A stretch of 64,000 nucleotides of DNA from positions 222,518,001 through 222,582,000 of the forward strand of contig OZ024742.1 in assembly GCA_964016885.1 (NCBI GenBank), in the 5' to 3' direction. This DNA is from Eledone cirrhosa. Taxonomy: Eukaryota. Positions 1-64,000 of this stretch are shown here, in pieces; the stretch's first letter is position 1, and each line of letters opens with the position of its first letter. The notes under the pieces are model-generated. The model did no database searches, was not told the origin of the DNA, and saw only the letters and a list, made by a program, of their open reading frames with translations. The position numbers and the translations under genes were made by a program.

Positions 1-150
1 AAATTGACTCCAGTATGTTACTGTTACTTTATTTTATCGACCCCGTAAGGATGAAAGGCAAAGTTAACCTCGGCGGGATTTGAACTCAGATCATAAAGGG
101 ACGTAATTCTATGCTTCAAAGCATGGTGTCCGACCCTCTGTCCAATAATA
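1..150 (-). mobile_element. tRNA-derived SINE (family A), partial
   Basis: Reverse complement shows B-box GAGTTCAAATCC followed by the core GCCTTTCATCCTTACGGGGTCGATAAAATAAAGT, shared with many copies in the window. Confidence 0.8.
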
Positions 151-664
151 ATGGCCAATTATCAGAACCAATTACCAATTACCAATTACTTGTCAAAAAA
201 AGCCGATAACAATTAATTGGCAAAATGGGTGATATTGGTGATACTGATTATCTACTGATTAATCAGTGCAACCCTAATGTATAATACAACTTGTGTATAT
301 CACCTCTGTTTCTGAAGCTTAAAAAAAACAGCAATAAACTACATCCTTGTGTATAATACAACACCCTTCCTCTTCCCAACAATACAGCCATATCTATGTG
401 AATATTTTTGTAAACTTGTATCATGTAATCCATCAAAATCTCAATGTCATATATATTTCACTACAACATTCAGTTTCTTATGACATTTTCTAAACAATTG
501 TTATAAACACATATTTGCAATCTTACCATTTGAATTGAGTATTTTTAAATGCAGTAAAACTTGCTGAAAATATATATTTGTGTACAGTATGACTCCTCCC
601 CTTTTATGCCTTTATTTTAGGTCTAATTTCTCATAGAATACATGAGAAAATATATATATATATA

Positions 665-1085
665 GTATGGAAAATGAGAAGTGGATATGTTTAAGAAGCC
701 ATTACAATACAGGTAGGTTTAAAATACCAAGGCAACAACGTCGTCAGAAGGAAATTGAGAGAGGTGGGGTAGAATGCAAAAAGTGGGAGGAGTAGGGAAA
801 ATAAAAGGACATGAATGGCTGATTGTTACCTTAGTAATTTATTAGTCCCAATATTTCGGACTTACCATCCATTATCAAGGGGGGTCCATAGAGGAAAACC
901 TTGATCAATCTGAAATATTGGGACAAATAAATTACTAAAGTCATTCTTGTCCTTTAATTTTCCTCTCATTCTTTGCATTCTACTTCACCTCTCTCAATTC
1001 CCTTCCGATTTTGTTGCTTTTGTAACTCAAACCCACCTACATTGTAATAGCTTCCTAAATATACCCACTTTTCATATTTCATATG
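665..1085. repeat. Imperfect fold-back element next to (TA)n, with a degenerate hammerhead-like motif near the axis
   Basis: TTGAGAGAGGTGGGGTAGAATGCAAA pairs with TTTGCATTCTACTTCACCTCTCTCAA; TTAGTAATTTATTAGTCCCAATATTTC pairs with GAAATATTGGGACAAATAAATTACTAA. Confidence 0.7.
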
Positions 1086-1176
1086 CCACAATGCTTCAAG
1101 CGAACTACAACACCCTCATATATACATATATTCAGCGAGGATCAGGAAAAAATGAAAACCTTTCTTAATTTATATA

Positions 1177-1394
1177 TACAGTGTGTTCATTTTTTACACG
1201 AAGATGTGTTAGTGAACTCAGCATGTAAAGCAAATTTGCGTAATTCAAGTCTAATTTTCTGATAAGTAAAAAGAATTAAAAACCATATGCATTATAGCGC
1301 GTTATTCATGCAAAGTGAATATTTAATAATATTTTTTCAAGAGGCATTAAAGCGAATTCGCGTATTTCAAGTTCACAAAAATGAACAGACTGTA
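1177..1394. mobile_element. Tc1/mariner-type MITE
   Basis: Termini TA-CAGTGTGTTCATTTTT ... AAAAATGAACAGACTG-TA. Confidence 0.55.
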
Positions 1395-2394
1395 TACTGT
1401 CATTATCGCCGTTTTTACATCCACTTTTCCATGCCTGACATGGGTTGACCGGGATTTTTTAAAGTAATGTTTTACTACTGGATGTCCTTCCTGACACCAA
1501 CACTTTTAGTCGCCTCTTATGACACTCATGAATATGATGTATATATATATCTATCCATCCTATTTATTTACTCTCACATACCATCCCAGCCCCTGTTTGT
1601 TTACCATTACTCCCTCACTTTTCTACCCTCTTTCTTCCATAATACTCTCACTCATTTCTCTTCCCCCTCACCCTCATTTTACTGTCATAACTCTCTCCTC
1701 TATCTCTATTCTTTAGATTTGTAAAGAGCATGACAATCTCACAAGTGCTGGTGCCATGATTAAATGCCCCCAGTACACTCTGTAAAGTTGTTGACAATTG
1801 AATAGAGACAGTATAGGGTAGAGAAGACTCTTCAATCTTATTGAGAACATGACAACGTCTCTAGTGCTGGTGCGATGTTGAAATGCACCTGTATGTGGCT
1901 GGAGATCAGAAACTAGGGGGTAACTGGTACTCAAGTTTGGCCAAGCCAAATAGAACAATGTGTGTGTGTGTGTGCATGTGTATTTATATGTATATGTGTA
2001 TATGCACGTATGTGTGTATCAGTGTTGATGTGTATATATATATATTTGGCATTAGAAAGAGCATCCAGGCATAGAAACCAAGCCAAAAATCAGTTCTGTG
2101 TGAGTGAATCACGGTCCCCCGACCTGATCTCTCTCAAAGGCACAGCCGATCTGACCCATGCTAGCTTGGAAGATGGCCGTTAAACGATGATGATGATTAT
2201 ATATATATATATGTATAACAAAAGTAACAAAGATCGCTGGTATAAATACAGCGTGCCCCAGCCAGTGTCGAGCTCATTCAATGAATCTGGCGAATTGCAG
2301 TTATGCAGCTGCAATCAACTGTTCAAAGTGCACACATTTAGTTTACTGTAGACAGTTGGCTGTGTATAGTAGGAGATTGGTGTAAATATATATA

Positions 2395-3235
2395 TATCAG
2401 ATAAGGTGTGGTAAAAACCAGCTAGACCATAACCCACCAGAGTACTTGATACTTGGGGAAGTAGAGTGGGTAATATGAAAAGATTCAGGACCCCTGGTGG
2501 CTGAGCTCCAGCCGTTTTGACAGCTAGATCCAAACTAAAGTGCCGCTTGAATACTGGCGCTTTAGCTCGGATCTAGCTGTCGAAATAGCTGGAGCTCAGC
2601 TATCGGGATAAATGTTTTGATGTTATACTGAAAAAATCCCTCTAGCATTTTCTACTGTATTTTTTCCTTTTTACTACTATTTGTTATATATATATATATA
2701 TATATATTTATTAAAATAACAGATTAAAGTTTAAGCAAAGAATCGCTGCTTTCACCCTTAACGGGATCTTCTGAAACTAACAAAGTCAATCTGTAAACGC
2801 AGAACTGGATATTTCAAAAAAACGTTGCAACCGGAGGAAGACAGGAAGACGATACTTTGGTTCGTGGAAACGTTCGCTGGCAAAGAACGGGAAAAAACGA
2901 ATAATTATTATTACTATATATATATATATAACGAAGGAGTTGTGGTAAGGAACCAGATGGACCATAACGCACCAGAGTACTCAATATTAGGGTAGTAGAG
3001 TGGGTAATAGGAAACGGTATGACCCCAACGGCAGAGCTCAAGCCGTTTCGACGGCTATTTCTGGACTATTGATGTATATATTTGGCATTTGAAAATAGCC
3101 GTTGAAATGGCTTGAACTCTGCCATCGGAGTCATACCTTTTCCTATATATATATATATATATATATATCTATAGGAAAATAGTCAGGACCCCGACAGCTG
3201 AGCTCCAGTCTTTTCGACAGCTAGATCCAAACCAA
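2395..3235. repeat. Cluster of related fold-back repeat fragments separated by (TA)n
   Basis: Hairpins at ~2500-2600 and ~3007-3145; shared block CCAGAGTACT...GTAGAGTGGGTAAT at ~2435 and ~2970; 2712-2875 also matches 62054-62220. Confidence 0.65.
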
Positions 3236-3634
3236 TAGCATCATCATCATCAACATCATCATATTGATGAGTTGGTTTGTTTCTTTGTTGGCAAAAATAA
3301 CTTGCAAGATGTTGTTTCACCTGATCTTATCAGTTGTTGGTTGGAAAATATGTCCATAAATACTGGTTTTCATGCTTGGTTTCATCTCTTTATTGTTATT
3401 TTTGGTTTCTATTTTTTTTCTTCTTTTTGGGGGGGGGACTTTTTATTTGTTATTTTGTTTTAACTTTTATTTATGTTTTTTTTATTAGGGATATTTTTGG
3501 AGGATTGAAAAACATTTGAAATTTCTAAAACCTTTTGTTACTGGTGGAATTTTAAATAATGGTTTAAAAATCAATACTGACTCTGTATTCAACAAAGAAA
3601 CCAAGGCAAAATGGTTCCTATGGTTGTTGTCTGT

Positions 3635-3743
<109 letters not shown>

Positions 3744-4183
3744 GACACATATAGCCCTCTCTTTCTCCCTCTCCCTTTCTCTCTCTCTCTCTTGATATAT
3801 ATATAGCCTTCTCTCTCTTCTCTTTTCTATTATCTCTCTATCACTTCCCCTCGTTATTCATCACCCCCTCTTTTTATCTATCTATCTATCACACCTTCTT
3901 TCTGTCTATCATTCCTTTTGTCTTGCTATCTATCGCTCTTTCCTCTCCACTCTCTCTTTCTTTCTCCTCTCCTTCTTTCCCCTCTCTCTTTCTTTCCCCT
4001 ATCTCTCTTTCTTTCTCCTCTCTCTTTCACTTTCCTCTCCTTTTTCCCTCTTTTTCTCCATCTACCCCATCACTCTCCCCTTTAATCAATTACAGTAGAA
4101 TTACAAAGACATTATAAAATAAACCAATATTGATTCGAAAATCATATTGATCACCTATTTAGCAGTTTACAAGCTGTCAGATC

Positions 4184-4223
<40 letters not shown>

Positions 4224-4291
4224 TTATGTATGTATGTACGTATGTACATATATACATATATATATATATACATATATTTATACATATATAT

Positions 4292-4340
<49 letters not shown>

Positions 4341-5550
4341 GCTATTTCTGATTGATTATATTATATCATCTATATGTGATGATCACTGTATTGAATACTG
4401 GTTTGTAGAGTTGTTGTTATGGTGGTGTTAGTGGAGGTAGTGGTGGTGGTGGTAGGGATGGCAGTGGTGAGTGGGGTGGGTAAATTTGCTGTGAAATACA
4501 AATACATTTGTTTCCAAATTTAAAATTAGTCTGTTGGTGGTGGTGGTGGTATTGTTTTGGGTAGTGTTGTTGTTGTTGTTACTGTTGTCATTAAATTAAA
4601 ATTAAAATTATATATGATTATTGGAGGACGATCCAACTTTGTACATTTGAAAAGAGCTCCTGCGTCCACACCACCACCTCTGCTGCCACTGCGTCCACAC
4701 CACCACCTCTGCTGCCACCATCGCCATTTTAACAATTTCTGATTCGTTGCTCAATAATAATAATAATTACATTTTCTTTTCTGGTAATTTTGATGGTTTT
4801 AATAACAGGAAATAATTGATTTGACATTTTGCCATCGAGAATTCTTTCACACTCACTGGAGTCATCTCTCATCATGTCTTGCATCCTCCTCCTTCTCCTC
4901 ATCATCACCATCATCATCATTATAACTATTGTCGTCATGTCCAGTACAGTTTTAACTCTTTTCATCCTCCTCCTCATCATCATCATCATCATCATCATTT
5001 TACATCTGTATTCTATTCTAGCATGAGGTGGATGGGTCATCATGTTCTAAGACAAGAGGGTCTAAGGATCATGCCTTGCTCCTACATTACATATTTAGCA
5101 TGGCTCCTATGACTGGATGCCCTTCCTAATACCAACCACTATACAGCATGTACTGGATACATGTTATAGTGTTCCTGGCACTACCACTTTACAAAGTGTA
5201 CGAGGTGACACCACCACTATCACTTAATTAGGTGCATTTTGTTATGACACTGGAATTACTACTTTATAGAGTGGGGTTGTGTGCATTTTATCATGACACC
5301 AGCACGACCACATTACAGGATGGGCTGAGTGTACTTTATCATAGCTTCAGTGCCACCATTTTCAAAGTGTGCTGGATGCATTCCAGTGGGGCTTTAACAC
5401 TAGTGTGATTAGTACTCATCCTTTTCCATTTTTAGAGGGTTTTTAAACCCCACTATCAGGCTAAAATATCTTTAGTCAAAAATACAGCGAAAACTTCTAT
5501 TTCTACTAGTGTGATTGTTGGGAGAAAATGGAGCTGTGTGTAACATTTTA

Positions 5551-5766
5551 TTAACTCTTTAGCATTTACATTACCCTATATTTACTATCATATTTTCCCG
5601 GTTAAGGCTTTACCTCACATAATATCGAATCTATGAGATTTTGATATTATTTATTTTGATAACAACACCTTAACATCAGTATAAGCAGCCGGTTACAGCC
5701 AGTTTGAACAGAAATAGGTGAGATAATTTGGGCCGGATACAGCCGGTTTAAATGCTAAAGGGTTAA
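5551..5766 (-). mobile_element. piggyBac-type TTAA MITE (family P)
   Basis: TTAA-CTCTTTAGCATTT ... AAATGCTAAAGGG-TTAA; body matches 9555-9775 in reverse. Confidence 0.75.
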
Positions 5767-6300
5767 TATAATATAAGGAAACAATTGTTATGGCACTGTG
5801 ATACAAATTTCAATAAATATCCTAATGAAATATATTTTTCTATACTTTTAAAAATATTATTTGGTATTGTTAAAATATTTTCATATTACATTCACATATG
5901 AACAAAAGTAATTAGACTGTGGACTTTAATTTCTTATTCAAATGTTAGTAGTATATCTAATAGTGGACAGATTGTTGTGAAAATTTGTAGTATTAAAGTA
6001 AAGAGTTTAATTTTTAATGTGATATAGTTATGTACTTTTCAAGATTGTCTTGCTAATGTGGTACATGGCGTTAAAAGTTAAATTTCATAGACTTTTTTCT
6101 AATTCCTTTGCACAAGTCATGCATATGAATAGCTTTTAACATATTTGTGTAAATTGCTGTTGATTTTGAGTGTTGGCTCACTAGATATATGTGTGTTTGT
6201 ATGTATATGTTAAAACAACAAAATAAACTTATACATAAACATATAAAATATTCCTCTTCCCCACTCTTCCCAACCAAGCTAACAAATATATATATATATC

Positions 6301-6336
<36 letters not shown>

Positions 6337-7053
6337 CATGTGTGTGGTGTATGAAGAAGGGATATTACTGAGCATGTGTAGATGAGTAAGTGTGTGTACT
6401 TATGTGCACATGTTCTACAGATTTGAAGAATGTTGTTTTCAGAAAAAATATTGAAGAACCGATATTTTTATTTTATTTTTCTTATGATCTTTCCTATATT
6501 TTCAAGAAACACAAAAATTTCTCTTTTCCTCCCCATCTCTCCTACATCCCTTCATCCCAATATTCTATATGTAAAGAAGATTATCTCATTCCATAAATCA
6601 TACCTAAAATTACTCTGGCACATCACATTGGTTTCACTCTTTTGTCAGATAAGAGCATTCCACAATTTATATATATATATATAAATGTAAGTATGTATGT
6701 ATGTATACGTATATATGTATACAGACGTACAGTAGTGTGTATATATATACATACATGCACACATATATATATATGCACGTATCGGTTTACCGAACATTTA
6801 TTATAATGCTCGGTTTGTTTGTTTGTAAATAAACAGCCCGAATTACGCCGTACAGTGTTTAGGCAACCACGTCACCTTTTTGTTCAACACTGACAAAGGG
6901 ACAATGTACTAGTTTCAAGCTTATTAGCTATCGTCAGCATTGTATACCCTCCTGCCAGATGGTTGAACGTCTGAAAGTATATACTTTCCTTATGTATATT
7001 AACGGCTGAGCAGCCTAATTTGCATATCGAGTGAGTTCAGACGGCCGGGCATG

Positions 7054-7204
7054 ATAAATGGAATAGAATGAAATGAAATTTCATTTCTCACTCTTAGTAC
7101 GCCACTTACTTAAATGTATGTATGTATACGTACATACATACTTACATTTAAGTAAATGCTGTACTAAGAGTGAGAAATGAAATTTCATTTCATTCTATTC
7201 CATT

Positions 7205-7207
<3 letters not shown>
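7054..7207. repeat. Near-perfect fold-back in (TA)n context
   Basis: ATAAATGGAATAGAATGAAATGAAATTTCATTTCTCACTCTTAGTAC is mirrored by GTACTAAGAGTGAGAAATGAAATTTCATTTCATTCTATTCCATTTAT. Confidence 0.8.
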
Positions 7208-7241
<34 letters not shown>

Positions 7242-7552
7242 ATTATATATGTGTGTGTATATGTATTATATATATGTGTGTGTGTGTATATTATATATAT
7301 AGTGAAAAAAGTGTGGACATTAGAAAACATTCTATACAGATCATGTTATATAAAATGATTTTTAAAAAGGGTTTGAAAAGCACACCTGGTATATATATAT
7401 ATATATAAAGGAACTTTATAGCATGTATAAAAAAATTGATGTTAGCAAAACCTGCTTTCTCCATTTTGGATCATCAAAACATTTGTTATTAGGTTAAATT
7501 GTTTTTTTCATTAAAATTCCTGCATGCTGGGTCACTTCATTTATATACATAC

Positions 7553-8121
7553 AGTGAAGGCTTAGTGATTAGAGCGTCAGACTTGCAATCACAGCGTTTT
7601 GGGTGCGATTCTTGGACCAGGCTTTGCGTTGTGTTCTTAAGAAAGACACTTTATTTCACATTGCTCCAGTTCACTAAGCTGTAGAAATGAATTGCAACAT
7701 CACTGGTGCCAAGCTGTATCGGCCTTAGCCTTTTCCTTGGACATCATCAGCGGTGTGGAGAGGGGAGGCTGGTATGCAGCATGGGTGACTGTTGTCCTTC
7801 CACAAAAAAACCTTGCCCGGACTTATGCCTCGGAAGGAAACTTTCTAGGTGTAAATCCCATGGTCATTCGTGTTGTTTCCTTGAGCAAGACACTTTATTT
7901 CACATTGTTCCAGTTTACTCAGCTGTAGAAATGAGACGATAGGACTGGGGTCCATATCATTCCACTGCAAAGTGGTCATGGAGGTGCCACGGAAAAAAAG
8001 CACCCAGCACTCACTGTAAAATGTGGTTGGTGTTAGGAAGGGCATCCAGCTATAGAAATCAAGCCCGAATCAGTTCCCGTCCCACCCTTGCAAGCAGGGA
8101 AAATGGGACATAAAATGATGA

Positions 8122-8125
<4 letters not shown>
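7553..8125 (+). mobile_element. tRNA-head CORE-like SINE plus a second SINE body with RTE-type tail
   Basis: A-box-like GGCTTAGTGATTAGAGC; CTTGAGCAAGACACTTTATTTCACATTG core; tail GTTAGGAAGGGCATCCAGCT...(ATG)n. Confidence 0.75.
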
Positions 8126-8163
<38 letters not shown>

Positions 8164-8855
8164 TTATTCAAGCGTTGCTGAGAGTTGTGTTTGCATCACC
8201 TCAATCAACAAATTATGATGTAAGCTGAGTGAAGCACTCTACGTTGGTAGTGTGTACCCACCTTCGGTATGGGATCACGTTTGCCATGACATAGTATCAT
8301 TATACAAATAAATGCACATAATTAATTACCCAGTACAATAACGTACCAGTAATGTACTGGGTAGTTGCTGGCTTTATGCCAAAAGTAGAAACATTTATAC
8401 AAATAAATGTTAACACTGGTTTGTGTAATTACGTAATTATTTAATTATGTGTATTTCAGTGACACCAGAGTGTTGCAATATGCAACTACAGCAGGTATGA
8501 CATCATCAGATAGTTACAAACAATTATGTATGCTATTAACTTTCATACAAACCAGTCTTAATGTTTATTTGTGAGTGTGAGTGTGTGTGTGTGTCTGTGT
8601 GTATTATGGTGAAATGAACAGACATGCTTTTTCTCAAAGAATTTTATTTTCATTTCTACCCATGCTCACTCTCTTCTATCTTTAGTTTCTCAATTTTTTT
8701 CCCGATGAAGGACTAACATCTGAAACATTCAGACTTTTCCTACTATATTAAGCGCGAAACTAATATACATCTTCATTGTACTTTATGGTTTTTTTTCCAT
8801 TTACTTTTCACAATTATATATATTTATGTATGTATATATATATATATATATATAA

Positions 8856-9330
8856 AGGTGCAGACCGCTAAAGGTTGATGGAAGCCGTGGAGTGGGGGAG
8901 ACCCAAGAAGGCCTGGAACGAGGTGATAAAAGCGGACCTGCCCAATTGCACCTCTCAATGGCGATGACACAGGAGCCTGACATCACGCAGTAATACAGAA
9001 GACCTGACTTCCCACAGGAACAAGCTGAAGCCAAAGCATATAGGCCCCATCCCCTCCCACTGCAAAGTGGTTGTCAAGGTGTCATGACAAAAAAGCACCC
9101 AGACCACACTGTAAAGTCGATGTGTAGGCACCATGGACAAAAAGCACCCATCACTCACTGTAAATGAGGTTGGTGTTAGGAAGGGCATCCAGCTGTAGAA
9201 ATCAAGCCAAAATCAGTTCCCGTATGAGCAAGACAAGGTCAGCCGACCTAACATTGCCCACAACAGGACAACCCATCTAACCCATGCTAGCATGGAAGAA
9301 TCAACATAAAACAGTGATGGTGATGATGAT
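8856..9330 (+). mobile_element. RTE LINE 3' fragment and tail
   Basis: Encodes a frameshifted KVDGSRGVG(R)PKKAW-like stretch homologous to the end of the 63148-63927 ORF, followed by the shared 3' tail and (GAT)n. Confidence 0.75.
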
Positions 9331-9550
9331 ATATATAGTTGTGGTTACAAACCCAAGAAAAAAACAATCAACATGTCATGAGGGAGTTGAGTATTTATAT
9401 TAATAGTTTGACTTAACTCTGGACTACCAGTGGTTTCAAGGTGAAAGTATATTTAACCCTTTAGCATTTAAACTGCCCATATCTGGCCACAATTCTCTCA
9501 CCTCTTTCTATTCAAACCGGCTGTAACTGGCCTCTCTTACTGATGTTATA

Positions 9551-9779
9551 TTAACCCTTTAGCATTTAAACCGGCTGTATCCGGCCCAAATTATCTCACC
9601 TATTTCTGTTCAAACTGGCTGTAACCGGCTGCTTATACTGATGTTAAGGTGTTGTTCTCAAAATAAATAATATCAAAATCTCATAGATTCAATATTATGT
9701 GAGATAATTATGTGAAATGAAATGTTTACCATGAAAATATAATAGGAAATGTAGAGTAATTTAAATGCTAAAGGGTTAA
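9551..9779 (+). mobile_element. piggyBac-type TTAA MITE (family P), full length, 221 bp between TTAA sites
   Basis: TTAA-CCCTTTAGCATTTAAA ... TTTAAATGCTAAAGGG-TTAA; a partial copy precedes it at 9452-9550. Confidence 0.8.
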
Positions 9780-10429
9780 ATCATCAGTTCCATTTTGAGC
9801 TGATTTAGATGTGCTTTCATCTTAAAACAGGTGGTTGTTTGGGGTTATGTCAAACTATTAATATAAATATAGATATATTTGTGTCTGCATTCCATAACTC
9901 AGAATTTTTACAGAAAGAGATCGATATATGTATCAGACTTGAAAAAAATATTTGCTGGTATTAATATAATCGACTAAATCCCTTCAAGGTGCCTTGAAAA
10001 AAAGCAGTAAAGCCTGAAAATATTGAATCCTAGACTTCTTTCTGAGCTGCTACGTCAGGGCGAGCTTTCCCTTTTATTTTTCTCAATAAAATAAGTAACA
10101 GCTTATACTGGGGTTAATTCAAACATAAAATCTATCACTGTCTAACTAGCTACTCTACTTTCTGAAATATTGAGTATTTTACTCTGTATCTGTAAGCCTT
10201 GTCATGGACAAAATATATTTTATTTTTAATAATTTTTTGAAAAATGCAGAAATTAAGATGTAATGTTGGCTTAAGACAGTAAAATACCAAAAGAGCAGCA
10301 TTGACACTCAAGTTAAGAATTCATTTTTCTCATTCTTCATTTGTCTTTTTTATTCGTCCAGACATTTAAAATTTTAGTTTTTATATGTTTGTTTTTGTGG
10401 TTTCAACATTTTTCTTAATTTTATTTTAG

Positions 10430-10551
10430 GTTTACACAGAATGAGCTGTGGATAAGCTCTCTTCCCAGATATATTTACCACACTGGAATCACTGCTTTAA
10501 TAAAAAAGGAGTTTATATCATAATTTTCTTCTTTAAAAAATACCATATCAG
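10430..10551 (+). other. Candidate non-coding (5' UTR) exon
   Basis: Polypyrimidine acceptor TTTTATTTTAG and donor CAG|GTAAGA flank non-repetitive sequence; no expression evidence. Confidence 0.25.
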
Positions 10552-10730
10552 GTAAGAAAACTAATTATCCTAACCTTTTCCATAAGAAGGTGTCAAATTA
10601 GCAAAGTCGTTAGGATTTTTAAATATTTGGCTCATTCTTCTCTGGGTTCAAATCCTGTTGAGATCCACTTTGCCTTTTATCCTTTTGGCATGGGTTGACA
10701 CAATTGTTAAAGAGCTGGATAGGATGCTTT

Positions 10731-11127
10731 TAACCCTTTAGTGTTCAAACCGGCCAGAATTCTCTCCCTTTTTCTGTTGAAACTGGCTGTAACTGGTCAC
10801 TCAAACTAATGTTAAGGTATTGTTCTCAAAATAAATACTTTCAAAATCTCATAGATTTGATATTATGTGAGATAAAGCCTTTACCATGAAAATATAATAG
10901 TATATATAAAATAATTGTTTCTACTTTTGGCACAAGGCCAGCAATTACCCAATACATTACTGGTACTTTATTTTATCGACCCCGTAAGGATGAAAGGCAA
11001 AGTTAACCTCGGCGGGATTTGAACTCAGGCCATAAAGGGCCGTAACTCTTTGCTGCAAAGCATGGCGTCCGACCCTCTACCGATACTGCCAATCCACCAT
11101 AAAATAATGTGAATGCTAAAGGGTTAA
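10731..11127 (+). mobile_element. Family P MITE interrupted by a family A SINE (SINE ~10913-11095, minus strand)
   Basis: MITE body 10731-10910, then the SINE, then MITE end GTGAATGCTAAAGGGTTAA. Confidence 0.75.
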
Positions 11128-11334
11128 GAAATCTGATCCAATTTTGTGCCTTCACATCCTGCCTCATTCTACCAGGAGAACAACTGGTAGATAGTATCAA
11201 CAATAGAAAGACCAATGGAAACATTGTTTCCTTGTCTAATCTGATGATTAGCTCTTTTCCCCTCCTTTGCATTTTCTTTTGATACCAAACCACTAGAAAC
11301 TACCACTGATTCTACAATACAAAACTGTTTGTCA

Positions 11335-11559
11335 TAACCCTTTAGCATTTGCATTGCTCTTATATATACTATTATATTTTCACAGTGAAGGCTTTACCTC
11401 ACATAATTATCTCACATAATATCGAATCTATGATTTTGATATTTTTATTTTGACACAATGCCTTAAAGTCGGTATGAGTGGCTGGTTACAGCAGGCTTGA
11501 ACAGAAAGAGGTGAGAGAATACTAGCCAGATATGACCAGTTTAAATGCTAAAAAGTTAA
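11335..11559 (-). mobile_element. Family P MITE
   Basis: TAACCCTTTAGCATTT ... AAATGCTAAAAAGTTAA. Confidence 0.7.
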
Positions 11560-12743
11560 AGTGTTTATAATTATCTAAAAACCGTCCACCATAATTCTGT
11601 TTAACAACTTTTGTTATGTTATTTTAAACACCTCCAAATTCTTCATTATTTTCAAAATAATTTGAAAATCATTGGCAGTGTTTTTAATTAGAAATACGGT
11701 AATGAAAAGGTTAACAAGCTATTGGCATTTTTTCTACTTCTCTCTCTCTCTTTTCACACTGGATTTTTGAAATGAAACATATTATATCATCTTCATTGTT
11801 TTTACAATTCTTATTTTCCTCTGACCCTGCCAAGTACCTCACAACCACTCTGGTGTTTGTGCCATGATAAAATATATCCAGTACATTCTGTAAAGTGTTT
11901 GGCAACATAGACAATATGGGATAGAAAGGGCTCTCTAATCTGGCCAATTACATGACAACCTGTCTAGTGCTGGTGTCATAATATAATGCTCTCGGTATAC
12001 TCTGTAATTTGGTTGGCATTACAGGGCATACATGGAATGTATGAAGCAGATGAGGTTGCTCTGACTCAGCAAGTCTCAGACCCTGTCTATCTATGTAACC
12101 CATGCATGTAAATTGATTATGCTGGTGATGGTAGTGGTGCCTATTTCACTAATTTTCACTTTATTATATCACAAGCAAGTTATTGGGGGCATATTGCTTA
12201 TGTAAGACATAGACAAATGTCACCACTAAGTGGTGTCAAGCGTGAAAATATGTGGGATCAGTCACACACACAAACACAAAAAATGTATATATACCATAAT
12301 TTTTGCTGGTCATATTTTTAAGCACTTTACTGATGTGATTAGTCAATTCAAATAATGTGAAAGTAGGGTTACTAATGGAACTTGACAATATATAATTGAT
12401 TGGTCAGTGGGATGGATGGCTGGTTGGTCAGTTGGTTGGCTAGTTAGTTTGTTGGTTGGTTGGCTGGTCAGTCAGTTGGCTGGCTGGTCGGTTGGTTGGC
12501 TGGTCAGTTGGTAGGTTAGTTGGCTAATTGCTATTGATTTTCGCAATCGGTTACAACTATTTGAAATATCATTTACTCAACTAGACTTCCGCAGATCAAT
12601 CAAAATATCTCACCGTTAAAATTCCTTTTATGACTATATTCTAGTTTCTTTTGATATTTTTTTTTTTTGATTTTTTTAATGTTTTTGTTTGATGTGGCAA
12701 TAATGATCAAAGTGATTCTATTAAACCAACACACACACACACA

Positions 12744-12788
<45 letters not shown>

Positions 12789-13161
12789 CAAACTTACAGT
12801 CCGAAATTATTAGTTCTGAAAATTACTGCAGTGGTTGCTGTTGTGGTGGTGCTGGTGCTGGTGGTCAATCCTGTAGTTGTGATATTGGTTGTGTTGGTTG
12901 TTATTGTTGTGTGGTGGTGGTGGTGGTGGAGGAGGAGGTGGTAATGGTTGTTTAGCCCCAGTGGTTTGAGGAGATTTGGCTATTATTTCAAGCATGTCAA
13001 CTAACCATGTAGAGGCTTTTTCATTGACCCCACACTGCAGAGATTGTTGTGGTAGTGGTTGTATTGGTTATTGTTGTTATTGTGGTGGTTATTGTAGTTG
13101 TTTAGTCCAAGATCAACATTGATTCACCAAATCTCTTGTGAGGAATGTTCCACATAACATA

Positions 13162-13378
13162 TTTAACCCTTTTGCATTTAAATTGGCCATATCTGGCCAG
13201 AATTCTTTCACCTCTTTCTGTTCAAACCGACTATAACCAGCTGCTTATATTTTATGTTAAGATATTGTTCTTAAAATAAATAACATCAAAATCTCATAGA
13301 TTCAATATTATGTGAGATAAAGCCTTTACCGTGAAGATATAATAGAAAATATAATAGTATATATAGAAAAGGGTTAAT
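13162..13378 (+). mobile_element. Family P MITE
   Basis: TTAACCCTTTTGCATTTAAA ... AAAAGGGTTAA with the conserved body. Confidence 0.7.
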
Positions 13379-13918
13379 ACAACATTATTCAGTGTTGTTT
13401 AATCCCAGATCGGGGAGAGTATAGTTTTAAGGATAATTTAGTTGTTATTTCTAGTAAAGTCAAGCAGCTATGAAGTGTCTTCTTCATACTGCAAAGGTGG
13501 CTGCTGTTGTTTAAAACCATGTCAACCCTGATCGAATAAACCTATAATTGAAAGGAAATATTTGTGCAGCATACATGTGTAACATTATCTGTGCAAGATA
13601 CCTGTACAATACACCTGTACAACATATCTGTATAATGCACCTGTGTAATGTACTTAGAAAATACCTAAGATTCCTGAAAAATACCTTCTATTCTTTTACA
13701 GGTCTCAGTCCTTTGACTGTGGCCATGCTGGGGTACTACTGCCTTTATGTAGTCAATCATATCAATTCATAGTACTTATTTTGTCAAGTCTGGTGCTTAT
13801 TTTATTGATTTCTTTCTTGTGAAATCACTAAGTTCAGGAACACAAACACAGATGCAAATCTAAACACACACACATATATGAGTGTATGTGCATGTATGTA
13901 TGTGTGTGTGTGTATATG

Positions 13919-13949
<31 letters not shown>

Positions 13950-14245
13950 ATATACTTCGTTTTTGAAGTTGTTTTACAAGATTTCTTATCTGAAAACATG
14001 TATTGAAACAGATATTTTTATACTTTGGGAAGGCCATGCTGCCAATAAAGAGACACAAAATGACAAATTAGTCACTGAGGTCACAGGATGTGTGACGAAA
14101 GAGCTTTGACTGTATATAAACAACCATCTGGTTATTAAACCAACCTACCAGAAATTTGTAATAGATTGAAATGAAAACCAACAGGTGCGTGTGTTTTAAT
14201 TAGCAGCATAACCCTCCCAAATTATAACTATATATATATATATAC

Positions 14246-15032
14246 ACTAGCAGTGGTACCCGGCGTTGCATGGAATAAGGTATTTTGGAACGTGGGCCGC
14301 CAATAGACCTAATCGTGGAAAAACTGCATGCCTGGACAATATGTAAAGAAAATAAACCGAATAGTCTGATGGCTGGATAATCTTTAAGATTTTCCTCGAT
14401 GAAGCAAGAAAAATGCAGGTTTTCACCTAGTGCGGGCCCTAGGCCATAAAAAGTTGGATTTTCTTTGCTTACGGTATGAAGAAGAGACTGACTAACACAT
14501 AGTTACAATTTCAAGGAAATCGGTCTGACGTAACGCCTCAAAAAAACCCTTAAAATGTTAAAAAACGCAGTTTTTCACCTAATGATAAAATCACCTAGGA
14601 GATAAAAAAAAAGTTGAATTTTTTTATGTGTAAAACACTCCCTGAAACATAAGTAATACACATGTAAAGTTTGAAAAAAATTGGTTGGGTACTTCTCGAG
14701 TTTTAGGGATTCAAAAACACACACACACATCCTCGGGGAAGTGACGTAATGCAGACAGTCAGACATACAGACCGATATTATAAGGGTGTGACGTTATAAG
14801 TATGTATCTATCTAAAAAGAGAAAGACTAAGAATTATAGAGCGAGATCGTTAAATCGCCTAATGTGGTCATTAGCGCATTGAAAATTTGAAATGTTTTTT
14901 TGCTCAGAACACTCCCTGAAACATAAGTATTACATGTGTAAAGTTTGAAAACAGTCGGTTGGGTGGTTCTCGGGTTTTAGGGATTCGAACTCACACACAC
15001 ACACAGACATCCTCAGTTTTATATATATAGAT
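14246..15032 (+). mobile_element. Helentron/DINE-1-like non-autonomous rolling-circle element
   Basis: Starts ACTAGCAGTGGTACCCGGCGTTGCATGG and ends TTTTATATATATAGAT; ~100-bp internal duplication (14634-14734 vs 14908-15014) ending in (CA)n. Confidence 0.6.
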
Positions 15033-15179
15033 AACAGTCTTCTGCAATTTCCTTCTACCAAATTCCACTCACAAGACATTGGTCAACCCAAGGCTATTGT
15101 AGAACGCACTTGCTCAAGGTGCTACACAGCAGGACTGAGCCCAGAACCAACTGGTTATGAAAAGAATGAGCAATGCCTA

Positions 15180-15520
15180 CACCTGTGCAACATTTCTGGA
15201 AAATACCTGTACAATATACATGGGAAATACCTGTGTAATATGCCTGGAAAACACCTGTCCTATATATCTAGAAGCATATGTATAGAAGGTATGTACAACA
15301 TACCTGGAAAATACCTATACAACATAGCTGGAAAATACCTGCACATCATTCCTGGAAAGTACCTGTGTAATACACTTGAAAAATACCTGTGTAATATACC
15401 TGGAAAACACATGTACAATATATCTGGAAAATACCTGTACAATATACCTGGAAAATATGGGCACAATACAGTTGGAAAATACTTGATTATTATACCTGGA
15501 AATTACCTGGAAAATACCTA
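15180..15520 (+). repeat. Degenerate ~24-bp minisatellite
   Basis: Unit ~GGAAAATACCTGTACAATATACCT; related decayed array at ~13560-13690. Confidence 0.75.
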
Positions 15521-15714
15521 ATACAGGTGGAGGCATGGCTGTATAGCTAAAGTGTTTACTTCACAACCATGTGATTTGGGGTTCACTTCTACTGTGAAGC
15601 ACTTTGAGGAAGTGTCTTCTACTATAGCTCCTAGTTGACCAATTCCTTGTGAGTGGTATTTAGTAGACAGAAACTGCAGAAGCATTTTGTATATATATAT
15701 ATATATATGTCTAT

Positions 15715-15852
15715 ATATCAAGTTTAATATAGGTATGGCTTCTACGGGAACTGTTTCATTCAAAAGAAATCATCAGGAAAGCTTTCCTGATGATTTCTTT
15801 TGAATGAAACAGTTCTAGTCCTGTGGAAGCCATTTCTATATTAAACTTGATG
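15715..15852. repeat. Fold-back centred on GAAAGCTTTC with back-to-back hammerhead cores
   Basis: Perfect inner palindrome ...GAAATCATCAGGAAAGCTTTCCTGATGATTTC...; the minus strand reads TTTC-CTGATGA-TTTCTTTTGAAT-GAAAC-AGTTCCC-GTA-GAAG. Confidence 0.7.
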
Positions 15853-15925
15853 TTTACACTCCAGTAATGTATTGAGTACCTTACTTACTGTGGTTACTCC
15901 AATTGAACCCGTGACTCACACACAA

Positions 15926-15994
<69 letters not shown>

Positions 15995-16278
15995 TAAAGA
16001 CGATGTAATGCATTTTGAATGGAATTATGGTAGTGGTAGTAATGGTGGTGATGGTCATGATGATGATGGTAGTGGTGGTCATAATAATTATGATTAATGG
16101 TGATGTTGATGATGATGATGATGATGATGCATCCTAGCTGGGAATAGAATTATAATAAAAGAAGACAGACCTACACACCCATACAAGTTGTGTCTCATAG
16201 GAGGTTTCTCATGTTTTGTAATGATAGGGGCCACAGTTCTATCATGTTGTTACAGCTCACACCTATACAGATGTAGCT

Positions 16279-17325
16279 GGACTTGTATGAAGTTGTGTCT
16301 CATAGGAGGTTTCTCGTGATTATAGGGGCCACAGTTCTATCATGTTGTTATAGCCCACAGCTAGACTTGTATGAAGTTGTGTCTCATAGGAGGTTTCTCA
16401 TGATTATAGGGGCCACAGTTCTATCATGTTGTTATAGCCCACAGCTAGACTTGTATGAAATTGTGTTTCATAGGAGGTTTCTCATGATTATAGGGGCCAC
16501 AGTTCTATCATGTTGTTATAGCCCACAGCTAGACTTGTATGAAATTGTGTTTCATAGGAGGTTTCTCATGATTATAGGGGCCACAGTTCTATCATGTTGT
16601 TATAGCCCACAGCTAGACTTGTATGAAATTGTGTTTCATAGGAGGTTTCTCATGATTATAGGGGCCACAGTTCTATCATGTTGTTATAGCCCACAGCTAG
16701 ACTTGTATGAAATTGTGTTTCATAGGAGGTTTCTCGTGATTATAGGGGCCACAGTTCTATCATGTTGTTATAGCCCACAGCTAGACTTGTATGAAATTGT
16801 GTTTCATAGGAGGTTTCTCGTGATTATAGGGGCCACAGTTCTATCATGTTGTTATAGCCCACAGCTAGACTTGTATGAAGTTGTGTCTCATAGGAGGTTT
16901 CTCGTGATTATAGGGGCCACAGTTCTATCATGTTGTTATAGCCCACAGCTAGACTTGTATGAAATTGTGTCTCATAGGAGGTTTCTCGTGATTATAGGGG
17001 CCACAGTTCTATCATGTTGTTATAGCCCACAGCTAGACTTGTATGAAGTTATGTTTCATAGGAGGTTTCTCGTGATTATAGGGGCCACAGTTCTATCATG
17101 TTGTTATAGCCCACAGCTAGACTTGTATGAAGTTGTGTCTCATAGGAGGTTTCTCGTGATTATAGGGGCCACAGTTCTATCATGTTGTTATAGCCCACAG
17201 CTAGACTTGTATGAAATTGTGTCTCATAGGAGGTTTCTCGTGATTATAGGGGCCACAGTTCTATCATGTTGTTATAGCCCACAGCTAGACTTGTATGAAA
17301 TTGTGTCTCATAGGAGGTTTCTCAG
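16279..17325 (+). repeat. 84-bp tandem minisatellite, ~12.5 near-identical copies
   Basis: GTATGA recurs at 16285 and 16369 (period 84); variation is almost confined to three positions. Confidence 0.95.
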
Positions 17326-19317
17326 GTGTTTTATTGATAAGAGCCACAATCCTGTTATGGAGAGCAATGTGAAATAGAAAGAGAGAGAGAGTGGGGAGTG
17401 AGTTACTAATAAAATATTGTCTTAATTTAAAATATTTGAATCTTTATAATCATCATTGCTACCACCATCATCATAACTACCAGTATCACCACTACCACAT
17501 CATCACTACTACCACCACAACCAACATCATCACTACTACCACCACAACCAACAGCAGCAGCATCACTACCACCATCAGCAGCAGCATCACTACCACCACA
17601 GCCAACATCACCACAACCACCATCAACAGCATCACCACTACCACCACAACCAACATCATCACTACTACCACCACAACCAACATCATCACCACAACCACCA
17701 TCAGCAGCAACATCACTACCACCAATATCACCACTATTGTATGGCCTTGTGGTTAGAGTGTTTGATTTACAAATGTATGAAAGAAGAGGGAAAAAAAAAC
17801 AATTAATATATTGTGATAATATGATGCCGTAGGAAATGATTAATAATTTGTCTTGAACAATTTATCACAATTTCTATAAACATGGAACAGATTGAGCAAT
17901 AATTCCACTGAATTATTCATCTAGTTTCTTTGACAATTTATCAAACAATAAAATGGAGGTTTCTTCTGTTTTTCTTTATTTATTCTTATTTTTATTTTTT
18001 GCTGTTTGTTTTGGACAGTGTTTCAATTTAAAATGGTGTGTGTTTTGTTAGTTGCTCTGTTTCTCTATCTCTCTCCCTCTAGTTATCTACCTGTATCTTT
18101 CTGTCCTCTTCTCTCTCTCCCGCTTTCTCTCTCTCTCTCCCTCTCTCTCTCTCTCTCTCCCTCTCTTTCTCTCATTGAGAGAGAGAGATGGGTACGTGCT
18201 GTGTGTCTATCTAGCTCTTCTCTATCAATCTATTTATGTCCTCGCTCTCTGTCAAGAATTTTGAAAAATTTACAAAATTTGTGAATTATTTCCTTACAAG
18301 GATAGTAACTCAACATGTGGTTTTTGCATAAAATTAAGTTGGAAGATTTCAATTTTATTAGGAAATCTTTAAAATGAGTGGTTTTGTTTCATAGAACCAG
18401 AGGCAATTTGAGACTAGGTAGGTATCAAAACAGTTAACCTTTCCATGGTTATATTTCTAATGAAATAATCTATTTCAATTAATTATTGAAGAATTTTGAA
18501 ATATAATAAAATTATTAAGAATTTCATTGCTAAGTAAGTTAATGTATGGTTCCTATATATAATTATGTTGAAAGATTTTAATTTAAATAGGGACCTTTAA
18601 CTCATTTGATACTAAACAACAGGAAACCATCCCTAGTTCTGCAATACTTCTCTTCTTCTTCGCTTACTTATTCCTGAGAGGGTCATGGGGACAAAGTCCT
18701 CACACACTCCTTCCAACAGGTCCTGTCAGAAGCAACCATCTCCAATTGTTTATTTTAAAGTGTTTATATTAATCTAAAAACTTCCCATCCTAATTTTATT
18801 AGACAGCATTCAAGTTATGCTCCAAACAACAGCTTAATAAAAAGAAATTTAATTATATTACTAAATTACTCCAAAATCAACATGATTTAGGCTTCCATTA
18901 GAAATATGGAAATGAAAGTATCAAAATGGGTGATTTTGTAACATAGAACCAGTGGTGGGTTGACCAGGTTAGTATCAAAATGGTTAAAGATGTTATTCTC
19001 TAATGATGGTGGCAGCAGTGGCGAAGAGAAAACACTTTTCCAAGGTGCTGTATGTTCAGTGATATCAATTTTGGAATCAGGTTATTATGAAACAACCTCT
19101 TTTAAACATACATGTACACATGACCTGCATTCATACTATAATATATAGGTGCCGATATGGCTGCGTGATTAAGGAGCTCACTTCAGAACCACATGGTTTC
19201 AGATTCACTCCCACTGTATGGTGCCTGAGACAAGTGTCTTGGCCAATCAATGCTTTGTGAGTGGAATTTGGTAAGCAGAAACTGCAGAAGCTTGTTGTAT
19301 CATCATGTAATGTCCAC

Positions 19318-19378
<61 letters not shown>

Positions 19379-19588
19379 TATATATATATAATATATATAG
19401 ATAAATAGATAGATAGATAGAGTCTGTGGTGCTGAGACCAAGGAGACTACTAATCATGTGAGTACTCGATACATGAGGAGATGTAGAGTGGGTACAGAGA
19501 TGTTTAAAATCCCAATAAAGCTTTTTAAGGCTTGCTTAACACACAACCTAAAACCACTTGGCACTGCAGTCGGGATTTGACACATCTA

Positions 19589-19652
<64 letters not shown>

Positions 19653-22600
19653 ATTATAGTGGAGTATTTTATTATCTTTGGTAAGGTGAGAGAAGCTCTA
19701 TGCACAGTAAATCCTCAGTTCATCAGGAGTTTAAAACAGACAACTAAGTCATCAACAGTTAAAGTTCTTGTTGTTAAATATATTTATATATATAATCATA
19801 ATTATCATTAACATCATCATTTTATGTCCACTTTTCATGTTGGCATGTGTGGGATGAATTGCCATGGCCTGAGACTAGAGAGGTCAGAGAACCTCATCAT
19901 GCTCATACATACCATATTTATTTACATATATATATGTGTGTGTCCCTGTATTTCTATATACACATTCTGTGACTTAACGGTTCAACAAAATTTAAAAAAA
20001 GATCGAAAAAATAAACACTGGGGTTAATGTGGTTAACTGAATTCCTTCAAGGTGGTTCTTCAGCATGGCCGCAGCCTAATGCTTGAAACTAGTAAAAGAA
20101 CAAAGGAATAAAAGAATGTTTAATGTTAAATTGGTTAATGTTGGTTTTATTGGTCTGTAGCAGAATTCTTAATGTGTTTGTTTTTCTATAATGTCTCTTT
20201 AATACATTATAACTGACAAACCACTTGTTATATGCTCGGCAGTAAAACCTCATTAAAAAATATATATATTTGAAACTGTCCAAATGTTTTTACTTTAAAG
20301 CTTATGTGTTTCTCTCTTAATTGTTTTATATGGTGATGGTTAGAGATTTAGATTATTTTGAATAAAATATATTATGTACATAAATTATATTAACCAGATA
20401 AATAATCAGATAATATAATTATTGGGATATGTGTATATCAACCATAATACTACATCATGTGTGTTTGTATGTTTATATATATGTGCACGTGTGAAAGTCT
20501 GTGTGTGTCTGTAACTCTTTAAAATTTACATACACAAACATATACACATTACATTTCAGTCATGCTGCTACAATAAGAAGTTTGCTTTCCAATCACAAGA
20601 TCCTAATTTCTAATTCTATACGTATCCTTGCAAATAGTTATTTCTCCAAAGTTATTCATACATTTAATCCTGTATGTCATTTGTACATATATGCTGAATA
20701 TTTATGTAATTATATTCTAGAAATAAATTATTAATATAACATTCTTATCTTTAATCACTTCCACATTTCAGTAATTAACATAAACTATAGAGTTTCTCTT
20801 ATGCAAACTATTAATTAATCAAGATGCAAATTTCCCGGTTTCTATGATTATTATCCAGTAATTCTGCTATATATGGCATTCCAATTCTGATCTCAAAACA
20901 TTATTAATATTCAACACTATTGACAGCATGGAAAAACAGGTGTTAAATGATAATATATATATATTATTGGGCAAAGAAGTGTCAGGAAATCCCAGTGGAA
21001 GGAATCCGCAGTAGAACTAGACTAAGGAAGACCTAGGCAGAAGTGGTGAGAGCTGATCTCAAATCACTGAGAATCACAGAGGAAATGACATGGAAAAACG
21101 AGCTTAAAACAATAATGGTGATGATGATGCTCATGCCATGATAAAATACACCCAGTGCACATTGTAAGGAGGTCGACATTAGGAAGGGCATCCAGCTATG
21201 GAAATCATGCCAAAAAATTGAATATATGAATAAGACATTCCATTGTAATACCAATAGTGGAAAGGTTGGTTCATCTATTGCAGATTAAAATGGATAATTC
21301 CATATAGTCTCCAGTCTCCCATCTTATTTACTTTTAGTATCACAGTGTGTGTTCTGGCAGCTGGGTTTTCTCCAGTGTGGCATGTTGCCAGTCAACTCAC
21401 TCTTGTACCATCTCCTTCATAAGGGTCAGTCTCTTCAGGTCATACTTCACAACTTTATCTTATTTCTTCCTTGGTGTCCCTTGGTGGAAAAGTATTTAAT
21501 GCCCCTTATTTGTAGCTAGTAAGCGATGACAGACTGGGAAAAGTATCTGATACCCTTGGAATTACCCTTTACCATTTAAACTGGCCATATTGTTCTCAAA
21601 TTAAAAAATATAAAAATCTCATAGATTTGATATTACGTGAGATAATGCCTTAACTGTGAAAATACCATAGTAAATATAGAGTAATGTAAATGTTAAAGTG
21701 TTAAGAAACAAAAATAAGAAAAAAAGGTGAAAAGCAGTTAAATGTAGGATCCATGTATTGGAAGATCTTGTTTATGGTTGATAGAGCCTTGACAATATAT
21801 TGCACCTCCATTGAGTTCCAATCTTAGTAGTTTTTTCTTAAGACCAGTGAATGCTGTATTTACTGTGATTATATTATAACTATACTGTAGAGTGTGTGTT
21901 CACAACTGTTTATTGACTCAATAGTGAATATTAGTTAATTTGTTTTATGTTTGGTTTTACACATTATAAGATATTATACAAACTTAAGAATGAAATGAAT
22001 GCTGTATTTATTAAGTGATTATATCATAACTATACTGTGTAGTATGTGTGTGTGCATTCATAACTGATTGTAGATAGAATCCATTGAGAGAGGTGATAAG
22101 AAACAAAACAATATTATTTCAATGTGTGTTTATATGTTAAGAGATTGGCTGACTGTATAAAGTCAGCTGAACACAGTTACTGTGATTCCCAACCACTTGT
22201 CTGTCCAGTCGACTGTCTTACATCTTACATATGTTGGACAATGTATTATCTTACAAGATATAACAGCTTGTTTCAAATGTTTGTCTTGTAACTAGTCCAC
22301 TTTTATGACCAAATTTCTGATGAAATACACTGTATTCTAATTAACTCTTAACATCTTATACTCCATGAAACCAAATTAGCAAAACATTCTTGAAAAGTAC
22401 AACACATTGCTGTAATTGCTTCATTTTAAAAATTCAAGTCTTTACCCAAATTTTCACAACAGTCTGTCCACAATGAAAGATAATATAAACATTAATAATT
22501 ATTTCATTATTAAGATTGTGTGTCATCATGACCATCATTTAATGGTCTGTTCTTTCTTTACTGGCATGGGTTAGATAGGTTATTACTGATCGAGTCAGTA

Positions 22601-23015
22601 CCCAAGGGAAGTCAATTCCAGGGAACCCTGTCTTGTATATGTTCCAGTTTTAGTATGGTATTTATAATGCCCTGTCTACCACCTATCACTTTACTGATAC
22701 GTGATTTTATTATGGCACCAGCACTATATATGTGTGTGCGTCAAGGGTACATCAACTTCTCTAGTATTGGTGGCATAATAAATTGCACCCGATACACTCT
22801 GTAAAGTGATTGGAAACCTTGCCAAACTAAAGTTTAAGAAGATTCTTAAGTTATGCCAAAGACATGAAAAACGTCGCTAGTGCTGGTGCCACAATAAAAT
22901 GTACCCGGTCTACTCTGTAGAATGCAGGAATGCATGTAAGTTAGATGCAGCCCCTGGACCGCCTGAGAGGTTTTAGTGGCTCCAATTAAGTACTGATGGT
23001 TAGTGAGTCTGTGAT

Positions 23016-23047
<32 letters not shown>

Positions 23048-23089
23048 GTTTAGCAAAGTTTAAGCACAAGATAGATAGATAGATACATT

Positions 23090-23310
23090 CTCCAGAGGCA
23101 ACCTGCTGCACTTCAGGCTGAGGAGGGTAAACTCTCCAAATATTGGTTGCTCTCCGACAGGTTTGCAGTCGAGCCCATGGCAGTGGTATCCTTGGCCCCA
23201 GGACCACCTCCCGGCTCACCACCATTGGCACAGAGTTGGCTACCCATAACTCGCGAGCTGGAATGGTTCTTCCAATGCATCTCCCTCACCATCTGCCAGT
23301 GCTGCAGGGT
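23090..23310 (+). mobile_element. Decayed C-terminus (restriction-like endonuclease region) of a CRE-like non-LTR retrotransposon
   Basis: Frameshifted translation AALQAEEGKLSKY..LSDRF.VEPMAV / GILGPRTTSRLTTIG / RELEWFFQCISLTI. Confidence 0.6.
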
Positions 23311-23619
23311 GACCTCTTTGCTCATAATAGTGAGAGATGGGGAGAGCGGGAGAGACGGTCGTAGTGACAGTGGGAGTTTGGTTCTTTTGTGTTCAGACCT
23401 GGTGTACATATCTCACTATTTATCTATCTGTGTATCACACCAGCAGCAATCATAGATAACTGCACAGAACCATGTAACTACATTGCCAGCAATTGTCAAC
23501 AATTAATTGCATGAGGAATAGTTTTTAAAAAGATTATTCCTCCCCCATTTTCTATATTTATTCTCATTTCCATTATTCTTTTAGTTTTTTTTTTATTTTA
23601 TATATTATCATTATTATTT

Positions 23620-23655
<36 letters not shown>

Positions 23656-24274
23656 CTTCTTTTCTCTTTTTTTTTTCTTCTGCTAATCTTCCAGGAACCT
23701 AACCACTTCAGCCCCCCTCCTCCTCCAGACCCCTTTCAATCATGTTAATATCTATATTTTTATTTATTTGTATCCTTACTTCTACCCACAACCCCTAAAA
23801 AACTATTTTTCTCTCTTGATACAAGGCATAAACACACACATACCACAAGACAAAAGATTAACTCTATATCTACACCTAAACTGACCTTCAGTCCCCACTT
23901 TGATACACCTCCCCACACACACATTAAAAATGCTAGCTGGCCATAAGTATGAATTTTCTATTTTTAACTAAGTGAATTCAATTGAATTCCTGACCTGTTG
24001 AACCCCACCTCCATCTTCACCACCACACCTTCATAAAGAACATATATATATGAAGAAATTTTGACAGAAAACTCACATATATTTGAACTGTTCACAGAAT
24101 ACATGAAAAAACATTTTTTTAAATATCTAATATTTTGTAAGATTTTTTTACCAATCGAAACCGTTTATATTTAATGCAATAATTATAAAATTATTCATTC
24201 TGTCGGATTAATGAAAAAATAATCTTTAAATGTACTTCTGTGCATTTTCAGCTTCACTTTTTAACTATAGGTGG

Positions 24275-24458
24275 ATTAGCAGTAATCGGTAGAGGGTCTG
24301 ACGCCATGCTCTACAGCAAAACGTTATGGCTCTTTATGGTCTGAGTTCAAATCCCGCCGAGGTTAACTTTGCCTTTCATCCTTACGGGGTCGATAAAATA
24401 AAGTACCAGTAATACACTGGGATAATTGCTGGTCTTGTGCCGAAAGTAGAAACAATTG
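24275..24458 (+). mobile_element. Family A SINE
   Basis: A-box-like GCAGTAATCGGTAGAG, B-box GAGTTCAAATCC, conserved core. Confidence 0.85.
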
Positions 24459-24491
<33 letters not shown>

Positions 24492-24564
24492 ATAATATAT
24501 ATGTGTATTTATATATATATATATAAAATTATAGTTAAAGAGTGAAGGTGAAAACTTATATAAT

Positions 24565-24664
24565 GCCCCAACCGTGGTTTCTGAAACTCAATATACAGTA
24601 CCTGGAATTCCAAGACATTGGAATAAACAATACTGGAAGAACTGAAGTGTCTTCATCAGGGGGC
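24565..24664 (-). ncRNA. Candidate type I hammerhead ribozyme with a long stem II insert
   Basis: Minus strand: GCCCC-CTGATGA-[~70 nt]-GAAAC-CACG-GTT-GGGGC; stem I is 5 bp but stem II pairing is imperfect. Confidence 0.5.
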
Positions 24665-25227
24665 GAATTCCTCACAAGAATAAAGGGACAAGTTGAAAAT
24701 TTATTATACATACCAATTCACTGCTAGATCTTATATGGTGAACAAGATGTTGTATCATTGAATTACCATATGAATATACTCCACCCAAAGGGACAAGCTG
24801 AATATATATCATATAATCCATGCTGTTTATAGACCACATGGGAAAGCAGCATGACACAACACTGAAATACTGTATGAAAATGTTCTACTCAGGACAATAC
24901 GATGGGTTTATGTCGACGCTAGAACTAGCAACCAAAAACCGTCTAAATCAGCTCAAACAATGAAGGAGCAGTCATTATATATATATATATATATATATTC
25001 AACTTGTCCCTTTGGATAGAGTATATTCATACAGTAATTCAATGATATAACATATGTATAGTAATAAGAAAATAAGAATATTTATATTTATATATGTTTG
25101 ATACAACTATGAATAAGTACTAGCCGGTTACCGGTATGATAAAAGGCTCAATGCAAATTTTCAAGTGTTTTACAGAGCCGAGATACAAAGTGTTAAAACG
25201 ATCAAATTTTAGTTTAGAACATTTATT

Positions 25228-25274
25228 TGCTGACAATTGTTTCTTCCAGAAGGAAGTCTGGAATCATCAGAGCA
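25228..25274 (-). ncRNA. Minimal type I hammerhead ribozyme (Penelope-type), intact core
   Basis: Minus strand: TGCT-CTGATGA-TTCCAGA-CTTCCT-TCTGGAA-GAAAC-AATT-GTC-AGCA; stem I 4 bp, stem II 7 bp, palindromic stem III, GUC site. Confidence 0.8.
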
Positions 25275-26034
25275 TAGGGAATGTCGAAACATGTTACTAA
25301 AATCCTAGTCATTTAGAACATTTAGGGTACATAATTGTTGTTAGTGTCATAGGCATCATGTGGAGAGTCAGGAGTTAAAAAGATGTTCTGTTTGAAAGAA
25401 CACGATTACAGGCAGCACTGGTTGGAAGTGTAATAGGTATAAGTAAAAAGCATAAGCAAAAAAATACAGGAGTCAATACAGTCAATAAGGCATGTATGAG
25501 GAAAGAGTTATAATGCAGTTGAAATAAACATGTTGTGTGGGGGTGTTAAAGCATGTTATAATTGTTATAAATGTTTAAGATAGTGTACAATTTGTTAGAG
25601 AGGCATGTGGTGATAATGTAGGTATTTGTTATGCAAGGTGTAATGAATGCAAAGCACGTGATAGAGTTGGGTATGTGATTTTCATTTAAGTGTTTTTGTG
25701 TTGTAGTTCGTATGTATATGTATGTGTATATGTTGTTTGTTACAGCTATTAATCATGGGATTATTTTGAGTCGTTTATAGTCAATAGGTGTTTGTTAAAT
25801 GTAAATTCCACTGAATTACTGGCCATGTTGTTATTGTAGGTATATTATCTTATGCAATTTTTATCTACAAATTATCTTTTCTGGGGTTTGTATTAACTGT
25901 TATTTGGCTGTTGGTAAACCGTTAGGTTGCTTAATTTTATAAGTTTACACAGGAAGTTGTAAAGGGAGTTAATCAAACATGCCTTATTGACTGTATTGAC
26001 TCCTGCATTGTACACCAATTTTCCTTGTTTATAT

Positions 26035-26765
26035 GGTGAAGCATAAACAAATTGAGAGAGAGACTAAGCATAAGAGGTATCAAATGTTGTGTTCTGGAGA
26101 GGAGATTGCGTTGGTATGGCCATGTGATGCGTATGAAGGACGACAGCTGTATAAAAAAGTGCAGAGCAATGAAAATTGATGGAAGCTACGGAGTGGGTAG
26201 ACCAAGAAAAACCTGGGACGCGGTGATAAAAACTGACCTTGCTCACCTACACCTCTCTAAGACAATGTCACTGAATTAAGATCTTAGGCGCCATGCAGTT
26301 GTACAGAAAAGCCACCTTCCCTTGCATACAAACCTACAGTCAGTAGGCACCTCTTAACCCAATATACACCCCACCCCATACACCCTACCCCATCCTCCCA
26401 TTTCCGTCCTCTGTGTCGGTTACACAACAAAAAGCACTCATTCCACACTGTAAAGTAGGAGACACAGTAAAAAGGCTCCCAGTCCACACTGTAAAAGTGG
26501 TTGGTGTTAGGAAGGGCATCTAGCTGTTGAAAACTGCCAGAGACACTTCTGTGTGAGCAAGACATGTTCTCCTGACCAATCCTGCATCAAATGGAACAAA
26601 ACCGTCTAACCCATGCTAGCGTGGAAGATGGATATTAAATGATGAATCCGTTCCCGTATGACCAAGACAAGGTCAACTGACCAGACATTGCCCACAACAG
26701 GACAACTCGGCTAACCCATGCTAGCATAGAAGAATGGACGTAAAACGGTGATGATAATGATGATA
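26035..26765 (+). mobile_element. RTE LINE 3' fragment with 3' UTR and tails
   Basis: ORF 26052-26279 ERRLRWYGHVMRM...GRPRKTWD matches the end of the 63148-63927 ORF. Confidence 0.85.
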
Positions 26766-26774
26766 TATATATAA

Positions 26775-27315
26775 TGATATTAATGAAAATTATTGTGTAC
26801 AGTGCTCAGGAGTACTACAACTCATCAAGGTGCATGTATAGTACATAGAATAATGTACAAAAGTCAGGAAAGTGAACAGTGTGTGTGAATCATGATATAC
26901 ACATGCACATGCATGTGTGTGCGTGGAGGGGGAATATCGGGTGTAGAGTTGGAAAATTTTAAGAAGCATGGAAGTTTTGAAGGATGCAGTGTCCCACAAC
27001 TAACAACTGATGCAGGTAGTTTGTTCCACTGCTTCAGCAACTCTGAACGGGAAAAAATGTTTCCGAAAGTCATGGGTGCTGTACTGTTTTCTGATTTTGT
27101 AAGCATGTCCACAGGTATTAGACATATGGAATTCAAAAAGGTGCCCAGGGTTGTTGGAAAGATGGTTAATAATCTTGTGGGTGTCTACCAAGTCAGTTGC
27201 TAGATATCAGAGCTTTAATGTATCCATGCCCAGGGAAGCAAGGCGTTCAGTGTATGGTAGATGCCTGATGGAAGGGTATTTGTTTGGTTGCACGTCTCTG
27301 AACAGTTTCCAGGGG
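26775..27315 (-). mobile_element. CR1-clade LINE 3' fragment
   Basis: Frameshifted GHAYKIRKQ...RKHFFPFRV...WNKLPASVV, the typical CR1/L2-group ORF2 C-terminus; short ATT-type tail. Confidence 0.8.
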
Positions 27316-27505
27316 CTCATACTCTTTCTGTCTAACAAATTCACTCACAAGGTAGTGGTCAACCAAAAGCTATAGTAAAAGACACTTACTCAAGCTACCA
27401 TGAGTTGAATAGAGTTCAGTCATGTGATTGCAAAGCAAACTGCAGCAAAACATTCTTGACAATTACAAAACAGCATTGTGATTGCATCACATTAAAAATT
27501 AGTCT

Positions 27506-27756
27506 TTAACCTTTAGCATTTACATTATTCTAAACCCATGCTAACGTGGAAGATAGACGTTAAACGATGATGACGATGATGATTTTCACATTAAAGGCTT
27601 TATCTCACATAATATCGAATCTATGATATTTTTATGTCATTTATTTTGAGAACAATACATTAACATCAGTATGAGCAGCCGGTTACAGCTAGTTTGAACA
27701 GAAAGAGGTAAGAGAATTCTGGCCAGATATGGCCGGTTTAAATGCTAAAGGGTTAA
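27506..27756 (-). mobile_element. Family P MITE containing a short RTE-tail insertion
   Basis: TTAACCTTTAGCATTT ... AAATGCTAAAGGGTTAA; the insert CCCATGCTAACGTGGAAGATAGACGTTAAACG(ATG)n lies at ~27535-27585. Confidence 0.7.
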
Positions 27757-28529
27757 CTCTAATACTGCAAATAATTTTCACAATGACCTGTCCACTAATA
27801 AAGATACCACAAACATTTGAATTTAAAAAACTTTACTTTAAAATATTTTTATGCTAAATCATTACATGTAAAGAGTTAACACATTTAAAATATTTAAATG
27901 ATATTTAACACTTTCACTATTTTTAGTTTATATGTTTATGTAAGAGATAACTTTATTTTCCTGTTGTTATACATTGCCAAAAAGGTAGTATTGCATCGTT
28001 TTCAGTATAAAATAGTTGCAATAGTTGCACCATATAACCAGCATTGATTTTACTAAGGTTGGCTGTTGATCAACACAGTCTTAAATAACTTGTCTTCACA
28101 TTTAGTTTTCAGTAAAATTTCTCACTGTTTTCTTTTATAACATTTTCATTCTGATTTCATTTATTTTGCCCTTTTTGTATATGTGTGTGACTGGGAGTGT
28201 TTCTGCATTTTATATGCTATGGAATAACAGAGAGAGATGGGAAGGGATTGTAGTAGGAGAGAAGTGGAGATTGCTATGTGTGTGTCATCATCATCATCAT
28301 CATCGTTTAACGTCCATCTCCCACGCTAGCATGGGTTTGGACGGGAATTTTCCCACTTGAGGCAAGATTGGTTGTCTTGCTCGTATAGGACTGTCTGGCG
28401 GGTTTTCTACGGATGGATGCCCTTCCTAACACCAACCACGTTTACAGTGTGGACTGGGAGGTTTTTACCGTGTTACCTACACGGCCACATTTCAGCGTGG
28501 ACTGTGTGTTTTTTTGTCGTGTTTTTTTT

Positions 28530-28572
<43 letters not shown>

Positions 28573-28739
28573 TAATTATTTTACCAAACACCATTAGTTA
28601 TATCTTTTTCACCTACATCTTTCCAGTTCTTATATATGAAAACGAATGTATATATATATATATATGTCTAATGGTAGCTAAGATGCTTCCATAGGCGGTA
28701 TGCCAGTTGAGCACTCTATGCTCCTACGGAGCAGAGTAT

Positions 28740-28972
28740 GATAGAATGGAAAACGAAAAATCAGTGATGCATCAGAACTCAATTTATTGTGTGTTACAAT
28801 TGTTTCCCCGCCGATCAGCTCGAGGTGCTATCTGTGTGTGGATCGACCTGACTCTGGATTCACAAGTTCCTCGGACACGTCTATTGATTTCGGAGCAAGA
28901 GGATATCCGAAACAATTGTAACACACAATAAATTGAGTTCCAATGCATCATTGATTTTTCGTTTTCCATTCA
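28740..28972. repeat. Fold-back element with a hammerhead 3' half
   Basis: ~60-bp arms GAATGGAAAACGAAAAATC...TTACAATTGTTTC and GAAACAATTGTAACAC...GATTTTTCGTTTTCCATTC. Confidence 0.75.
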
Positions 28973-29059
28973 ATATATATATATATATATACACACTTCA
29001 ACAGCATTCTAATAAAAGTGTATATACATTTTTAGGAGACACTATATGTATATATATAT

Positions 29060-29382
29060 ATAGTGAAAGAATGAAGAGTAATATGGTTGGCTGTACAATA
29101 AGGGGCTTTATTTCAAGTACTGACAATTGTTTCATTGATCAGGTGAGTTTAGAGGTCGCTAATCGTGTCACTTGATCTCCAATATATTATTTACCTCTGA
29201 TCAACACATCAGAGCACGTAGATGTGTTGATCAGAGGTAAATAATGTATTGGAGATCAAGTGATGCAACTTCAAGCGATTAGCGACCTCTAAACTCACCT
29301 GATCAATGAAACAATTGTCAGGACTTGAAATAAAGCCCCTTATTGTACAGCCAACCATGTTACCCATCATTCTTTCACTATT
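29060..29382. repeat. ~150-bp-arm fold-back containing a hammerhead (29117-29217, minus strand, A9 mutated)
   Basis: Arms are nearly perfect; minus strand GTGCT-CTGATGT-GTTGATCAG-[insert]-CTGATCAAT-GAAAC-AATT-GTC-AGTAC. Confidence 0.75.
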
Positions 29383-29540
29383 ATTACTCTAAGTATAACC
29401 TGCATAGGAATTACCGCGAACTCGCTGCATAACTATGGAAGCATCTTGTTGAGTCAAACAAAGCCGTACGTTAAAACTATCCACGACACAGAGTACTCAC
29501 AACCTTTAACTGGATTACCCATAACGATAACTTGTTATCC

Positions 29541-29657
<117 letters not shown>

Positions 29658-29800
29658 CTTATTTAGAGAGAGAGAGAGATTAAGAAAAATAAATACACAC
29701 ACACATTTAGAGAGAAAGAGATGTGGGGGAGATTGTAAATGACTTATTAAATGTTATTAGTGCTAATAAAGCAACAGTTTAACACACAGATATCTATATA

Positions 29801-29883
<83 letters not shown>

Positions 29884-30429
29884 ATATACTTGTATTCTAG
29901 AAAGATCTAATCTAACATTAGAGAAAGAGATAACCATTAATAATAAAAAAAACACTTCTCTTTAATGTCTCTCTCCCCCTCCCTCCCCTCTCCCTCTCTC
30001 TCATTAATATCTTCCCACCCCCACCCCCTGTTAGTGTGCTGTTGGTGTTTGCAGTTATTTTTTGCAGTTAATTTTACTTCAACGCAGTCGACCATATAAT
30101 AATCTTTTTATAACAGAATGATATAACACTTCTGCAATGTCTGTGTGTGTATGTGTGTGTGTTTCTGTGTGTATGTGTGTGTGTGTTTCTGTGTGTGGGT
30201 GTGTGTGTGTGTTTGTGTGTGTGCACTGGGTGTGTAATGAGAAAGCAGAGATGAATTGAGAAAAATAAGGTATAAGAGGAATCAGATGTGTGCAATAGAG
30301 GAGATTACACTGGTACAGACATGTAATATATATGAAGTAGACTTCTGCAATGCCTCTGTCTTGTGTGTGAAGACATGTGGCATAATGGTTAGAATGTTAC
30401 ATTGCGTGCCAGATCATGACACTTTATTT

Positions 30430-30640
30430 CATATTGCTGCAGTCTACTGGCAACACTGGCCACCGTCGTGACCTCGGGCATACTTGGAACAAGATCGGAA
30501 CATTGGCGGCCCGTCTGAGGAAGGAGCCTTGCAAGGTGGGGTGGCTGTTGCAGCAGGTGTCGCTGGCCATTGTCTGTGGGAATGCTTTTGAGTTCTTGTC
30601 CATTGGGTGCAGCCCCAATACCGCCACGCCCTAAGCCCAA
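30430..30640 (+). mobile_element. CRE-like non-LTR retrotransposon C-terminal fragment
   Basis: LG..WNKIGTLAARLRKEPCKVGWLLQQVSLAIVCGNA matches the QRxSxAIxRGNA terminal motif. Confidence 0.6.
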
Positions 30641-30786
30641 ATCCCATCACCCTTTTCCCCCTCCCCATTCTTCTGTGACATTATAATAATAATGAAATTA
30701 TTGTGTACAGTGCTCAGGTGCACTTACATTCCATTCTTTCTTCTCAATCCATTTTTTTTCATTTTCTATCAAGTTGTTTTTACTAT

Positions 30787-31130
30787 TCATCATCACCATC
30801 ATCATTTTACGTCCGCTTTTCCCTGCTTGCAAGGGTGGGACGGGAACTGATTCTGGCTTGATTTCTACAGCTGGATGCCCTTCCCAACACCAACCTCATT
30901 TACAGTGAGTGCTGGGTACTTTTTTGCCGTGGCACCTCTACGACCACTTTACAGTGGAATGATAGGGACCCCAGTCCTATCATCTCATTTCTACAGCTGA
31001 GTAAACTGGAGCAATGTGAAATAAAGTGTCTTGCTCAAGGAAACAACACATCACCCGGTCTGAGAATTGAACTCACAACCTTTCGATTGCAAGCCCAATG
31101 CTCTAACCACTAAGCTATGTGCCTCCTATT
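30787..31130 (-). mobile_element. CORE-like tRNA SINE with RTE tail, full length
   Basis: Reverse complement: GGAGGCACATAGCTTAGTGGTTAGAGC head, GAGTTCAATTC B-box, core and tail matching 7870-8125. Confidence 0.85.
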
Positions 31131-31434
31131 ATAAACATCAATAAAGAATTCATTAGTGAAAAAAAAGGAAGAATAAAAATGAGTTGTACCTGAAATTGAA
31201 AGGGTCAGTTTTATTACACATTGTAGAACATCTAGAAAGGTTCATGTCATAAAACATCTATATCAATTTACGTCATAAGTTATCTGGTATAGTTCTATAC
31301 CATTGTATGGTTCTAGGTCATAAAGTATTTGGTATGGTTCTATATCATGGTATGTGGTTCTACATCATAAGTTATCTGGTATAGTTCTGTGTCATGAAGT
31401 ATTTAACATTCCAAATGAAATGAAAAATGAAATA

Positions 31435-31930
31435 GACAGCTCCCACCTAAATAGGTTTAGCTGGTTTCCTATGAGGTTGCATTTCAAGGGAGCTTTCTCA
31501 GGTGTTCTAATAATAGGGACCACAGTCCTATCATGTTGTTAGAGCTGACTCCCACTTATATAGCTTTAGCTGGCCTCCTATGAGGTATCTCATAGGAGGT
31601 TTCTTGGGTGTTTCAGTGATAGAGGCCCTCAGTCCTGCCATGAAAAGCAATGTGAAATGAAGTGTCTTGCTCATGAACTCAACACACTACCCTGTTCAGA
31701 AATCAAACCTACAACTTTGTAATCATGAGTTCAACACCCCGAACCACGAAGCCATGCGCTTTCATGTGCTTCCATATGAACTTACACAATAACTACTTCC
31801 CTTGTAAATATATTAGATTAATAACATGAAATGAAGTGTCTTGCTCATTATTCACTGCCTTATTCAGGAATCAAACCCACAATCTCATGGTTGTGAGTCC
31901 TACACCCTAACCACTAGGCCACACACCTTC
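31435..31930 (-). mobile_element. SINE copies whose distal part is homologous to the 84-bp satellite unit
   Basis: ATAGGGACCACAGTCCTATCATGTTGTTA and TCATAGGAGGTTTC abut GCAATGTGAAATGAAGTGTCTTGCTC (SINE core). Confidence 0.7.
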
Positions 31931-32895
31931 CAATGGTTCCATATGGAGCACTTCCCTTACAATTCACCACTTCCCTTGCAAATGTTTAATTACATTAATA
32001 ACAGGAACTTAATTTAATTGATTCTCTGCCTCATTAATTTCATTTACATCGTCATCAAAAGATAAGTTGAAGTGGAAGAGAAATAAATTCTGCTTCAGAT
32101 TTGCAATGGAGGGGGGGGGGGGGGGGCTGCGTGGGAGGGGAAAGAACTCAACCAAAATACAAAAAAAATGCTTTACAATGTAATATTTACAGTGGCTGTT
32201 ATACTAACGGTAATGATTATCACTATAAATGGTTTTCCATAATTGTTCTGTCGAAGGACATCAGTACTACTAATAAATGCATGAATTTATCATCATGGGA
32301 ACAGCTGAAAATAAAGAAAATGTATTATATAAACATCTGCTTTGAAAAATCTCTGATGTGAATCCACAATTTCATAATAAATTTCCTATCATTTTCTTGT
32401 CCTTCATTTAATCCTTTTTAATACCAAATCCCCTGAAACTGCTCCTAGCTTTGTGATACAAAACTGTTTGATTTTAAATGTTCATCATCATCATCACCAC
32501 CTCTGCTTAATGCCTATTTTCCACGCTTGCATGATTAGATGGATAGTCACATTGGGGCCAGAGAGGTCAGGTGACTACAATTTAATCATACATTCCACTT
32601 TCGACTCGGTATCTATGGCTGGAAGCCCTTCACTTTATAGCTGCTACTGAAAGCATTTTATCATGACTCTGGCACGACCACCTTACATGGTGAACTGAGA
32701 GCTTTTTGTTGTGGCACCAGCACAACCACCTTACACTGGACAGATCATCATCATCGTTTAATGTCTATCTTCCATGCTAACATGGGTTAGACGGGTTTGT
32801 CCCATTTAGAGGCAAGTTGGGTCAGGTGCCTGTGTCTCATTCATATAGGACTGTTTCTGGCTGGTTGTCTACGGTTGGATGCCCTTCCTAATGCC

Positions 32896-33545
32896 AACCA
32901 CATTTACAGTGTGTGCTGGGTGCTTTTGTTATGACACCTACACAACCACATTTACAGTGTGTGCTGGGTGCTTTTGTTATGACACCTACACAACCACATT
33001 TACAGTGTGTGCTGGGTGCTTTTGTTATGACACCTACACAACCACATTTACAATGTGCGCTGGGTGCTTTTGTTATGACACCTACACAACCACATTTACA
33101 GTGTGTACTGGGTGCTTTTGTTATGACACCTACACAACCACATTTACAGTGTGTACTGGGTGCTTTTCGCTGTTTCTTTTATATGACCACTTTACAGTAT
33201 GGGGGGCTGAGTGCTTTTTGGTGTGTCTTTTACATGACCACTTTACAGTGTGGGCTGGGTGCTTTTTGCTGTGTCTTTTACACGACCACTTTACAGTGTG
33301 GGCTGGGTGCTTTTTGCTGTGTCTTTTACACGACCACTTTACAGTGTGGGCTGGGTGCTTTTTGCTGTGTCTTTTACACGACCACTTTACAGTGTGGGCT
33401 GGGTGCTTTTTGCTGTGTCTTTTACACGACCACTTTACAGTGTGGGCTGGGTGCTTTTTGCTGTGTCTTTTACACGACCACTTTACAGTGTGGGCTGGGT
33501 GCTTTTTGCTGTGTCTTTTACACGACCACTTTACAGTGTGGGCTG
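32896..33545 (-). repeat. Two-phase 48-bp minisatellite within an RTE/SINE tail
   Basis: Unit A ACCACATTTACAGTGTGTGCTGGGTGCTTTTGTTATGACACCTACACA (~5-6 copies), then unit B CGACCACTTTACAGTGTGGGCTGGGTGCTTTTTGCTGTGTCTTTTACA (~7-8 copies). Confidence 0.9.
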
Positions 33546-34966
33546 GATGTTTTGTGGTACCAACATAATCTATATGTATATATATATAATAAAATAACAA
33601 GAGGCTGGACTGGTGTTATTTTATAATAATTAACTCCATACTCGCACCACCAACAACACAAACGATAACGGGTGAGTTGCATTACGTCGAGTGCTCTCTC
33701 TAATATTAGATCAAGGTTGACCATACGGAATGACCAGTTCTATCCAGTGGTGAACCAACAAACCTAAATGAATATATATATACATTTATCATGATAATGA
33801 TATACATATACATAATTGTGTGTTGTTTTCTTCTTTTCAAGAATGTCTTGATAATGTAATTTTATGTGGTACAAGACATATGGAGTTAAAACAAACAGCT
33901 TTGTATGGTAGGACCAGGGGCTGTTTTGAATCAAAATGGTTAATCAGCCCTTGAAAGATGAAAGACTAAGCTACCCCCCCCCCCCCCCCCCAATCGAGGT
34001 TTCAGCTGAGAATATAAAGAGACGTAAGTATATTAGTTTGGCACCACACTCTACTATTTCTGTAATTCCTAACTTACATTTGGTGGGTGGGTGAGAGGGT
34101 ATTTGGTAGATAAATGAGTTCTTAAAATAAATATGTGGAGTACTGTCTAATTATATGGCTTGCATGAGTTAACACGAAACTGTGCTATGTATGTATGTGT
34201 AAGTATTGTGTATGTGTTCATGTGTATCGTGGAGTGTGTATGTGGTGTGTGTGTATGCATGCATATGTGTTTATGTGGTATGTGTGTGTATGTGCTGGGT
34301 ATATATATATTATATGCATGTATATATGTTGTGTTTATGTGTATGTGCATATTTGTTCATGTGTGTGCTGTGTTGCTATGTATGTGGTACATGTGTATGT
34401 GATGAGTGGGTGTATCCACACATGTATATATGTACATATGTATGTGTGTTGACATATTTATATATATGTGTGTATTGGTGTGTGTGTGTTTATATATATG
34501 TGTAGTGGTTTGTTTGTGTGTATATGTTTATATGTGTGTGTGTGTGTATGTTTCTAACCAACAATTCAGTGTTGTATAGTAAACATAACAGAAAATGTGA
34601 CCTCAATATGCAACTTCACCTTGATGTGTGTGCATGCATGTGTATATATATATATATATATATGTGAATGTTTGTGTGTGTGTGCGTGTGTATATACAGG
34701 TTGTCCTAAAAAATACCTGTACAGGTAATATTTATTAGAATGCTGTTCAAGTGTGTATACATTGGGGGGGGGCACCCTGTATGTATGTGTGCATATATAT
34801 GTGTGTCTGTATAAATAGGGAGACACAAAGGAGGTTTTGTTTACAAACAGCTAGCGTATTTGAAAATTAGGTAGTCACGTGTGCTTACGCTGTATTTGAC
34901 TAAATAGAATTAGTCTGTTAGTTGGGATTTCAAAAAAACTATCGGAATGAAAAAAATGATGAGTAT

Positions 34967-35037
34967 CGACGTACATGGGACACAAACCCATATCTTTGGT
35001 TTGCCGGACCAATGTGTTACCATTACATCAACACGCC
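34967..35037 (-). pseudogene. tRNA-like cloverleaf (GGC anticodon), probably a repeat-borne pseudo-tRNA
   Basis: Minus strand: acceptor GGCGTGT/GTACGTC, anticodon arm TTGGT-CCGGCAA-ACCAA, T arm ATGGG-TTTGTGT-CCCAT; U33 and TTC are absent. Confidence 0.55.
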
Positions 35038-35081
35038 ACCCATGCTTCCTTCGATTCAATTAGAAGTTATATAACCAAAGC

Positions 35082-35125
<44 letters not shown>

Positions 35126-36129
35126 GGAGACACAAAGCAGGGTTTGTTTACAAACGTCTAGCGAATTTGAAAATTGGGTAGTAACATGTGCTTACACCGT
35201 ATTTGACTAAATAGAATTAGTCTGTTAAGGGGGGGGGGGGTAGAACCAAAATATTGAGTAGAGAGAGAAAGAAGAATTATAATGTTGTATATAACAATGT
35301 TTTCTCCTGTTAAAAAACATTTAAAAGGAAAGAAGCCAATCATCAGATTGAACCAAAGAAACTGTTTATTTTAGTCTTTCTATCTGTTGCAATTCTTGGT
35401 TTTATATATGGTTGGCATTGGGAAAGGCATCAAACTGTAGAAACCAAACCAAAAATAGAGTGTACAAGCAGTTTGCAATGTCCTGAACGTAACAAACCGT
35501 GTAACACATAAAAGCATGGAAAATAGACTTTTGAAAATATGTTTCCATTGGCCTTTCCATTGCTAATACTCTCTGCAAGTTACGAATTGTCATCATCAGC
35601 TAATGTATCTTGTTTAGAATAGGTACCCCATACATCTGTGTGCCATAGAAGGCAACTAAAATGGTTTTGCTCCAGGTAGCGCATACAGCTTGATGTTTAC
35701 ATCCGTTTTTCTATGCTTACATGGATGGGATGAGATCCTTTTCTGGCAAGTGTTTCTATTACCAAATGTTCTTTTTGATACCAACTCATACCTTAATCTA
35801 AATATAGTAAAAACCATTTGCGTTTTGTCAAACTACTTTGCTGCATGACATATTGTTTATGATGGACATAAACAATTGTTACCACCTGTTTTATAAGCAG
35901 TATTATTGTGATATTTGCAGCAACTGACACACACAACCGCTCACACGTATTTATATTGAGTTTCCATCTACCAAATTTAGTCACGAGGCATTGGTGGGCT
36001 TGGGGCTATAGTAAAAACCACATGCCCACGCAGAAGAATAGAACCCAGGACCACATGGTTGTAAAGCAAACTCGTTAACCACAATATATAAAATAATTAT
36101 TGATATAAAATTGCCTATTCAGTTGTATA

Positions 36130-36219
36130 TACAGGGTGGCCCAAAAAAATGTATACATGTGTACAGGCAATATTTATTAGAATGCTGAAGTGTGTATACA
36201 TTTTTTGGCACACCCTGTA
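36130..36219. mobile_element. ~90-bp Tc1/mariner-type mini-MITE
   Basis: TA-CAGGGTGGCCCAAAAAAATGTATACA ... TGTATACATTTTTTGGCACACCCTG-TA; relatives at 34695-34780 and 60041-60220. Confidence 0.7.
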
Positions 36220-36722
36220 TTTACAAAGTTGAAGAAAAGGGGGAGGCAAACTGTACATCCTTTGCAGAATACTATCTCGGCTGTACCCCACTGACAAGAG
36301 GGTGAAAGGATTGCTGCAGTTCAGTTTATATAATATCAGACTTGCCGTCCTCTTAAAACCCAAATGGGGGGAGTACCATGAAAAAAGTGCCCCAAAACGG
36401 AGAGAAATGAGGCAAAATAGGGAGATTTTACATATACCCATTTTCACAAGAGAAGACATCTCTCACCAACCGCAAAGTGGGTGGGAGATCTCCCCATAGG
36501 ATAGAGAGAGTTGACAGGTCTGTAATATATCACTATAACTATAACATATTTTTGTCACTTCTTTTCACAACCAAACAGATCATCCTCTGGAGATTTATAT
36601 GTTCTAAAGAAAACTTTTCACTACCAACTTGAATATTATATAATCGTTATATAATTGTTTCTACTTTTGGCACAAAGCCAGCAAATACTCAGTGTATTAC
36701 TGGTACTTTATTTTATCGACCC

Positions 36723-37255
36723 CTGGTGGTGATGTTATTGTTTCTAGTGCTGTTAGTGCTGATGTTATTGTTGTTAGTGTTGTTGATGGTGATATTATTG
36801 ATGCTGTTGTTGTCGTTGCTAATGTTGTTGTTGGTGGTGTTGTTGTTATTGTTGCTAATATTGTTGGTGGTGATGTTATTGTTGTTAATACTGTTGTTGC
36901 CGTTGTTGGTGATGATGTTATTGTTGCTAATGTTGTTGGTGGCGGTGATCTTATTGTTGTTATTGTTGCTAATGATCTCGTTGTTGTTGGAGGTGGTGGT
37001 GGTGGTGCTGTTATTGTTGCTAATGCTGTTGTTGTTGGTGGTGATGATGTTATTGTTGCTAATGTTGTTGGTGGCGGTGATCTTATTGTTGTTATTGTTG
37101 CTAATGATGTCGTTGTTGTTGGAGGTGGTGGTGGTGGTGCTGTTATTGTTGCTAATGCTGTTGTTGTTGGTGGTGATGATGTTCTTGTTGTCTCTGTTGT
37201 CATTATTGTTGTTGGTGGTGATGTCACTGTTATCATTGTTGTTGTTATTGACATT
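36723..37255. repeat. (GTT/GGT/GAT)-rich triplet low-complexity tract with a ~120-bp internal duplication
   Basis: Direct reading; flanked by oppositely oriented family A SINE fragments (36654-36722 minus, 37258-37395 plus). Confidence 0.85.
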
Positions 37256-37781
37256 ATGATGGCCCTTTACAGTCTGAGTTCAAATCCCGCCGAGGTTAAC
37301 TTTACCTTTCATACTGATGGAGTCGATAAAATAAAGCACCAGTAATGTACTGGGGTAATTGCTGGCCTTGTGCAAAAAAAGTAAAAACAATTATTGACAT
37401 TATCGTTGTTGTCATTATTGTCATCTTTATTGCTGTTGTTGTTGCACTCATATCGATGTTGCTATAGTTGCATTTCTGTTTCTGTTGTTGTCACGTTGAT
37501 GTTGTTGTCATCTTCATTGTTGTTGTTGTAACCACATAGTTGTTGTATCTATAGCTAATCAATATCCGCCTCAGTGTTACCATGTTTCAATATATTTGAT
37601 TTATTTCTCAAATCTGTTCATCTTTCTCGAAATACATCACTGAAATTTAATAAGTTTTCAATCAGTTCCTTCGTTTGTTTTTCTCTTCACAATCTATATT
37701 ATAATTCTGCTTGTTCTAATAATTAATGGAAACATTTCATAACTGTCCACATGTTAATTAGTTCATAATTTCTGTTACTAA

Positions 37782-37864
<83 letters not shown>

Positions 37865-37975
37865 CTTCTTCTTCTTCTTCTTCTTCTTCTTCTTCTTCTT
37901 CTTCTCATTAAAGCTATATCCCCCTCCCTACATTTTCTTTTACTCTCTTTCTACTCATCCTCTCTCCATCTTCAC

Positions 37976-38029
<54 letters not shown>

Positions 38030-38558
38030 CACAAAACAGACGGTTTGTACATCCTGTATTTATTGTACATCCTGTATTTATTGCATACTCTTGTTATACG
38101 TATTTCAAAGACGTCAAAGTGATTGCATAATAAAATGTTGACCTGTTCTCATCAGACAGGTGTAAAGTTGTAATGTTTTTGTTTTTGCTGTGTTACTATA
38201 GTTAGAAACGTAGTGGTAATAGTCCACTACATTAGGCATATGGTGTACTTGAATGTGTGTGTGTGTGTGTGTGTGTGTACGCACGCGTTTATTTCATATG
38301 GAAATGACTTCTATATGACTAGAACTACTTTATTCATTTGAAATCGTCAGGATTTTCCTGGTGATTTCAACTTGTAAACATAGAATAAGTGATACGCAGA
38401 GGAAAATATGGGCGGCGTCGATTGGGGGTCGATGACCGGAGTGTTTTACACTTGTTGCCAATTTTGTGATATTATCTGAGACGCACACGGCTCCCCTCCT
38501 CTTCTTTTGGAAGATACATGCATACATTACATACACGCTCGCATGCACACACATAGAT

Positions 38559-38602
<44 letters not shown>

Positions 38603-39810
38603 CTACATACATACATACATACATACATACCTACATACATACATACATACATACATACATACATACATACATACATACATACATACATACATACATACAT
38701 ACATACATACATGCATCACTACCAGCACCATTGCAACCCTCTCTCATTCATTCACATTTCTACCAGCTTCCCACCCGCTATCTTTACCAACACCCCTTCA
38801 TTCGTCACTACTGATACCTCAACCATAATCATCACCACCAGCTTCCTTCCACCATCACCATCAGCTTCATTCCACTATCACAGCAGATAAACACCCTGAG
38901 TTAACTCCCATAACAAACTGTCTGTCATCCACGTGTTATTGTTGTTAGTTGTTGGTGAGACAGGGAGGAATTATTACGCCATAGCTATGACGAGAATGTT
39001 TCCCTGTTCAGCACTACCTTACTTAATAACAAGCATCTTCCTCTACCACCTTTAATTCTAAATAAAATAGTTCTGTTTCGATGATGAAGCAGTGTTATTT
39101 ACTTTAATATATCCACGGTAAGTAGTACAATATCACAAAATTCTCGTTTCATAGCTCATTGATGAGTAAATCTTTACCTGTATGTATGTATATGTATACA
39201 GGAGTGTGTGCCGGTATGTGTAGCAGTGATCTTGTATGAGTCGTGTTTATATCTATGTGTGTGTATATATATATATACACATACACAGACACACATATAT
39301 AGTATAAGTAAAGTTTCATACACTTAACATGTATGTGCTACCAATGGTTTCGGTGGTCCAGTCAGGGTCACCACTGTATAATGGAGGACGAACTTTCAAA
39401 CCGGCCCTTTGTTCAGACACGTGTATAAAAATATGAAGAAACAAAATTGTATATATATATATATATACAAACACACATGACGTATTATTATGGTTGATCT
39501 ATGTTATGGTATGGTCCCGTAACTCATGATGGAATCGTAGGGGCACCGTGGTGACATACAGTCTCTTTGCATATAAATATATATATAGAGAGAGGAGGGG
39601 GGTATAAACCCGACCGCGACTCAAAGCGGTTTCAGCTTTTGTGTAGCATGTTTTTCAAAGGTGGACGCCGATGAACAGGGTTGCTGAATACAAGCCTAAA
39701 CCGCTTGGTGTCGCGGTCGGGCTTATACCTTCCTCTATACCCGCTCTGCTTCTTTCCATGCATTAAGTACACCCATGATTTCTGGTTTCCCTCGGTCGCT
39801 GCACCACAAA

Positions 39811-39890
<80 letters not shown>

Positions 39891-41318
39891 TGCCCCCTCG
39901 TTATCGAGCATGGCCATTGCACGATATACCATTATTAATAATTATTAATTAATTCTATCGTGCAATGCCTGTGTGTGAAGATATTTTTTAAAGTGAGGAA
40001 AGACTGTGCACTGAGCCAATCCCACTCTCTGAGCAACAGTAGCTATAACCTGAAAAGAAGAAAAGATCAACATCATCGGTAACTAGTGAGCCGCAGGTTT
40101 TATATCGGAATTATCCCAGTTTCCTAGAAGAATGCCCTGACAAAGGCTAGGGGTCCTTCACTCCCAGTGGTTTAACCGCGCGATCGGGTGTCCAGCCCGA
40201 CTATTTCTATGTCCCTGCGCATATACATACACCTACACCCATGTATTTACACATATACATATACATACATATGTACATGTATATATACATATTTACACAC
40301 TTTTGGATGGCCGTATGAGTTCTTCCGCCCTTTGTCAGGTTTTGTTTTTTGTCCTTCAAGGTGTCCAAAATCACCCTCCGCGCCATGTAAACTTGGTATA
40401 CATACATACACATACATACATACATACATACATACATACATACATACATACATACATACATACATACATACGTACATACACACAATGCATTTCCTTTCTC
40501 ACTCATGTTTCTACCTTAGGCAATTAGCTTTACTGTCACAAGGTCCTGGGTTATAACCTTTCATTTGTCCCTGCAAATAATTATTTCTCCAAAGTTATCC
40601 ATACGTTTATCACTGCATGTCATTTATACATACATGCTGAACATTTATGTATAGCCCTTTTCTCCCCCCCCCCCCTTTTTTTAATGTCTTTCCACCACTC
40701 CCCCACACACCCTCGGAACTCTCTTCCTAACCACTGTTCTCTTGATGAAGGGCTTATGTCCGAAACGTCGTCCCCCACCCCTCACTCTCAAGCGTGAAAC
40801 TAAAAACCATATCATTTATACTGCCTCTCTGTTTTTTGTTCCCTGTTCATTTATTAAACTATATATATTATATATATATTTATTAACTATATATATTATA
40901 TATATATTTATTAACTATTTATATATATTAGATATTAATTTAACAATGAAAATAATGGTTTCTTATATAGGCACAAGGCCAGCAATTATCCTAGTGTATT
41001 ACTGGTACTTTATTTTATTGACCCCGTAAGGATGAAAGGCAAAGTTAACCTGGGCGGGATTTGAACTCAGAACGTAAGGGGCCATAACTCTATACTTTGA
41101 CATGTTGACTGATCCACATTGAAAAGTGTATATATATATATATATAGTTGTTATATAGTAAGGTGTATTATTGGTTGTGTAAAACGGTCCAATAAATTTT
41201 TGTTAGCAATATTAAGTTCTCCACGCTTTTGTTTATCTCCAATTCCATTCAAGGGAACAGCTAGATGATGTAAAACGGAGTATTAGTATCCTTGCCTTCG
41301 GATTTTCATTTTTATATA

Positions 41319-41385
<67 letters not shown>

Positions 41386-41727
41386 CCTTCAAATAGATTA
41401 TTAAAATCCCATTCTTATTTTTAATCATTTCCATGTGTTAGTAATGCCAATAATTTATCAGAACTCAAGTTTTTCAATCTGTATTATTGTTCATATATCC
41501 GTTAATCCTGCTATATATAGCTTACCAATCTCTTGGATTCCAAAAATTAAATACTCTGAACGTTTTTGACATCACGGGTTCGCGCGTGTGTGTGTAACTC
41601 TAGAAACAAGATAAACGTCAGTTCATGTTAATGTTTACATGGATATATACATTTTTTTAATCATTTTATTAATGGTATTTTTGCTTTCTTTTCCGACATA
41701 TTTCTGCACACATAAATACTACACATT

Positions 41728-41908
41728 ATTGGCAGTATCGGTAGAGGGTCGGACGCCATGCTTTGACGCATAGAGTTACGACCCTTGCCATTCTGAGTTC
41801 AAATCCCCCCAAGGTTAACTTTGCCTTTCATCCTTACCGGGTCGATAAAATAAAGTACCAGTAATACACTGGATAATTGCTGGCCTTGTGCCAAAAGTAG
41901 AAACAATT
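41728..41908 (+). mobile_element. Family A SINE
   Basis: TTGGCAGTATCGGTAGAG A-box, GAGTTCAAATCC B-box, core. Confidence 0.85.
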
Positions 41909-42089
41909 ATATATACACAGACACACACACACTCACACATATATATATGTGTGTGTGTGTGTGTGTATATATATAGTGAAAACTTGGACGGGAGCAAAAA
42001 CAGAGAGGCAGTACAAATAAAAGTTTATTCGGTTCACGCTACATATATATATATATATATATATATAATCGACCTCAGTTCGTGACTGG

Positions 42090-42131
<42 letters not shown>

Positions 42132-42222
42132 AGTCACGAACTGAGGTCGATTTAATCGACTTACCCCTCCCCCAAAATTGCTGGCCTTGTGCCTATATAA
42201 GAAATCATTATTTATATATATA

Positions 42223-42403
42223 TAACTGTTTCTACTTTAGGCACAAGGCCAGCAATTACCCAGTGCATTACTGGTACTTTATTTTATCGACCCCGTAAGG
42301 ATGAAAGGCAAAGTCAACCTCGGCGGGATTTGAACTCAGATCGTAAAGGGACGTAACTATGCTGGAAAGCATGGCGTCCGACCCTCTACCGATACTGCCA
42401 ATC
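42223..42403 (-). mobile_element. Family A SINE
   Basis: Nearly identical (reverse complement) to 44269-44448. Confidence 0.85.
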
Positions 42404-42449
42404 CAACCTATGCTAGTGTGTAAAAATGAGTGTTAAATGGTGATGATAA

Positions 42450-42485
<36 letters not shown>

Positions 42486-44084
42486 GATATATAGATAGAT
42501 AGATAGATAGATATAGATATATTCACACATACATACACATCGACATTCTCCGTTTTCCAATATATTATATATTTCTAGGCCAACAACAATTAGGCTTCTT
42601 TCTAAATGGAACAACACCAACAACACCAACATTAGCAGTAGCAATCACCACAAGCCACAACAGCAGCAGCAACAGCATCTCCAACAATTATGCCTAGTTC
42701 TAAATTAGAGCAACACCATCATCAGCACCACCACCAACACCACCAAACATCATCATAAACAATGCCAATAGCAACAACACTATCAGCACCATCACCATCA
42801 CTACTATTGCAATACCAACAGTAGGAGCAACACCATCATCACCATCACCATTTAACACAACCACTACCAACACATCACCACAGCTCCATCCAGCCAGTTA
42901 CATGTACTTCTAACACCACCACCACCACCATAACTCTAACACTACTACTACCACACCTCCAACACCACACATCAACCACCAGCACCACACCACCACCAAC
43001 ACCACCATAACTCTAACACTACTACTACCACACCTCCAACACCACCATAACTCTAACACTACTACTACCACACCTCCAACACCACACATCAATCACCAGC
43101 ACCACATCACCACCAACACTACTACCACACCTCCAACACCACACATCAGCCACCAGCACCACACATCAACCACCAGCACCACATCACCACCAACACCACC
43201 ATAATTCCAACACTACTACTACCACATCATCACCAACACCACACATCACCACTAATACCACCTCACCACCTCACCACCAATACCACATCATTACCAACAC
43301 CGCATCGCCACCAACATCGCATCGCCACCAGCACCGCATCGCCATCAACACCGCATCGCCATCAACACCACATCACCACCAGCACCGCAGAATCACCAGC
43401 ACCATATCACCTTAATTCCAACAGTACCACACCACCACCACTAACAGCTCATCACTATTCAGCCAGTTACATGTACTTCTAACACTGCCACCAACACACC
43501 ACCATAATACCAACAATAACATCACACCACATCACCAACACCATTTAACCAGTTACATATGTACTTCTGTCTGTTCTAGTCTAAATTTCAGGTCACCGAA
43601 CACGTTTCCTTATACTCGATCTGCTTTTCTTCTTGTTGAAGTTGTAGTTGTTATTGCTGGTGATGGTAACGTGGTGATTTATCTAGCGATGATGATGATG
43701 ATGATGTTGTTGTTGTTGTTGTTGTTGTTGTTACTGTTGTTGTTGTTGGTGGTGGTGGTGGTGGTAGTTGTCTGGCGGATTAAATGGAGTATCTGACTCA
43801 ATTGTAGACAGGTGACCCACAATATTATACGACCCCCCCCCCCTCATAACATGTTCAGCTAAGGTCCCATGTAAGCTTAATCTGCCCCTATTTATTGTTG
43901 TTGCTGTTATAGTGTTACTATTGCTGTTGTTCCACACAGCTGGAGAGAAATGAGTTTTACCTGTAATTCAGTGGACCTCCCTCGTCGAAACCGAGGGAGG
44001 TCCAACATTGCAGAAACGCCGTCTGTTATGCCCCATACCCCACTTGTCCACTTTTTTTTCTTTTTTTCTGTCATTATCGGTGAA

Positions 44085-44450
44085 TTGGCAGTATCGGTAG
44101 AGGGTCAGACATGCTTTCTAGCATAGTTACGTCCCTTTACGATCTGAGTTCAAATCCCGCCGAGGTTAACTTTGCCTTTCATCCTTACGAGGTCGATAAA
44201 ATAAAGTACCAGTAATATACTGGGTAATTGCTGGCCTTGTGCCAAAAAGTAGAAACAATTATGATATTAGGCAGTATCGGTAGAGAGTCGGACGCCATGC
44301 TTTCCAGCATAGTTACGTCCCTTTACGATCTGAGTTCAAATCCCGCCGAGGTTGACTTTGCCTTTCATCCTTACGGGGTCGATAAAATAAAGTACCAGTA
44401 ATGCACTGGGTAATTTGCTGGCCTTGTGCCTAAAGTAGAAACAATTATGA
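44085..44450 (+). mobile_element. Head-to-tail tandem of two family A SINEs
   Basis: Copies at 44085-44262 and 44269-44448, both ending GAAACAATTATGATATTA. Confidence 0.85.
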
Positions 44451-44547
44451 TATTATACAATTATGATATTATAAATGTATTTTTAAAAATTAAATCTAGT
44501 TTCTAAATGTTAAAGGAAACACACATGCTTAGTGTATTTAAAGTGTA

Positions 44548-44780
44548 TTGGAAACCCTCTTCCCATTCGAAGGAGGTAGATTCCTCATCTGGGACGTCAC
44601 ATGTGACACGTTCTCCGCTTCCAACTTAGTTGCTTCAGCCACAAACCCCGGTATTGCAGCCCACTATGCAGAGGAAAGGAAGACAAACAAATATCGGGAA
44701 TTGTCCGGCCGCTTCCTCGTTGCACTGGTCGCCGTCGTGACCCCAGATGTACTCGGACCCCGTACTGCCGAACTCCGCAG
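44548..44780 (+). mobile_element. CRE-like non-LTR retrotransposon RLE-domain fragment
   Basis: WDVTCDTFSASNL...AAHYAEERKTNKYRELSGRF...AV...VLGPRT. Confidence 0.7.
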
Positions 44781-46219
44781 AAGTCCTTGCTTCTCCCCGT
44801 CTTTTTCTCTCATTTATGGCTTTCATAGTCCTTCCCTCTCTCTATTTTCCCATACAGCCAGATCTGCCCTTCCTCATTTTTTCAATACTTAATTTTGCTT
44901 TTATCTTTCTTTCTCATATTTATTTATCTTTTGAAAATAAAAGTTGTATTAACGTAATTTGACACTGGTATAAATTTTTAATACCGAACAGATATAATAA
45001 TGTTTTGGTTTTGTTCTTTTTTTTTTAGGATTATAATAATAGGAAAGTGAAACTGACTTAGGTTGTAAGGCTTACTAAGGGAGAGAACTCTATCGTTTTC
45101 TTTGGTTTATTAAATTAATAATGTATATATAAATAATCTAATTAGCCCTTCCTTATATTTCTAATGAGACATTGCATACCATTTTCAAATAATTTTGAAA
45201 ATAATCAAGATTTTGGAGATATCTAGGAAAAACTGACGTACAATGGTGGCGATGATGATATTAATTTTCTTATTATTAAATTGTTTGGAACACAGCTTAA
45301 CAAATGTTCTTACAAAAAATGATTATCGAAACCTTTTAGATAAATATGAACACTTTAACCTTTTCACTACCATATTTCAAACGAAAGACACTGGTTATCA
45401 TTTCCAAATCATTTTTTTAAATAATCAAGAATTTTGAAGGATTTACTATAACTTTCTCATTATCAAGCTGGAGTGTAGAACAATTTAACAAAGGTTCTTA
45501 CATAAAATCACGATGAAAGGTTTTTAGATAAATATAAACGCCTTGAAATAAACAGAACTTAAACATCATTCATCTGTTTTTAAAAATGTCTTTAGTTATT
45601 ATAGATGCACGTATAGTTGTGCGGTTAAGGAGTTTACTTTGCAACTATGTGGTTTCAGGTTAAGCCCCACATCGTGGAATTTTAGCCAAATATATTCTAC
45701 TCTAGACTCGGTTTCAATAATGCCTTGTGGGTTGAATTTGCTGGACGGAAACTGCAGAAGCCTGTCTGATTTGTGTGTCAGTGACTGTGTTTAGGTCCTG
45801 TATCTAGCAGTTCGACAAAAAGAGATCGATAAAATAAGTACTACGCGTAAAAAAGTACTGGAGCTGATATGATCAACTAAAAATCCTCCAGCATGACTGC
45901 AGTCTAATAACTGAAACTAGTAAAAGAATAAAAGAAAAAATATTAAATTCAGTATTAATGTACAGGTCATGGGCATGCTGCGGGCTCAGAACTGCTGTCA
46001 AGACAATTGACATGACTTGAACATTTAAACCTGATGGAGCCCATGCTTCTCCAGATCAGAACACAGACATTTTCTTTAGAGAAATACAGAATGAAAAATG
46101 GTAAGAGAAGTGAAACAGGAAGAATTGACCCCATTACTGGACTGGTGCTTTATTTATAAAACGCGAAAGGGTGAAAAGCCATGTTGACGTCAGCAGTTTT
46201 TTCTTTTCTTTTTTTTTTT

Positions 46220-46448
46220 TAAACCCTTCAACATTTACTTGACTCTGTATTTACTATTATATTTTTGCAGTAAAGGCTATACCTCACATAATTATCTCAC
46301 ATAATATCGAATCAATTAGATTTTGATATTATTTATTTTGAAAACAATACCTTAACGTTGGTATGAGTGGTCAGTTACGGTCGGTTTGAACAGAAAGAGG
46401 TGAGAGAATTCTGGCCTGACACAACTGGTTTAAATGCTAAAGGTTTAA
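46220..46448 (-). mobile_element. Family P MITE
   Basis: Conserved body; ends AAATGCTAAAGGTTTAA. Confidence 0.7.
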
Positions 46449-47214
46449 ACATTGCTTCTCGCAGTCAATCAGTCGTGATTTTTCTTTTGGAGGTTCCTCT
46501 TTCTTTTTTTTTTTTTTTTTTTTTTTTAAAGTGTTGACTTCCTTTTCAATAGCAAGATCTTTTTGTATATGTTGCAATATTTGAACTCAGAGTGCAGTGG
46601 AGCAAATTCGTTACCTTGTAATGATTTAGCAGAAAAGTTCCTGTAATGATTTATAAGTCTATAAAGAGAATTTGTTAATTCAAAAGTTTATAGTTTCTTT
46701 GGTAGCAGACAGATCATTGTGAAAATTTGCAGTATTGCTTAATTTTTATTGTGATGCAGCCATAGTGCTGTATTGTACTTTTCAAGATTATCTTGCTAAT
46801 GCAGTTTCATTGAGCGTTAATAGAGACTTAATTAAAGACCATCTAGTATAGACGTCTATTAAGAAATAATGACAACAGTCCATTTGGCTTTTATTCAAAG
46901 TAAAATGCCTCCTTTTAATACCAAACTGTCTGAAACCACCCCTGGTTCTATGATACAAAGCTGTTTGTTTTAAAATGTCTATATTTTCCTGAAAATCTTC
47001 CATCATTGTTTATGAAAGAACCTTTATTAAGTTATGTTCCAAGTGCCAACTTAATAATGAAAAAGTTAGTTATTTTACTACATCACTCCAAATTCTTGAT
47101 TATTTTAAAAATTATTTTAAAATCATTAACAGTGTATGAGTCATGATATATACACAGACACACACACCAACACAACCACTTTACAGAGAACTGGGTGATT
47201 TTTGTTGTGTCACC

Positions 47215-47642
47215 TTTTGACTAAATATGTGGCACCACAACTAGATGACCTTCAACCAACCATCATTTTCCAGCAAGGACTGCATGTTCGTGGGTTCCTA
47301 AATCAAACATTTCCAGACAGGTGGATTGGAAGGGATGGCCCAATTCCCCGACCACCACGTTCACCAGATATCACTCCCCTGGACTTCTTTCTATGAGGTT
47401 ATGTTAAAGATATCATGTATCGAACAAAGATACGAGAGATCACTGATGCTATTGGCAAGAAATCAAGTACTGTTTTGATGTGCTTTGTGTAACTAATGAT
47501 GCCCATATAGAGGTGTATTAAATTAGTTTGAAAAAATTTCAATATCTACTCCTCATTTTGTAACAATTTCCAAATATTAGTCTGTTCATTTGCTTTTGTA
47601 ATAAATTTTTTAAATTGTAAAGGGACTTTATGGACACCCTAT
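47215..47642 (+). mobile_element. Tc1/mariner transposase 3' fragment with right TIR
   Basis: IIFQQ...FLNQTFPDRWIGRDGPIPRPPRSPDITPLDFFL*GYVKD; ends GGACTTTATGGACACCCTATA. Confidence 0.8.
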
Positions 47643-48106
47643 ATATTTATATTTACTCTTAGTTTATTTTTTCTTAATGTATTTTTCGTAATTCATTTTC
47701 TTCACATTTAACATGACATTCAACCCAACTGTCATTACTTTTTATAACCCTATTGACCTCCATAGAATATATCTCTTTCAATCAGATTTTTTTCACCATC
47801 ACACTTTGCTGGTCTTAGTCAGGATATAGTCACATAGGATTTAGTACCCCTAAACTTCATGGCAGTTGATCGTTTGGTTCTTATTAACTGCATAGCAGTA
47901 TCTTTGAAAAGTAGAATTTCTGTCATCACCACACAAACTCCACCCCTTTGGTTGCGCCTACCAAACCCACAATGCTGAGTTTGTTATTCAGAGATGGTCT
48001 GCTGCAACAATAACACCGATTTTACAGGCCATGTCAAAATCAAATATTTTGTCTGTTCTCTGTGTTTGCCTTAATTCCCTTTATTGATTAACTAATTATA
48101 CAATCT

Positions 48107-48164
48107 GCACCTGATGATGTCGCCAGGATCTCATGTAATCAGGCCATTGAAATATATATAGTGT
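48107..48164 (+). ncRNA. Candidate degenerate type I hammerhead
   Basis: GCAC-CTGATGA-[imperfect stem II]-GAAAT-ATAT-ATA-GTGT. Confidence 0.4.
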
Positions 48165-48627
48165 TTTTTTTTTTGCAACAATAAAACTTTAAAGAGACAT
48201 CACCTGTCCGGCCTCCTGTTATTTTAATCAAATTAATATTTAACTCCATTCCTACACCAACCACAGGATTCAACATCAACACTGGATGAGTTGCATAACG
48301 TAGAGTGCTTTTCCTACAAGTACATCATGGCTAAGTAAACAGAATGACCAGTTCTATCCATTGGTGAACCACAAAACATAAATGTATATATATATATATA
48401 TGTATATATTACTGTTTTCAGTCGTTAGACTGCAGCCATACAGGGGCAACACCTTGAAAAAATTTAGTCTCTCATATCTACCCCAATACCTATTTTTTCC
48501 AAGTCTGAGACTTACTTTATCAATGTCAATTATGGTACATAAGTAAACGTAATCGCAGACACAACATATAAACATATATATACATATAAATTACACAATA
48601 ATCAAAGCTATGTTCAAATCATTTTAT

Positions 48628-48674
48628 TGCTGACAATCGTTTCTTCCAAACTATCGTTTGGAATCATCGGAGCA
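48628..48674 (-). ncRNA. Minimal type I hammerhead, paralog of 25228-25274, U4C core change
   Basis: Minus strand: TGCT-CCGATGA-TTCCAAAC-GATA-GTTTGGAA-GAAAC-GATT-GTC-AGCA. Confidence 0.7.
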
Positions 48675-49439
48675 GTAGCAATGTTTGACCATATAATTGA
48701 CCTTTCCTGTTTATAGTTGTATATAGTGTATACATAACTATAAATAATATTATTATATATACATATATATATTCAATGGGCTTCTTCACAGGTTCCATCT
48801 AGCAAATTTCACTCACAAAGCATTAGTCAATCTTAGAATATAGCAGAAGACACTTGACCAAGTTGTCATGCAGTGGGACAGAACTGAAAACCACATGATT
48901 GCAAAGGAAACTCCTTAACACACCTGTGTTTTGTTAAAAACTGATATCACTAACTCTCTTTTAATGTCAAAAATTAATATTTCATTGTAATATATTAATA
49001 TTACTAACCTACTTTTAATGGTTGGATATGTCTTCTCCATCACATCTTCCCTCCATTTGTGTTTGTTTTTCATCTTCCACTGGGATCTCGACACTTCTTC
49101 ACAATTTCTCTTGTATACTATATCTGATTCCTCTTAAGCCATCACATGTTCATACCAGCACAGCCTTCTTTCTAGCGCATTATTATTCCTCTCATACCAA
49201 GTTATTCCTTCAAGTTATCTGTGTCAGAAATCAATTATTCTACTTTTAAAAATTAATAATACTAACCTCCTTTTAATCTCAGAAATCAATATTATTTCAC
49301 TCATGTGCAATAAACAGAAAACACATTATAGTGATTTTTGTTTTATATTAACAGTGATTATGTTGGTAGAGATATTAATTACTTAGCTATTAATATCTCT
49401 AGCAATATAATAGTCTTTAATATCTCTAGTATTGTGATA

Positions 49440-49650
49440 TTAACCCTTTACCATTTGCATTACTCTACTATTATATTTTCACGGTAAAGGCTTTATCTCA
49501 CATAATATGGAATCTACAAGATTTTGATGATGTTATTATTTATTTTGAGAACAATACCTTAATGTCAGTATGAGTGGCCAGTTATGGCCGGTTTCAACAG
49601 AAAGAGGTGAAAGAATTCTGGTCGGATATGGCCGGTTTAAATGCTAAAGG
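49440..49650 (-). mobile_element. Family P MITE
   Basis: TTAACCCTTTACCATTT ... AAATGCTAAAGG. Confidence 0.7.
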
Positions 49651-51463
49651 ATTGTCATTAACTCTTAACATCCTCTACCACATGAAATCAAACTGCATCA
49701 CATTAAAAATTACTTGAATACTACAAATTTTCACAACAATCTGTCCACCAGTAAAGATACTATAAATTAATAAGTATATTTTAAATTATTTTTAACTAAA
49801 TCAGTATGTTAATAGTTAATATCTCTATTAATATAACATACTGTTTAATGTCTTCAGTAATATAACATTCAGTTATTAATGTAGCTTTAGTACAAACACA
49901 TTTCAAAAGGATGAAGAAATTGAACTCATGATACCAAGGTCATGGGTTTGATACCCTGGATCAGATGGCACAACCTAGTTTTGAATAAATTACTTTATTT
50001 CACAGCATTTGGCAGATAGTATCAGTAACAGAAAGATGAATGGAAACATTGTTTCCTTGGTTGATTTGACAATCAGCTTCTTTCTTTTTTTATTTTGTAG
50101 AACTTAATAAATGTCCTTGCATAAAATTATGTTGGAAGGATTTTAGATGAATATAAACACTTTATAACACGCAGTTTTGTATTATAGAAACATGGGGTGG
50201 TTTGATGCTGCTTGCTATAAAAAGGTGCAATTTTAGGAAAAAGTTTAATTTTAACCAATAAAACTAATGTTTTTTTTTTCTTCTTTTTTAAGAAATATGG
50301 TAAAGGAGGGGTTAAAAGGTTTTTGTGGGGATTTTTTTTTTTTTTGTGGAAATATGGTAAAGGAGGGGTTAAAAAGTTTTCAAGATATATCAATGAATTC
50401 CTATTTTTTTGTTTAATTTATTATTTTTAATTTTTAATTTTTTGTTTAATTTATTATTAATTTATTATTAAAGTGGCAAATTAGCAGAGTCATTAGGGCA
50501 TTGGTTAAAATGCTTCAGTATTTATTCGGGTTCACTGCACTCTGAGTTCAAATCCTATCATGGTCAATTTTGCTTTTCATCCTTTTGAGGTTGATAAATA
50601 AAGTACCAGTGCAGGGATTGGTGGATTGGTAGAATTCTTAAAAAGTCAGACAGGATGTTTTGCTGTATCTGATCTAGCTCTGTGTGTTCTGAGTTCAAAT
50701 ACCACCTCCTTCTACCAGAGAAGTTGTGACTGACAGTATCAGCAATGAAAAAAAACTGATGGAAACATTGTTTTTTTACCATTTCTGATGATTGGCTCCT
50801 TTTGTTGTCCTGGTTTTTGTATTATTATTTTATATTTTCCTTAAATCCTTAATATGGCAGTAAATTGGCAAAGTCATTAAGATTGTCAGATTAAAAATGA
50901 TTTGATATTACTTACAGATCAATGAGCTCATTAGTTCAAATCTCACTTTGCTTCTCATTCTTTTAAGGTTAATAAATAAAGTACCAGTCCCATACTAGGG
51001 TTGATTCCTTCTTTCTCTCTTTCTTATTTCTGGAAGAAATCGGCTGCATTCCGACATAGAGAGGGGGTCAGTTTTGCCAGGTTTAAAATGCCCAAAGCAC
51101 ACCATATATTAAAACAGTGCTCCTACAATTACATTAGGGGTAAAGGACCCTTTATTGTTTTCCTTAACTTTTAACATCCTGTAATGATTTAGCAGGAAAT
51201 ATCACAAAACAAGTTTGTTAATACAAATATTTACATTATCTTTATTAGCAGACAGATCTATGTGAAAATTTACAGTAAACTGAAGTAAAGACTTTAATAT
51301 TTAATATGATGCAGTCATAGTGTTGTTTTGTACTTTTCAAGAATGTTTTACTAATGTGATTTCATGTAGTACAGGACATTAAGGGTTAAATCAGTAGTTT
51401 TGTATCAAGTGATGATGTTTATTATAAATTTCTCTTCTTTCTTTTTTTCTTCATTCTGCAGGA

Positions 51464-52367
51464 ATGAGCTGCACCAGTGAGGTTGGTATCTCACCAGTCT
51501 TGTTGCAGGTTATTTCACACACTCTCACATCTACAGAGGCCAATTCAGAAAATTGTCTGAACAATAATTCACTTGAGAAACACAGAGACACCAATGGATT
51601 CAGATTACACGAGTACAAGTCAAAGGATGTTAATCCCAATATCCTACATATCAATACCAACCAGAATTCTGAGAGGAAAATACTCCCTATTCTACATGGG
51701 CTACACCAACCCACAGAATCTCTCATCAATCAAGTTCAAACAGACTCCAATGGTCTTACAGAAAATGTTACAACTGAGACGACACCAGATCTAAAAGCTA
51801 TGCTCAAATTAAAACTTGACCAGGGATCACACGTTAAACCAAATTCAAATCCAGTGATCTTCTCACGGGGTGACCCAAACGTTGTAAATGTATTTACAGC
51901 AATAAACAACAGTGAGAATAAATCAAAGAACCTTGTATTTGAATTAAACCAAACAATTAAACTCGACGGAGTGAAGTGTGCTGGACAAGAAGATGTTATA
52001 GTGTGTTTTAATCGAGACAGTTCATCGGTACCATCACCTGATAATGATGTTATTGTCTCAGACTCTGATAGCGGCATTGTGGATGCCTCAAAGAAAAGAC
52101 ATTTAACTATTAATACAAGCGATCAGGAATCACAGTCATCTCCTTTGAAATACACACGTCTCGAGGAAGATGAAAGTGTCCGAGGAGATGAGGAAAATAG
52201 TAACAGTACATCTCAGCCTGCCAATACAAACATTGAAACAGTCTATATTCATTCAGAGGAAATTATGTCTTTAAAGATTCCAGTTTCTTCAGTGACCAAT
52301 AACAATTCTCCATCTAAAGATCCCATAGGTAAAGAAAACTGTCCAATTTGTAATGACAAAGTATCTG
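51464..52367 (+). CDS. Hr39: NR5B/HR39-like nuclear receptor, coding exon A (A/B domain and start of zinc finger 1)
   Basis: Acceptor TTCTGCAG at 51461, ATG at 51464, open ~300 aa ending ENCPICNDKVS-G, donor G|GTAAGT (phase 1). Confidence 0.88.
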
Positions 52368-53119
52368 GTAAGTTGTCCTTTCACGTCTGTTTTCACTTGT
52401 GATTATTGTTGTTGCAGCTCACACCTATGTAAGTTTAGTCTGCCTCCTATGAGACAGCATCATAGAAGGTTTCAACAATCATATCTTATATATATATATA
52501 TATATATATTTAACATGCTGTTAAGTGGTTCATGTTAGGAAGGGCACCCAGCCATAGAAACCTAACCAAAACAAAGTGTACTAACATACCTAGTCACCTG
52601 ACCGGTCAGGCGTCAGTTCGTTACAGCTGCCTAACTCATACAAGCACAAAAAATAGAAGTTAAACAGTGATGGTTATGATATTTATATATATATATATGT
52701 GGGCTTTTGTAGTTCCTATTAATTTTCACTCACAAAGCATTGGTCAATCTAGTAGAAGACATTCGCTCAGCAGGACTAAACCTGGAACTATACAGTTGTG
52801 AAACAAACTCTTTAACCACACAGCCACACATGTGTGTGTTTATATCTCATAAGCAGTGCCTAATCACTGAAACAAGTAAAAAAAAAACAGAATTATGAAG
52901 AATCTTAAATTGTTACTCTCTGCCAAATACCTTCTGAGATTTATTTGCAGCTATACTTCCGATCCCTTGGAGTTTTGCCAATGTAGTCATAAACTTGAAA
53001 AAGAAAAACCCTATATTTCATTAATGGCCCTTACTTAGAAATATAAAATAATCTATAATTTAATCCGTTGGCAACAAGCAATTTTTTTTTTTATTTAAAT
53101 TGTGGACATGGTATTACTT

Positions 53120-54325
53120 AACCTGTCACAAGGCAATCTCCAACATGCACTTGATAGGTTTGCTATCTAGTGTTACATGGTAGGAATGAAAATCAATGGT
53201 GTGAAGACTGAAACACTTATCTTCTCAAGGAAGCCTGCACAGTGTACTCTACATGTGAGTGGAGTTCCTCTGAAGCCGGTGAAGTTCAAGTATCTTGGGG
53301 CTGTGTTCACAAGTGATGAGCATGAGGCTGAATTACCATATCTACTCAAATATAAGTCGACCCCCACCCCTATTTTATGGCCAAAAACCGAAACATATAT
53401 ATAAACTGAGGCCTCTAATCAACACGTAATGTTTAGTGTGTGCAGTTTTGAAATTCTCATGAGTTTAAAATGAAATTATATTTTAAATGTTTTAAGAGCC
53501 ATTTAGAGTATACTCCATTATACAATGATTTTTTACCAATTTCCAACTGTTTTGAAAGCCATATTCATTCAAAACACATCAAAGCTTAATTTCACATCAA
53601 AAGTGAAGCTGTTGTAATATTCATCTCCAAAGCAAAAAATATTTTAGCATCTCATTTTGAAGTTGGCAAAAGTCAGCAAAATATTGGCCTCAAATATAAG
53701 CCAACCCCCATTTTACCATGGTTTTTTTTGGGGGGGGGGGGGGGGGGGGGGTTGTTTTTGTTTTTGTTTTTTGTTTTTGTTTTGTTTTTTTGTTACATAT
53801 TTCTCATCTTATATATAAGTATATATGGTAAGTACAAGAATTGCAGGAGCTGATGCAGTAATGTGACAGCTTCAACCTTTGGTCATTAGAAGAAGCGAGG
53901 TTGGTGTAAAAGCTAAACTTGCTGTCTTCAATTCAGTATTTGTGCCAACCCTTACTTGTGGTCATAAATTTAAGGTAATGACCAAAAGAATACAATTGCA
54001 AATACAATTGGCCAAAATAGGGTTCCTCCGAAGAGTTGTTGGAGTAACATTACTCGATAGAGTGCGTAGCTCGGAGATCAGAGTTGTTCCAGGTAAAGCA
54101 GCTACTTCTCTGAATTGAGAGATCACAATTCTGATACTACTGATATGTGGTTAGAATGTCTAAGGAAAGAATTGCTGGAGCAAGATGGTTGGATAACATC
54201 CATGGGCTCAGCTGATCTCACTTGGGGATCCAGCCAGATCAGTTGGAGACAGTGGTTTTTACAGGACCCACTTAAAGGCGTGCTTGACCCTCCCAGGAAT
54301 ATGAGAGCGAAGAAGAAGAGAATAA
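53120..54325 (+). mobile_element. Decayed RTE-clade LINE fragment split by a DNA-transposon insertion
   Basis: GMKINGVKTE...FKYLGAVFTSD..EAE|LSTRIAGA...KAKLAVFNSVFVPTLT.G...FLRRVVGVTLLDRVRSSEIR. Confidence 0.75.
53334..53830. mobile_element. pogo/Tc2-like non-autonomous DNA element
   Basis: TA-CCATATCTACTCAAATATAAG ... CTTATATATAAGTATATATGG-TA; removing it restores the RTE frame (EAE-L-STRI). Confidence 0.65.
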
Positions 54326-54466
54326 CCCTTTCATATATATATCATCATGGTTTTTATGTCTTTTTTCATGCTCGCATGGGTTGGACAAGATGTTTTAAAA
54401 CTGTTTTACAGTTAAATCCCCTTCCTGACACCAACCCTTTTTGTTGCCTTTTAAAACACACAGGTA

Positions 54467-55033
54467 CAGGGGTTGGACAAAATAATGGAAACACCTAGCA
54501 TCATAGCATCATAATTTTGAAATATCTATAAAACCGTCAAAAGCTTGTTTATTTTTATTGTTCTCAAGGTGGTCGTTAAGTTCTGCAGTAATTTTGGGAG
54601 CTGTACTTTTGTGATACTTTCTAATAATTTGCGTAAGAGTCCGACGGTTCCTATCTGAAAGTTTTGGTTTTCTTCCGGAGTTTTGTTTCGACAAGGAGGT
54701 TTTTCCCTCTTTCTCAAAGGCTGTCATTACTTTCAAGACAGTACTTCTTGATATACCAAACATTTTGGCTGTTTTTGTTACGCTAGCGCCTGCCATACGA
54801 TCACCAACAATTTGACCTCTTTGAAAGTCCGATAGATCTGTCATTTTAATGAATTTTAATTACCTTTTTCTGATGATATCTGAAAAGAAACAGCAATTGT
54901 AACAAAACATATTAAGCAACACTAATAATAAATCAAAAAACATAAAAATAAACAAGCTTTTGACGGTTTTATAGATATTTCAAAATTATGATGCTATGAT
55001 GCTAGGTGTTTCCATTATTTTGTCCAACCCCTG
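54467..55033 (-). mobile_element. Internally deleted Tc1 element with ~90-bp perfect TIRs and the transposase N-terminal HTH region
   Basis: TA TSD at 54465-66 and 55034-35; TIR CAGGGGTTGGACAAAATAATGGAAACACC...; ORF 54844-54509 MTDLSDFQRGQIVG...GRKPKLSDRNRRTL...STAPKITAELN. Confidence 0.92.
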
Positions 55034-55782
55034 TATATGGTGTATCGATTCTAAAAACCTGGATACACATGGCATATATATATGTATTATGTATATCATC
55101 ATCATTATTTAACATCTTTTCTCACTGCTAGCTCACTCTGTAAAGTGGTTGTGCAGGTGCCACAATACAATGCATCTACTACACACTAAAGTTGTTAACA
55201 TTAGAATGGCAATCAGAAACTATGCAGAACTGCAACATGACAACCTGTCCAACCCATGCCAGCATGGAACATGGTTATAATATGGTGATGATGATGATAT
55301 CATATTTTTGATAAAATACATTGTATTTAAATTAATTAATGAAGAATTTGAAGGGAGTTATTCAAATTATGATATCAACCTGCCAAAAACTACCTCTGGT
55401 TCCATGAAACACAACCACTCATTTTAAAGGGTTCCTATTTAAAATAATTTGAAATAAGAACCATATGTTAAGTTACTATCTTAGTAATGGATTATAAATA
55501 ATTTTAGTAAATCCCTCAAAATTCTTCATTATGTACCATATTTTCTAGTGTCAAAAATGCTCCAATGTATGGATACATCACCTTTCGAGTAGCTAACTTT
55601 TGGAAAAAAGAAGTTTAACATAATCTTTGGCCTCCGATATGTGAGGTTAATTTTCCAGGCATTTTGGGGGGAAAAAAAAGTATCTTCCATTCTGAGAAAT
55701 ATGGTAAATGAAATAGAGTGTACTTCAATAGAAATACTGTGATAAAAGGGTTAAATGTTCTTATTTTTTGTGTGTGTTTTAG

Positions 55783-55962
55783 GTTACCATTATGGTATCT
55801 TCTCTTGTGAAAGTTGTAAAGGGTTCTTCAAACGGACTGTACAGAACAAAAAAGTCTACCAATGTCACCAAAAAAACTGTTGTGAAATAAATGTCTACAA
55901 TCGGAAGAAATGTCCTGCTTGTCGGTTTAATAAATGTCTTGAAAGTGGTATGTTATTGGAAG
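55783..55962 (+). CDS. Hr39: NR5B/HR39-like receptor, coding exon B (C4 zinc-finger DBD)
   Basis: AG|GT..., [23 protein letters not shown]...[20 protein letters not shown], donor G|GTAAGC; ESCKG P-box of NR5, and IFSC plus RKKCPACRF are HR39-type. Confidence 0.95.
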
Positions 55963-56084
55963 GTAAGCAATTTCAGTCTTATTATAATGTAAACTAATTA
56001 ACTACCATATTTTTTAGAATATAAAATGTACAGTTGTGTAAGACATTTCTATTTTGGAGAAAAAAGTTATTGTAGTCTTCTTCT

Positions 56085-56290
56085 CATCCCATCCTCATAT
56101 CTAGGGGTCAGGGATTATGGACTTATGGATCAGCACTCCCCATCTTTTCCTGTCTCTTGCTATTGCTATACATTCCATCAAACTCCTTCCTGTCCATTCC
56201 TTAATATCATCTTTCCGTCTCCTCTTCTGCAGTCCCCTGGCCCTTTTCCCCTGTATTTGTCCCTCAAGGATGCAAGTAGTCATTTCAGTA
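56085..56290 (-). mobile_element. RTE (BovB-like) 3' end fragment
   Basis: ILEGQIQGKRARGLQKRR.KDDIKEWTG.SL.E....ARDRKRW. Confidence 0.7.
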
Positions 56291-57483
56291 GTATCTGATA
56301 TTTTTATTCTGTGTATAGGAGCCCTGAGAATTTTGACATCAAATTTTTATCGAAAAATATAATTCGTCCATCACATGTTGAATTCAGTTCAACCCTCTAT
56401 TTCTATATCTGTAGAAATAGACAGAAAACATTGCAAACAAAATTAAATGAAATTTACAGCTCACACATGTTGATCAAACAACTGAATGTGCATTGCCAAA
56501 ATCAATAAAGGATTCATCATTAGAATTGTTAGTATAGAGCAGTGGCTCCTTGGGCACCTGGCCAGGAAGAGGGAGAGGGGGCCTGTGAGCTATGTTTATA
56601 ATTTCCATTACTGAGTTAAAAACAATATACACATGCTATTGGGTTTTCGTTATTCTCTAAATATAAACATTTTTCTCTGTTGATTGTTATTTTTACCATA
56701 TAACAATCTGGGAAGGGAGTAAATGTAGGGTGGGGGGTCTGTGGGGAAAATTCATTTAACCCTTTTGACACCAAACTGCTATAAACTGCCCCTGGTATTA
56801 AGATAGAAAATGGTTTGTTTTAAAGTGTTTAATTTTATCTAAAAACATTCCTTCTTAATTTTATGTAAGAAAGGTAAAAACTTTTATTAAGTTATATTCC
56901 AAATGCCAACTTAATAATGAGAAAATTAGTCATATTACTAAATCTCTCCAAAATATTTTAATCTTTTTGATACAAAACTGTCTTAACCTGCCACTGCTTC
57001 TATGATATACAGTTGTTTGTTTTAAAGTGTTTGTTTATCTCAAACCCTTAATAGAAATGTTAGTTATATTACTAAATCCTTCCAAATTCTTGATTATTTT
57101 CAAAATGTTTTCGAAACCATAGTCAGTATCTTTCATTAGAAATATAGTAACAAAAGGGTTAAAGTGTTTATATTTATTTAAAAACCTTCCATTGTAATTT
57201 TATATAAGAACATTTATGTTCCAAACCCCAGCTTAATAATGAGGAAGTTAGTTATATTACTAAATCCTTCCAAATCTTTATTTTCCAAATTATTTTAAAA
57301 TTATGGGCAGTGTCCTTCTTAAGAAATATAGTAACAAAAGGGTTGAATAAAAGAGTATCTTGGTAATAAAAAGGTTAGAAACCACTGGTCTAGACTAAGA
57401 ATTCAGAGTTGCACTTTGACATTTTATGTCATAATATTTTATGTACCTTTCTAAACTTCCTCTTCTCTTCATTTATTTTGCAG

Positions 57484-57962
57484 CTATCCGTCTTGATCGA
57501 ACACGTGGTGGAAGAAGTTCTTATGATGGTTGTTCACCACATGGCCGTACGCGAGACATTGTTGACAAACAGAAACTTCACAAACTGACCACCACAGCAA
57601 AACCAAAAAATCATCATCATCATCATCAACAACAACAACAGTCACAGCATTCCCAACGATCATTGGCCATTCCAAACATGACAATCCCAAAAGCTGGTCA
57701 GAACAAGGCTAGCCAGCTTGTTGCTATCCTGAGCCGTAACAGTAGTAGTTCGGAGGACAAGAAACCTTTTGTTCCACAAATTCTTACAGACATTATGAAT
57801 CTAGAATCATTACTATGTGATGACGAACCAAACACCCAAATTCTATTGGAAGACCCAACAAGTTATACATCTTTAATGCAGATTACTAAAGACGGTCCTC
57901 AGTAATCTGCATTAAAGATGTATAACTTGTCTGGTCTTCACTAGAATTTGGCAGCTATATCG
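57484..57962 (+). CDS. Hr39: NR5B/HR39-like receptor, coding exon C (FTZ-F1 box, hinge, LBD start); contains in-frame stops at 57903 and 57942
   Basis: CAG|CT gives AIRLDRTRGGRSSY; VPQILTDIMNLESLL (helix 1); ends in-frame AAIS|GTAAGT, phase 0 matching the next exon. Confidence 0.85.
57836..57951. repeat. 116-nt inverted-repeat hairpin inside coding exon C
   Basis: 57858-57887 is the exact reverse complement of 57901-57930 (30 bp), 13-nt loop; the stem extends about 21 nt further with 3 mismatches and 1 bulge. Confidence 0.95.
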
Positions 57963-59494
57963 GTAAGTACATCTTACTAGTAATGCATTCTTAGACTTTC
58001 ATACTGTCCTGATAAGAATTTAGTTGACACAACCCAAGGTTTTTGTCCAAGTTTGGTATCTGGTATTTATTTTAGATTTCTTTTTTATTGAACTAAGTTA
58101 TGGGGACATAAACAGACACATACATAAATGTAAACACAAACATGGATACACATATATAGACAGACACTCATATGCAGAGAGGTTACTTTGAGATGTATGC
58201 AGCCCATATGTAATCATACTCATCATGGGATCCTTTTTGAGGCAATGTTTTACGGCCACATGCCCTCCATGGAGTCAACCATTTTATTGTCCTATACCTA
58301 ATAATAAAAAAAACTTAGCTTATGACTTTTAAATTGTTTTGAAAATAATTAAGAATTTAGGGGGATTTAGTAATATAAATCACCATCATCATCGTTTAAT
58401 GTCCACTTTCCATGCTAGCATGTGTTAGACAGGTTGTCCCATTTGAGGCAAGTTGGGTCAGATGACCGTGTCTTGCTCATATAGAACTGTTTCCGGCTAG
58501 ATTTCTACTGCTGGATGCTCTTCCTAACGCCAACCACATTTACAGTGTGTGCTGGGTGCTTTTTGTCATTACACCTACATGACCACTTTACAGTGTGTGC
58601 TGGGTGCTTTGATAACTTTCTTATTATTAAGCTGATATTTAGAGCATAACTCAACAAAGGTTCTTACATAAGATAAATAAGCACTTTAAAATAAGCAGCT
58701 ATGTATTGTAGAACCAGGGGTAGTTTCAGGTTGTTTAAGCTGGTGTTTGGAACATAACTCATGGAAGGTTCTTACATAAAATTATCATGGAAAGTTTTTA
58801 GATAAATGAGTAAGATATGGTCATCTGATATGTTTTGTCTTAGAATGGGATGACCCATCCAAACCATGCCAGCATGGAAAACAAACGTAAAATGGATGAT
58901 GGTGATAAACATTTTAAATAAGAAACATTATATCATAGTACCTAGGGCGGTTTCAGGCAGTTTGGTAATAAAAATGTTTAACTGAAAATGATCTTAACAT
59001 CTGGTATAATTTGATACTCTCCTCAGTATGATGTGATCCAGAAGAACAATAGGCCTGACCTTCTCCAGCTGGTTTTGTCAGAGAGAAGGGAAAAATGTGT
59101 CCATAGATTAAAAATCCAATGATTTTATTTCTATTTTCTATTCATTCTTACGCCCTTTCTCAATGTGTAGAAAATATATTAATCTTACTTCGCATCAGAT
59201 TTAATTATGTTACCCTTTAAAACCTATTTCACATATCTAATTTTCAAAAGAATTTTTAGAAAGATAAATATCTTTGTGTACATGTAGTCTTCAGGTTATT
59301 GCTCTATCTCTATCTCTCTATCCATATGAATATATATATATATACATGAACATACAGTTGACTTAAGAAATATTTGGACATTTGAAATGTAGTCATCCCA
59401 ACGTAAACAACTATAATTTGAATCCACTTTTTTCTGTCACTAGGGGCACTTTACCCACTTTTTTCAACTATTGTTTATAGTGATCAACTATTAT

Positions 59495-59989
59495 AGTTGA
59501 TGGAAAGTTGATGGAAGCCATGGAGTGGGGAGACCCCAAAAGACCTGGGATGAGATGATAAAAGCTGACCTTGCCCAATTACGCCAGAGGTCACGGTCCT
59601 GTGTCATCACCTTTGAGAGGTGATGACACAGGACTGTGACCTCTGGCGTCATGCAGTAATACAGAAGACCCGACTTCCCACGGGAACAAGCCGACACTGA
59701 AGCATATAGACAATATGCCCCATCCCCTCCCACTGCAAAGTGGTTGTGCAGGTGTCATGATAAAAAAGCACCCAGCCCACACTGTAAAGTGGTCGTGTAA
59801 GTGACACGAAAAAAAAAAGCACCCAGAAATCATGTAAATGAGGTTGGTGTTAGGGCATCCAGCTGTAGAAATCAATCCAAATCAGCTCCCATATTAGCAA
59901 GACATGGTCACCCAACCTGGCACTGCCCACAACAGGACAACCCGTCTAACCCATGCTAGCATAGAAGAATGGACGTAAAACAATGATGA

Positions 59990-59992
<3 letters not shown>
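59495..59992 (+). mobile_element. RTE 3' fragment and tail
   Basis: KVDGSHGVGRPQKTWDEMIKADL, then the shared tail; paralog of 8856-9330. Confidence 0.75.
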
Positions 59993-60036
<44 letters not shown>

Positions 60037-60784
60037 TACATACAGAGTGTCCCAAAAAACACTGATTACCTGTACAGGCAATATTTATTAGAATCCACAG
60101 CCTTTCACAAAAATAAAATGATCTACAGACATAATTTGAATAATGCATATAAAACAGAATTTATTTGAATACATTATTTTTGCTGTTAAAGTGTGTATAG
60201 ATTTTTGGGGGACACCCTGTGTATGCATACGTACGTATGTACGTACATAGATACATATATACAATGTATTATACATGTATATATCAAGCTCTCTATATTT
60301 CTCTCTCATTCTCTCTTCCTCTTTCAATGACAACAATAATAAAAAGAACAGTGATAAGCTGAAAGGCACCTCTACACGGTTACTCCACCTGCAAGAAATA
60401 TAAGCTAAATCTCCCATAAATCTCACCCTACCATCTTAAAAAATAAGGAAGAACACAATATTTACACTCTGTAAAGTGTAAATTGCCCATCTTATGTAAT
60501 TTTGGGAGTCTACTTTTGTTGCCATGAATTAGAGCTGGTATATAAATAAAAATAATGACAGACACTGCCTATGATTTTCAGATAATTTTTAAAACAATCA
60601 AGAATTTGAGAGATTTAGTAATATAACTAACTTTCACATTATTAAGCTGGTAAGTAGAATATAACAAAGATTCTGTCATGAAATTATGATGAAAGGTTTT
60701 TAGATAAATAAGCAGCCTTGTATCTTAGTACCAGATGTGGTTTCATGCTGTGTGATATCTGTGTATATTATCTATTATCTTCAT

Positions 60785-60978
60785 CATTTAAACCGGCCAG
60801 AATTCTCTCACCTCTTTCTGTTGAAACTGGCTGTAACCGTCCACTCATACATATGTTAAGGTATTGTTCTCAAAATAAATAATATCAAAATCTCATAGAA
60901 TCGATATTATGTGAGGTAAAGCCTTTACCCTAAAAATATAATAGTATATATAGAATTATGTAAATGTTAAAGGGTTAA
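60785..60978 (+). mobile_element. Family P MITE
   Basis: Conserved body; ends AAATGTTAAAGGGTTAA. Confidence 0.7.
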
Positions 60979-61473
60979 CATTTGTTTTCTGTGCTAGTAA
61001 GAGTTGAATTAGTTGTCACTGACCAAGTCAGTACTTAGTTGGAGCCACTAACTTCTTAGATGAGCCAGAGACCTCATCTTGCCCACATATGTTCCTGCTC
61101 TCTAGAGTGAACCAAATGCATTTTATTGTAACACCGGGACTAGCAGGCTGTCATGCCCTTGACACAACTGAAAAGTCCTCTTGACCCTTTGTTTGGTAAA
61201 TTTTCTATGGCTGGATGCCCTTTTTAACACCAACCCCTTTACAATGTACTGGATGTCTTTTAACATGGGACCGACACTAGAAATGTTGTCATGCCCTTAA
61301 TGCAACCAAAAAGTCCTGTTTATAACAAAATACTTGAAAGTTTGAACTCAGCTCATAAACCCCCAGTACTATTTTTGTAGAACCCCAGGTTGGCAACCAC
61401 TGCTTCAGGCTATTTCTGTTTTTATTTTGTTGTTTTTGTCACTGTATTTGATTGTTTATTTATTTATTTCCAG

Positions 61474-61726
61474 ACTGATGACCAAATACTGCTACTTCAG
61501 AACTGTTGGTCAGATCTACTACTATTAGAATGCTGTTACCGATCTAAAGAGAAACCATCAGAAATTCGCCTTGCTCAAGGGGCTACCCTTTCAGTAAAAA
61601 CAGCTAAATCTCTTGGTTTGGACAGTGTAGTGTCAATGGTGGTGGAGTTAGCTGAGCAGTTAAATCGACTCAAAGTAGACCTGTATGAATTTGTTGGTCT
61701 AAAAGTATTGGTGCTCATTACACCAG
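61474..61726 (+). CDS. Hr39: NR5B/HR39-like receptor, coding exon D (LBD helices 4-8); gene continues beyond the window
   Basis: TTTCCAG|ACT; TDDQILLLQNCWSDLLLL...LKVDLYEFVGLKVLVLITP; donor G|GTAAAG. Confidence 0.93.
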
Positions 61727-62053
61727 GTAAAGAAAGTTTTGTTTTCCTATTTATTTAGTATCATAGCCATGTATATATATGTGTGTGTGTATATATATAT
61801 GTATTAGAAAATGGAAGTGAGGTTCTATACAAAACAGTGGATAAAGAGAAAAGATGAAGTTGGAAATAGCACGGGAGATATATTTAAGGGTCTGCTTTTC
61901 TTTTTTGATTGGTCAAAGTGACATTATTGAAAAGATAGTGTTATTAAAAAGATAATGTTATTAAAAGAAGAGAGGGACAATTCTTTTTTTTTTATTTTTT
62001 ATGAAGTATATAAAGTATATGAGAAAATATATATATGTATATATATATATATA

Positions 62054-62658
62054 TTAAAATAACAGATTAAAGTTTAAGCAAAGAATCGCTGCTTTCACCC
62101 TTAACGGGATCTTCTGAAACTAAAAATATCAATCTGTGAACGCAGAAGTGAATATTTCAAAAAACGTTGCAACCGGAGGAAGACAGGAAGACGATACCTT
62201 GGTTCGTGGAAACGTTCCCACAACATGACGTAAAATATCTGCGTATAGTTTGTACTATCCGTTAGGGTATAATGTGGGGCTGTAATACTGGAAAGTTTTG
62301 TGCAATTTATGTTTACAAGCCGAAATTGCCTCAGATTTTTTGTTTAAGATGTGGTCTTTGGCGTAGAGTATTTCCAGGGCTTCAGCAGCGCAGAGGTCAC
62401 ATAAATTGCACAAAACTTTCCAGTATTACAGCCCTACATTATACCCTAACGGATAGTACGAACTATACGCAGATATTTTATGTCTTGATGTGGGAACGTT
62501 TCCATGAACCAAAGTATCGTCTTCCTGTCTTCCTTCAGTTGCAACGTTTTTCGAAATATTTACTTCTGCGTTCACAGATTGATATTTTTAGTTTCAGAAG
62601 ATCCTGTTAAGGGTGAAAGCAGCGATTATTTGCTTAAACTTTAATCTGTTATTTTAAT
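62054..62658. repeat. Large fold-back, ~258-bp arms and ~87-nt loop, adjacent to (TA)n
   Basis: 62054-62311 is the near-perfect reverse complement of 62399-62658; the arm is also present at 2712-2875. Confidence 0.9.
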
Positions 62659-62751
62659 AAATATTTGCTCTATGGTTCTTATATATTTGATATATATTTA
62701 TCCTTATCGAGCCCTCTTTGGATTTTAGTCTTCAAATTTATTATTATTACT

Positions 62752-64000
62752 ATCATCATCATCATCATCAACGTTTAACGTCCGTGTTCCACGCTTGCAT
62801 GGGTTTGGACGGGGGTAGTCCCACTTGAGGCAAGAGTGATTGTCTTGCTCGCATAGGACTGTCTGGCAGGTTTTCTACAGTTGGATGCCCTTCCTAACAC
62901 CAACCACATTTACAGTGTGGGTCTGGGAGGTTTTTACCGTGTTGCCTACACGGCCACATTACAGCGTGGACTGTGTGTTTTTTTGTCGTGACACCTACAC
63001 GATCTCATTTGTTTCGGCCTCGATGGCGCGGCACCAACATAACTTTACATAGAACGGGGTGGTGTGGATCGGGTGGGGGTGGGGGTGGTGGGACGGGGTG
63101 TATTTTGTTAGAGATGCCTACTGGCTGGAGTAGGTTTTACTATATATTTAGGTAAGGCGGGTCTTCTCTGTTACTGAGTACCGCCAAAGGTCTCGGTCCA
63201 GTGACATTGTCTTGGAGAGGTGTAAGTGTGTGATGTCGGAGTTTATCAGCTCGTCCCAGGTTTTTCTAGGTCTGCCTATTCCGTGACTACCGTCTATCTT
63301 TATTGCCCTGCACTTTGTTATACAGCTATCGACTTTCATGCGCATCACGTGTCCATACCAACGTAGCCTTCTCTCGAGTAAACAACATCTGATCCCTCTT
63401 ATCTCTAATTTTTTCCTTAGTTCGTTTATGCTTTGCCGTTCACGTATATTACTGTTACACATCCAGCGGAGCATGCAAGCTTCGTTCCTCTCTAGTCTGC
63501 GTATATCCTCTGCACACAATGCCCAGGTCTCACTGCCATGCAGCATTGCTGTTCGTATGCAGGCATCGTACAACCTGCCTTTCATTTTTAGTGAGAACCC
63601 TTTAGCAGCTAATAGTGGTATAAGCTCTCTGAACTTTTTCCAACCAGTTCTGACTCTAGCTACAGTACTTTCAGAGCACCCTCCCCCACTGCTGATTTTA
63701 TCGCCCAGGTAACGGAAGCTGTCCACTATTTCTATAGAACCCTCTGCGCAATTGAAAGAGCTAGTAGTTTGTGGGCACTTGCTGCTACTTATTGCACCAG
63801 AGCACCGGCCACATGTAAAATCTATGTTCTTAGTTAGCTTACCTGTGATCCCACTACATCTTTTATGCACCCATACTTTGCATTTAGGACATAAAATGGA
63901 GTTTCTACCTACGCCTTTCCTACACACCGAGCACGACCATTTCCCAGAAGGGACCGCCGCCTTGTTTTCTTTCCTACAAACTAGTACTTTGGTCTTAGCC
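62752..64000 (-). mobile_element. RTE-clade (RTE-X-like) LINE, 3' portion with uninterrupted ORF 63148-64000
   Basis: C..CRKGVGRNSILC..C..WVHKRC Cys/His insert, FRYLGD, ARVRTGWKKFREL, RRLRWYGHVMRM, GRPRKTW, followed by the 3' UTR and (GAT)n tail. Confidence 0.92.

Follow-up and report, generated by a model that had tools for sequence, protein, structure and literature searches.

The NR5B locus and its affected exon

The window (the entire 64,000-nt stretch of DNA that was analyzed) contains four of the five coding exons of a nuclear receptor gene; the fifth and last lies beyond the window at L013:4561-4838. Judged by its sequence, the gene is an octopod NR5B (FTZ-F1-beta, HR39-like) receptor: it encodes a zf-C4 DNA-binding domain and a ligand-binding domain (LBD), and its best matches are named FTZ-F1 beta. 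Homologs were found in 24 of 559 candidates, the best of them 82-84% identical over the affected exon, and the 85% identity of exon 1 to P0025 indicates that the source is another octopod. The NR5B proteins of Octopus and Argonauta (P0001, P0002, P0025) share the zf-C4 and Hormone_recep domains, this level of identity, and the same exon end, whereas the present gene differs from them in that the assembly has other sequence in place of the 21 helix-3 codons, and only of these. When metagenomes were scanned with P0025, no ortholog DNA was obtained (0 relatives from 330 pattern matches).

A normal helix 3 is present in all five coleoid-type proteins compared; in P0002 and P0025, the sequence directly following the equivalent of arm A (Table 1) is EDRLYKIVRWARNLSQFASIS. 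The two exons downstream of the affected one are identical to P0025 at 173 of 176 residues and free of stops, which, together with the complete identity of arm A (44/44), gives no sign of relaxed selection.

Table 1. Exons of NR5B and segments of the affected exon and adjacent intron (positions in the window)
Feature	Position	Strand	Evidence
NR5B first coding exon	51464..52367	+	85% identical to P0025 across 302 aa; GT donor
DNA-binding-domain exon (zf-C4)	55783..55962	+	PF00105 E 1.9e-22; 98% to P0025; AG/GT ends
Undamaged part of the hinge/LBD-start exon	57484..57887	+	No differences listed in X1, X3, and X4 contigs; 57598-57649 skipped as repeat
Arm A, genuine coding source of the inverted copy	57755..57887	+	57756-57887 44/44 aa identical to P0002 and P0025; mirrored across 57901-58048
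Hairpin loop, apparent inverted helix-3 start	57888..57900	-	Inversion gives TSYTSLMQITEDRL; 3 differences predicted in first 10 letters
Pure mirror of 57858-57887, with false stop TAA 57903-57905	57901..57930	+	30/30 mirror match; no run cover from 57907 (4/4 aligned runs)
Blend zone of mirror letters with the probable normal exon end and donor (GT, 57963); contains false stop TAG 57942-57944	57931..57968	+	27/38 mirror letters; 12 nt longer than orthologs
Intronic blend zone: mirror of about 57755-57822 and intron letters	57969..58048	+	64/80 mirror letters, 14 inserted
Intact LBD exon (TDDQILLL...)	61474..61726	+	PF00104 E 1.4e-7

Other features of the window include a tandem repeat with a unit of ~90 nt that is open for 366 codons (16277-17374, + strand) and two open frames on the minus strand, whose affiliations were judged by eye. 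One of them (54512-54859; 116 aa) is located in an intron of NR5B and resembles an N-terminal helix-turn-helix fragment of a Tc1-type transposase; the other (63151-63999; 283 aa) resembles the terminal part of the reverse-transcriptase ORF of a non-LTR retrotransposon.

A hairpin in the assembled exon

In the assembled sequence, an exact 30-nt arm (57858-57887) is followed by a 13-nt loop and by the exact reverse complement of the arm (57901-57930), and pairing reaches outward to 57836/57951. The folding energy of the hairpin is -67.9 kcal/mol (z -14.0), and none of 200 shuffles is as stable. The reading frame across it is KDGPQ-stop-SALKMYNLSGLH-stop-NLAAIS, with the TAA located 57 nt before the junction and the GT donor directly after AAIS; the product of the gene as assembled has 501 aa. 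The arms, the loop, the two in-frame stops, and the truncated product of ~501 aa, all of which had been proposed in the original prediction, are thus present in the assembled letters.

The exon with the hairpin is single-copy in the assembly. It had also been proposed that no other exon supplies helix 3, and a search of the assembly indeed uncovered no second NR5B helix-3 exon: all 20 candidates were scored, and the best of the nine resulting matches is the next exon of NR5B itself, the other eight being weak (32-39% identity) and situated at other loci.

The inverted copy extends into the intron

The inverted repeat is larger than the pairing to 57836/57951 that was described originally. In a gapped alignment, 57755-57887 is mirrored across 57901-58048, past the splice donor and as far as ~85 nt inside the intron; the inverted copy thus runs to 57755/58048, ~100 nt farther than described. 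The identity of the mirror falls with distance from the turn, from 30/30 (57901-57930) to 17/20, 10/18, 31/39, and 33/41 in the successive segments. Overall, 9 substitutions and 16 gap events separate the block from the mirror; insertions in the second arm account for 13 of the gap events, and an exact copy is limited to 43 nt (the loop and the adjoining 30 nt).

The loop is itself a short quasi-palindrome. Its reverse complement continues the reading frame of arm A as TSYTSLMQITEDRL, which is the sequence of the orthologs (...LMQIT-EDRL), and on the basis of this match the loop is best read as the inverted coding start of helix 3, comprising EDRL and one further base. Farther downstream, the codons for N-L-S (57924-57932) coincide exactly in register with those of the orthologs, whose exon end A-S-I-S-V-S (P0028) recurs as A-A-I-S-V-S, 12 nt late. 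The faint echo of the ortholog motif ELRLYKL...NL that had been noticed in the hairpin is real and is explained by the inverted EDRL of the loop and by N-L-S in register.

Sequencing contigs span the site with other letters

Sequencing runs were compared as contigs, which drop rare variants and represent at most three samples from two studies. Eight runs were listed, and four of them (X1, X3, X4, and X5) were aligned; the remainder comprised X2 and the reduced-representation runs X6-X8. Runs X1-X3 stem from one sample of organism A, so that X1 and X3 share a sample; X4 represents a second sample, and X5 stems from organism B, a relative.

In all four aligned runs, depth is 0 over 57907-57999, and three of the four span the site with other letters. 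In the case of X1 and X3, the flanks are matched almost exactly by one unbroken contig of 628 nt each (depth 8.4 and 9.8, respectively), which matches the assembly at 57650-57897 and 58008-58240 and has 105 different letters between these flanks where the assembly has 110. The contig of X5 spans 57897-58049 with 159 letters, compared with 151 in the assembly. None of the three joints listed for the four aligned runs changes strand. The contig piece ending at 57897 has three other letters in each of X1, X3, and X4, presumably placed within the loop, which is the count predicted for its inversion. The cover of X4 is confined to exons and continues 779 nt past 57897, with 584 nt required by an intact spliced mRNA to reach its stop; X4, which is not on record as RNA, behaves like a set of spliced-transcript contigs. 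Within the same intron, 58214-58266 is a very high-copy repeat fragment, on which the contig depths of each of the four aligned runs add up to thousands.

The shares of assembly words present in the runs (71 sampled words) are 0.70 for X1-X3, 0.55 for X4, and 0.14 for X5. If 57888-58045 were missing from the reads, genomic data would be expected to contain a share of 0.75 and exon-only data one of 0.56, compared with 0.88 if only the span noted originally were wrong. The observed values for X1-X3 and X4 fit the former, which indicates that the larger block, and not merely the span first noted, is missing from the reads. If the sample of X1 and X3 is the assembled individual, the assembly lacks the support of the very data behind it; if it is another individual, the assembled sequence is not that of the species' normal allele. 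The use of a cryptic donor near 57894, which had been proposed as a point to check, need not be invoked, because the site is accounted for by the contigs and the exon of the orthologs ends at the same ISVS junction.

Among the explanations originally offered, an artefact of assembly or polishing is supported by the aligned contigs that span the site with other letters. The same contigs largely refute the view that the sequence is real as written, i.e., that an old or compound inverted duplication has pseudogenized or truncated NR5B in the lineage or the individual. Although long hairpins are common in the vicinity (28 in 484 kb) and the assembly yielded no second helix-3 exon, decay of such a duplication would not leave a perfect 30/30 segment beside insertion-rich zones on one arm only, and the near-complete identity of the downstream exons to the ortholog also speaks against it. 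Moreover, the one other hairpin that was checked (29030-29400) is a high-copy palindromic repeat, whereas that of NR5B is single-copy. Taken together, a sequence that is real as written is very improbable.

The inverted repeats of the vicinity were counted in G000:C3:222318001-222802000 and comprise 28 non-simple cases with exact arms of at least 18 nt and spacers of up to 60 nt, after removal of low-complexity arms; within the window, the arms start at 7054, 15748, 29186, 42067, and 42176. Several of the 28 have arms of 150-200 nt, and one has an exact 181-nt arm with a 1-nt spacer. The excess of gaps is unique to the NR5B hairpin, the next most gapped repeat having 13 gap events together with 19 substitutions. 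The other 27 repeats were counted from the assembly sequence, and some of them could also be artefacts. The palindromic element at 29030-29400 (~340 nt) has many copies of 80-91% identity in the assembly (40 scored of 2,919 candidates) and looks from its sequence like a MITE or a fold-back repeat family.

The hairpin as a proposed functional RNA

A different proposal was that the exon encodes a functional double-stranded RNA, either a precursor of miRNA or siRNA or a substrate of ADAR whose edited stops would be read as tryptophan. The RNA hairpin is indeed very stable, and models of miRNA hairpins match it below threshold on either strand, but none of the 14 Rfam matches reaches the gathering score (the best attains 58.2 of the required 249 bits), and the hairpin is missing from organism B and from the spanning contigs. 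Reading both stops as tryptophan would result in 25 residues in place of the 21 of helix 3, i.e., four extra residues, with only 4/21 identities, so that editing would not restore helix 3; a normal helix 3 is present in all of the coleoid-type proteins compared (5/5). The exon-only cover of X4 stops matching at 57897, which is at most a weak hint in the same direction, since a part without cover does not count as evidence by itself. At 57904, 57905, and 57943, where editing would appear as A-to-G differences between RNA and DNA, the aligned runs provide no matching letters: their matching pieces end at 57897, and 57907-57999 is uncovered. None of the eight runs listed is on record as RNA or small RNA. 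In view of the missing arm, the Rfam scores, and the poor fit of the tryptophan read-through, the proposal is not supported, and its probability is close to nil.

A probable blend of mirror and normal letters

Where the letters of the reads become visible again, the assembly sides with the mirror. At 58039 and 58045, both the assembly and the mirror have G in place of the T of the reads, and the assembly lacks five letters that the reads carry within 58008-58048. Scored against the mirror at 58008-58060, the only stretch with visible read letters and thus the only one covered by this test, the assembly attains 39 and the read version 22, and none of 20,000 random edits of like kind reaches 39. 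The block is missing from the other data, and in this stretch the assembly deviates from the reads in the direction of the local reverse complement.

The normal sequence appears to have left its traces as well. The block 57888-58048 measures 161 nt in both the assembly and the read version, whereas the source of the mirror measures 146 nt, which indicates that its length follows the normal allele. The mirror is also traceable at 57969-58007, in which 31 of its 33 letters occur in order, compared with at most 26 in 500 shuffles. The normal codons for Gln-Phe are uninformative as a subsequence of 57933-57950, given that they arise in 64% of shuffles. Part of the distal mirror is natural: the read-supported intron at ~58009-58030 pairs with the exon at 57770-57789 (9-nt exact core, score 22; 0.45% of 2,000 shuffles). 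This pairing may represent a weak exon-intron duplex or a point at which the fold-back was re-anchored; the contig of organism B has no match to this intron stretch.

A proposed merger of a fold-back strand into the consensus

The explanation that we consider best, with a probability of about 0.9, is that 57888-58048 (161 bases) is a consensus blend, generated during assembly, in which a 146-nt fold-back copy is mixed with the normal end of the exon and start of the intron, superimposed on an intact gene. The hairpin would then be present in the assembly but most likely absent from the genome of the animal. One or a few of the sequenced molecules would have carried a fold-back strand, formed either during library preparation or in a single cell, when the 3' end at the polymerase turned at the short quasi-palindrome that starts helix 3 and copied the sequence from 57900 back to ~57755 (~146 nt). 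On its own, the quasi-palindrome at the hinge has no stable fold with DNA parameters (0.0 kcal/mol). Such a snapped-back strand would present arm, loop, and mirror on one side and arm, inverted loop, and mirror on the other and can lie in either orientation, and the fact that it is readable both ways would account for the inverted loop without a second mechanism.

Subsequently, the fold-back strand would have been forced onto the normal sequence when a consensus was formed, be it from the two strands of a molecule, in the correction of reads, or during polishing, with the mirror prevailing beside the turn (30/30) and both versions interleaved farther out. Circular-consensus callers drop disagreements between the two strands only above a length difference of about 20 nt, and with 146 versus 161 nt, the present case would stay below this limit and be kept.

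An alternative origin of the same copy is a real mutation, i.e., that the assembled individual carries a null allele, heterozygous or as a somatic mosaic, in which ~161 nt have been exchanged for a 146-nt inverted copy by a template switch of type 3-1-2-4, and that the assembler blended this allele with the normal one. The geometry is that of the type, which according to the portion of PMC5453318 available is an inverted repeat with an inverted spacer and together with its mirror case constitutes 23% of 794 events. An inverted loop that yields EDRL conforms to it, and there is complementarity at both ends. The size is also similar to that of replication-derived inverted fragments, for which the accessible text of PMC13334657 gives a median of 160 bp and 6-bp junctions.

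Other observations argue against such an allele. Short-read graph assemblers normally break a contig at an allele of this size that is present at 50%, and the unbroken 628-nt contigs, with depths of 8.4 and 9.8 and no joint that changes strand, therefore oppose a 50% allele in the sample of X1 and X3; a rare or private allele could still escape the contigs. A single continuous copy is not what the assembly contains, given the 9 substitutions, the 16 gap events, and the embedded normal exon end and donor, and even if the allele existed, the assembled letters would be a blend and not the allele itself. A recent template switch, as suggested originally, is thus consistent with the geometry of the block but not with a single recent event, which should have left an exact copy instead of one interleaved with normal letters. 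We regard a template-switched allele in the assembled individual as unlikely. It is equally doubtful that one NR5B allele (heterozygous or mosaic) was inactivated in vivo by a 146-nt template switch or a fold-back of an Okazaki flap and then blended with the normal allele by the assembler; such an event would have been guided by the natural complementarity that exists where helix 3 starts and by that of exon 57770-57789 to the intron. If the fold-back were nevertheless a real allele, it would document a long template switch within a coding exon that is conserved.

Comparison with known fold-backs

The block most plausibly belongs with the fold-back artefacts of long-read libraries. Such artefacts tangle assembly graphs and give rise to false variants, as stated in the Breakinator preprint (PMC12338684) and the HiFiRe3 preprint (10.64898/2026.06.24.734375). 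The former reports that whole-read foldbacks are virtually absent from HiFi data and amount to ~0.55-0.6% of nanopore genomic data, and in the latter, foldback inversions are among the main classes of filtered PacBio reads. The cases portrayed in these preprints resemble the NR5B block in that a sequence and its reverse complement lie one after the other at one locus without support from other data. They differ in that they concern whole reads with a clean junction, whereas in NR5B only ~146 nt are inverted, the normal sequence resumes, and the letters are blended.

Similar differences separate the block from mutations. In the 3-1-2-4 events covered by the available portion of PMC5453318, the template is copied in one piece and confirmed by resequencing, whereas in NR5B the copy is exact for 43 nt only and the contigs lack it. 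The small inverted triplications ascribed to Okazaki-flap fold-back in the accessible text of PMC13334657 are similar in size (median 160 bp versus 146 nt) and also have a short spacer and a reverse-complement junction of ~6 bp, but the NR5B exon is single-copy, with neither a DUP/IN/DUP structure nor a gain in length (161 nt in both versions). In the literature searched, no description of this locus or of a short, blended form of fold-back was found, and the available parts of PMC12312487 and PMC9949150 contain nothing on this kind of artefact.

Implications for NR5B

The orientation of the loop, the length of the block, the codon register, and the orthologs suggest that helix 3 is probably intact in this species and that the animal probably carries an ordinary, intact receptor. 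An artefact of this type can be screened for from sequence alone by three marks: the arm is perfect beside the turn, the loop consists of inverted coding sequence, and one arm only has an insertion-rich tail. The finding is a practical warning and not new biology: annotators would call NR5B truncated or pseudogenized, or would propose its rescue by editing, although the gene is probably intact.
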